Notes under the pieces: generated by a model
Told to the model about the DNA's origin: nothing
Seen by the model: the letters and a program-made list of their open reading frames with translations, nothing else
Database searches by the model: none
Position numbers and translations under genes: made by a program
Source of the DNA: Octopus sinensis
Lineage: Eukaryota
Assembly (NCBI RefSeq): GCF_006345805.1
Contig: NC_043001.1
Location: 51,770,001-51,834,000 of the forward strand
DNA: 64,000 nucleotides
Direction: 5' to 3'
Part shown: positions 1-64,000 of the stretch, in pieces
Layout: the number at the start of each line of letters is the position of its first letter
Position numbering within the stretch: the stretch's first letter is position 1

Positions 1-25
1 TCATAACCTGTGTATGTATGTATTA

Positions 26-58
<33 letters not shown>

Positions 59-65
59 CACATAT

Positions 66-271
66 ACTCTTTTACTTGTTTCAGTCATTTGACTGCGGCC
101 ATGCTGGAGCACCGCCTTTAATCGAGCAACTCGACCCCGGGACTTATTCTTTTGTAAGCCCAGTACTTATTCTATCGGTCTCTTTTGCCGAACCGCTAAG
201 TAGCGGGGACATAAACACACCAGCATCGGTTGTCAAGCAATGCTAGGGGGACAAACACAGACACACACACA

Positions 272-325
<54 letters not shown>

Positions 326-452
326 TACGACGGGCTTCTTTCAGTTTCCGGCCCGAGGCTATAGTAGAAGACACTTGCCCAAGGTGCCACGCAGTGGGGC
401 TGAACCCAGAACCATGTGATTCGTAAGCAAGCTACATACCACACAGCCACTC
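66..452 (-). mobile_element. tRNA-derived CORE-like SINE (family A) with internal (TA)n/(CA)n tract
   Basis: Minus strand reads gtggctgtgtgg..ggttcagccc..ccttgggcaagtgtc (Pol III boxes plus CORE-like motif), then a microsatellite, then a conserved tail ending gactgaaacaagtaaaagagt. More than ten similar copies occur in the window. Confidence 0.85.
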
Positions 453-579
453 AAAATCAGTTATATGTTCCTCTTTATTATTTATTAATACGGACATACA
501 CATTTTATACATGAAGATTCTATACCTAAATACTGAGTAGAAATGTACGTTATGATTTTAATAACTTATTCAGTATTTG

Positions 580-720
580 GTAGCGGTTCGGCAAAAGTAC
601 CCGATAGAATAAGTGCTAAGCTTACAAAGAATAAGTTCTGGGGTCGATTTGCTCGACTAAAGGTGATGCTCCAGCATAGCCGCAGTCAAATGACTGAAAC
701 AAGAAAAAGAATAAAAGAAT
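580..720 (+). mobile_element. Family A SINE, 3' half
   Basis: tagcggttcggcaaaag..ccagcatagccgcagtcaaatgactgaaacaag matches the family A tail. Confidence 0.8.
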
Positions 721-1183
721 ATAATTCTTTCATGTGGTTATGTTTCGGAGATAGTCTCTCAAGTGTCAAATGAAAATCCTGTTTTATAGTTGTTTTATCT
801 TCGCGTTCAACAATGGCCGGAACATTGTTTTATTTCTTTAATTTTTTTCGTATGCTGGTGATGCCGGCATTGTCTTTGATCTGCAATGCGTGTACGTGCG
901 TGTTTGTATGTATGTATATATGCGAGTGAGTATGTGTTAGATTGTTCAGCTCTCTCGAGTAGATCAAAGACAACGAAAAAAAAAATAAAGAAACAAAAAG
1001 GTTTGGTTAATGTTTACATCTTGACCCGGAAATGAAAATCCAAAAATAAATATTGGAATAGGTGTAAAACAATGTGTAGGAAACGAATATGAAAAAAAAA
1101 ATAATAAATAAATAAATGCGCGCAAAGCAACGGGAGGGTGGGGAGAGGACTTCGGTAAATTCACAAGATCCGAGCTTTCCCTC

Positions 1184-2088
1184 ATAACTTTTAGGAAAAT
1201 GGGTTTTTTTTCAATGAAATTTTATAGAAATACCTTTCAAACGGCATACATTAACCAAAAGGATTTGTTTACGCAAATTGCCGAACAAGTAGATAAAGCA
1301 GCCGCAAAATACGATTTTTATATGACACGCGGGAGACTGCGTTCCCGCACTTCTGTTCAGTGTCGTTGCTCAAGTCAAAATTTTCCTTACACAACAGTCT
1401 TAAAAAACATATTGGAAATTTTGATTTTGTCGACTACACAGTGCGGTAGGGTCAGTTGGGCACCGTCTGTGAAAAAACCAGCACCGTGATGGAATTCACT
1501 CTGCCAGAAATTTAGAAACATGCTGTACTGCTTGGCGTACGCGCCGGAAGCTCCAATACAAACATTTCAGAGTGTTTAGGTGTCAATCTGAGGACATGTA
1601 CCGAGAGTAATAAAAATCAAACTTGATATTTAGAGTGATCACTAGCGTTGGCGACGTTATGCTTCTATTCATTTTGCCACACGCTTTCAGACTCAACACG
1701 GAGGCCTACATCATGTGCCTGGAGGACGTAGTGCTGCTCTGGATCAAGAGGGTGGCTGCTGAAAGACCTTATGTCAGGCAATTTTTGCGACCATATCATC
1801 TCCCACATCTGGCCACCTAACTCTCCAGACTACAACCTCCTGATGAACTGAAGACAAGGATTATGGCAGCATTCACTAATTTAAACAAAGAGACGGCCCA
1901 AAAGAGTTGCAGGAGATTCCGAAGTTGTCTGGAGGCCGTGGTTGAAGCCAATAACGATGTTATTGAATAAATTTACTAATTTACTCCTTAGCATTTCAAG
2001 ATATTTTTATGTATTTTGGTAAATATATCTGTAAAAATAAGATGTCATTTTTGCGTAATTTAGATGACAATTGATTCACCGCACCCTA
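1184..2088 (+). mobile_element. Internally deleted Tc1/mariner-superfamily element
   Basis: Transposase remnants LNTEAYIMCLEDVVL and WPPNSPDYN; the right end caccgcaccctata resembles a CAGGGTG-type TIR followed by TA. Left boundary approximate. Confidence 0.65.
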
Positions 2089-2099
2089 TATATATTGTG

Positions 2100-2130
<31 letters not shown>

Positions 2131-2132
<2 letters not shown>

Positions 2133-2295
2133 GACGGGCTTCTTTCAGTTTCCGTCTACCATATCTACTCACAAGGCTTCGGTTGGCTTGAGGATATAGT
2201 AGAAAACACTTGCCCAAGATGCCACGCAGTGGGACTGAAACCGGAACCATGTGGTTAGGAAGCAAGCTTCTAGTACACAGCCACTCCCGCGCCTA
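2131..2295 (-). mobile_element. Family A SINE, head half
   Basis: Matches the head of the other family A copies. Confidence 0.8.
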
Positions 2296-4177
2296 TTTCG
2301 GCTGGAATGCCTCTTACTATAGTTTGTCTGATCAATCATAGTTTAGACCTGGGCCTAAACAACATCTCTTCAACATGTCACGTATACGTTATATTCACAT
2401 ACAAATACTGAATGTCTGTCCTGCTTTTCAATTACCATGGTGACGCTTCATGCTCTAGATACATAAAAAAAAGGCGGCGAGGTGGGTGGTAACAGACGAG
2501 TAAAAAAAGTAACATAGCCTGCTACACAAATGCTGATAAATAAACAGAGAGCTGAATGAAGTATGGCCTTGTGATTGAGAAGTTCGCTTTTCGAAGAATG
2601 ATGCGTGGTTCCGGGTTCGATCCCATACATGCAGCCTGGCAAAGGTTCGACTAAAAAGCCTTGTGGAGAAAATTTAGTTGAAGGAAACTGCGAAATCCCA
2701 ATGCATCGCAGTTCAATGAGATTTCATTTTCTTGACTTAGATTTCCTTAATCTATTTGTCTTTAGGATAAATATGAATTATATTTATCCAGCTTTGTGTT
2801 ACGTTGATTCCAAGGTGACACGTGTCTGTGGAATGTTCAACACGTTAATTCATGAACAGGTAAATCGTACAACTGAATGGGTGTATATTTGACACGTCTG
2901 TCTATGAATGCATGTATGTAGGCGTGTATATACTTCCCATAGGCACGTACGTGTGTGTGTGTGTGTGTCTTTCTCTTTCACACACACATAGAAAGACTAT
3001 AAATTCGGCGGTGGTAAAGAATACGTACATCACCCGTTTTCAGCGTAACAAAAACCCTAACCCGAAACACCAGGTGTACGTATTCTTTACTTTCGCCATA
3101 CATTCTGAGGTATGTATTCGATTAAATCGGCTCCGGTAAAATGAAAATCTAAAATCCACTTCGGTGGGTCTCGAACTCAAATGTTAAGGAACATAAAAAC
3201 GTTCTTAATCCATTACTCTCCCTTAATGTGCTAAAATTATACATTTAGTTTAACTTGGACTTTTAAACACGAACAGTTTTTAGGTTTTGCGACAAAAACT
3301 TTTTGAGTTCCTTTTCAAAATATTGTTAGCATGTTTTTGTTATGAATCATGAATTAAGCATCATGATCATTATTAATATTAACCATAACTTGCAATTCTG
3401 AAAACGCGGTGCTATATATAAAACATTAAAATACGATAGATACAAAACAATTGCTGGAAAAAAATGTAAAAAAGAAAAAAAAAGAAGGAAAAACAAGCTT
3501 TGTTACCTTGGTAAAAAGTAGTATCCAGTTCATTGAATAGTTTAAGGTATGAAGGATAGAGCTTTACATGCCGAGTGTTGTGTATAACTTAAGTGTGTCT
3601 ATGGGTGGACGATAAAAAATCTTGGGACGTATTATGAGATTCGTAAAGATTTATGCGGTAGCTGATTTGCTCCTACCTTTTAAGTAGAAAGAGGGGAATA
3701 CAAATTTAGGGAAAAGATTAACAAATGACAAACACATACATAGCACAAAAACAAAAAGTATATGAAACTATCAACGCATACGCGCTGAGTGGTTTAGCCA
3801 ACCAGATTGGGCTGTAAAGTGATTAGTAAGCTTGCCTTGATCTCTCTCTCTCTCCTTTCCCCCCTTCTCTCTGTGCTTCCTCCTCTTTCTCTCTTTCTTG
3901 TATGTTGTGTTGAATTGTGAGGTACAATTTGTCTGGAAAATTGATTTCTTTTAAAGTTTTGCGGGAATTGAAATGTATGTCGTTTGAAGTGAACACACAC
4001 ACACACGCACACATTATAGAGTTTATGTGTGAGTGACACACTCACACACTGTCACTTTCTTCACGCATGTGTGTGCGTGTATCATGTACACAAATATTTA
4101 CACACGTCTGTGTGTGTGTGTGTGTAGTTGTAGTAGTAGTAACACTCAGCTTTGCTCATACATACATCCATACATAC

Positions 4178-4866
<689 letters not shown>

Positions 4867-5661
4867 TTACAATTTTATTCACATAGTTTGTCACAAGGGC
4901 AATGACGACCACCACCAATTTCGTTTCTCATAACTTTCTGAAAAATACGTCTAATATAAATGAAATTTTGCAAAGTTGGAGAATGTAGATTACGATTATG
5001 TTGGTACCATTTAAGAAAAATATGAGCTGGGGGGATAGAATCATTCTTACCACCTCCTTCGACTTTGTTACCACTGATTTCCGAAACTTTAAGATTTTCC
5101 ACTTCTTTTTCAAGTTTATCTGTTTGAAAACATCAATGTTATGTACTTCCGAAAACGTATTTCTGAAAAAATGTCGTTGAAAAATATGTATTTTATAAAG
5201 TAATAAAGGGGAAAGTAAGACAGGCTTAGAAAGCATAATTCCAAACTACCTTCCTTCTTCCGACCAAATTGATGAATTCATAGTCGGAATATACACCGAA
5301 GAAAACTCATCACAGCAAAATTTCATTTTAAAATGTGCTGAGATATAGAAACTCCCAACCAGAACAATCTCAGGTACTATACAGAACACTGCTGGTCAGT
5401 TTTGTAACAAGGAGTTCTCGCTTTTTTTTTTACTCATTTGTCTTTAGTAACCATGAACAATTTTCATATAAATAACTAAAATATTTTAAGCAATGAAAAT
5501 GTGTAACTATCTTATCCTATCCATCAGTGGCTGTCATGAGTTGTTTAAACGATCTTTGATAATATTGGCTTCAAATTTTAGCACACAGCCAACTGGTATT
5601 TATTTTATCGATCCTGAAAGGATGAAAGGCAAAGTCGACCTTGGAGGAAATTGAACTCTTC

Positions 5662-7800
5662 TTAGATAATATTACCTGAAATCATACCTTCATCCATTGA
5701 GTGGAGCAAAGAAGTGTTCTTAGGGGTGTATTCCATTCTCATATGCCCAGAAAGATAATTTAAGTACGCTGGGCTGCTTGGTGCACTATCTAACAAAGCA
5801 ATGCTTTGTTGGAAATACATGGTGAGGCATAAAGACCTCCCACATTGTGGAAGTAAGTAGAAGTACAGAGGTGGAACAGATTTCATTTGGAAGGCTAAGA
5901 TCTCTCATTTTTGGTTTACTCATTACTTACTCAAAAACTTCTTTCTGTTTTTAGGCTCTATTATTTTCGTATTCATCATTTATTACTCAAAAAATCTCTT
6001 TCTTTTTTAGAACTCGTCATGAATTGGACTGGTGAAAATCGTGGCTTTGTTGTTCAAGCATATTATGAAAATGACTGATCTGTAATAGTGATGCAGTGAG
6101 CGTTCTGTAGACACTTTGCAGATCGAAATGCATCAGTACCAGACCAGAAAATGATTTTGCTTTGGATTTCTAACCTTCAAGCAACTGGATCCACATTGAA
6201 AAGAAAATCTCCTGGCAAACCTAGGACTGTTAGAATTCCAGAAAATGTGGCATCAGTGACAGCATCTGTTCAGCAATTGCCAAAGCATTCTACTTGTAAG
6301 CATAGCATAGCATTAGGAATATCTAACCAAAGTTTGAGGAGGATTTTGCATGCTGATTTGAAATTGCATCCCTACAAAATGATGTTAATTCAAGAATTAA
6401 CCCAGATTGATCATAAATCGTAAAGCCCTATGTGCGGATATTCTTGCACAAGTTCCTGCTGCAGCAGTTCTTCTGAGTATCGATGAGGCTCGCTTCCACA
6501 TCAATGGAAACATAAATGAGCAGAATTTTTGCTGCTGGGCTGAACATAATCCTCATGAACTCCACAAAAGACCGCTTCATTATCTTCATATAACTGTTCG
6601 GTGTGCACTTGCTGATTTTGGAGTCATCGGCTCATACTGTTTTGAGGGTGATGAAACAGTGATGGTTACTTCTGGCCAGTACATTGAAATGCTGGAGAAC
6701 ATTCTGTGCCATAAACTGGACGGCCTAGATATCAAATATCTATGGCTTCAACAGGATGGAACCATGGCTCACACTGCATGATGTTTGCTTGGAGTGTTGA
6801 GGGAAATGTTTCCTGGGCATTTGATTTCTTTGAGGGGAGATGTGGGGTGGCCGGCAAGGTCATCAGATTTAAGCCCTTGTGGCTTTTTCCTTTGGGGATA
6901 ACTAAAAGAAAAAGTTTTTCAATATCGTCCTCCGACTCTTGAGGATTTGAAAGAAAGCATTTGTGAGGAAATCAATGCAATGCCACCTGAGATGATACAG
7001 AGAGTCATGGAGGACTTCTGCGAACGACTGCATCAATTTGCCAACAACGGCCACCATTTGCCTAATATAGTTTTTAAAACCCAGTAAAATAAACTGTTTT
7101 TTATGTACTTTTCAGAAACATAAGTTTTTCCTGGATGGTTGTGTTCCCATTTTATATTCATTCACAATGAGGGAGATCTTTATACCCCACCCTGCATTAG
7201 GCCTTAAACAAAATTAGTTTTGATAAAGGCTTGTAGTCATCCAAGCATTCTTATTTCAACATCAAATCAAAATAGTTTTCAAGGGCTACTTAACAATCAA
7301 ACTTAAAGTAGCCCTTGACAGTACTTAGATTCTTGAAGTGATACTCAAATAGAGGCCTCTCTGCAGCAGCATTTAATCACACAAGAAGTATCAGATGCTT
7401 TTAAACTTTAAAACTTGTAGCTGATTTTTCTTCGCCTCAAAATAAAAGTCCTAGCAGGTATGTACTTCCAGAAAATCCCAGTATCATCAACATTTTACAC
7501 TAGTTCTGTTGTGTAGCCCCCTTCAGCAGTAGCTTTTTTCAGTTCTTCAGTATGATTTGTAGCAGCTACTCTAACAGTGTTGGTTTCACAGGTTATTGTG
7601 CAACTTAAACCATTGCATAAAACTTCCAAACGACCTGTTACTAGAAAGAAAAGATTATGTATTAGCATCTTCCCCTTTCACTATTTGCAAAAATTATCAT
7701 ACCAACTTTTAAATTCCACTTGAATGGCTGTCATATTCAGTCCAGTCCAATCATTGATTCACACACTCAGGAGCTGTTCTATTTTAAGCAACACTTCTAA
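5662..7800 (-). pseudogene. pogo/Tigger (CENP-B-like DDE) transposase relic, split by the 5818-7194 insertion
   Basis: Minus strand at about 7450-7600 gives GGYTTELV*NVDDTGIFWKYIPARTFI. 5680-5815 gives LLDSAPSSP..TPKNTSLLHSMDEGMI. These match the pogo motifs NxDETGLFWK and LLDNAPGHP..PNTTSLLQPMDQGII. Confidence 0.75.
5818..7194 (+). mobile_element. Full-length degenerate DD41D (rosa/Visitor-like) Tc1/mariner transposon
   Basis: Imperfect TIRs of about 32 bp (catggtgaggcataaagacctcccacattgtg and cacaatgagggagatctttataccccaccctg), with TA at left. Interrupted transposase from ATG at 6019 has DEARFH, QQDG and WPARSSDLSPC(G)FFLWG; 41 residues separate the second D from the third catalytic position. 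Confidence 0.85.
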
Positions 7801-9478
7801 TCCATGAAAAAACAATATCCTAGCAGTCAATAGAGTAGCTGCATGAGCTCAAGACCTTACATTATCTTTATTGTCATGTATTGCACCCCGATAAATATTT
7901 TACAACTATTATGTTTCCACTTTATGGTTAACATCCAACATAATCCCTTTATGATTCATTTCACACTAATGCCTTCAAATTCACTTGATGGTGTTGTTCC
8001 AGTAATCTTGAATATACACATTTACAGCTAAATCTAACACCAACAAGGCAGACAAGAAATCCACACCGAATAGTAAAACAGTGTAATCTAAGGAAAGTAG
8101 GTATGCTCTTGATCAGCATTATCTAATTTTCTTATTTCAAATGCAAAAATATAACTGAGAGAATGAAAGTGGTGCATGATTGCAGTGATAGAATAAACTG
8201 CTCATTTAAAGTTAGTAACAAGATGTTCACACAAGAGAATTTTCTCTAAATTGAAATTTTTCTCCTACAGAAAAAAATGCAAAAGCTTAGTTTTGTTAAG
8301 GACATAAAAATCTCACTTATTGCTAGTGTTGCAATAAAATGCACCCATTGCACTTGACAAAAGGGGTTGATGACTGAGCTGAGACAGTATAGGATTGAGA
8401 GAACTTTTTAGACTTGTTGTGGACATGACACTCTTAAGTGTTGGTGCCATGACAAAATGCCCCCAGTACACTCTGTAAAGTGGTTGGTGGTTGGAAAAAG
8501 ATATTAACCACATACATTATACAAGCGAGAATTAGTCTTCAGACATGTCTAGGAAAGTAGTAATGCCAAAAAAGAACTAATCTGGATCATAATGATTTGT
8601 TCAGTATATGCCAGCATAGAAAGCCAATCATAAATCAATGACTTTAACAACAACAACAGCAACAGTGAAGATGGCAGTAATGATGGCAGTGACAAGGAGA
8701 AGGAAGAGGTGTTGGATTTAGCTTCAGATCAGAACTGGTTGAACATGCATTTGAATCAGTTATTCCAACAGTGACCATCCAGTCATTTTTTTAACAGACT
8801 GTAAACTTCATGATGTAAGGAGTTTTTTTTTTAAATGGCAGTGTGTTATTTGAAGAAAATGTGAGTACTATTTCTGGCATGCTGACTGACCATGTAGAGT
8901 CACCCTCATTGACTCATGGGCTAAAGTGCTGCAGATTATCTGAACATTTGTATTTAATCCAAATGACAACTTTACTGCAGTCCTGCCATTCATAAGACTC
9001 TGAGTAGCTCAGTGCAGGTCATGCAGTTTAAAAATAAGTTTATCAATTGACAAATACTCAGAATTTTCTGCCAGTAAGTAAATTTGTATCTATCTGTCTG
9101 TCTGTCTACAGGTGTGTGCGTGAATGGGGCAGGGAAGGTGTTATATTATATAGGGTTTGCAATAATTTGACCCAGTATACTGTTATCTCTGAGCACACAG
9201 CTAGGGGTGAGATAAAGAGAGAGAGAGATAGACAGACAGACTTAGCTGAAAAACTTCCAAGTATTTCAGGCAGTAAAATAGAGATTGCTAGGTTATATGT
9301 AAGTACACTAAAGATATTTCAAGGTTCACTGAATAAATATTTAAATGTAATCATTATGTTCTTGACAACTTTGTTGTTGTTTAGCCCCAGGTCAGTCCTG
9401 ATTGAGTAAATCTGACCTTCCAGTTCTTTTTCTGAGATGTAATATATTCAATGAGCTCTTCCTGTTTCATGTGCTCCT

Positions 9479-9511
<33 letters not shown>

Positions 9512-9517
<6 letters not shown>

Positions 9518-9648
9518 GAGAGGAATGACCACTATGTGGACAAATCTAATGCTAGAAGTAGATCCACTATGGTCTTACCACTAAGAAATGGCAAGACCAT
9601 AGCAAATCTATTATGTTTGTCCACATAGTGGTCATCCCTCTCATATGT
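9512..9648. repeat. Fold-back (MITE-like) inverted repeat
   Basis: acatatgagaggaatgaccactatgtggacaaa pairs with tttgtccacatagtggtcatccctctcatatgt; the inner arms ctatggtctt and aagaccatag also pair. Confidence 0.8.
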
Positions 9649-9693
9649 ATGTAATACAATTTACTGAACCTTCAGTTTTTTAATATGCTAGAC

Positions 9694-12488
9694 CAGGGGT
9701 CTCCAAAGTTTTCCAGCGGAGGGCCACATTGCTGAATTTTTAAAGCTACGGGGGCCAAGGTTCTAAATTATTTATTTTACCAAAATAATATAAATAAATA
9801 GTGAATTAATAATTAAAAAAGGTTATTTATTCAGTACATAATCACAATGTATATAATATCAGTAACAATTAACATGTTTTTTTTAACTTTGATCAATAGG
9901 GGAAACATGAAATTGTTTCATTTCTGACAAAATTTTGTCCAACTGAGGTTCAAAATGAGTGGTTCCAATAACAAGCAATGCATTTAAATGTTCATCAGAC
10001 AATTGTGATCTGTAGCAGGATTTTGTGTATTTCATCTTTGAAAAAGTCTTCTCACACAAATATGTGGTGCCAAAAACTGAAATGAATTCACAGGCAAACC
10101 TCCTTAAATGAAGAAATTGGTCGGATGGAAGGCATTTGTAGAATTCAATCAAATTTCCCTCTTTATATTTGTCCTTCAGGATGTCATTGGATTGCAAATC
10201 AATAACTTCCATTTGTAACTCAGAAGGTAAGTCTCCAATAACAGAGTTAAATGGATTTTCAAAAATTCTTAGTTTTGAAGAACATGCATCAAGATCAGAA
10301 AAACGTTCTTCAAACTGTTGTTTCAAAGCTAAAATGACATCTTGAGCAAACAAGTTTGGAAATGGAGTGGCAGCTTCCTGTCTATATTTGTCACATCGTG
10401 AAAAATGAGTAAAGCAGCTTCTTGTTAACTGACTTTCAAATAGTATTAATTTCTTACGAAAAGCTTTCACCTTTGAGTACAAATCACAGATGAGTGAAGT
10501 TTCACCTTGTATCCGTAGGTTGAAATCATTGAGATGCATAGTTAAATCGGCTGAAAATGCTAATTTCCAGAGCCATTCACTGTCTTTGAGCAACACCTGT
10601 GAATGGTTTTTCTCATTTAAAATCTTATTGAAGTATAGTAAGGTAGGTCTGGAAACTCAGCATTCATTTCCTCCAAGAAATCACGAAATTGGCGATGTTT
10701 GAGTCCATGAGATCTTATGTAGTTAACAGTGGAAATCACAGGATCTAATACAGATGATAAATCAAGATGCTTTCCACACAGTGCTTGCTGATGAAGAATA
10801 CAATGCAATACCAAAGGTTTCAATCCACCGGAATTCTCAATTACTTTGTTAATTTGCCCAACTAAGCCCTTTTTGGTTCCACACATATTTCTGCCACCAT
10901 CTGTTGTTATGCATTTTAGTTTTTTCCATTCCAAATTATACTCAGCCACTGACTTTTCCACTTCTCTAAAAATATCTATGCCTGTTGTTGTTCCATGCAT
11001 GCTGTGCACAGATACAAGTTCCTCAGTAATCTCAAAATTGGCATTTATTCCTCTGATGAACAATAACAATTGGGATGTGTCTGATACATCAATTGACTCA
11101 TCAAGTGCAACAGAAAAGCATACAAACTTGCTGGCTTTGTCTTTTAGCTGTGATTTAATATTTCTTTCAATATGTTCAACCCTACGAGCAACAGTGTTCG
11201 CAGAAAGACTAATTGCGGAAAATAAATCTACGTTTTCTGGACACATTTCCTTAGCTACCTCATTCAAGCACTTTTTAATAAGTTCACCATCTGTAAATGG
11301 CTTACCTTTCTTCGCCAAAAGGTTAGCAACATGGAAGCTTGCTCTTGTTGCTCTCTCTTTTTCTACAGCCTTCTTCTTGAAAACAAACTGCATTGATGAT
11401 AAATTCTTCTTTAATTTGTCAAATTTCTCTTTACGTAGCTGTCCAATGAATTGGTAGTACTGTGATGAATGCTTTTTTTCATAATGTCTCCGAATGTTGT
11501 ACTCTTTAAGTACTGCAATTGTGTCGGTGCATATAACGCATAGTGCCTTGTTGTTTAACTCTATGACAAAATAGTCTATGTTCCATTGTTCCTTAAAAAC
11601 TCTACACTCAGAGTCGATTTTTCGCTTTCTTCCTTGAGCTAACATTTTTACCATGGGTCGACAGATTTTGCTCGACGATATATGTAAAAGGACGAAACAA
11701 GTAAAAACAATATTCACAGGTCACTCGATACGTGCATTCACTTCGGCAGCGACGACGACAAATGACTCACACTTGTGCACAACGAAAACGCCAAGTCTGT
11801 GCTGACTGACGGAATGCGCATCGAACTTTACTCCACGCTGATTGGCGACTGCACCAGGATTAGAAACCACCACACAACGTCAGGCTCAACCCTCTCTATT
11901 CATCGCTCGTGAGATGTAGGTAACATCGATAAATCGATATTTGTCTTCTTTTATTATACTAGGCACGGGACTTTTATTAACGTCATACTTGTCGTATCTG
12001 CTCTCTCAACAGTTGACGGAATAGGTTGACTTTTCTGCGACATCAATAAAGCTAGAAATTGAATCTCTGCTTCATTGTAAGCAGCACCATCCATCTCACT
12101 GACAATCGCCTATTATCTAAGATGAATGATAGGTAGCTCCATAGCGAAGTTAATTCATTTTATGGTGGTTCTGATGGGTCAGTTAAAACGGGGGGAGTGG
12201 AAAAGAACCTATATTTACACTAAAGTTTAGTGTATAATTTTTAATTCGCCGGCGCAATTTAAAGACATTAATTGATGGCAAATCAATTAGCGTCGTCTTG
12301 CGTCTATTTGCTGTACTATATTTGTCAAACGTATTAAAAGGGGTGTAAAGTATATTTGTTTTTGTATGATTTCGGCAAGGCTTGTTTTTCGACATTTGTT
12401 TTATAATTTTGGAGGACAGCTCGGCAGGCCGGATTAAAAACCTTGGCGGGCCGAATCCGGCCCGCGGGCCGTACTTTGGAGACCCCTG
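9694..12488 (-). mobile_element. hAT (Buster/Charlie group) DNA transposon, 2795 bp
   Basis: Perfect 16-bp TIRs CAGGGGTCTCCAAAGT (9694-9709, 12473-12488) and perfect 8-bp TSD tgcTAgac (9686-9693, 12489-12496). Subterminal GGCCCGCGGGCCGGATTCGGCCCGC is typical of Charlie-type ends. Confidence 0.97.
9883..11654 (-). pseudogene. hAT transposase (SPIN/GTF2IRD2/EPM2AIP1-like), frameshifted by a deletion near 10620
   Basis: ORFs 11654-10617 and 10596-9883 carry a BED-like finger (CVIC..NIRRHYEKKH), FSVALDES, TTDGG, CILHQQAL and TTYLCEKTFS plus the dimerisation domain. The RW(LS) block expected after YYTSIR is missing. Confidence 0.92.
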
Positions 12489-12592
12489 TGCTAGACCACT
12501 GATGTAAAATTGATGTTATAGAATTAATATTCAATTTTTCACCCTCGATTTCATTTTATATATATATTCATATATATATATTATATATATAT

Positions 12593-12750
12593 AGTTAATC
12601 CAAACATGAAAACACAAAGAGAAAACACAACAACGCGAGGACGTGGAACAAATATAGTATTATTGGTCACTCAGGGAAGAAGGAGGGTTTAACGTTTCGA
12701 GCGGAGCTCTTCGGCGGAAACATAGGAGAAGGAAAGATCCAGAGAAGGGA
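12593..12750 (-). mobile_element. Penelope-like pseudo-LTR remnant with decayed hammerhead-like motif
   Basis: Minus strand ccgccgaagagctccgctcgaaacgtt, adjacent to (TA)n. Partial copy at 60765-60855. Confidence 0.55.
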
Positions 12751-12762
12751 AATATATATATA

Positions 12763-13215
12763 TCATCATCCTCATCGTCATTTAATATCTGCTTTCCATG
12801 CTGGTATGGGTTAGACAGTTTGGCTGGAACTGATAAACAAGAGGGCTGCGTCAGGTTCCATTCTGATTTGGCATGGTTTCTATGGCTGGATGCCCTTCCT
12901 AATGCTAATAGCTCAGAGTGTAATAGGTGCTCTTTACATGCCACCAGCATGGGTACCCTTTACATGACACCAGCAACGGTCACAATTATGATTCCACCGG
13001 TGCCATTTACATAACACTGGCAGCAACCATGGCTATGATTTCACTTTGCTTGATGAGTTTTCTCAAGCACAGCATATCGCCAAAGGTCTTGGTCACTTGT
13101 CATCACCTCTGTTAGGTCCAACATATAAAGATCATGCTTCACCACTTCGTCACATGTCTTCTGAGTCTACCTCTTTCACAGGTTCCTTCCACAGTTAGAG
13201 CTCAGCACTTCTTTA
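12763..13215 (-). mobile_element. RTE-clade LINE 3' end with (GAT)n tail
   Basis: Degenerate ORF end TVEGTCERGR..VVKHDL..MTSDQDLWRYAVLEKT, then a 3' UTR containing ttaggaagggcatccagc and a gatgat tail. The same UTR occurs at about 14090-14300, 28917-29146, 29415-29582 and 34890-35078. Confidence 0.75.
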
Positions 13216-13221
13216 CATGTG

Positions 13222-13530
13222 AAGGCGTATGACTTAGTGGTTAGCGTATTCAGCTCATGATTGTATGGTTGCAAGTTCAATTCCTAGTGGTGCATTGTGT
13301 TCTTGAGCAAGACACTTTATTTCATGTTGCTCCAGTCCACTCAGCTGGCAAAAATGAGTTGTACCTGTATTTCAAAGGGCCAGTCTTGTCACATTCTGTG
13401 TCACGCTGAATCTCCTAGAGAACTACATTAAGGATACACATGTCTGTGGATTGTTCAGCCACTTGAAAGTTAATCTCATGAGCAAGTTGTTCTGTTGATT
13501 GATTCAACTGGAAGCCTTGTCATCGTTACC
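13222..13530 (+). mobile_element. tRNA-derived SINE (third family)
   Basis: A-box-like ttagtggttagc, B-box-like gttcaattcc, then gagcaagacacttt..ccagtccactcagctgg. Confidence 0.65.
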
Positions 13531-13625
13531 AGTTATATATATATATATATATATATAGGTCAGCATAGCTAAGGTCAAATGACTGAAACAAGTAGAAAGA
13601 TAAAATGATATATTTTATACATGTG

Positions 13626-13626
<1 letters not shown>

Positions 13627-13660
<34 letters not shown>

Positions 13661-14072
13661 GGCAGTTTGTCTGTCTGTGTGTCTGTGTGTCTGTCAGGTT
13701 GTACCCTCACCCTGACCACGGCTTTCAACCGATTCTGATGAAACTTGACACACACATAGCCCAATGTCATAATTCAAAACTAACGCAGCGAAAATTTTGA
13801 AAAGTTCTCCCAGTTCTGAAAAAAATCGATAAATTCGACATGGGGTCGAGAATCTAAGCTTTTTATATGCAACACATTTTCTGTCTAGAGGACACATCTC
13901 AACAGCTAGGGACAGCTAGGAACATCGTATACACAGAAGTATTCGAGTGAAGAGAAGACATTGCAACCTACACATGCGCCTTTGTTCCCTAGAGGGAAAG
14001 GACTAGATTGGGATTAGTTGTTGCCTACTAGGGTCTCTTACATACCCGGGAAATGCCAGGCTATGCTGCTAG
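13627..14072 (+). mobile_element. Non-autonomous Helitron
   Basis: TC..(TA)n..aaacggcag start with gtctgtctgtgtgtct, and a 3' hairpin cccgggaaatgccagg followed by CTAG-T at 14069-14073. Confidence 0.7.
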
Positions 14073-14483
14073 TATATATATATATATATCTTTAACATCC
14101 ATTTTCTATGCCAGTATGGGTTGAATGGTTTGACCAGTGTTAGCAAACAAGAGAGCTGCACTAGGTTCCAGCCTGATTTGGTTTGGATTCTACAGCTAGA
14201 TGCCTTTCCTAAAACCAACCATTTTGTAGTATGTGCTGGGTGGGTGCTTTTGACATGACAACAGCATGAGAGCGTTTTTTGTGGCACCGGCATGAGTGCA
14301 TTTTTTTACATGGCACAAGCACAGGACTCTTGCAGACCAATTTTCTTCACTAGGGGATGTGGTATTAACACTTCTGCTGTTGAAGACTGGTCTTTTTGAG
14401 TACAGTAAGGTACCAGACAACTGAGTCCTTTGTCATCTTGTCTGAAAAGTTCAGCATTTTTCAACAATTCTGTTGTACATTCC

Positions 14484-14909
14484 TTTACTTGTTTTAGTCA
14501 TTTGACTGACTATACTGAGGTACAGTCTTGAAGGGTTTAGTCAACCAAATTGATTTCAGCATTTATTATTTTAGATAAGTACTTTTTCTGTTGGTCTTTT
14601 CATGCTGAACTACTAAGTTACGGTCATGTAAACAAGCTTATGATGGTTGCAAATCCATGAGAGACAAATACAAACACACATGCTCATACACTCACATATG
14701 CACACTCACTCTCATACTCACTCTCATACTCACACACACACTTACACATTCCACAGACTTCTGCATAGTTTCTGTTTTACCAAATTTACTCACCAGGCTT
14801 TCATCTACCCAGAGTTTTGTCTTGAAGTCACTTGCCAAAGTATCCAAGCAGGACTGAACCAGAAAATACATGATTTACAAATTAAGCTTCTAAACCATAC
14901 AGCCATGCC
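14484..14909 (-). mobile_element. Old family A SINE (CpG-decayed)
   Basis: Colinear with family A; CpG sites are mostly converted to TG/CA. Confidence 0.7.
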
Positions 14910-14965
14910 TGATTCAATAAATCATTCCTTATATAAAAACAATAAAAGTTTATATATCAATAAAC

Positions 14966-15284
14966 ATAGGTGCAAGCAGGGCTATGTAGTAAGAAACTTG
15001 CTTCCCAACCACATGGTTCTGGGTTCAGTTCCATTGTGTGGCATCTTGGGCAAGTGCCTTCTACTATAGCTTTAGGCTGACCAAAGCCTCGTGAGTGGAT
15101 TTGGTAGATGGAAATTGAAAAAAGGCACAGGAGTGGCTGTGTGGTAAGTAGCTTGCTTACCAACCACATGCTTCCAGGTTCAGATTCACTGCATGGCATC
15201 TTGGGCAAGTGTCTTCTACTATAGCCTTGGGCTGACCAAACTTTGTAAGTGGATTTGGTAGATGGAAACTGAAAGAAGCCTGTC

Positions 15285-15338
<54 letters not shown>

Positions 15339-15550
15339 ATGTGTTTGTGTGTGTGTGTTTGTTCCCTCAACATCACTCGACAACCGATGCTGGTGTGTTT
15401 ACGTCCCTGTAACTTAGTGGTTTAGCAAAAGAGACTGATAGAATAAGTACTAGGCTTACAAAGAATAAGTCCTGGGGTCAATTTGCTCGACTAAAGGTGG
15501 TGCTCCAGCAAGGCCACAGTCAAATGACTGAAACAAGTAAAAAGAAAAAG
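14966..15550 (+). mobile_element. Family A SINE with duplicated head
   Basis: Head at 14966-15120 followed by a full copy at 15124-15550. Confidence 0.8.
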
Positions 15551-15644
15551 AATATATGAATATGTGTGTGTGTTTGTCCCCCACCACCACTTGACAACCA
15601 GTGTTGGTGTGTTTGCATCCCTGTAACTGAACAGTTTGGCAAAA

Positions 15645-16120
15645 GTCTTCTTCTTGCCCCTTGTGGAGCATAGGGCCTCAACAGTTGTTTTCCACTTTTT
15701 GCAGGCGTGTTTCTTGGCTGCTTCCCATGTTAGGCCGGTGGTCCTGAGCTCGTCTGAAATGCTCCACTTCCGTGTCTGCTTCGGGCGCCCTCACTTCCTT
15801 TTCCCCTGTGGGCTCCAGTCAAGTGCTTGTCATGTCACATTTGAGGGCTCTTTCCACAGTGTGTGTCCAATCCATCTCCATTTCCTTCATATAATCTGAA
15901 CATGTATGGGATCCTGGTTGGCCCTTTCCCACAGGTCGGTGTTTGGCACTCTGTCTAACCACTTCAGATGGAGGATCTGACGGGGACATTTGTTGATGAA
16001 GGTCTGGATCTTCTTGTAGTTGCTGCACGTGGCTCTCCATGTTTCAGAGCCATACAAAAGCACAGATTTTACATTTGAACTAAATAAGTGGAGTTTAATT
16101 TGAGTTGAGATGGCAGTGGA
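15645..16120 (-). mobile_element. RTE-like LINE 3' fragment inserted into a family A SINE tail
   Basis: Minus strand SNVKSVLLYGSETW..KIQTFINKC..KWRWIGHT..GKRK*GRPKQT with a gaagaagac tail; the SINE tail resumes at about 16120. Confidence 0.8.
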
Positions 16121-16422
16121 CTAAATCCTGGGGTTGATTTATTCAACTAAAAACCTTTAAAGGTAGTGCCCCAGCATGGCCACAGACAAACAAATGAAAC
16201 AAGCAAAAGATAAAAGATATTTACACGTTCTACAATATACTGTGCCTAAATTTCTTATTATATTCTTGAGTGTCTATTGACTGCATACAAATTCATGAGT
16301 CCTGAGAATAACTCTTCAAAATCATTTAAACTAAATGTTTTTTTCACACATATCTGTTAATGAATGTTGAATTAATGAAGTTCTTTTCACATGCATGTAT
16401 TAATAAAATACAGATGTGATTA

Positions 16423-16444
16423 TAAATAATAATAATAATTATTA

Positions 16445-16522
<78 letters not shown>
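16423..16522. repeat. (AAT)n/(TTA)n microsatellite
   Basis: Direct inspection. Confidence 0.9.
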
Positions 16523-16524
<2 letters not shown>

Positions 16525-16705
16525 AGGATGTACCCAGTCCACACTTTTTTGAATTTAATTCTCTGTATTCTGCATTAATTACAATTTAATTTACATCCTT
16601 TTAGTTGCTTCTTACAATACTTTTTTCTCTCTCTTCTTTCAGCACTTAATTTTTCTCTTCTTTATTTCCTAATTTACAGATGTCAGTTTTAGTGTAGGGT
16701 CCCCA

Positions 16706-16743
<38 letters not shown>

Positions 16744-17089
16744 GCAGCTAACACTGCAAAGCTTTCCAGTTAAGTTGGCTCTAAACCCATACGTAAAATA
16801 CCAGCTGACAAGCAGCCAATTTCAGTGGTGACATTATCAACAACTATGCCGGTGGGTAAAGTTTCTATGTAGTTCACACCATTCAATCAAATGTAAACAG
16901 TTGGCTCTTTCATCAAGTATAAAGCATTGAAAACCCTGCAAAACTAATCTCAGTTTTTCTTTTCTTTCATTTTCCTTTTTGTTGAAATGTCTTATTGTAT
17001 TTCTTATTATTAGACTTTTTTTTATATGGTATACATCACTTTGACACTGACTAAAGAAGATTTTTTTTTTTCCTTTAGGTTATATATAT

Positions 17090-17545
17090 AGTCAAATCAA
17101 ATAAATGAACAATAAATTCAACGATAATCAACAAGAGGACGTGCACAATTAATGTATTAGTTTGACGCTCAGTAAAAGGAGAGAGTGTTTTGACGTTTTG
17201 TGTATAGCTCTTCGTCAGAAAGAAAAAAAGTACAGGTCCATGGAAGAAAAAAAATCAGTAGCACCACATGTGTAGTCACACACACACACATATATATATA
17301 CACACACACACACAGACACACACACACACACATACTCTCATTTGCGGTGGTTGGCACTGTGTCTAACATGACCCGTCATCTGGTTGACAGTCAAATGAGT
17401 GTAGGTATAATGGAAATATAGTACGTAAATGGGTACATTCTGGAAAGGGGCTGCAGTGGGAGATGGGAACGGGGAAGTGAAAGAAAAAAGGTACACGTCC
17501 ATGGAAGGAAAAATATCAGCAACACTACATGTGTAGTCACACACA
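17090..17545 (-). mobile_element. Penelope-like pseudo-LTR remnants, partly duplicated
   Basis: Minus strand ctgacgaagagctat..aaaacgtc; the block gtccatggaag..acatgtgtagtcac occurs twice. Confidence 0.5.
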
Positions 17546-17616
17546 CACCATATATATATATATATATAAAAATTATTATTTTATTCTATAAAATAAAATT
17601 CTATAAGAAAAATTAT

Positions 17617-17660
<44 letters not shown>

Positions 17661-17974
17661 CTGTTGAAATGTTGCAGAAGGTGAAGAGTTGACATTGGAT
17701 TGCTGGTGTGGCTATAGAATAAGAAACATAAAGTAAGCCTATGCAGTCACATGAGAATATGTAGTAATGAGTGACTTGAAAAAATAAGGCATAATGGCTT
17801 CCCACGTGGTTGGTGAAAGTAATTGGAGAATGTTCTTTGATGCTAAAGTCCATGCAGGAAACTGCTTTGTTGGTGCAATCTTTTGGTTTGTTGGTATTAT
17901 GCCAAAATGGTGTCCATCTTCGCCATTCACAAAGTGCAGTAGATACTGGAGCGCCTTGTAAGATGTAGTAATTC

Positions 17975-18400
17975 CTACAAAACCTCTTGGTAAACAATAT
18001 TCTCTGTTTTCCCTTGTGGAACAAATGCAAATAGTTTTTTTATTTTGCTTTCCATTCTAGACCAGCCAACATTGCCTATGTAGAGGCATGACTCTTCTAA
18101 GTGAGGTCCTACCACAGACAGTGTTTGACCCTGGGATTTATTGATAGATATTGCGAAACTGATATGAATAGGAAATTGCACTCTTCTGAATGAAAAAGGA
18201 ATTTCTCCTCCTGATGGCATGAGAGGAATCCTGGGTATGAAATAATTCTCTCCTTTTCATCATCCAGAGAGAATGATGGCCTTAATAACATGTGGCTGGA
18301 ATCATCTGCTTTTCCACTAAGCTTGTCCCATTGCAGAGTGCTGGTGGATCCAAATCCTTAATAACATCACTGGAGTTCCCACTTTAACTTGCAATCTGTA
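17975..18400 (-). pseudogene. Helitron Rep/helicase (PIF1-like) C-terminal fragment
   Basis: FSFRRVQFPIHISFAISINKSQGQTL and GKTENIVYQEVL* match helicase motif V and the usual Helitron C-terminus. Confidence 0.8.
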
Positions 18401-18543
18401 GGGAGACTCCAAGTGAAATTGAAATCAAATTCAATGACTGGCATCCGTGCTAGTGAAGCGCTAAGAGCACCATCCGAGCATGATCGTTGCCAGAGCAGCT
18501 AACTGGTAACTATTTATTTTTTCTTTGTTATTTGTGCACATTG

Positions 18544-18590
<47 letters not shown>

Positions 18591-19320
18591 TTAAAATGGT
18601 TAGGTGACTTCACATAAGTAAATAAAAATTTAAAAAATAAAGTAAAGTAAATATATATTATAAAATAACAAAATACTTTGAGAACTTTATCATAGATAAA
18701 AGAAATAAAGTGTTTACATTTTTATACAAACATGCTATCACTAGCTTAGAAAGAGGGGGTGGAGGTTGTGGTCTGCTCCAGGTGGCACCACTTTAGGATC
18801 TGCTGTAGGCAATATGGGCTTTTTGTGGGAGCCCAGAAGTGGCAAACTGATGGGCCACCCTGGGCTGCATACACTCTAGATACACCAGTTTATGCTATTG
18901 GTTTCAATCACTTAAAAAGACGATTTAGTCATGCTGGAATAAAACGAAAAATAAATTGAAATAAACTGAATTGAATTAATCTTTCCTGATATCAATTCTG
19001 GGGGTAGTTAAATCATCTTTTGTCTTTCTGTGTACACACACACACACACACAGGAGGAGAAACTGGAAGAAGAGAGAGAGAGCACTCAATAGATATTTCA
19101 GGTGAGTAGCAGAATAATACATTTAGAGGGGATTCTCTGAAATATACATATATGAAGAAATCTCTTGATAAGAAAGCATGAGAGATGGAAGGAAAACAAA
19201 AACGTGTATACATTTATTTGTGTGTGTGCATGCATGCTCTGTTAATTCAGGAATTAATATCTGTCAAACAGTTAAGCCACATTTGTCAAAATTGATGATT
19301 GATGCTGACTCTAGCTACTA

Positions 19321-19542
19321 TTAACCCCTTTGATACCAATATGACAGCCCAGGTTCAATGACATTAAGCTTACAGCTTTAAAGTGGTCTGAATTATAATC
19401 TTCCATCAAAATTGTATGTTAATTTGTTTCAAACCCCAGCTTAATAATGAGAAAGTTGTTTTACTATATACTTCATTATTTTAAAAACTAACTGAAATGA
19501 AGGTGGCATATGTTGACAGAAATATGGTAACAAAAGGATTAA
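19321..19542. mobile_element. piggyBac-like MITE (TTAA-flanked)
   Basis: ttaa-cccctttgatacc ... ggtaacaaaagga-ttaa. A similar TTAA-flanked element lies at about 23092-23317. Confidence 0.5.
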
Positions 19543-19579
19543 AGCATTATAACTTGTCTGTTGTCTCTGGTACTCTTTT

Positions 19580-19805
19580 TTACTCTTTTACTCATTTCAG
19601 TCATTTGACTGTAGCCATGCTGGAGCACCACCTTTAATCGAGCATATATACGATGGGCTTCTTTCAGTTTCCGTCTACCAAATCCACTCACAAGGCTTTG
19701 GTCGGCCCGAGGCTATAGTAGAAGACACTTGCCCAAGGTGCCACGCAGTGGGACTGAACCCGGAACCATGTGGTTGGTAAACAAGCTACTTACCACACAG
19801 CCACA
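19580..19805 (-). mobile_element. Family A SINE, internally deleted
   Basis: Tail joined directly to head. Confidence 0.8.
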
Positions 19806-20074
19806 AGCAACTCTTTTTTTCTGGAGCAGGATGCCTGACATTTACAAATAAGCAATTAGTTTTGCTAAATGTGAAATGTCAAAATTTTAAGGTAAATTAT
19901 ATCATTTTTATTGTCATTTATGTAATTGTCATAATTGTTGTTGTTGTTGTTGTTCAAGTGGTTTTGTTAGTTTATGACATTCTTGAATATCATGGATGCG
20001 ATTTTCACTCATTGTTACACTTTATGGCCAGATGCTCATCTGGTCACCATCAGAAATATACATATGCAACACAT

Positions 20075-20122
<48 letters not shown>

Positions 20123-20168
20123 ATGCACACATGCACACATTTGTGCATTTTACAGACAAAGACATATA

Positions 20169-20314
20169 CAAGGGAGTGCTGAAAATCTGATTCACACACT
20201 TACTACTGCAAACCTTCAGATTTTCTAAGCCCTGTAAAAGAACTCAGAAGGTTGGGCTCCCAATAAGGCCTTTCAAGATAACTTTAAAGCCAAAAACTTT
20301 TCAGCACCCTCTTG
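20169..20314. mobile_element. Mariner-derived MITE
   Basis: TA-caagggagtgctgaaaa ... ttttcagcaccctcttg-TA. Same family as 51674-51891. Confidence 0.7.
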
Positions 20315-20323
20315 TAGATGTAT

Positions 20324-20746
20324 ACTCTTTTACTCTTTTACTTGTTTCAGTCATTTGACTGTGGCCATGCAGGAGCACCGCCTTTAGTCGAGCAAATCGA
20401 CCCCAGGACTTATTGTTTGTAAGCCTAGTACTTATTCTATCGGTCTCTTTTGCCGAACTGCTAAGTTACAGAGATGTAAATACACCAGCATTGGTTGTCA
20501 AGCGATGTTTGGGGGGGGGGGGACAAACACACACACATATATATACATATATATACATATATATACATATATACATATATACGACGGGCTTCTTTCAGTT
20601 TCCGTCTACCAAATCCACCCATAAGGCTTTGGTCGGCCCGAGGCTATAGTAGAAGACACTTGCCCAAAGTGTCACACAATGGGACTGAACCCGGAACCAT
20701 GTGGCTGGTAAGCAAGCTACTTACCACACGGCCACTCCTATGCCTA
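20324..20746 (-). mobile_element. Full-length family A SINE
   Basis: Head, microsatellite and tail all present. Confidence 0.85.
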
Positions 20747-20949
20747 TGTATATTATTCATCATTGTGAAAGTCTTTGTAGTTGAGCAAACCCTTGCTTAA
20801 GTACCACCCATGTGGCTTAGAGGTTTGTTTCAAAATCATGTAGTTTGTGATTCTGGGTTTGAAACTACAGCTGCTGCAACTTGGAGAAGAATTTTCTCAC
20901 ATAGCCTTAATCTAATTCATATGTTCTGATGGAAATTAGGTTGAAAATA

Positions 20950-22217
20950 TTAGGTCATCCCATAAATAAGGCAGTCTTATTGTCAGAAGGAGATAAGATA
21001 AACTACTTGCAGCAACTTGCTATAAAAGCAGGTAGTAATTTTACCATGTCCTTATTCTTAGTGCAAGTTCTGAAGAGTGCAGTTCGATTTTAACAATTAT
21101 TTTTTTCAAAGCTATAATGGTTGTGACAAAGGAGCATATTAGGCATATTTTACTTTATGAGTTCAATAAAGGCAACAACACAATGAAAAGTGCAAGGAAT
21201 ATTAATGCAGTATATGGAGATTGGACAATAAGCATAAGCCAGTGACAATGGTAGTTCCAGAAATTCTGAGTCAGAAACTATGGTCTAGAAGATGAGCCTC
21301 ATCCTGGTAGATTTGTAGAGCTTGATGAGGATGTCCTGCAAACCCTGGTGGAACAAAATCCCATTGTAACTGTTGAGGAACTAGCAGAGAAGCTTGAATT
21401 TGATCTTTCAACCATTCATCGATACCTGCGTGCCATTGGAAAAGCCAGCAAATTGGGTCAATGGGTTCCTCACAAACTTTCTTGGTCTAATCACGTGCAA
21501 ACAGTGAATGTATGCTCGTTGCTGCCAGGTTTCACAAATGAACTTCTTTTGAAGGAATAGTGACTGATGATGAGAAATGGGTTCTCTATAAAAATGTCAA
21601 GTGCCAAAGACAATGGGTAGGGAAAAGAGAAACACCAGCACCCCATGATTAAGAATGTCTTCACTCATTTAAGGTGTTGTTATCTGTTTGGTGAGATATG
21701 AAAGGTTTAGTTCACTTTGAACTTTTAAACCCAAACCAAACGATAACAAAGGAGATCTACTGTGAGCAGTTTGAGTGGCTTAAGTCTGCACTAGAAGAAA
21801 AACAATCATCTTTGGTTTCAAGACGAAAGGTGATCTTCCATTAGGATAATGCTCGGCCACATACAGAGAGTATGATATTCCAAAGGATGGAGCAGTTTGA
21901 ATGGGGAACGATGCCCCATCCACCATATTCAGCAGGCATTGCCCCATCTGATTATCATTTATTCTGCAGTCTTCAAAATCATTTGGATGGAAAAAATATA
22001 AATTCTGTAGATGAGGTCAGAACAGTACTGGAAGAGTATTTTTCATCACGGACAAGTGAATTTTGGAAGTGGGGGCCTTGAAAGTCTACCAGATAGATGG
22101 AAGAGCATTGTAGAAAATGAAAGAGTGTGAGTTTTAGATTAAAAAAGAACTTTATCTTAAGTTTTTGAGAAATAAAAGAAGTATTAAAAGAAAAACAATA
22201 TTTATGGGATGACAAAA
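20950..22217 (+). mobile_element. Full-length degenerate mariner (DD34D)
   Basis: TA-ttaggtcatcccataaat ... atttatgggatgacaaaa-TA. Interrupted transposase with WVPHKL, TDDEKW, DNARPH and PPYSAGIAPSDYHLF; D-34-D spacing. Confidence 0.9.
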
Positions 22218-22370
22218 TATACTACTCAGGAGTCCATTGGATTAAACTATTTATAGTTTGTTGATCTAATTCATTGTCCATTGTCCTGTTTAAAACTCTT
22301 CCCCCAGCTTGAGCCTTGGGTGCTTCTAATGGAAGCCGCATTGTGGAAAACATTTAAACCAGGTCTTTTC

Positions 22371-22581
22371 TTTTCTACTCTAGGCATGAGGCCTGAAATG
22401 TTTGGGGAGGGACCAGTCGATTAGATCAACCCCTAGTATGCAACTGGTACTTAATTTAACGAATCTGAAAGGATGAAAGGCAAAGTCAACCTTGGTGGAA
22501 TTTGAACTCAAGACATAAAAATACATGAAATACTGCTAAGCATTTTGCCCAGTATGCTAACGTTTCTGCCAACTCACCACC
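22371..22581 (-). mobile_element. Nin/Deu-domain SINE (family B) with TSD
   Basis: Carries the gactttgcctttcatcctttc..aagtaccag core and is flanked by the direct repeat tttaaac(c/t)aggtcttttc. Confidence 0.75.
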
Positions 22582-25044
22582 TTTAAACTAGGTCTTTTCA
22601 TAGATGCAATACTTCCTACTGAAACTCCCTTGAAATGTTACTTCTTCCATACTTTTCCTCCCAACACTTTTGGAAACCCTGAAAATTTAGTCTTCAACTT
22701 CACAGTAAGTTAGGAGTTTGTAAACTATGGTACACAGGATAAATCTGGCCCACAGCCTCATCTCATCTGGCCTATTGCAAACAAAAATTCTTTGTTTTTC
22801 TTATCTAGCTTTGATTAACAAACAATTAAATTTAGCAATGAAACATAAAGTCAAAATTTCCTTTTTATAGTGGCATCAAATGAATTAATATTTGTTGTCA
22901 TCATAAGAATTATATAAAGTTTTGAGAGAAATTTGGAATAGGATCTTGAAGCATATATATTGGATCTTGAAAAATATAAATTGGATCTTGATGCACATAA
23001 ATGCTATAAATGATAACATGCAATCCAATATTCATATGCTATTATTTATGTCATTTACGTGCTTCAAGAGCCAATTCCGAAAATGAATTAATTAATCCTT
23101 TAGTATTCAGATTATTTTGTCAAATGTAATGCTTATTTATACACATTGTTTTGAATTAATTCTGCATTATCTTAGCTTTGATATTCCAATGACATGATTG
23201 TTTATTTTTAGAATAGCATTATAGGGTAGGTATAAGAGGCCAAATCTGGCTAGTGCAAATGTAAAACAGGTAGACTATTTGAGCCGGATATGACCGATTT
23301 AAATGATAAAAGGTTAATATTTATATTATTCTGTCTATAGAAACTGAAAGTTTCCCAAGGTGTTATATTTTAAGCAGTAAATGCTTTCACATTCCTTAAA
23401 CATTAGCATGCTGTTGGTGCATAATGTTGTTGTACAAGTGTTCTCCCCTCTCAATGTAACATGCACCTGCAGCCATAGAAGAGAAAACTCGTATGGTGAC
23501 ATGATGTATCTAAGTATGCTAAAAGTTAAATAAATGAGATGACAGAGACTAACAACATCTCATATACTGTTGTAATATATAGTTTACAAGAATAGTTGAT
23601 TCTAAGGAAGGAAGGAGTAACAAAAATATTTACTTGTCATTTAATGAAATAAACTGGGTGGCACTACATTTAGCTCAAACCCCAAAGCCAAAATCATTTC
23701 CTGACATTCAGTTGAACTAAAAAATATTTTGACTCTTCCCTGCATACTGAGCCATTCATCAAACATATAAATTTTTGTCATTAGATATGTAACAACATTT
23801 TCATTGCTTTAGGTGATGTTTAAAATTTTTTTTAATCAAGCAGCAGGGTTTCAGTCTTTATTCCTTTTAGCCTACAAAATATAAAAAAAACATTTCCAAT
23901 TATGTTCACTTCAAAAAAAAAAGGTTGCTAAATCTTAGTCAAAAAAGAATATTTTATGGTTGATGCCTATATATGATAATTTTCATGAGATTGGTTGTTG
24001 CACCATCACCACCATCACACCACCACCACCACCACCTTCATCACTAACCGATAGTCAAAGCGAAATCTGGACTCAATGACAAATTCAATTTAGGAAACTA
24101 GAGATTATGGTCTGAAGTTGAAGACAGAAGAATTCCTGAAACTTAATTATAAAATCTCTTTGCACTTAACAGTAAACACTTCTTGTATATGAATCTATTT
24201 TTCACTAAATAGGCTGAATAAGAAAGATTCAAGTGTTTATATCAGGTGGTTCTCCATCTTTTTCACTTCAGGGTGCACTTAAGATCACACAAAAATATCA
24301 CTGACATACTTCATTTGGAAAGTTAAAAACTACTTGTAATTTGCATAAATAGTTCTTTTAAAAAAGACTTTGCTATCAAGAAATTCAGTGAAAAATAAAG
24401 AAAACTATAGTTTACTCTCTTTTGTTGATCATTGCAAAATTATGTATAACATGCTTTAATGTACAACTATTAATATGGATTGTCAAAGCCTTAAATGTTA
24501 TTTTTAAAATGATGCAATACACCTATATACCACTTGCATGCACTAGGGTGCTACTGTGCATCATTTGGAAATCACTTGCGTAATAGATAGTATATGTGTA
24601 TTTGATTGATACAGGTTCAATTTGTTCCAGATTTATAAATATATCAATTTGTTGATGTAACAAGAATATACATATAACCATGGTAGTTTGCACAATTTAA
24701 TAAAAGGAAATGTAAAAAAAAAACGTTATTAAGAGATGAAAGCATCGAAACTATTGGCCTTTATCTTGGAAGTGATAGATGCAATGCCTTGTTTATAAGT
24801 TGTTAGTAAACTAGAAAAAAAATCTATTATTTGAATGGTATAAATATACACTTCTTATTTCCCTTATTCAGTAAATATTTCTTATCAAATTCCATTTGTG
24901 TAAGAAACAAGTTAATGTACAGTTCAAGACACAATGTTTAAGACAAAAGTTCTCTGCAAAGTGCACTAGTAACGTTTTTTTATTTGATCTCAGGGTACCT
25001 AATGAAATTAAGAAGATTAAATGATAGGATCAGGTGCTCTCGTC

Positions 25045-25330
25045 CTATAATTTAGTGCAGTGATGTATCACACGGAAGTCACTTAGTTGTTGATATCCCA
25101 GTCTAGTTAGCTGCAAATAAGGATCAATGTTGGATAAATATAGAGACAAAAGTAGCACAAGCAACGAATCTCGAGTGTTTGGTAGTTCAATGCTTGAATC
25201 AGGATTGTATAACAAAACTGACTCTATAGTGGACACAAACAATCTAATTTATGTGCTATCTTAGAACTCCAGATTTTATGCAGTTTGTGACATGCACTCC
25301 AAGACAAGCATTACATGCCTCATATTACCT
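25045..25330 (-). pseudogene. Decayed non-LTR reverse-transcriptase C-terminal fragment
   Basis: ACHKLHKIWSS and FVSTIESVLLY, typical of RTE/L2-type C-termini. Confidence 0.45.
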
Positions 25331-27939
25331 TCATGCAGCTCAGTCAAATCTTATAAAACTGCTGCTTATCTTCTTAAGTAGTGGGACAACTGCTAAATGT
25401 TGAACATTTTGTTATTTTGCAGCACTAAGTTTAACTCATTCCTGTGAATATAGTTTGTATGGGAATAAGTTTGTCAGGATATTTTTTTTCTTTAGATACA
25501 CTGCATGAAAGCATGATCTGTAGTGTACTTAAGGCCCAATAGTGTATGGTTCTTAGTGGACATGTATAATAATGAATTTAGCTTTATTACAGAGTGGTGT
25601 CTTAAGGCTGAATATATTCACATGACCTGGATTTCATTTCCACAGTAAGCCAATGTGCTTACTGTGTTTATATTCAACTTATATACTCACATTTTTCAAC
25701 TCTATAATAAATAAAAGTTTTATCATCAAAATAAATCATCATTAATAAATGAGTTAATATAATTTAATTAGATTAAATAGATTATAATGTTGTTAAAATA
25801 TACTAATTGGGACTTTTAGGAAAGGTTTCCTTTCCCTTCTTTTATTTCAAATTGTATACTCAAACAAAAAAGACCTTTAATTATCAAAATTGATCCAATT
25901 CTTTGTTATAATCATTATATTTAACCCTATTCTTTTTACCCTATTCTTGCTTAGATTATTATAAAGAATAGTGTTTATATTGTCGTTTTATATTCTTTAG
26001 TGTTAACATGACAGGAGTAAGATCTTATGTAAGAAGAGAAGTTGATTTGTCATTTGTGAAGGACAATAAATTTTTATGAAAATCTACATGAAAAACTTTC
26101 TAAAGATTAAAGATAATTTATTATGTGAAATTAATATGGTAGGCGGACCAGAAGCCTCTCTTTAAAGAAATATATGATTCATATTCACATAAACTGATAT
26201 TGTCTCAGGCATAAGAGTCCACAATGGCCATTCAATATTGAACAGTCTATCATTGGCAATCATGAGTAAGAGCAGCTGATAGTTTTTATTTTTTTATTTT
26301 TTTTTATAGCTATTCAGAAGTCAGAGAAAGAACCTGCTCTTACCATGGCAGAGTTTCCCCTGGCAGGTGATACTGTAACAAATGTCAAGCCTAACTATTT
26401 ACTGTGAAAACATGTCCATAGAAGGAATTGGAGATCTGGTATAAATCGCATAAACAGAGTGAAATTTACAAAAAGCATCCAAGAACCAAGTGATGGTCTA
26501 CATATCTTGCACACCTTTCTCTTTATTACTGTACTACTCCATCCTTTTATAGGCCATGCTTCGAGAATGACAATACAGATAAAAATCTGGGCAGAATTCT
26601 GTTCAAGCACCCCATATAATCCCTCATAACATTTTATTTTTTGGAATTTTCAGGAAGAGTTTGCAAATGTGCATTCTGCACTTGGAAATTCATATGATTA
26701 TAAAATAATAAAATGTTTTTTAATCATTTAAAAAATAACAGCTAAATCGCCCTTAAATCACGCACACAAAAAATCTTTTGTTTCATAATTGTATGAATTC
26801 CCATGTGTAGAACACAAATTCACAAAAGTTTTCTAAAAATTACCCCACCCACCCAAAAGTTATGAGGGTGGGTATATTGGGTGCATAAATCATAATTCCA
26901 CAAAAATCAGTTTCAAATATTTATTCCTTACTTTATACTTCAGAGAAAGGCATACACATCACTAATTCTCTCTACTCTTCCATGAAACCGAAGTGTTGGG
27001 CATCATAAATTGCAACTATTAACAATACTGTTTTGTGTTGTAAACTAGAAAACAACCATACAAACATCAAATAAAAAAAAATATATAATAAATTACATCA
27101 GATTTTGACATGGTTTCTGAACCATAAACTAATTCAAAACCCGTTGGGTCTGATAATCATTATTTGTGCATAAAAGGATTTAAGTATTAAAAGATTAACA
27201 TTCAATATAATGTACATTGAGGATGAGAATAAATTACACACATGCACACATACACAGAAGCATACACACACACATACATACATACACAAATATATACATA
27301 CACATATATATGTATGTGTAAAAGTATGTATATAAATATATATATACTTGATTAAAATCAAAACACCCTCACACACATATACATGCATACATAATACATA
27401 TGAACATACATACATACATATATGAGTGTGTTCATAAATTGTTTATAAATATATGTATTTGATTAAAATCACAATGCTTGTACACACACACACACACACC
27501 TGCTTTCATAACAAGAAATACAGTGAAAACAAGTTTTGAAATCAAATATATGTATATATTTATTTAAGCATATATTTGTATATTATCACATTTACTACCA
27601 TACATGTGCTTAAATACATTTCCTACATTAATTAAAAGAAGAAAAGGAAAAATATTTATTTTAAAACAAAAGAAAAAATAATAATAAATCTATTATCAAG
27701 AAGAAACCTTTCTGTGAAGACAGAAGATGAAAGGGAAATGGTTCTGCAATTGTTCTCTCATCAAATCTACGATTTGTTAATTGTTAATGTTTTATAGAAG
27801 AAATCATGCTTTGTTGGTTTTTGATGAAGTGTTTGTGTTGAGAGAAAGGTTTTGAGCTTTGAGTGACACATGAATAGATAGGTAACTGTTAGGGTTTATC
27901 TGGAACTGCACACACTTGCTAAGCTGTTGCATCTGCTAT

Positions 27940-28420
27940 CTCCATCACCATCATCATTATCATCACCATCATCATCATCATCATCATCATCACCACAATC
28001 CTCAATCATCTTCATCAACATTCTCACCACCACTGCCATCCTCCTCCTCATCTCATCCCCCTCCTCCCACCCTCCCCTCCTCCTCCCCTTCTCTGCCACC
28101 TCCTCCTCCTCATAATCATCATCTCCCACCACCATCACCATCATTATTATCATTGCCATCAAGTCATCATCACCATTCCCCCAATTACCACCACCACCAT
28201 CATCCTAACAATCTTCATCATTTTCACAATCATCACTACCATCATCACCATCATCACCATTCTCAGCCATTAAGCCATTATCACTATTCTCACAATCACT
28301 ACCACCATCACCACTGCCATTATCATTACCATCTTCATTGTCATCTCCTTACAATCATCACCAGCACCCCCTTCCCCACGACCCCCACCCCACCCCCACC
28401 ACCACGACCATCATAACCTT
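27940..28420. repeat. Low-complexity (CAT/CAC/CCT)n tract
   Basis: Direct inspection; explains the His/Pro/Ser-rich ORFs. Confidence 0.9.
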
Positions 28421-28694
28421 TTATCATGATTTGCATCACCGAAGACATTGGTAAAAATTGTAAATATAGCATTGTCACTTTGTTTAAACTTTATCATCGT
28501 TTGTTCCATTATATCTGTCATAGTGGTTAAGATAATCAGGTGATCTCTAGGTGATTGTTTAACTAGTTAGAAATAGCAGCCAAATCTCATCCTATACATC
28601 TTAAAGAGTGTTAAAAATGTATATTAGTGACAGAGGCAGAATTAATACTGAGAGATAATATTTATCCCCACTTGAATACTTTTTTATTCTTTTA

Positions 28695-29315
28695 TACTTT
28701 TACTTGTTTCAGTCATTTGACTGTGGCCATGCTGGAGCACCACCTTTTAGTCGAGCAAATCGACCTCAGGACTTATTCTTTGGAAGCCCAGTACTTATTC
28801 TATCGGTCTCTTTTGCCGAACCGCTAAGTGATGAGGACGTAAACATACCAGCATCGGTCGTCAAACGATGTTGGGGGAAAAAACACAGACACAAACATAT
28901 ACACACACACACACACATCATCATCATCATCATTGTGTAATGTCCGTTTTCCATGCTAGCATGGGTTGGACGGTTCAACCGGGGTCTGGTAAGCCAGGAG
29001 GCAGCGCCAGGCTCCAGTCTGATCTGGCAGTGTTTCTACAGCTGGATGCCCTTCCTAATGACAACCACTCCGTGAGTGTAGTGGGTGCTTTTAATGTACC
29101 GCTGGCAACGGCCACGATCGGTTGGTGCTTTTTACGTGCCACTGGCATACATATATACGACGGGCTTCTTTCAGTTTCCATCTATCAAATCCACTCACAA
29201 GTCTTTGGTCGGCCTGAGGCTATAGTAGAAGACATTTGCCCAAGGTGTCACACAATGGGAATGAACCCGGAACCATGTGGTTGGTAAGGAAGCTACTTAC
29301 CACACAGCCACTCCT
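28695..29315 (-). mobile_element. Family A SINE carrying an RTE 3'-UTR insertion in its microsatellite
   Basis: Tail 28695-28915, RTE tail 28917-29146, head 29155-29315. Confidence 0.75.
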
Positions 29316-29931
29316 GTGAATGTTCTGTTAGAACAAACTATACTGCAGCAGATACCATGAGAGACACTCTCATATTGGCTTTTGGTGCAAAATACGCTCT
29401 TGTTTATGTTGCTATCATCATCATCATCATCATCATCATTTAACGCCCACTTTCCATGCTAGCATGGGTTGGATGATTTGACTGAGGCGTGGCGAACTAG
29501 ATGGCTGCACCAGGCTTCAATCTGATCTGGCAGTGCTTCAACAGCTGGATGCCCTTCCTAATGCCAACCACTCCGAGAGTGTCAAGGAGATAAATCCCTG
29601 CCAACTCCAGTACTGGGATGAGTCACTGCCGTCTTTAGTAGACAAATGTCCAGCACTGATGAGGCCAAGGAAGGTCAAAATCACATGATCTGCTGGTCTC
29701 AACATTGGAGGTGGTGGTGATTCATCTAATTAGCGATATAAACTCCAAAACGTTTTTGCACCAAAAACCAATATTTTCCTTGCTCCTTCACCCACAGCCC
29801 AATGAGTCTGTACAGAATTATAAAGCAGATCCAAAAGTGTCACTCCCATAATAGTGTTGCACCAAAAGCCAAATGAGAGTTCCTCTCATAGTATTTGCTG
29901 CAGTATAGTTTATTCCAACAGAACATTCACA
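29315..29931. mobile_element. Element bounded by about 77-bp inverted repeats, containing a hammerhead motif
   Basis: tgtgaatgttctgttagaacaaactatactgcagca..ggcttttggtgcaa (29315-29391) is inverted at 29855-29931. Confidence 0.7.
29650..29696 (+). ncRNA. Type I hammerhead ribozyme, G12A mutant
   Basis: ccagca-CTGATGA-ggcc aaggaa ggtc-(A)AAA-tcacatga-TC-tgctgg: stems I, II and III all pair, with a single core substitution. Confidence 0.7.
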
Positions 29932-31734
29932 TGTAAGCAGAGATAACCTTAAGGAGTGAAAACATAAGATGATGAGTCCTTGATGCACTATATCTTTAAA
30001 AAATGATGAAATAATAAATTCTTCATGAACATCTAAGAAGATGCATAAACTTGTTAACTCATAGGCAGAGAATTGGCTGAGTCACTGGGGTGTAGGATAG
30101 AATGTCTCACAGGGATTAAGTATTCTGAGTTCAAATCCTGTTGAGGTCAGCCTTGCCTTTCATCTTTTTTGAGGTTGATATATAAAAAAGAAAATGCAGT
30201 TTGATGTTGTAAAAAAGTGAAAGTATATTGTTCTAAAAAAAGTAAAAGTAGTGTATGTGGGTAAGAGACTGACATTATGTATGGCTTTTATCTCAATTTA
30301 CTTTCAATGTTTTAAGGACAATTTACTCCTGCTTTTTTAATGATCATAAACTTACAAAAAAAAAAGAAAAAAAGAAATGGTACTAATCTAAGATGGGGAA
30401 TTGGTGGAACTGTAAGAACATCATACCTGGGGGTATAGTTATGGATCTTCATGTTCTGAGTTCTAATCCCACCATGGCTTATGTGGATGGTAGATCAGGT
30501 CCATTGCTCAATTTCGCACAACTGTATGGGACTCTGGATGCCTTTGGCAGAGTCCACTCCACTGCATGCATTTATGCCAGGTGTCCAGTTTGAGGTTATC
30601 TTTCTGATTAATCTCAGATGTCCAGGGGAGAGCTGTAGGTATTGCTTCGCTTTCTATGTAAAAAATAAAATGTTCACTTTTCATTTATTTCCTAAGATTT
30701 CAAATATTTTGCCACTAGATTGCAGCCTTGTTAGTGGTATAGCTACAATATGTGTTGCCTGGAGCAGCCCTTGCTTTTTCTTGCTCTTTCACCCACAGCC
30801 CCATGAGTCTATACAGAATTATTAAGCAGACCCAAAAGTGCCACTCCCATAAAAGTGTTGTCCGGGGCAGACTTCACTCCACCCAGCTATACTACTGGAC
30901 ATAGTTGTTGTTGCAACAGAAGTGTGGAGTTAGCTCAAATGGCCCTTCAACAACTGAAATTCCTTCAGTTTTAATGCACAATCTCAGACCTAGTCACCAG
31001 GTAAATGCGACGATGATGGGACAGTCAAGGCTGAAATGCTTTTGATCATAGGTCTACTCAGTCAAGGATGACTGTGTTGGAAGGATTAAGCAACCACATC
31101 ATTGTTAACGTTATATATCCAATATAAGAAGTGCAGTTGATGCAAACTGTATTAAGCTGACCTAACCAGTTAACATAACACAAAGGTCAGTTAATTCTTT
31201 TCTAAAACACTGGCTATCAATGTACATTACATAAAGCTATAAATAATAGCATGCAAATATTATGAGAAACCCTTTTTGGATAGAACCAGGAAGGGTTTTT
31301 CAGCCCATTATTTTCATGCTGTTATTTATAACAAGGCATATCACATAAAGCTATAAATAATAGTGTCAATATTGGGCTGAATAACCTTAAAGGGTTTTTC
31401 AATAAAATTTTTATATACTATTATCTATACCTTTATGCGATGTACTCCAAGATCCTTTTGTTCTAAATGAGAATTATTTCACATTCTCTCAAAAGCTTAT
31501 AAAATTCTTATAAAGGTCATAATTTTGTTCTAGAAAATTTCCTGCCCGAAGTCAAGATCTGAGAGCAGAACACGATATTGACTCTTATAACAAATTATTT
31601 TGTTTTTAAATGTTTCTTTCAATTCATTGGTTCCATCTGGAGTAACAGGTCAGTGTCACAGGTACTCAAATGTAATGATTACCTGGTTGGTATTCATTAC
31701 TTTTGAGTAGACAGTAATAATGTAAAATGAAGTT

Positions 31735-32143
31735 ACTTTTTACTCATTTCAGTTGTTGGACTGCAGCCACGCTGGAGCACTGACTTGAAGTTAAACAAAT
31801 TGACCCCAAGACTTAATTTTAAATTTGGATTCTATCTTTTTTGTTATTTTTTTATGAATTGCTAAGTTACAGGGATGTAAACAAACCAAAACCAGTTGCT
31901 GTGCAGAGGTGGAGGTGATAAACACATACACACACACACTGACAGACTGACTCACTCACTCACATGCACACACACACACACACACACACACACAAGGCTT
32001 CTCCACAGTTTCTATCTACCAAATTCACGCAAAAGGTATTTGTTAGCCTGAGACACTTGCCCAAGATACTGCGCCATGGGACTGAATCAGAAACCACATG
32101 ATTGCAAAGTGAGCTTCTTAACTACACAGCCATGCCTGCACCT
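31735..32143 (-). mobile_element. Old family A SINE
   Basis: Colinear with family A, CpG-decayed. Confidence 0.7.
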
Positions 32144-32665
32144 AATCAATCAAACATAACTTTATGGTCATAAGCTAATTACCCTAACTATAGGCTGTGC
32201 AGCTTCACCAATGAAGACAATGAAAAAATTTATAACATCCATTGTTCATATCTAAAGAAGTATTCTGTCACTTATCTATTGTAATCTTAAAGGAACTATT
32301 TAGCAGTGTTATCAACATTTAGTTGCCATGACTGTTTTGGAACTATCATAGATTTTGTCAAAAATTTCCATCAATAATCTCATTTATGCTATTTCAAGTG
32401 TTTCAAAGTTGGCAGTCTGTTTCAATAATATGATAAAATAATTTTGCCTTAGCCTTTAATTAGTCATTAGTAGCGAAAAGAGATGTCTTTACATTAACAA
32501 ATTCAGGTTAAGTCAAGCTTTTTTGTTTTCAGACTCAGCCTTGATATGTTGGAGCTAAACATCAACTGTATTAACCTTTCCAGTTCTATGAAGGAACATC
32601 TATGTAGTGAATCACATGCTAGAAACAGCACCTAAATCTTCTCATGTATGAGGGAACTTCTACAA

Positions 32666-33700
32666 CAGTGATTCTCAACCAGGTTCCCATATTGGAGTCC
32701 ATATAAAGCTTTTGGTGAAGTCCACACAAGCAAAATAGTAAATTAAGTCCACAGTAGTATTTCATGTGTCTCTCTCTTTACTTCTTTCAGCCATTTGACT
32801 ATAGCCATGCTGGAGCACTGCCTTTTAGTAGAGCAAATCAACCCCAGGGCTTATTCTTTGTAAGTCTAGTACTTATTCTATTGGTCTCTTTTTGCTGAAC
32901 TGCTAAGTTACAGGGACGCAAACACACCAGCATCGGTTGTCAAGTGATGTTGGAGCGACAAACACAGACACACAAACATATACACACACGCACATATACA
33001 TAGATATGACGGGCTTCTTTCAGTTTCCATCTACCAAATCCACTCACAAGGCTTTGCTTGGCCTGAAGCTATAGTAGAAAACATTTGCCCAAGGTGCCAC
33101 ACAGTGGGAATGAACCTGGAACCATGCGGTTGGTAAGCAAGCTACTTACCACACAGCCACTCCTGCGCCTATGAAAATAAATTTTGCTTGCTTTCCAATC
33201 ACATAGTTTTAGGTTCAGTCTCACTGTGTGACACCTTGGGCAAGTGTCTTCTTCTATACCCTTGGCTCAATCAAAGCCTTGGGAGAGGAAAACTGAAAGA
33301 AGCCTGTCATATGTATGTGTGTGTGTGAGTCTTCATGTTGGTGTTTGTCCCGCCACTACCACTGCTTGACAACCAGTGTTGGTGTGTTTATGTCCCCATA
33401 ACTTAGCAGTTCAGCAAAAAAGACTAATAGAATAAGTACTAGGCTTTAAAAGAATAAGTCCCACTGTTGATTTGTTCAACCAAGAAACTCTTCATGTTGG
33501 TGCCATAGCATGGCCGCAGTCAAATGACTGAAACAAGTAAAAGATAAAAGTTCAACCTACAGAAGTGGATTTGTGATAAACCAATTAGGAATTTTGAAAG
33601 ACGTAGCTATAAAACTAACTTCTAAACATCAAATGGCTATTGGGTTCCATGCAAATAAAATAGTAATCAAAGGAATCCAAAAAATGATTGAGAACCACTG
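32666..33700. mobile_element. hAT MITE holding two head-to-head family A SINEs
   Basis: TIRs cagtgattctcaa and ttgagaaccactg; TSD ttcTAcaa / ttcTAcag; SINEs at 32772-33170 (-) and 33185-33550 (+). Confidence 0.8.
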
Positions 33701-34087
33701 TTCTACAGAATCTTGATTTGATAGAAATAACAGCAAAATCTCTTCAGATCATATAATCCATCTTTAATCCAATTCCCTTGGGGGTTGTGGATGGAGGGTT
33801 CATGATGACCACCACTGTATTTTTAAAAAAAATGTTTTCAGAACAGCAGAAATTGTGATAGTGAGGGTTTGTGACTTTCAGTTTTAATACATTTGGCATG
33901 TTTTTTGAGCTTTTATATATTTATGCATATGTTCTTTAAATTTTACAAGTCTGTCATCACATTCCCACCTTCTTGAATTATGGAAATTTCATCTATGTGT
34001 ATGCTGCTATGTGATTTATATGTGATTTCTTTTTACTAATGTAATACTAGACTGTTATAAGGTCAACACAAGAGTATTGTCATCATC

Positions 34088-34489
34088 TACTCTTTTACTT
34101 GTTTCAGTCAGTTGACTGCAGCCATGCTGGAGCACCACCTTTTAGTCGAACAAATCGACCCCAGGACTTATTCTTTGTAAGCCTAGTACTTATTCTATCA
34201 GTCTTTTTTGCCGAACTGCTAAGTTATGGGGACGTAAACCCACCAGCATCGGTTGTCAAGAGATGTTGGAGGGACAAATACAGAGAGATAAACACACACA
34301 CACATATATATATATACATATATACGATGGGCTTCTTTCAGTTTCCGTCTACCAAATCCACTCACAAGGCTTTGGTCGGCTCGAGGCTATAGTAGAAAAC
34401 ACTTGCCCAATGTGCCACGCAGTGGGATTGAACCCGGAACCATGTGGTTGGTGAGCAAGCTACTTACCACACAGCCACTCCTACACCTA
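34088..34489 (-). mobile_element. Full-length family A SINE
   Basis: Head, microsatellite and tail all present. Confidence 0.85.
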
Positions 34490-37097
34490 TTTGTTTGTTG
34501 TTATCTACATTTCTGGAGGTGTAATAAAGTTCCATATGAAAATAGCTTTTATTTCATTTACCTCTGTTGCCTAAACCACCTGTCTCCTGAAATAACTATT
34601 TTTATGGGAAGAGTCATTTAAATTAGATTGCAAATACTATGTATAACCTTATAATATAAGTGCTGTACAACATTCCAAGGCTAATTTAAGAATCCACATA
34701 GACAGGTTAGCATGTTTACAGTCAAGGTTTATTATTTTTGGAAGGTTGCCTAAAAAATGCTGATGTCAGCAGAATTTATGACATTACATACAAGCATGTC
34801 CTTTGGCCATGTTCCTACTCCCTCTGCCACCTGAGAGATCTTTATCTTGTGGGTGCCAGTGCCACTTAGAATGTACTTGTGCCAGTTCAATGTAAAAGTA
34901 CCTGTGCCACTAGCATGTAAAAAGCACCCAACACACTTTGTAAAGTAGTTGGCGTTAGGAAGGGCATCCAGCCATAGAAACCAAGCTATAACAGACAATT
35001 GGAAACTGGCCAGCTCTTGTCAACCCATCCAACCAATGCCAGCATAGAAAATGGATGTTAAATGATGATGATGATGACAGCAGCCAATTCAATACAAAAA
35101 ATTAAAAGCACTTGCATTGGCTTACCATCATGTGAAATTTCAAGTTTATACTAAATTCCAATCAAAAGTTAGTAGGGAGCAGGGTGTCAGTATGACCTCT
35201 TCCTGTGAGGAATAGGATGTAACAATAGTCTGTTGGGAATAGTGGGGGACTTTTTAGTCATGGATATACAAAAAAAAAGTGACAATCACATCTGAAATAT
35301 CATCCATCCTAGACCTGCTCAATCATGGCTGACCTCATAACAGCAACAATAATAATAATAACAATCTCACCACTTTGGAAAGTACTGCAAAGTCTCTGGT
35401 AACTGCTCCTCACATATCTCTTTATCCCTTTATTCAGATTACTTTGTCAAATGTTATGCTTATTTATTCACATTGTTTTTTAGTTAATCATTATCTTGTA
35501 GCTTTGAGATTTCAATGAGGTGATTGTTTAGTTTTAGAATGATATGGTAGGGTAGGTGTGAGAGGCTGCATATGGCCAGTTTGAACATAAAATGTGTAGA
35601 ATATTTTGGATGAATATTGCTAGAATTCTAAATTCAAGGAATATGTAATTTAAAGCAAGAACTCATACATATGAAATAAAAGACTTTAAAGAGAATACTT
35701 GATGGATCAAGCTCACTCAAAGACATTTTGGTTACTGGGAGAAGACACAGAATATGTAATGGAAGGAGGAAAGACAAGTGAGTTAGGAGTGTATGAATGT
35801 AACACAAGTGCCATTGCAGATGTGGAAGCAGTATGCCATTATAGACTAATAATATAAAATAAGTATATTTTTGTGAAATATGAATTTGATTACCAATTTT
35901 AAATCCTGGTCATATTGAAAATTAATCGAAACACATAAGAAATGCAGTTATTAGTTGTGCTCCAGCATGGTTACTGTCTAATAACTGAAACAAGTGAAAG
36001 ATTAAAGACAGATTAGCAATATAGTCACAAAAGGGTTAATAAATAATTTAAAGTGCTGCTGGCCATCACTCAGGTGCAAGTATAGTTTAACGATATGTAC
36101 CGTTCTTTTGCTAATTGTTTTAGATGCCTACATAGTCATGAGCATAGACATGGACATCTTTTCAGCTCTCACAATTTAATCCAGTGGAATATCCATGAGA
36201 TGATACCTAAAGGGAGAAAGGGCTGCTCCATCAGCTATTTGGCACACATTACAACTAAGTAGAATGGAGCAAAGTGAAATGAAATTCCTTGCTCAAAGAC
36301 AGGATGTGCCACCCATTTCAGGAATTAAAAGCATGACCTATTGATCATGAATCAAGCAACCTACCTACAAGGCCAGACCTTTTCAGTTAATGTTATTATT
36401 GATTTTACTAAGAAATAGTTACTCATTCTTACATTTTCATCAATTAGAAAAGCACCATATTTCTTGCAATGCTACTTACAAACAATAATTTTCAAAATAA
36501 TCTTTTTAAATATTATTTAAATCTCACAAGCCCTTTCAGCTGAGGTTTATTTATCTAGCGTCCCAATGGAGTACTTCTAATTATTAATATGTGAATCAGA
36601 TGTATATAATCAGTTTAAAAGATTACCAAACATTTTGTTAATCTTTTAATCTGTTGTATGAAACATGGATAAAGCTGAGATAACTATTTTTAATAGACCC
36701 AGTCAAGACAAACTATTTGTTAGGATAATTTAAGTACACATTGAATACAATGTCTGTAAAGGGACAAGACATAGAGTGGATTTTTATTTGGTGTAGTGAT
36801 TAAAATAAGATTACATTATTTTACAATTCTGTTGTGAGAATTTTATTCCCTAAGGAATTTTAAACTGTGCAGCTCATCTTGATTCCTTAATACCAGCTGC
36901 TCTTTAATACACACACACACACATACACAAACATTAATTCAGCATGTTTACGGACCAACTGACCAGTATCCTTTGTTTTGTTGTTGATAGGTGCAGGTGA
37001 TATTTTTAACTCCTGTTAATCTTCTTTAGCACATTCCCTTAAATATTAATTGTTCCCAGCATGGTCATAAACTGGAACATAAATTATGACTAGTGGA

Positions 37098-37154
<57 letters not shown>

Positions 37155-37158
<4 letters not shown>

Positions 37159-37466
37159 TAGTTTTGATTTTATCATGTGCTTTCACTGCACTACTGAGTG
37201 CAGCTCTCTGTACCTTCGGTATGTGCTGTGGTTTGTTGTGGTGCTCTTATTTTCACTGTATTGAAAGTACTTGACGTAGAATGTGCATGGTGCCTAGTAG
37301 TGCTATTTGCTGTATGTTATATACATCGGTAAGTCTTAGTGTTTTGGTTATGTATTTGTCTGAATGTTTTTTAATTACACTTAATGCTTCCACTATTATA
37401 GGGATTGTTTCTGTTTTTTGGTTCCACATTTGGGTTACTCTGTTTCCAGATCTTTGTATTTTGCGA
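37155..37466 (-). mobile_element. Dong/R4-like LINE 3' end embedded in (TAA)n
   Basis: KYKDLETE..MWNQKTETIPIIVEALSVI..IQQIALLGTMHILRQVLSIQ*; flanked on both sides by TAA arrays. Confidence 0.75.
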
Positions 37467-37469
37467 TAA

Positions 37470-37529
<60 letters not shown>

Positions 37530-37557
37530 CATCATTATTATTATTATCATTATTATT

Positions 37558-38000
37558 GAGTGAGAGAGCAGTGCATGCCATCAAAGTGACACTGGGGTAC
37601 AAATATATGGAGCCCAATATACCCATCATGACTACCTGTCTGATAAGGGTACACTAGGCACATGCATCATAATCATATGTGTGTGACATGGTAATCTTAT
37701 ATCAAGATAAACAGCACATGACCATGCAGGTGGGGCCCAGTTAGAATTTTCCTCAGGTTGAGTAGGGTTGTTTAAGGATGTTGAAAGAAACTCCCATGTT
37801 TCCAGAGGTGAATTATTTAAACTCCAAAGAATTCCTCTCAACACATGGCTATGATATTCCCCCACTACATCTACTTGTGATCAGAGATGCACATATTGTC
37901 AGCCACTAAAGAGATTTGCTCAACTGATTAAGGTCAAGCAACTGACAAGCAAATCTGTGGTATTGAGCAGAATATTTGCTGTTGCCCATCTTTTACACCA
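37558..38000 (-). mobile_element. Non-coding (TAA)n-associated repeat (family C)
   Basis: Begins gagtgagagagcagtgcatgccatc right after a TTA array. Other copies at about 51250-51945 and 52530-53082. Strand tentative. Confidence 0.75.
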
Positions 38001-38004
38001 GCAA

Positions 38005-38219
38005 TGAGTAGGGAGAATGGTTAGCACACCAGGTAAAGTGCTTAGCAGCATTTCCTCCATCTTTGTTTTGAGTTCAAATTCCACTGTAGTCAACTTTACT
38101 TTTTAACCTTTTGGGGTCAGTAAATTAAGTACCAGTGAAATACTAGGGTTGATGTAATTAACTAGTCCCCTCCCACAAAATTTCAGGCCTTGTGCCTTTA
38201 GTAGAAAGAATTATTATTA

Positions 38220-38256
<37 letters not shown>

Positions 38257-38890
38257 GGAGGTGAGCTGGCAGAATTCTTAGCACATTGGGATAGATGCTT
38301 AGTGGCATTTTATCCATCTTTACACTGTGAGTTCAAATTGTTGAGATCAACTTTGTCTTGTGTCCTTTCAGCATCGATAAAATAGCCCTGGGGTCGGTGT
38401 AATCAGCTTACCCTCTCAGCTTACCCTCTCCTTTGAAATTGCTGGAATAATATTATTACCATTATTATCGAGGCAGCAAGCTAGCAGAATCATTAGCACA
38501 TTGGACAAAATGTTTACAGGCATTTCGCCTGTCTTTACATTCTGAGTTCGAATTCTGTCAAGGTTGACTTTGCCTTTCATCCTTTTGGGATCAATAATAT
38601 AAGTACCAGTTGAACACTAGGGTCAGTGTAATTGACATACCCTGCTTTTGAATTACTGGCCTTGTACCATAATTTAAAACCATTATTTTTATTGTTATTA
38701 TAGCAAGCTGGCAGAAATGCTTAATGGCATTTCTTCCATCTCTCTCACCCTCTGAGCTCAAATATTGCCTAGGTCGATTTTGCCCTTCAATCTTTTGAGG
38801 CGAATGAAATAAGTGCTAGGCAAGCAATGGGGCCGATGTAATTGGCTAGACCCCTCCCACCAAAATTCCAGGTTTTGTGCCTATAGTGGA
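38005..38890 (+). mobile_element. Four head-to-tail family B (Nin-domain) SINEs
   Basis: Repeated units gagctggcagaa..gagttcaaat..tttgcctttcatcc..aagtaccag, separated by ATT runs. Confidence 0.75.
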
Positions 38891-38891
38891 A

Positions 38892-40243
38892 AGTGCTGAT
38901 ATCAGAATGGAGTTCGGACTGAGAAAGTGTGGTGTATTAGTCTTGAAGAGAGGCAAAATCAAATGTAAGGACGGGCTAATGATACCGTCAAGGGAGGTTA
39001 TGAAACAGATAGAGGTGATGGGCTATAAGTACTTCGGGATTTTGGAAATGGATAAATTGATGGAGAAAGAAATGACAGAAAACTTTAAGGTGGAGTACTT
39101 GCGCAGACTGAGACTGATCCTTAAATCGAAATTAAACGGACGGAATAGGCTCGAAGTTATCAACACCTGGGCGGCTTCTCTCCTTAGATATGGAGCAGAG
39201 GTAATCGTATGGACAGCAGACGAACTAAGCAACTGTATGTACCAAGAAAAAGAGGAGGAAGAGGACTTATTGGCTGCGAACACAGCATTAGAGCAGAAGA
39301 AAACTACATAGCATTTTATGTAAAAAATGCCACATAACCGCTATTATTAGAAGTAAGAAGGTCAGGCTTATGAAGGATGAAAGATTGCAAAGATAAAACA
39401 CCATACAAGAAATTGAAAACGAATGAAACTGAAAATAGGTGGGTAAAGAAAACAATTTCATAGGGATGTTGAAGATAAGACACAGAGAAAAAAGATGGCT
39501 GTGGATGACTATAAGTGATTTAAAACCGGAAACGGAGGCTCTAATCTGTGCTGCCTAAGAGCAAGCACTAAGAACAAACTACATAAAATAGAGAACAGAC
39601 AACACAACGGAAAGTGATAAGTGCAGAATCTGTGGACAAAACGGCGAAACCGTACAGCAAATTACCAGCCAATGTACGCCACGACAATATAGCCAGGCTT
39701 GTCCATTGGACACTTTGCAACAAGTATGGACTTGACAGAGCAAAAAATTGGTACGACCACAAACCAGAAGGCATCATCGAAAATAGAAATGCAAAGAGCC
39801 TATGGGATTTTATAATTCAGTGCGACCATGAGATAGAGAATAGGAAGCCAGACATAGTCTTAATTGAGAAAGAAAACAAACTATGCTTGATCATAGATAT
39901 AGCATGCCTAGCTGACAACAAGGTATGCGATAAGGAAGAAAGAAAAGTCGAGAGATATGACAGGTTAGCTTGGGAAGTTGAGCAGTTGTGGTCGATGGAA
40001 AAGGTAGCAGTAGTACCAATAATTGTCGGAGCCCTGGGAACAGTGAGCAGTACATGGAACAGATAGGTGCTGCAATAAGGGTGGAGCACTTGCAGAAAAC
40101 AGCACTGCTTGGAACATCTCGAATACTCCGGAAGGTGCCCGAAAAATAAGAGGTGTTACCTTAGTTCACTGGTAGTGAACAGCTGACACCGTAGTACATA
40201 TCCAACGTTAGAAGCTGTGCAAAGGCAACGATAATAATAATAA
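38892..40243 (+). mobile_element. Dong/R4-clade LINE, 5'-truncated (RT end, CCHC finger, restriction-like endonuclease), (TAA)n tail
   Basis: MEFGLRKC..YKYFGI..NTWAASLLRY; KCRICGQNGET; RHDNIARLVHW; RKPDIVL..IIDIAC; stop near 40149, then a gataataataat tail. Confidence 0.88.
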
Positions 40244-40499
40244 TCCTTTCTACTAAAGGCACAAGGCCTGAAATTTTTTGGGGGATGGGACTAGTAGATT
40301 ACATAGATTCCAATGTTTCACTGTACTTAATTAATCGACCTAGGGATGAAAGGCAAAGTCAGCCTCGGCGGAATATAAACTCAGAACGTAAAGACGGATG
40401 AAATGCCACTAAGCATATCGCCCGGCGTGCCAACGATTCTGCCTTCTCACCGCCTTCAGTAATAAAATAATAATAATTATGATAATAATAATAATAATA

Positions 40500-40544
<45 letters not shown>

Positions 40545-40752
40545 CGATGATGGTTTTAAATTTTGGCCCAAGGCTAATATTTTTGGGGAACGTATAAGTC
40601 GATTAGACCGACCCCAGTGATCAACTTATTTTATCGACTCCGAAAAGGTGAAAGGCATAGTCGATCTAGGCGGAATTTCAGAACGTAAAGACAGACGAAA
40701 TATCACTAAGCATTTTGCCTGCCGCGAAAACGATTGTCAGCTCACTGCCTTT
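40243..40752 (-). mobile_element. Two family B SINEs separated by (TAA)n
   Basis: Match family B; CpGs largely retained. Confidence 0.7.
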
Positions 40753-40994
40753 AAACATTGCATGATATATTAATAAACATTTTACGTGCTAACAAATATT
40801 TGAAATGACACCACACAAATATTGTGTCGGTAATTTTCCAGAATGACACTGCGACCCTTAGATTCATTTGCTGGTCTAGAGACAACATTATGTATCCTCA
40901 TATTTTACACCTAAATAAGTGGGGTTTTTTTTTGTAGTCACTCAATTTGAAGCAGTTAAATTGACTGATCACTCCACCAGGTCAAGAAATACAC

Positions 40995-41068
40995 GTTGCT
41001 ATGGCGATAGTTATCTATAGAACAGTGATCACATGATATCGTCTTCTTTACACAGTAACCATAGAAAC
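40995..41068. promoter_or_regulatory. Paired RFX X-box motifs (candidate promoter)
   Basis: GTTGCTATGGCGAT (40995-41008; reverse complement ATCGCCATAGCAAC fits RYYNYYATRRNRAC) and GTAACCATAGAAAC (41055-41068), in apparently non-repetitive sequence. Confidence 0.5.
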
Positions 41069-42299
41069 TACACATGACGTGCAATTAATGCATTTTCTTT
41101 CTGTACAACAGAATTAAATAAAATGATCCCTTCAAAGATTAAAGGGATAAAAAAAATGAAAGTAACTGTTGCCTGACATTCAGCTGACACTTTTTCTTTG
41201 CACTGTTATCATATTACAGCAGTGAAAATGAAATCCTTTCTACTGTAATAGACCTTAACTGTAGTGTAACTGAGATCAGAAGGCGAATTATCAGACATAA
41301 TTAAAACTGTAGCTGAAGCAAATCGAAAGACCTTATATTTGACAAAAGTAACAGGGCAAAATCATTAGTGCGCGAAACAAAGTACCTTGTGGTACATATA
41401 TATCAGTTATTTACATACTGTGTTCAAATCATGCTGAGGACAACATTGCCTTTCACCCAGAGGTCGATAAAGTAAAATACTAATCAAGTAATGAGGTCAA
41501 TTTAATCAGCAATTCCTTCCCCAAAAATTTTAGGTCGAGTGTATGATAGAAATAATTAGAGGCAGTGAACTGGTACAGTCGATAGAGCATCGGCGAAAAT
41601 GCCTTGTAATAAAGTTCAAACCCTTTCAAGGTCGATAAAATAGCATACCAGTCAAGTACTGGAGTCGAAGGTATCGATCAAAATTTTCATCCACATTTAC
41701 AATTACTACTCACTGCTGACTTGTTCAGACGTGTTTTCAAACCTCTCTTTGATGTCCTAGGTTTTAAGTTTAAACTGCTTGAAAGAATGTATATATTTTA
41801 AAAAATTTTATTACTATCAGGGAACTGGAAATCCGCCCATGCTTGGTCCTCAGGTGAAAAATTTGCTGTTAGTCAAATATATATTTCTTTTTCTGATGTT
41901 GTTCATATATATGTATAATATGAAGGAGTAATGCTCATAAATTTTTTTTAATTATCCTGAGGGTGGACGCATTTCCACGGAGTTTCAATATTCACGCAAA
42001 AGGGAATACTAACAAAAACATTTTGCAACAAAATACACACCCACTGCACGGGCAAAGTATTAACATTTCCTTCTACAATAATATTGTCTAGAGTGGTTCT
42101 AGATATAGGTTTTGAAAAACATCAAATGCTAATATATTACTGGTACACACAAGCTTGTAGCGTACACTTTTTCTTTATTTACCTATAAAAGGTGTACATA
42201 GAGGGACATTACAAAGGACGAACACTTAGATTTTTACAAAAACGTTTGGGTTGAGATGACATGAAAAATCGAAAAATTCAAAAATATCGAATGAAATGA

Positions 42300-43400
42300 T
42301 GAATATAAAAATATATACAAATAAAAATTAAGAATTAATGAAATAATGTTACGGGTGTTTTCCTTATCTAACCCACCCGTTTTTTTTTTCGTCCTGACCA
42401 GCTATGCTAGCATGGTCCCATTCATTCTCAACTTCCTTACTACAGACATCTATCTTTTCTCGAACGTACTTTGCGACAGACACTTTTTCTCCAGACGGAT
42501 CTTTCTCGACAGGTGGAAGTTGAAATTGCTTACCAATCCGCGTTCGAAGATAAAGTGACCTGTCACAATACCTTTCGCACATGTCGTCCATACCGTTTCT
42601 TTCAGTGTGTCTACTACGTAGAAAAACGATGCCTTCTTTTCCTTGTTGAAGGAAGAAGGCGGTACGATCTTAATCATGGACTCAGTCGAGAGCCGTACTC
42701 TTTCCGCATCCGACATCAGTTGTTCGACATAGGTTATCAACTCCCTCAACTCCTCACAGTGTACGAAGGCGTGCGCGACAATTTCATTGGCGCGCCCGCA
42801 CCTCAGACATGTGAGGGGGAGTATCAATACCGTGTCTAGACAACCTGTCTCGAACCGGTAAGGCCGATCGGTAGCACACGGATTTCTGGAAGTTATCCAG
42901 TTACCTCGGCTCGAATGTACCTCTGAACAGGTTGGTCATTTGCTCCTCATCGAAGTCCAGAGTCTCCCCCAGGACATCGTCAGACTTAGGCTCTACCAAC
43001 CCTCTATAAAAATCCGCAGTGGTAGCCCCGCTGCCGTTATTGCTCGCCCGAGAGAACAGAGTGAGTGCTTCTCTGCACTCCCTCTACCATTCTCCCATCC
43101 TAGGTCTCCGCTTGATCCATGTACCTAAGTCCCCGAGGGACTTCAGTTGTAGAAAAAGTCGCTTGGCATGCGGTGGTCACACCTGCTCACCATCCAGGTA
43201 GCACCAGAAATGTCTCAGCCTCAGCGCGTACTTGTACATCATCGACCAAGGCATCCCCAATCCACTCTTTAACGGTTTTTGACAGTAGATGGAGCGCCTC
43301 ACAAGTGGCATTTTCCCTTTCCACAAAAAGCGAAAATGGATCCGTTCCAACTTGGTCAGTCACAAACCGGGGCAAGGCACGACGGTTCCTCACTTTTCTT
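42300..43400 (-). mobile_element. L1/Tx1-clade LINE ORF2 C-terminal fragment
   Basis: ALPVRDRLSRHG followed by a CLRCGRANEIVAHAFVHC zinc knuckle, with stops and frameshifts. Confidence 0.75.
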
Positions 43401-43864
43401 TTCTGCGTCATAAGTTTTGTATATGATTGTCTTTTCTTTTTTTTGTTCCGTATTTTGCTTGGTGGTGTTATCTTGCTCTCACCGTTTTCTTCAGTAATCA
43501 TTCCATAATAGGCTTGTATGTCTTCCATTTTTAATGTGATAGTTTCACGTCCACTAACAGCGCGGCAAAATTCATTCTCTTTTTGTTTTGATCTTCTACA
43601 GAACACATTTTTATATTTTTTTTTAAATATTCAAAAATACAAAAACTTTTGTTTCAATAGGGGACGCGGTTCAAACCGCAAGCAGTAGCACAATTTATAT
43701 ATCCTTCCCCCTTGGAGGAGGATAACAGCTCATAATATAAATGCAGACAAAAATTTTAACAACGTTTCCCTTACGAGAAACCAACAAGCACAATGTAACA
43801 ATAAGCATGCAACAATTTAACAACTAACCTTCACGGTTAACACAAGCAAATTATCACGTAAGAA

Positions 43865-44875
43865 TGTGAGCGAGATGTAGCATACACTTGAGTGAAATTC
43901 CTCTCCTCTCTATTATATTATGCATATGAACGTAGTAGATAACAGTTAGCCTTTGGCCGCATTTTGGACCCTGTTGTGTCCACTACTCTGATTGGTTGGT
44001 ATTGGCGCAATTTGTCGCTTGCTCTATCGCGCGCCTATATGCAACCCAACCAATTGCAGCCTTCAATTATGGTCACTGTGACAGTCTGTTTTCTACCTCA
44101 GCTGACCCTACAACTCCTTATAAAAAACCTAACTTTTCCTCGCCTCGATGCCAGTTCCAGCGACAGCACAACAGCAGCCACGTGGGACTCACCAACTTCG
44201 TCCAACAGCATTTGGTAAGCTCCATCTCCGTCGCCACCATTTGTCCTAACATCAACATCTCTCTACGTACACATCACAACAAGCAACTCGTCATGGTTAC
44301 AACACTGCACTGTTCGCGAATTACTTCACCATGGATCAACAGCAAATATACAACCTACAAGAACTCCTGTACCAAGTGACCCAGGCAGCAGCATCACAGC
44401 CACAACTTCACGTACGACATGTACCGCAACCGGCTCTGCATCATCGCTGCAACTTCTTGATACAGTATTTCAACTATCGTGTACAATTGACTACGAAATG
44501 GTATTTATCATCCTTGTGTCTATGAACTTACTCCTCACTTTGATGGCTACAGACTCTTTCACTGTCTCTTCTTCATCGCCACCCTTATGGGTTCTTAACA
44601 CGCATACATCTATGCCTACATCAACACGCATACATATTACTCTTATGACGGCTTGTCTATTATTCTGTATATATGTCGCACACACAATCACACATGTTAA
44701 CATATCAATAAATCTTCTCTTAAACATTCTACCCGGTTGAGTCTCTTATTTTCCTCTGGCACGGATATACATTATTCTATTTATATTCATTGTATCGACC
44801 GTGTGATGTACTAAGGAGCCATTCCATTCTCATCACCTCGCTTCGCACGGACGTCACAAATCGGCGACCCGTTCC
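43865..44875 (+). mobile_element. LTR (about 994 bp) followed by PBS-like sequence
   Basis: TGTGA (43865)...TCACA (44858) termini, internal TATAAAA, then aa-tcggcgaccc, which resembles a TGGCGAC-type PBS. Confidence 0.6.
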
Positions 44876-44989
44876 AGCTCCTTGAAACTACAAAACAATT
44901 ATAATGGGAGAAGGAGATACTCCACAGGTATCTAAACCTTCAATTCCATTATAAGCTTTATCAAATGAAAGCAGCAATAGAAATGAAAG

Positions 44990-45560
44990 TGAAAGAATAG
45001 TATTGTTTCCGTAAAATGTGAGATGAATTATACAAGAGTATCTAAGAAAAGAATGAAACGGAGAAAATTAAGAAAAACTATTTCAGAAGTGTGAGACTAA
45101 TATCAAGAAAGTAACTCAATGTTAGAAATACGATAACCATGAATAAATATGCTAGCCATCTCAGCTACAGACTATAGCTTCAGTATAATAAAGCTACAAG
45201 TTAAATGAATTAAAGAGCTTAGAAAAATTAAGGAACTACTAAACAATGCTCCGAAACCTCTACCAAGCTAGTGTAGAAAGTATACAAAAAGAGACTGTCA
45301 GCTAAAAATTGTACAATCACAAGTTAAGGAAATGTGATAGGAAAATATTTGGAAGCGAATAAAGGGAAAATAGTTAGATAAATTGTGAAATATGAAGAAA
45401 AAATTAAAATCAAATAAATATAAAAAAAGGAAGATAAAAGCTTCTTTCAATAGATAAGAAAACAGTATAATACAAATTTAAAACTTAGGAGACTGAAGAA
45501 AAGGATTTAGATAAGGACAGAAGAGCAGTAAATGTTTAAAAAGAAAAGACAAAATTAAAA
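44990..45560 (+). mobile_element. Highly decayed Dong/R4-like RT fragment
   Basis: KIKKNYFRSVRLISRK*LNVRN parallels FKVEYLRRLRLILKSKLNGRN in the 38.9-kb element. Confidence 0.4.
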
Positions 45561-45769
45561 TAGTATTTAAAAACAGGAGGCAAGTTGTCAGGTACACTTT
45601 GAGATAACTTTGCCTTTTATCCTTTCTGAGGTCGATAAAAGAAAGAGTATCAGTCCAAGATAGTGGATTGAATGCTTAGCAGTATTTACTTTGGACCTAT
45701 GCATTCTTGGTTCAAATCTTACTAGGGTTTACATGGGTGGTGGACGTAATACATAGCTTGGTTTAATAA

Positions 45770-45985
45770 TCCTTTCTTCTATTGGCACAAATCCCGAAAT
45801 TTGTGGGGGAGGGGAACAAATTGATTATATCAACCCAGTGCTCAACTGGTACTTATTTTATCGATACAGAAATAATGGAAGGCAAAGTCGACCTCAGCGG
45901 AATTTGAACTCAGAACGTAAAGACGGACGAAACGCCACTAAGCATTTTGTCTGGCGTGTTAATGATTCTGTTAGCACGGCGCCCT
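45770..45985 (-). mobile_element. Family B SINE
   Basis: Matches family B. Confidence 0.75.
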
Positions 45986-46639
45986 CACTCGGTTTAATAC
46001 CGCTACTCGGTTCTTTGGATGCCTTGAACAGTCTACTCTGTTGCAAGTATTAGTACCAGGTCTCTCTTTTGAGAATACTTTCTTCTTTCCTTTGTCCAGT
46101 CAACCACGGAGGCCCTGTGAATAGCCGTGTTCACTGCTCTCCCTCTTAGCTAAAATGTAATACATACACATATGCACATACACACGCACACACGCATACA
46201 CACAAGCACACACTTACACCTGCACTCAACAAAAAATAGGGAGAAAAATGACACTGTGACCGATATTTCGCAAAACAGGACAGCAAAGAAGTAAGCTAAT
46301 GGTGAAAGCCAACAATGCCTCAAAAACTCTGAAATTAAGAGCAGGAAAACATGATCTAATTTTAAATGCACAGGGCCAAGGCCAAGGCCAAGCCAAATAA
46401 CTACAAATTCAAAATAATAGCAAAAAATAATGCCAGCATCAAGCGTAGAAGGTGCAACCGGGTGCCAGCTTATTGTCTGGGCCCAGGAAGATCGATTATA
46501 TCTTTACATCTTTTTACGAAAACTATTTTCTGGAGTTCCATGTACTTCACGTAGTAAGAAGAAAGAGGAATATGATTCTGGCGAGCGGGGGGAAAAATTT
46601 TCGAAAATTCAATTTTTAAAAATCCTTCTTACTAGATTT

Positions 46640-47030
46640 CTGAACTGCTAAGCTACAGGGATGTAAACACACCAACACTGATTGTCAAGCAGTAGTGAGG
46701 GACAAATACAGACAGAAACATAGACATACACAAACACACTCATACACACACATAAATACTCTCATATACACACACACACACTCTCATACACACATACACA
46801 CACATACATGCACTCATACACATACATACTCATACACACGCATAAATACACTCATACACACACATACACTCATACACAAACATACACGCTCATACTCACA
46901 GACACACACCCATGTATAGTATACGACGGGCTTCTTTCAGTTTCCGTCTATGAAATCCATTCGCAAAGCTCTGGTCGGCTTGAGGCTGTAGTGGAAGACA
47001 CTTGCCCAAGGTGTTACACAATGGAACTGA
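46640..47030 (-). mobile_element. Family A SINE with expanded compound (CA) tract
   Basis: Tail and head flank a compound microsatellite. Confidence 0.7.
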
Positions 47031-47805
47031 ATCGGGAAATTAAAGATACGATTTTTCTCAATCGATTCACATTCACAGATTCTTATAAACTTACAACTGG
47101 TCCCTGTTCTCCACAAAATTGAATTTATAAAAATCGTCTTTTTCTTTCTTTTGGTGGTGCTGGAATGCAAAATCGTAATCGCTAATGATGAAAATATTAG
47201 TCTGAACAAATTATTGAGAAAAGGAAAAGAAAAAAAGCGGGGAAAACTTTCAGTACGTCCGTGATCTTTCGAATTAGGTACATAAAATGATCGAGTAGCC
47301 ACACATGGTACTTCGGAGACATTTGTCGATTTTAAAATGTGTTCCTACTCCTCATCAGACAGAAACACAGACATACACAAACACACTCATACACACACAT
47401 AAATACTCTCATATACACACATACACTCATACACACACACACTCTCATACACACATACACACACATACATGCACTCATACACATACATACTCATACACAC
47501 GCATAAATACACTCATACACACACATACACTCATACACAAACATACACGCTCATACTCACACACACACACGTATGTATAGTATACGATCATATCTTAAGT
47601 AATCTTTTTATTCCAGTTTTGGTTCATTTTATCGACAGTAAATATCGAAGATAATTTTCTGTAGCTCAGTTTGTTATATTAGTTGGTCATCCATTTTATA
47701 TGTCAAAATCGAAAGATTACTTATTTCGTCAAAGCCAAATGCAGAAGTTTGCCAGGTCATCCAACTATCTGAATCACATACGCTACAGGGTTTCGTTGGA
47801 AGGTA

Positions 47806-47845
<40 letters not shown>

Positions 47846-47940
47846 GTGTGTGTGTGTGTATACATATATTCTCTCACTCTGTGATAGTTTCTAGTTCGAA
47901 TATATATATATATATATATATACCACACACATACACATAA

Positions 47941-48093
<153 letters not shown>

Positions 48094-49383
48094 TGCCTGC
48101 CGAAATCAACAATTTTCTTTACCGGAGACATCAATAAATTTCATGAATAGACTATTTGTCCTTATTTCATTGTTATTTACATTTTTCTCTCCCGTCTTTT
48201 GTATTTCATGACCAAGCAGGCAACACTAAAAGAGTTGACCTCTGGCCACGGGTCAGGAGCGGGCTTCAGTTCAATTTAAGAAACCCTTCATATAATTATA
48301 GCTGCAGCCTATGAACGATAGCAACATTCAACCTTACCTTTTGAAGCATGTCTAGATAAGGTTCTGGAGTTCATCCGTACATTGGGAACTAATCACACAC
48401 TTAATTCTTTTTCTATTAAGTTCCCATTAAATTTCTATTGTAACAAAGTTAGATCGGAAGATATATTATATTTAGTACATAAATATGCACGTACACGTTT
48501 GAAAATACACTCACACTCACAATGAGAGTGAGAGAGAATGTGATTAGGTTGGTAAATAGGTAAATAAGCGCGCACATTCGTATACATATATGCATACACA
48601 AAGAAGAAAAAAATTCAGACGAACATCGTGAGAGAAATAAAGAAAGAAAGAATGAGAACCGACGAAGAAATGAAGAGAATAATAGAAAGAAAAACATTGG
48701 TTGAGAAATAGGAAAAGATAGAGATATAGGTATATGTAGATAAGGTGGGTATAGTAATTGAAAAATCTGAATTGAGAGTGACCGACATATAGATAAGGAA
48801 AGAGTTATAGATAGAGATAGTGTATGATGGGTTGAGAAGAAGGTGGGAGAGCAGGTAGGTTTTTTTTCTAAAGGATCATTCTGAACCCTAACGTAGAAAT
48901 GCTAATATTATTTTCTTTTGAATTTACCAAGCATCCTATTTTTTATTGAGCAAAATGTAGACATTGAATAAATATATTACACACATACATGCATAAAGAC
49001 AGACATGTGTGCATGTATGTATATGTAATCACTTTACTTATTCTACCAATATCCGAATTTGCTTCCCAATCACATGGTTCCGGGTTCACTCCCTTGGGCA
49101 AGTGTCTTCTATTGCCACGGGCTAACCAAATCCTTGTGAGCGGATTTGGTAAACGGCAAATGAAAGAAACCCGTCATATATACATGTTGATTTGATCAAC
49201 TGAGAGCAATAGGATTCTATTTCTATATCAGGGTTGACTGATGAAAAGGGTCTAAGAGATCAGTTCATTCTCATTAATCTCTCAGTGGAACTGGTGAAGA
49301 CAACAGGCCGAGGATTTGTTTTACAATATGGAAAGATGTGGATTCACTTTCGGATCTTAGTTTTGCTATTTTGTAGATGTTCG

Positions 49384-49453
<70 letters not shown>

Positions 49454-49734
49454 CAACACACACACACACATACACACACGCGCGCACACACACACACACA
49501 TATATATGTATGTATGTGTGTGTGTGTGTCTGTATACACACAGATGCGCATGTGTACGCATAAATATATTTATACAAATGAATAAGACGAAGATCTTGGA
49601 CAGTGAATAAATAAATATATTGAACATGTGTATGTATGTAAGATTGTATGTAATTCCTCTTTTAGGTTTCTAACTCTACTCTAGAATTCTCTAGCACTAT
49701 TTCCTTACTAAATCTTCTTAACCCTTCTCTTTCC

Positions 49735-49866
49735 AGGCCAAACTAGAATCAGTTGTTAACGATTGCCCCCGTCAACTCCCGCATAACCTGTTCTGTAATC
49801 GGGTCTCTATAAATTTCGTGCGCCAGGAAAGACGCATTCAGTTTCCAGGAACCGGGTCCATCCCTA
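49735..49866 (-). pseudogene. L1/Tx1 ORF2 fragment
   Basis: GPGSWKLNASFL motif, the conserved segment after the endonuclease domain. Confidence 0.6.
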
Positions 49867-49870
49867 TGTA

Positions 49871-50180
49871 ATGAAAGTGCAAAGACTTCATAAATATTGT
49901 GTTGAGGCATCATTGGTAACATGTTCCAACAGAAGTCGTACAGTCCTAATTCCAAGAATTAAACTTAGCCCAAGGGATGCAAATATTCCATTCACACTAA
50001 ACAGACTTCAGTTTCCACTTCGACTTGCATATTCAATGACAATTTATAAGGGTCAAAGGCAAACATTTAAAGAAGTTGGAATACATTTGTCTCAACCGAT
50101 ATTTTCTCATGGCCAATTATATGTCTCATTCTCAAGAGCACGAGCTATGAACAATATCAAAGTAAAAGTTATGACATTCA
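49871..50180 (+). pseudogene. Helitron helicase C-terminal fragment
   Basis: IPRIKL..PFTLNRLQFPLRLAYSMTIYKGQRQTF..FSHGQLYVSFSRA. A candidate Helitron 3' end (hairpin ccgtgaa-ttt-ttcacgg, then CTAGT) lies at 51114-51141. Confidence 0.85.
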
Positions 50181-51673
50181 ATTGGGATAACAGATAGGGC
50201 CAAAAACGTGGTGTGACATACACACAAAATATTGTCTACCATGAAGTACTGTGAGGAAGACCACCGCACCAGCTAGCATCACCACCACACCAGCCACTCC
50301 ATCATTACACATCCACATTACACCTTTAAGATCGGGGAACCAGTTAGGGGCGCGCATACCAGCAAACCACATAATCGCACCAGCCAGCGTCACTACTACC
50401 TCCAAACCCGTCATATATATATCTATAGGTATGTATGTATGTATGTATGTATGTATGTATGTATGTATGTATGTATGATGTGTGTGTGTGTGTTGTGTGT
50501 GTGTGTGTGTGTATTTGTATCTGTGTCCTACCATCACCACCATTGCTTGAAAACCGATGTTGATGCGTTTGCATCCCTGTAATTTAGCTGTTCAGCAGAA
50601 GAGACTGATAGAATAAACACCAGGATTACAGGGAATAAGTCCAGGGTTCAATTTCTTCGACTAAAGGGTAGTGCTCCAGCATGGCCACCGTCAAATAACT
50701 GAAACAAGTAAAAGAATAAAAGAATACCAGAAAAACGTTCCGTACCACTAAACCAAGAAGGTCCTTTGAATATGTACGATGTGTGTTCAGGTTAAATCGT
50801 AATTCCGTATACGTTTGTGTAACTGAGATAGTTTGGTGGGATTATATAGTCATTGGTGTTACATTACTTTCTATATTCTGTAACTGTCACAATATACTTT
50901 TCTAGGCCTGAAATTTTTGTGGGGAGTGGGGCCAGTTGATTAGATTGACCGCGGTACACATCTGGTACTTAATTTATCGACCTCGAAAGGACCAAAGGTA
51001 AAGTCGACCTCGCAGAATTTGAACTCTGAACATAAAGACAGACGGTCATAACATGCAAACATTTCTCATGGCACCAGTACACTGTTTACAGATGCTTACA
51101 TTTTTTATATCTTCCGTGAATTTTTCACGGGTCCAGCTAGTTATTATTATTTGTAGTATTTACTTTTAATCTGCATGTTTGTTATAGTCACTTGCCGAGA
51201 CACCCAGCATCCTGGGGCGAGTGAAGGATAAGAGATGTTACAGTATGACTGAAAGTGACACTGGGGTATAAATATACGAAACCCAAGGTACCCCTTTGAT
51301 AAGGGTACACCAGGCACATGCGTCACAACCTTATGTGCATATGTCACCTTATATCAAAATAAACAGCCCCTGACCTTGCAGTTAGAATTTCCTTTACGTT
51401 GAATAGCCCATCTTGTTCAAAAAGGTCCATGAATGAGAGTTGATTAAGGATGATGAACGAAACATTCGTGTTTCCAGGAATGAATTATTCAAACCCCAAA
51501 GAGCCACTCTCAACACATGGCTATGGTGTTCCTCTACTGCTCTTGCTCATCAGAGGTGCATATATCGTCAACCACTAAGGGACATACTCAACTATTTAAG
51601 GCTAAGCAAGTGACTAGCAAATCTGTTGTATGGTATTTTACACTAATACAAAACATGTCAACAAAAACATGTA

Positions 51674-51891
51674 CGTGGAGATGCTGAAAAAGTTTCCTGG
51701 TTTCGGGTAAAATAAAATACAGGAGGATCAGTTATGATTTTATCTAACGTATATTCCCCTCTCAGATTCACACATTTATTGCAGCGGTCCTTCAGTTTTT
51801 CTAAGCCCTGTAAAAAGAACTCGGAGGGTTGGGCCTCCATACTGGCCTTTCGCGATACCTTAAAGGCTAGGAACTTTTCAGATTCGCCTCG
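51674..51891 (-). mobile_element. Mariner-derived MITE inserted in a family C copy
   Basis: TA-flanked imperfect TIRs; retains the transposase end FFLQGLEKLKDRCNKCVNLRGEY. Confidence 0.75.
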
Positions 51892-51945
51892 TACACGATG
51901 ACACTGCCAATCAGTTAAGATGACAAGCCACTACTGCCGCTGCAG

Positions 51946-52310
51946 GCGAGTTCCTATCGATCACTAGGTGCACGTCGATAGTTCTCAAGTGCGTGTAGTA
52001 ATGTCTTTGGGTGATATAGAACTGTATCCGTGTAATACATAAGTTTAGCTTTATTGTGCGATGTGTTTTGTTGTTCCTGGTGTTATTTCAGTGCTTCGCT
52101 TCAAGTGTTTGACTAGATTTATGTGAAAAAGTATAGTCTGGTGAATGTATAGAATATGCATTGTTGTTATTAGCGGATGTCTATTATTCAAAAGTATGCA
52201 TTGTGTTATTCTACAGGGTGGTGGTGATTGCGTGAGGTATGTGTAAAGAGTGCATTGTCGCTGTTTGAATTGTTTGTTATTGAATTGAAAGTGCTTCGCG
52301 TAGGATGGGG
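51946..52310 (-). mobile_element. Dong/R4-like 3' end
   Basis: ILREALSIQ* parallels the ORF end of the 37155-37466 element. Confidence 0.5.
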
Positions 52311-52418
52311 TTGTACTAAGATCGAGATATTTAAACTATGTAACTTTGAGAACTCTGAAGTATCAGAATGCCTGTGGACTCAATCGTGTTCGTTGATATA
52401 CTGGCAAGGACTGAACAA

Positions 52419-52461
<43 letters not shown>

Positions 52462-52529
52462 TATTATTATTATTATTGAATGAGAGAGCAGTGCATGCCA
52501 TCATCATCATCATCATCATCATTATTATT

Positions 52530-53082
52530 GAGTGAGAGAGCAGTGCATGCCATCAATGTGACACTGGTGTAAAATATACGAAGCCCAGTATATCCATCAT
52601 GACTACCCGTCTGATAAGGATACACTAGGTACATGCATCACAACCATATGAGCGCAACATGGTGATCACATATCAAGATAAACAGCGCATGACCTTGCAG
52701 GTGGGGCGCAGTTAGAATTTTCTCCTGGTCGAGTAGCCCATCCCGCTCAAAAGATCCCTGAATAAGGGTTGTTCAAGGATGTTGAACGAAACACCCATGT
52801 TTCCAGAGGTGAATTATTCAAACCTCAAAGAATTCCTCTCAACACATGGCTATGATGCTCCCCCACTACATCTGCTCATGATCAGAGATGCAAATATCGC
52901 CAGCCATTAATGGACATGTTCAACTGGTTGAGGTCAAAGAACTGACAAGCAAATCTATGGTATTGAGCAGAATATTTGCTGTAGCCCATCTTTTATACCA
53001 AGGCAATGTACATGATAACACTTCCAATCAGTTAAGATCAGAAGCCACGAGAGCTACTGCCTGGTACTGCATCAGGGCATTT
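52530..53082 (-). mobile_element. Complete family C element
   Basis: Most complete copy, between a TTA array and a CTT/TTA array. Confidence 0.75.
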
Positions 53083-53087
53083 AATAT

Positions 53088-53301
53088 TCTTCTGCTGCTG
53101 CTGCTTCTTCTTCTTCTTCTTCTTCTTCTTCTTCTTCTTCTTCTTCTTCTTCTTCTTCTTCTTCTTCCTCCTCCTTCCTCTTCCTCCTCCTTCTTCTTAT
53201 GATTATTATTATTATTATTTATTATTATTATTGTTGTTGTTTTTTTGTTGTTGTTGTTATTATTATTATTGTTGTTGTTTTTTTTGTTGTTGTTGTTGTT
53301 G

Positions 53302-53372
<71 letters not shown>
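53088..53372. repeat. Compound (CTG)(CTT)(TTA)(TTG) microsatellite
   Basis: Direct inspection. Confidence 0.9.
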
Positions 53373-53374
53373 TA

Positions 53375-53610
53375 AGGCGGTGAGCTGGGAGAATAAGGCG
53401 GCGAGCTGGCAGTATCGTCAGCACACTAGACGAAATGCTTAGTGGTATTTTGCCCATCGCTACGTTCTGAGTTCAAATACCGCCGTATTCGATTTTGCCT
53501 TACATCCCTTCAAGGTCGATAAAATAAAATACCTGTCAAACACTGAGGCCGATACAACTGACATCCCCTCCCCTCAAAATTGCCGGCCTTGAATCAAAAT
53601 TAGAAAGAAC
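53375..53610 (+). mobile_element. Family B SINE
   Basis: Matches family B. Confidence 0.75.
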
Positions 53611-53903
53611 TATTGTCATTGTTATTGCTAAATCAAAGACTTTGCTAGTGGGAGACGGAAGGTAAAGTTGTTGTTGTTTATTTAAATGAATTCTCAAATA
53701 TTTCGCAAATTCTCACAAAGTCAACAGTGGCAATAATAGAATAGATAACACCTGTTACTAAAGTGATAATTTACACAATTTGATTGAATTGCATAACGTA
53801 CACACACACACACACACGCATGTATGTATGTAATTGTTATGTAAATATATATATCCTCACTACACCACACGACTTTACACATCACATCATATATGATGTG
53901 CCA

Positions 53904-54302
53904 TACTAATACATACACCAACTAATACATACTAATACGTACTAATACATACTAATACATACTAATACATACTAATACATACACCAACCCTATACATACA
54001 CACGTCCAGACCCCTCATACGCACTTATACTCTCTCATACACACACACACACACTTATACATACTAATACGTACTAATACATACTAATACATACTAATAC
54101 ATACACCAACCCCATACATACGCACGTCCAGACCAATCCTACGCACTAATACTCTCTCATACACACACACACACACACACACACACCCTTATACATACTA
54201 ATACATACACCAACCCTATACATACACACGTCCAGACCCCTCCTACGCACTATTAGCTGGTCCTTCAACCCTATTATCAACCCTATTATCAACCCTATTA
54301 TC
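53904..54302. repeat. 10-bp minisatellite (ACTAATACAT) inside a roughly 120-bp higher-order repeat
   Basis: Three larger units, each containing acaccaaccc..cacgtccagac. Confidence 0.8.
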
Positions 54303-54379
54303 TCCCCTTATTTCGCTCTCGCGTCTCATGTTTGATCTTTGACCTCTGGCCGAAATCAGATCGCCATGTTGATTCGTTA

Positions 54380-54571
54380 GCTACTGCACGCATTTTTTTT
54401 CTCTCCTTCTTTCTGTGTTTTTTTTCTCTCTGTGTATCTTTCTGTTGAAGAGCGTAGGCTCGAAACGTTAAAGACTTGTTTTATTTATATTTCCTGAGCG
54501 CCATACTAATACAATTGTTCGTTTGTTTTCCACCTGCCTTCGTCTTTTGTCTATTTTCATAAAGCTTCCCG

Positions 54572-54573
<2 letters not shown>
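54380..54573 (+). mobile_element. Penelope-like pseudo-LTR with hammerhead-like motif
   Basis: tcttt-ctgttga-a-gagc gtag gctc-gaaacgtt-aaaga, ending at (TA)n. Similar copy at 59770-59920. Confidence 0.6.
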
Positions 54574-54623
<50 letters not shown>

Positions 54624-55242
54624 GATTCTCTTGTGAACGACAAATGAAGGTTCAGTAAAATAAAAAGTAAATAATGTTGTATGGACACGAATGTGCTGGT
54701 ATCTTGCAAATCTTTTGGAAAATAGAAGTTGAGGACTCAGTTTGCTTGAATGCTTGTGAATCATTTACTATATGTTTTCTTGAGAGGATGGCAAGGCCTG
54801 CTTTGCTTCGTGCCACAAATCACAATGACGGGTAAGGTGTTCATTTAGAGGAGCAGCGTTTTGCGTTCATGCTTGCACGAAGTTGGTCCCGATGCTGGAG
54901 TCGATTTTGCACAAATCCTTGAACTGAGGAGAAGCAGAATTTGCGCCAAGTCCTGCGTTCCGATACTTTGTTTTCCCTTGTAGAAAAGGGTTTGTCTTTG
55001 AGGCGTAAAAGTGGCATTCCAACCGACCTTCCTGTTGGGAATTGGCCAAACAGAATTCTGATATCACTCATACGTGAGAGATCATCTGAGCATCTAAGTT
55101 GCATTTTGATGTGGATACCTTCAATATCTGATATGTTGATTTTGTTAGTACCTCACTGTTATGAATATGGTCACATGGTTTTATATTGGAGATAATACGC
55201 AAGCATATGTATATATGTTTGTTATGTAAATATATATATATA

Positions 55243-56020
55243 GTGGAAAGAAACTCGGAGAGAGCGTAACAGCAGGTGGTCTTCAGAGGAGAAACCCCCT
55301 TTAGGCAAGTGTTTCGGTCCTTAACTCCTAACAGTCTAGGGAGGCCAGACCACATCCGAGTCATGACTTCCGGATGTCGACTTGCTGTCTGTTTAGTACG
55401 CCTTAGGTGGGATTGGTCTCTCTGGTTTCTAGCACTGCTGTGATGTGTGCTGCGGCCGTGAGAAGGGCTAAGTACTTGTTTTCAGCTGGCGAGCGTTCGG
55501 ACGACCCAGGTGCGAGGGTTCTTTTTTCTCACGGTCCCAGCGGGATTCGAACCTGGATCGCCGGCTCCAGAGGCGCAGGCCTACACGACTACGCCAATCT
55601 AGCACTCGGTTGAATTGGGACAAATTAAGTCTTTATGAAGTTGGCCTTTGTTTCTCCTAGACCAGATCCAACTTGAGACCTAATCCGCGGCTTTTCCCTC
55701 AAGGTTCTAGTTCTGCTTCTTCCAGAGATGGACAGCTGTTTCATGAGGCTGTAGGCAGACGAGCCTACAAATCCCCTGACGCCAACTTCGACTGCGAAGA
55801 CTTTGGTTTTGAATCCAGCGTCCCTCAAGTCTCTGGCCAAGTCGGCGTACTTTTCTGTCTTGTAGACATGGGTATCATCAATCCTGCTTTCGTAAGGCAC
55901 AGTGAGTTCGATCAGGAGGATCTCCTTGGCATTCTGGGAGTGGAGTACTATGTCAGGTCTCGGGCCGGTCTTCTATATACTTGCTGTTGGACCTGCCTTT
56001 GCTCGTGCTTTCCGTGTTGA
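55243..56020 (-). mobile_element. HERO-like non-LTR retrotransposon 3' end (restriction-like endonuclease)
   Basis: RPDIVLHSQNAKEILLIELTVPYE..KYADL..AVEVGVRGF, stop at 55625, then a 3' UTR running to (TA)n. Confidence 0.8.
55532..55603 (-). other. tRNA-Gln(CTG)-like sequence (SINE head or pseudo-tRNA)
   Basis: tggcgtagtcg (A box)..ctctggagccggcgatccaggttcgaatcccgctgggacc (B box GGTTCGAATCC); the acceptor stem is not intact. Confidence 0.6.
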
Positions 56021-56561
56021 AGTTAAGCCCACCTCTGACCTTGTATTGAAATCTTCTACGTTCCCTGTGCCAACTATTACCTATCAAGATGTTATATCTG
56101 GTTCAGCTGGGATTTTACCCGGTTAAATGTTCGACATATTCCTACATACTAGACCATCTGAAATCGCAGTCAAACTTTTGGGTGTACCTCGACTCGTTGA
56201 GAGTGATGTTTGTTTATTTCTCTCCCCTTAATGCCATCGTCTGTACAAAATTGATCAGCGTGTCCAATCTCAGCAAAATCTGAAGAAAAGTGTTAAGGTT
56301 ATGTCATAAAATATAATCCATGAGACCATGTACATGAAAATATCCCATTGAATTTTAAATCCCAATACATTATATGAATGATGGATGTTTCATATGTCGA
56401 TGTGCTTAATTTTACTCATGGGTCAATTTTCTTCAAAATCTAAAATCCCCCGCTCAAGATCTAAAATCCCCCTCTTCATGCTGGTATCAACTAATGGGCA
56501 TGAACTGTAATCGCGTGTAAAATTTCTACAAAATCGATAAGAATGTCTCTAAGGTGTAGGT

Positions 56562-56884
56562 CAGTGGTTCTCAGCCATTGTTTTTTATAACTATGGATCC
56601 CTTTGATTACTATTTTACTCTGGCGGACCCCCATCACCATTCCATGTTTGAAAACTAATTTTATAGACTTCTTTCAAAATTCCTATTTTGTTTATCGTAT
56701 ACCTCCTTGTGTAGGTTGAACTATGTAAAACATCAGAGAAAGAAATCTTGCGGTTTCTTGCAATAAATACATCTAAAGCAACAATTTCCCAAAGACCCGT
56801 AAAATACTTAAGTGGATGCCCACTCTACTGTTTTGTTTGTATGAACCCCACAAAAGTCGTATAGACCTCAGTTGAGAACCTCTT
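56562..56884. mobile_element. hAT MITE
   Basis: cagtggttctca ... tgagaacctctt, with a perfect TSD gtgTAggt on both sides. Confidence 0.85.
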
Positions 56885-57491
56885 GTGTAGGTCATAAACA
56901 TCTCATAAACAAAGTATTACCCATCACAGATTTGATTACTTATTATGACTATTTTACTTACTTTCGTAATGCTTCCTTGAAAACTACAAATTCACTCTTT
57001 CTTTGAATTCATTTAAATTTAATTACTCATTTGTGGTTACTTCTCATTGTAAAACGTCCAGAAATCGACAGAGTAAATCTCTGTAGTGCATAGGATAAAT
57101 ATATATCTATTTATTTCATATGTGATGCACACACAGTTGGTTCAGTTGCTGTGTGACATAGAGAGCAAATGTACAAGTTCAAATCGTAATATGAAACACC
57201 ATTTGCTTCATCCTGCTTGGTTGACAATACGATCTATTTCTATTACATATATAAGAAGTTCAAGGCGTTAAGAAGTGTTAAACTTATACATAAAACGTGG
57301 GTATTTGCTCTTACAGATATTATATTCAAATATCCAGACAAGAGCATGAAATAAATGATGTGCGATATGCAATATATGATATGCAAGTTGTACACATACA
57401 CACACACACATACACACGCGCACAGACGTCTGTATGCATATAGTTATTTAAGTGTGTGTGTGTGTATATATATATGTATATATATATACAT

Positions 57492-58260
57492 ATTAGCAAA
57501 AACACCCGTCATTGACTGGGCTGGGTAGAAAAAAGCTGCCAAAATTGTACTATGAATATTGAAAGTTATTCACTTAGATTGTATTGATTATATATAAAAA
57601 AAAGTTGTTAACTTTCATGTAGACGATAGAGCTGTTTTCTTCTGGCCAAAATTATCATGGATGCATATAAACTTCTGATCTATGACCTATAGTATTTCAG
57701 TCTATAAATGAAGCAAACATCGCACAGACTTTGGCATATGTCTAGCACAAGATAAGTAAATAAAAGTTCGGGGAAAACTAAAAACATATGTACTATAATT
57801 GATTGCACTTAAGTATTACAACAAACAAAAATACAATAGATTTTCTAAGACGAATATAGATGTTGACTCAAAGTTATTAATCATTCTCAAAATTTTAGTT
57901 TGTTGACTCCTTGATAGAAACTTCCTTATAGTCCATGTTTCAGATTTTACCAGTAGGGGCAAAATTGAAAAGATTGTTCTTGCTCCCCACTCTAGATGTT
58001 CCAACATAAAACTGACCGTGTAAGAAACAGTCCTCTACTAATTGCAAACCAGCAACTTTCAAAGTCTGAACTTGGGACTTATTAATGGACATCGCAAAAG
58101 ACAGACGTATTGGAAATTGAAGTCGTTCGAACTCGAAGGGCATATTGGAAGGTATTAAAGATAAGCGAGGAATAAAAACATCTTCGCCTTTTCTGCAGTC
58201 AGAAGTTATTGTGATCTCTATGGGATTTCTCATTAATTCTTCATAACAAGTCTTGTGCAA
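57492..58260 (-). mobile_element. Helitron 3' portion (helicase end plus terminus)
   Basis: EDVFIPRLSL..FERLQFPIRLSFAMSINKSQVQTL..HGQFYVGTSRV. Downstream are a hairpin cccgtc-att-gactggg and a degenerate CTAG at about 57492. Confidence 0.8.
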
Positions 58261-58959
58261 TTGCACAGCTTTGGTTGAGAAGAGTTGTGCAGAAGCATGA
58301 TTGGAGCGACTATTTTTAATGGAAGGCAATGAGGAGGAGCTCCTGGAGACTGTATTCTGAAGGAAGGCAGGGGAAAAACGAAAGTGATCTACGCTTTCTA
58401 TTCTGAAAGTGAGTAGCGAAAAAAAGCAAACAAAATAAAAACAAAAACAAGACAAAACAAAACTGATCTTCTACAGATGTAAATATAAAACGAATGTAAA
58501 ATAAGTAATACTTATAGCAATATAAACTAATAGAGCTCATTACAGATATAGCCCACCCCCACATACGTTATTATCTGTGGCGTTATAAAAAGCAAAGTTT
58601 GTAGGTTAACCGCTGAAAACAGTATATAAAATTGATAATATTTCAGGTTGTTGGTGTTATTTGAATTAATTTGAGCATTCTGCAGATAAATGCACTTATT
58701 TTCGGAAAATGGAATGGGGATGAGTGAGTCGGTAGTGTGTTGGCTGGTATTTCTAGCAAATGGTATACGGCTTATTTGACCCTATGCTTTTTACACATAT
58801 GGCACACCTACACAAGAGTGCCTCACCGAATTTTTTTTTTTTTTTGTAAGTGTAGGGAAAACGGGTATTTTGAAATAAAATGTTCTACAAATATGCTTCT
58901 AATGGTGCAGATATCAAGTAATAGAGCTTATTAACGTTATACATCCAAACAAACACCCA

Positions 58960-58998
<39 letters not shown>

Positions 58999-59399
58999 AC
59001 CACACACACACACCCACCACACACACACACACACACCCACCACACACACACACACACACACAAGTTAGCTGTATCCTTATGAAAAGCAAAGTTTGTTTGT
59101 AGGTTGACCGCTAAAATCAGTAAATAAAATGGATAATATTTCAGGTAGCAAATTTGCAACACGACTGAATAATCATCTGAGAGGTCATAGACGGAAACTC
59201 ACAAAATGTCACTGATTTCAAGGAAGCACAAGGAAACGGCAATCAACTGTGAAGTTGGAACAATCACCATGTGTGAATGAACTCATTTCTTTCTTTTATG
59301 TTCAGCAGGTGCTGTCTGAGTGAAACAATGCAACATTCAAAGGCCTTTTGCACTAACCTTATGCCTTAACTGCCGTCGCATAAATCCTATCACTGTTAC

Positions 59400-59532
59400 C
59401 GTTAATGTGGAAGTTGCCAGTGGGGTGTCAGTAGCTTTCTGGTTTTGATGTCCATGTTGGTTATCTCATCGAATGTCCAGTCCAATATCCCAAATGTTGG
59501 AACTAGCACTGGTACTGCAAAAGCATTGTGAG
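59400..59532 (-). pseudogene. Dong/R4-like RT C-terminal fragment
   Basis: NAFAVPVLVPTFGILDWTFDEITNMDIKTRKLLT. Confidence 0.65.
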
Positions 59533-59971
59533 AATTATATATGTATTTATTCAGTATATATATATAATATATATATATATATGATGATGATGGCTCCCCC
59601 CTCGTTATCGAGTATGGCCATTGCACGAGGCTTAACTGTTATTGATGCTGTGATCGAATGTGAATTTTATTTGCTTTTTAAGGCTACAGCCAGCCATTCA
59701 GTTGAGACTCACAGCACCATCAACAATCGTGAACAATGTTGTTATCGTGCAATACCTGGACCATTAGCTCCTACACGCATTTTTTTCTCTCCTTGTTTCT
59801 TTTCTGTGTATCTTTCTGTCGAAGAGCGTAGGCTCGAAACTTAAAAGACTTGTTCTATTTCTATTCCTGAGCGCCATACAAATGCCTTCGTCTTTTGTTT
59901 ATTTTCGTAAACCTTCTCGTTATATATAAATCTATATATATTGTATATATATATATATATAAATGTGCATA

Positions 59972-60079
<108 letters not shown>

Positions 60080-60450
60080 GTATTTGTGTGACCCTGTGTG
60101 TGTATGTGTATATTTCTACGTATGTTTAGTGGGAATGTACTGAATGAACTTGCACAAGTATGTCCTCTTTTCAAGATTATGAGTGAAGTAAAACACATTT
60201 TTTAAAAACTTGTACACCATATAATAGTTCACACAGCATTACACTTGCATCTTCACATTATAAAACTTTATACACTCCACCCAAAAACACATGGGGAGAG
60301 AGAGGGAGAGGAGAGGAAGAAAGATCGCATGCACTGTGTCGCATGCCACAAATATCTTGTGTACTATATGAAGGATTCTTTCACATAGTACATACAATAT
60401 TTGTCTCTTAAAATTTCTCGCCTAACCCCCATGCTGTAAATAGCTACATT

Positions 60451-61271
<821 letters not shown>

Positions 61272-61428
61272 TGTGGCTGTGTGGTAAGTAGCTTGCTAAC
61301 AAGCCACATGGTTCCGGGTTCAGTCCCACTGCGTGGCATCTTGGGCAAGTGTCTTCTGCTATAGCCCCGGGCCGACCAATGTCTTGTGAGTGGATTTGGT
61401 AGACGGAAACTGAAAGAAGCCTGTCGTA

Positions 61429-61479
<51 letters not shown>

Positions 61480-61688
61480 TTGTGTGTCTGTGTTTGTCCC
61501 CCTAGCATTGCTTGACAACCGATGCTGGTGTGTTTACGTCCCCGTCACTTAGCGGTTCGGCAAAAGAGACCGATAGAATAAGTACTGGGCTTACAAAGAA
61601 TAAGTCCCGGGGTCGATTTGGTCGACTAAAGGCGGTGCTCCAGTATGGCCGCAGTCAAATGACTGAAACAAGTAAAAAGAGTAAAAGA

Positions 61689-61690
<2 letters not shown>
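61272..61690 (+). mobile_element. Full-length, CpG-rich family A SINE
   Basis: Head, microsatellite and tail all present, with CpGs retained. Confidence 0.88.
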
Positions 61691-61735
<45 letters not shown>

Positions 61736-61738
<3 letters not shown>

Positions 61739-61830
61739 ATATATAAATCCCGTTCTGTCTGTTGTCTGTGCGCTTATAACTCGAGTATTGTTCATCCAAT
61801 CGCGTTGTAATTTTAAACATGGACACATGA
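61736..61830 (+). mobile_element. Probable Helitron 5' end
   Basis: A-TCTATATATAAA followed by ctgtctgttgtctgtg; no matching 3' end found. Confidence 0.4.
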
Positions 61831-63083
61831 GAGAGCGGGGCGTCCAGCAATTTAAAAGGTTTTTCATAATTGTTAGTTTCATAGTGAGAATCGCTATTTT
61901 TGTAATTTTTTGTCCTGTGTATTCCCTCATTATAAGCAACGAGTTTGCTCAGACAGCCGGCACTTACCATTTCACTAGCAACAAGGGAAGTACAGAATGA
62001 CAGTCAGCCAAAACCGTCACCATGTTGTCTCTCATCTTTCCTCTCTCTGCCTCTCTATGATGTCCGATTCCACTTGAAGTTGTATATATATTGTGTTATG
62101 ATTCGTTAACTATCAATTATCCTTATTGAAAAGAAACAGTCAAAAGTAACCACCACATACAATCACCAAACATCTCCACAACTTAACACCATCCAAGTTA
62201 ACCCTCTTCACCTTTACAGCTGACATGAGAAAGTACGAGATAAAGGCAACCATTTTAATTAAGCAAAAAAGAGAAAAAAATCGATTGCTGTTAAAACGTG
62301 TAACATTTTGGGGCTAATAATCTTAATCTTTAGTTACAGTTTCTCATAAAAGCTACATAATAGGCAGATTTGTCGGAATAAGACAGTAGGGTGTTTTGAA
62401 GGAGATTTGGCTGCTATTTCTATCAGGTCTAGCTACCATATAGAGGTCTCCCTCATTGGCTCATATGTACATATATACATACATTTATACATAAAATCGA
62501 AATAAAATACTTAAAGCAACAAGCGACAAATACAAAAGCCAAGGTCCATGCAGTGTCATGGGCCAAAAGAATTTCCAACTTCTTGCTTAATGCGAGCCTA
62601 TAGCAATCTCATCTCTAACATTATTTTTGTATTACGTCTCTATTGCAATGTGAGATAATACTTTCAGAACGCAAAACATCCAGACAGTTAGGTGATACAA
62701 AAAAAAAAGGAGCAACAAAACATGCAAATAGACGATACAAAGAAAACAAGGACAGGTAATTTGGGATTTTCTTTCCTCAGTCGAGTTCCAAATTATCTTT
62801 GCAATTTTGGCTGTTTATACTCGAGATTGCTCCAATCTGGCCAGCATATATATATATATATATACATACGCGCCCCACCCTTATATACACACACACACAC
62901 ACACACACACATATAAATATATATACATACAAATATATATATATTTACATATACATACATATATATATATACGTAAATATATAGGCTAGCGAATATTTTT
63001 AGAAATTTCACCACCAGTGGCCTAGCATGTATAAAAAGTCAATAGACAACATATTCTCAATATAAAATAGTGTACATTTAAAC

Positions 63084-63156
63084 ATGGTTACTGATGAGGA
63101 TTCGCCTAGCAAATTATTTAAATTGCTAAAGAAATCTGAAACCTAGGTATAACCGT
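63084..63156 (+). ncRNA. Type I hammerhead ribozyme (near canonical)
   Basis: atggtta-CTGATGA-ggatt..(tagcaa/ttgcta)..aatct-GAAA-cctagg-TA-taaccgt. Stem I is 7 bp, stem III is the palindrome ACCTAGGT, and cleavage is predicted after GUA at 63149. Confidence 0.78.
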
Positions 63157-63445
63157 AAAAAAATAAGAAGGTAAAAGTTTTTATTTTTGATTCCCTTCGA
63201 AAATTGCTCTTAAATGTGGTTTTGGCCGTTTTGACCGCTTCTTCTAGCGTGTAAAAATTACCTGTTAAAGGTAGTTTTCTCTTGTGTTTAAATGCACACA
63301 ATTTTATATTGAATATATTTAATTGAATTTAAATTATTATTATTCGAATTAAGTTATGGGCATGAAACGATCGCAGTGGTTTTACTTTTTATCTTATATT
63401 AAACTTTTTAATACTTTTTGATAGTTATATATATTTAAAAAAATA

Positions 63446-63503
<58 letters not shown>

Positions 63504-63506
63504 AAA

Positions 63507-63665
63507 TTCAAAATTTAAATTATTTATATTTAAAGTTAAAAATTAAAAATTATTAATTCATATTTATAAATTTATATATATATTATATATATATATATAA
63601 ATTTATAAATATGAATTAATAATTTTAAATTTTTAACTTTAAATATAAATAATTTAAATTTTGAA
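63507..63665. repeat. Near-perfect AT-rich palindrome
   Basis: Arms of about 75 bp with one visible mismatch around a (TA)n centre. Confidence 0.85.
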
Positions 63666-63791
63666 ATTTTATATTTTACATATTTTGTATATTATATTAA
63701 TTAATTTTATTTCTATGTTTTGGTTTATGTTTGTCACTGTTTGATTTACCTAATAGTGGTTTTATCTCTAATTTAATTTATATATATATAT

Positions 63792-64000
63792 ACTAGCTTA
63801 AGGTGACCCGCTCTACCCGCGGGTAAGAGTGTGGTTCTTACTTTCTGTTTTTTATCACCACATTCTCCCTCTTTGTTTCTCTCTCCTTTCTCTCTCACTT
63901 TCCCACTCTCTTACTCTTCCTTTCTCTCGGACTCTCCCTCGCTTTCTCTTACTCTCTATCTTTCTCTATCTTTCTCCCATTTATAAACAACAAAAGATCT
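63792..64000 (-). mobile_element. Helitron 3' terminus (element continues beyond the window)
   Basis: A-CTAG at 63792-63796 with adjacent hairpin acccgc-tctaccc-gcgggt. Confidence 0.6.

What the first reader, a model, noticed from the sequence alone, without database searches (positions are those of the whole stretch)
62985..63420. Nearly intact hammerhead ribozyme in a roughly 440-bp non-coding unit between (TA)n tracts
Seen: all hammerhead core nucleotides (CUGAUGA, GAAA, UH = GUA), a 7-bp stem I (atggtta/taaccgt), an unusually long stem II with an inner tagcaa/ttgcta hairpin, and a palindromic stem III (ACCUAGGU). The only deviation is G-U instead of G-C closing stem II. A 27-bp inverted repeat (63058-63084 and 63285-63311) encloses it, and gaaacgatcg at about 63364 may be half of a second motif. 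Known: type I hammerheads with palindromic stem III occur in Penelope-like pseudo-LTRs and retrozymes and can cleave as dimers. Inference: this is a cephalopod retrozyme or Penelope-dependent element that may make self-cleaving or circular RNA.
Basis: partly seen in the sequence, partly recalled or inferred. Interest (0 to 1): 0.72.

Follow-up and report, generated by a model that had tools for sequence, protein, structure and literature searches.

The report
Old two-armed hammerhead retrozyme copy
This is one aged, truncated copy of a dispersed 460-base non-coding repeat that carries a well-conserved, predicted self-cutting RNA motif and was likely pasted in by a Penelope-type jumping-gene enzyme, a kind of element already known from other animals.

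Summary
The hammerhead is real: 1 hit in the window, 0 in 200 shuffles, and stems I and II covary across 16 related subfamilies. The 440-bp unit is not. It is a two-armed insertion of a 460-bp, ORF-less tandem monomer (family A): an inverted arm (62967-63084) plus a 5'-truncated arm (63084-63318). The '27-bp inverted repeat' is where the arms overlap. From 63319 a truncated copy of a second hammerhead family begins, so the 'second half-motif' is real but belongs to another element. G-U at the base of stem II is the family norm (40 of 47), not decay. 3' ends fall at two fixed sites, mostly before TA-rich repeats, and two-armed copies use one site each (10 of 10 scorable). An autonomous Hydra-like Penelope element does the same (9 of 9), and one chimera joins it to a sister family. 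No sequence homology ties it to family A. 5' ends do not pile up at the predicted cut. Family A is middle-aged (median 4.5% divergence). Cleavage, circles and expression are untested. This scan has reported the same kind from other loci in this genome. Verdict: new member of the animal non-LTR retrozymes; modest interest.

The parts
62911..62983 (.). TA-rich microsatellite tract at the outer (3') end of the inverted arm; likely target site
62967..63084 (-). Inverted arm of family A: monomer positions 372 to 460 and on to about 28, ending at 3' site 2
   Evidence: 94-95% to the natural array L014
63084..63318 (+). Forward arm of family A, 5'-truncated at monomer ~174, ending at 3' site 1 (monomer 405); the arms meet at about 63083-63086
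   Evidence: 92% to L014; 3.6% from the column majority
63084..63156 (+). Type I hammerhead motif: 7-bp stem I, core CUGAUGA (63091-63097), 40-nt two-part stem II closed by G-U, GAAA (63138-63141), predicted cut after 63149
63141..63148 (+). Self-complementary helix III (ACCUAGGU), predicted to pair between two ribozyme copies
   Evidence: monomer pair probability 0.00, homoduplex -11.4 kcal/mol
63051..63084 (-).
63285..63318 (+). Right copy of the 34-nt overlap (monomer 372-405)
63319..63790 (+). 5'-truncated copy of a second hammerhead repeat (family B), joined directly to the 3' end of the family A arm, ending in TA repeats at about 63780-63790
63364..63375 (+). 3' half of the family B hammerhead (GAAA, palindromic helix III); CUGAAGA half absent, GUA mutated to GCA at 63374; predicted dead

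Best explanation
The locus is an aged, 5'-truncated, two-armed copy of a 460-bp non-coding tandem repeat with a conserved type I hammerhead motif, likely inserted by a borrowed Penelope-type enzyme, and this copy is probably inactive. Shown: the repeat, its period, lack of an ORF, covarying stems, two fixed 3' ends mostly followed by TA-rich repeats, one end per arm, arms that run on across the predicted cut site and across monomer boundaries. Inferred: tandem source arrays are transcribed; two adjacent hammerheads pair through the palindromic helix III and cut after GUA, releasing a 460-nt monomer that a host ligase could close into a circle; a Penelope-like RT/GIY-YIG protein nicks both strands of a TA-rich target and primes reverse transcription on uncut multimer or circle from two internal sites about 80 nt apart, one per nick; the two cDNAs meet and join at short microhomology, leaving back-to-back arms. 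Here the right-hand nick would have fallen at the AT-rich 5' edge of a truncated family B copy. The likeliest helper is a Hydra-clade-like PLE (about 50%).
For: Dispersed family: 101 matches listed from 40 scored of 3569 candidates; exact 26-mer 33 hits vs 0 control. Natural tandem with period 460; longest ATG ORF 37 aa, 29% GC, circular fold z -4.0 against 60 shuffles. No PLE ORF adjoined any of 20 10-kb regions or 14 family C regions. Covariation in 16 hand-picked subfamily representatives, at positions the search patterns did not fix: stem I pairs 1-4 paired in 61 of 64 cells with 2-5 pair types each, stem II pairs 2-5 in 62 of 64, one shift allowed. In 72 copies picked by a motif downstream of the ribozyme: 3' ends at site 1 in 41, site 2 in 16, elsewhere 15; 24 two-armed, and all 10 with both ends at standard sites use one of each; 8 arms exceed one monomer. 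An autonomous PLE with RT, C-terminal GIY-YIG, DKT, CxxC and CxH motifs and its own long-stem hammerhead (Hydra features per PMC8557442 section 11) ends mostly in (TA)n at two sites, one per arm in 9 of 9 scorable loci of 40 (read by hand). L182 is a single insertion with a PLE arm and an arm that runs from PLE ORF end into a sister retrozyme 63% like family A. Two internal RT start sites and double-strand cleavage of AT-rich DNA are shown in vitro for a lizard PLE (PMC11167929).
Against: No blastn homology between family A and the sampled PLE ends, unlike Xenopus retrozymes that match pLTRs. No family A-PLE junction in 114 loci examined, some duplicates. The chimera is one locus of a sister family. 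No genomic trace of cleavage: 0 of 63 arms at risk end within 2 nt of the cut; this fits a circle or uncut RNA but equally an inactive ribozyme. G10.1-C11.1 is called highly conserved (PMC4209133) and is G-U here. Only 18 of 72 unselected copies keep an intact core. 8 of 9 Xenopus retrozyme dimers did not cleave in vitro. The helper lacks the CxCX5C linker described for Hydra (vs 79). No target-site duplication at this locus.
Confidence: 0.8

Rival explanations
1. Family A is the detached pseudo-LTR of an autonomous Penelope-like element whose full-length copies are lost or were not sampled; the copies are ordinary truncated PLE ends, not an independent retrozyme.
For: Same target, two 3' sites and inverted arms as PLEs (PMC8557442 passages). 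Retrozymes are proposed to derive from pLTRs. Only a fraction of copies was read.
Against: The long copies inspected wrap into the next monomer instead of running into an ORF; 8 of 72 arms exceed one monomer; no adjoining PLE ORF in 34 flanking regions and no PLE junction in 114 loci.
Confidence: 0.1
2. The element spreads by the same PLE route, but its hammerhead is a non-cleaving or protein-dependent relic; templates are uncut read-through transcripts and no circular RNA is made.
For: No pile-up of 5' ends at the cut site; G-U closure and a long, bulged stem II; the lizard PLE hammerhead needs protein and is dispensable for insertion in vitro.
Against: Core, both stems and self-complementary helix III are kept across subfamilies as distant as 63-65% identity, including two relatives found by whole-monomer similarity rather than by the core pattern. 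Arms longer than one monomer fit a circle. This rival differs from the best explanation only in the RNA step.
Confidence: 0.25
3. A satellite or MITE-like DNA repeat spread by DNA-level processes, with the inverted repeats as terminal inverted repeats and the hammerhead as a chance match.
For: Inverted arms and tandem arrays exist; Rfam gives no hammerhead hit.
Against: Arms have fixed 3' ends and scattered 5' ends, the mark of target-primed reverse transcription; about 1000 hammerheads of this build against 10 control hits; compensatory changes in both stems.
Confidence: 0.02
4. The A-B junction at 63318/63319 is a template switch within one reverse transcription event, not two separate insertions.
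For: Direct join with similar sequence on both sides and no TA run between; the 5' part of the B copy is not upstream; a PLE-retrozyme chimera exists at L182.
Against: The join falls exactly on family A's standard 3' site 405, as expected for priming from a target nick; both families favour TA-rich targets; it is the only clear case in 114 loci.
Confidence: 0.2

Closest known systems
Metazoan non-LTR retrozymes (Cervera and de la Pena 2020, PMC7229834; passages and sections 14 and 17 read)
   Same: Non-coding, low-GC tandem repeat with one type I hammerhead per unit, dispersed as monomers and short arrays; predicted highly self-paired circle; coexists with hammerhead-bearing PLEs.
   Different: Monomer 460 nt against about 170-400 nt there; 40-nt two-part stem II closed by G-U; cleavage and circles are shown for coral, mussel and axolotl, untested here; no target-site duplication seen at this locus.
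Non-LTR retrozymes as non-autonomous PLE derivatives (Li, Clavereau, Pollet, bioRxiv 10.64898/2026.07.22.740005; parts 1-3 of 5 read)
   Same: Tandem type I hammerhead repeats, size within their 51-972 bp range, many solo copies, co-occurring PLEs.
   Different: They link Xenopus families to PLEs by pLTR homology; family A shows none to the PLEs sampled, and the link here rests on insertion anatomy. No mollusc among the groups they list.
EN+ Penelope-like elements, Hydra clade (Craig et al. 2021, PMC8557442; passages and section 11 read; mechanism in Frangieh et al. 2024, PMC11167929, parts 1-2 of 4 read)
   Same: 5' truncation, partial tandems, inverted 5'-truncated arm, a tail at one end only, (TA)n targets, hammerhead near the 3' end.
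   Different: No ORF; the tail here is about 80 nt against 30-40 nt described; the whole element is the repeat unit.
Dimeric type I hammerheads of PLE pLTRs and amphibian satellites (Cervera and de la Pena 2014, PMC4209133; part 1 of 4 and passages read)
   Same: Weak palindromic helix III predicted to need a dimer; larger than usual helix II.
   Different: G10.1-U11.1 instead of the conserved G-C; no extra base between positions 9 and 10.1 in family A; 7-bp helix I.

Membership tests
Type I hammerhead ribozyme | Core CUGANGA, GAAA, NUH with three helices in type I order | tested here: met
   33 of 47 ribozyme-spanning copies keep the core pattern
Type I hammerhead ribozyme | Covariation in helices I and II | tested here: met
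   61 of 64 and 62 of 64 cells paired over 16 representatives; shuffle control, does not correct for relatedness
Type I hammerhead ribozyme | G10.1-C11.1 closing pair | tested here: not met
   G-U in 40 of 47 family A copies; G-C 5, G-U 4, unpaired 7 among 16 representatives. A usual but not universal feature: an axolotl form with U-U cleaves.
Type I hammerhead ribozyme | Match to an Rfam hammerhead model | tested here: not met
   no hit at E up to 10; the 40-nt stem II is a likely cause (inference)
Type I hammerhead ribozyme | Self-cleavage at the predicted site | not testable with these tools
   needs in vitro transcription; no genomic trace in 5' ends
Metazoan non-LTR retrozyme | Head-to-tail repeats of a few hundred bases, one hammerhead per unit | tested here: met
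   period 460 in L014; related trimer in L063; the window copy itself is a partial monomer
Metazoan non-LTR retrozyme | No protein-coding capacity, low GC | tested here: met
   longest ATG ORF 37 aa, 29% GC
Metazoan non-LTR retrozyme | Dispersed copies with retrotransposition marks | tested here: met
Metazoan non-LTR retrozyme | Expressed as linear and circular monomer RNA | not testable with these tools
   only contigs of runs with guessed type were available
Metazoan non-LTR retrozyme | Homology to the pLTR of an autonomous PLE | tested here: inconclusive
   none to two sampled PLE families; other PLE families were not sampled
Autonomous EN+ Penelope-like element | ORF with RT and GIY-YIG domains | tested here: not met
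Autonomous EN+ Penelope-like element | 5' truncation, inverted arm, tail at one end, (TA)n target | tested here: met
   same pattern in the autonomous element

The most novel reading that the evidence does not exclude
A superfamily of about a thousand long-stem-II hammerhead retrozymes in this genome, some young, is mobilised in trans by a Hydra-clade-like Penelope element with which it shares no sequence. Both leave the same signature: two nicks in (TA)n each prime from a different fixed internal site on a circular RNA, giving back-to-back arms, and the enzyme can switch between helper and passenger RNA within one insertion. This would name the helper enzyme of an animal retrozyme and explain the one-sided PLE 'tail'.
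Probability: 0.35. Interest if true: 0.6.

Novelty: new member of a known kind. Interest (0 to 1): 0.3.

Why it matters
The copy itself is an ordinary decayed insertion. The family adds a long-stem, G-U-closed hammerhead retrozyme from a group not covered in the retrozyme papers I read (no 'octopus' or 'cephalopod' in the main text of PMC7229834; no 'hammerhead' or 'retrozyme' in the O. vulgaris repeat annotation PMC13282606). Which enzyme moves animal retrozymes is still stated as a hypothesis in those papers. The shared one-site-per-arm rule and the L182 chimera give a named candidate and a direct in vitro test. Young sister families are better material than this locus.

Tried and rejected
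Rfam scans found no hammerhead. Single-strand folding of the motif alone is unremarkable (z -1.3 for 81 nt, -2.4 for 440 nt). Expression: no RNA holder listed; contigs laid cannot show start, strand or level, so the depth step near the cut site was not used; no listed contig bridges the window's junctions, which proves nothing. A first PLE family (L081-L095) was rejected as helper: it ends mostly in (TAA)n and has no similarity to family A. Six widely spaced inverted family B pairs held no PLE ORF. An apparent pile-up of 5' ends just after the cut site vanished when mapped to seven better natural references; it came from a deletion in the L014 reference. Most 'B-adjacent' hits are matches to TA runs and were discounted. 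Pfam does not recognise the candidate helper's ORF pieces; its assignment rests on motifs read by eye. Earlier-findings look-ups by sequence, near place and words returned nothing. Paper searches listed no paper on a cephalopod retrozyme; subscription papers and supplements were not seen, and supplementary tables of PMC7229834, PMC4209133 or the 2026 preprint could list such families.

Full report
Observation. The hammerhead described is present at 63084-63156: stem I ATGGTTA/TAACCGT, CUGAUGA at 63091, a 40-nt stem II closed by G63098-U63137 with an inner TAGCAA/TTGCTA hairpin, GAAA at 63138, the palindrome ACCTAGGT and A63149 as the predicted cut site. A pattern demanding core plus paired stems finds this one site in the window and none in 200 dinucleotide shuffles. 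Rfam finds no hammerhead, and the motif's folding energy alone is not unusual.

The unit is different from the one proposed. A genome search returned a dispersed family (101 matches listed, 40 of 3569 candidates scored). A natural array in L014 gives the period, 460 bp. Against it the window splits into an inverted arm (62967-63084; monomer 372 through 460 to about 28) and a forward arm (63084-63318; monomer ~174-405). Positions 372-405 occur in both arms, which is the reported inverted repeat (30 of 34 matching). From 63319 the sequence belongs to a second repeat, family B (107 exact 23-mer hits, 0 control). Intact B copies carry CUGAAGA, a stem II of about 70 nt with U-U at its base and the palindrome ACGATCGT.

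The ribozyme is under structural constraint at family level. Among 47 ribozyme-spanning copies from 42 loci (selected for carrying this region), 33 keep the core, 23 core plus palindrome, and 40 have G-U at 10.1-11.1. Genome-wide there are 212 hammerheads with this helix III against 1 control hit and 796 more with other centre dinucleotides against 9. Of the first 100 listed, counted by hand, the centre is GA 40, AT 27, GC 22, CG 1, other 10. Half are perfect palindromes; GA would give tandem G-A pairs in a dimer (recalled as a stable motif, not tested), so palindromy is common but not universal. In 16 representatives that I picked, stem I pairs 1-4 are paired in 61 of 64 cells and stem II pairs 2-5 in 62 of 64, with several pair types per position; the 10.1-11.1 pair is G-C in 5, G-U in 4, unpaired in 7. 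Two relatives in L167 were found by whole-monomer similarity (65% to family A, 71% to family C) and keep the core, so core retention is not only an effect of the search pattern. In a monomer helix III has pair probability 0.00; as a homoduplex it is -11.4 kcal/mol, matching the dimer model of PMC4209133.

The family is non-autonomous as far as sampled. The monomer has no ATG ORF above 37 aa, 29% GC and a circular fold at z -4.0. Long copies wrap into the next monomer. No PLE ORF adjoins the ribozyme in 20 10-kb regions or 14 regions of related family C. It is middle-aged: 42 copies lie 1.3-11.6% (median 4.5%) from the column majority, the window copy 3.6%, and no two loci exceed 96.9% identity. 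Sister families with 444-546-nt periods have units 93-99% identical within an insertion and near-identical ribozymes across loci, so parts of the superfamily are younger.

Insertion anatomy. To avoid selecting for the ribozyme I took all 72 exact hits of a motif downstream of it. 3' ends fall at site 1 (monomer 380-416, mostly 396 or 405) in 41, site 2 (about 455-32) in 16, elsewhere in 15, mostly followed by TA-rich repeats. 24 have an adjoining inverted arm; 14 of these have an end off the standard sites and were not scored; the other 10 all pair site 1 with site 2. With the observed 41:16 split, independence gives about 0.4 per case, about 1e-4 for ten (hand calculation). The window copy follows the rule. 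This lead came from earlier scan notes on other families and is confirmed here on family A. Eight arms exceed one monomer; 18 of 72 keep an intact core. 5' ends are scattered: 63 of 72 arms reach the cut site and none ends within 2 nt of it, so the templates were circles or uncut multimers, or the ribozyme was not cutting.

Helper. One PLE family (L081-L095) ends mostly in (TAA)n and was set aside. A second, abundant family (13867 candidates) has RT, a C-terminal GIY-YIG, DKT, CxxC and CxH motifs and a long-stem hammerhead in its 3' end, fitting the Hydra clade of PMC8557442 except for a missing CxCX5C linker. It ends mostly in (TA)n at two sites about 145 nt apart, one per arm in 9 of 9 scorable loci among 40 (read by hand; one duplicate and one broken locus dropped). 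At L182 a single insertion has a left arm of this PLE type and a right arm that runs from the PLE ORF end into 1.8 units of a sister retrozyme 63% like family A, with no PLE remainder beyond it in the fetched stretch. Against this link: no blastn similarity between family A and the sampled PLE ends, and no family A-PLE junction in 114 loci.

Mechanism. Shown steps are the anatomy above. Inferred: transcription of tandem arrays, dimeric cleavage, ligation to a circle (shown for coral, mussel and axolotl elements in PMC7229834), then target-primed reverse transcription from two nicks at two internal RNA sites, as the lizard PLE does in vitro (PMC11167929), with the arms joined in the middle. The same paper shows that hammerhead cleavage is not needed for insertion, and 8 of 9 Xenopus dimers did not cleave, so a non-cleaving relic remains a real rival. 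This copy has one complete hammerhead and no upstream part, so it could at most be cut in trans and cannot release a monomer.

Expression could not be judged: no holder is on record as RNA and contigs cannot show it. The window's other frames show only hAT transposase fragments and one weak hit below cut-off.

Verdict. A real type I hammerhead motif in a decayed two-armed copy of a non-LTR retrozyme family, abutting a truncated second family. It works like, and meets the testable criteria of, a metazoan non-LTR retrozyme; it is not an autonomous PLE. The scan has reported the same kind at eight other loci of this genome; none matched this sequence. Papers: PMC4209133 part 1 and passages; PMC7229834 passages and sections 14, 17; the 2026 preprint parts 1-3; PMC8557442 passages and section 11; PMC11167929 parts 1-2; PMC13282606 passages; no supplements read. 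Interest 0.3.

Noticed in passing
L182:700-2200 (G000:C1, about 104607300-104608800): Chimeric two-armed insertion: left arm is the 3' end of a Hydra-like PLE, right arm runs from a 75-nt piece of the PLE ORF end into 1.8 units of a sister retrozyme; TA repeats on both sides.
   Followed up: partly
window 63319-63790; L096-L115, L130-L135: Family B: AT-rich repeat with a hammerhead whose stem II is about 70 nt long with U-U at its base, weak stem I and palindrome ACGATCGT; no ORF found upstream in 26 loci.
   Followed up: partly
window 63503-63669: 81-nt inverted repeat, 98% complementary, 5-nt spacer, inside the family B copy just after the TA run; a local inversion or an assembly artefact.
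   Followed up: no
L264:1300-1500 (about 0.8 kb past the window end): 3' end of another family B copy on the minus strand, facing the window's copy.
   Followed up: no
L178, L179, L184, L185, L191: Young 545-nt family whose helix III centre is GA, not palindromic; 40 of the first 100 hits.
   Followed up: partly
L176, L177, L180, L181, L187: Young 444-nt family with helix III ACCGCGGT; tandem and two-armed, L176 uses one 3' site per arm.
   Followed up: partly
L014, L063, L064, L167, L176, L182: Motifs shared outside the ribozyme by sister families: a TGCG-rich near-palindrome followed by TTTGAAAA about 100 nt upstream, and a T-rich TTTTCA motif about 25 nt downstream of the cut; candidate promoter or RT-binding elements.
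   Followed up: no
L172:831-2850; L063:6188-7375: Two further hammerhead-type repeat families: 600-nt period with helix III ACGTACGT in a four-copy two-armed array, and a 535-nt tandem with an inverted arm.
   Followed up: no
L081-L095: PLE family ending mostly in (TAA)n whose 3' UTR has CTGATGATG but no canonical GAAAC-NUH half.
   Followed up: no
window 9886-11720 (minus): hAT/Spin-doc-type transposase fragments (PF05699, PF18658, PF14291).
   Followed up: no
window 47888-48208: Weak NAA35-like TPR hit below the curated cut-off in a repeat-rich frame; probably spurious.
   Followed up: no
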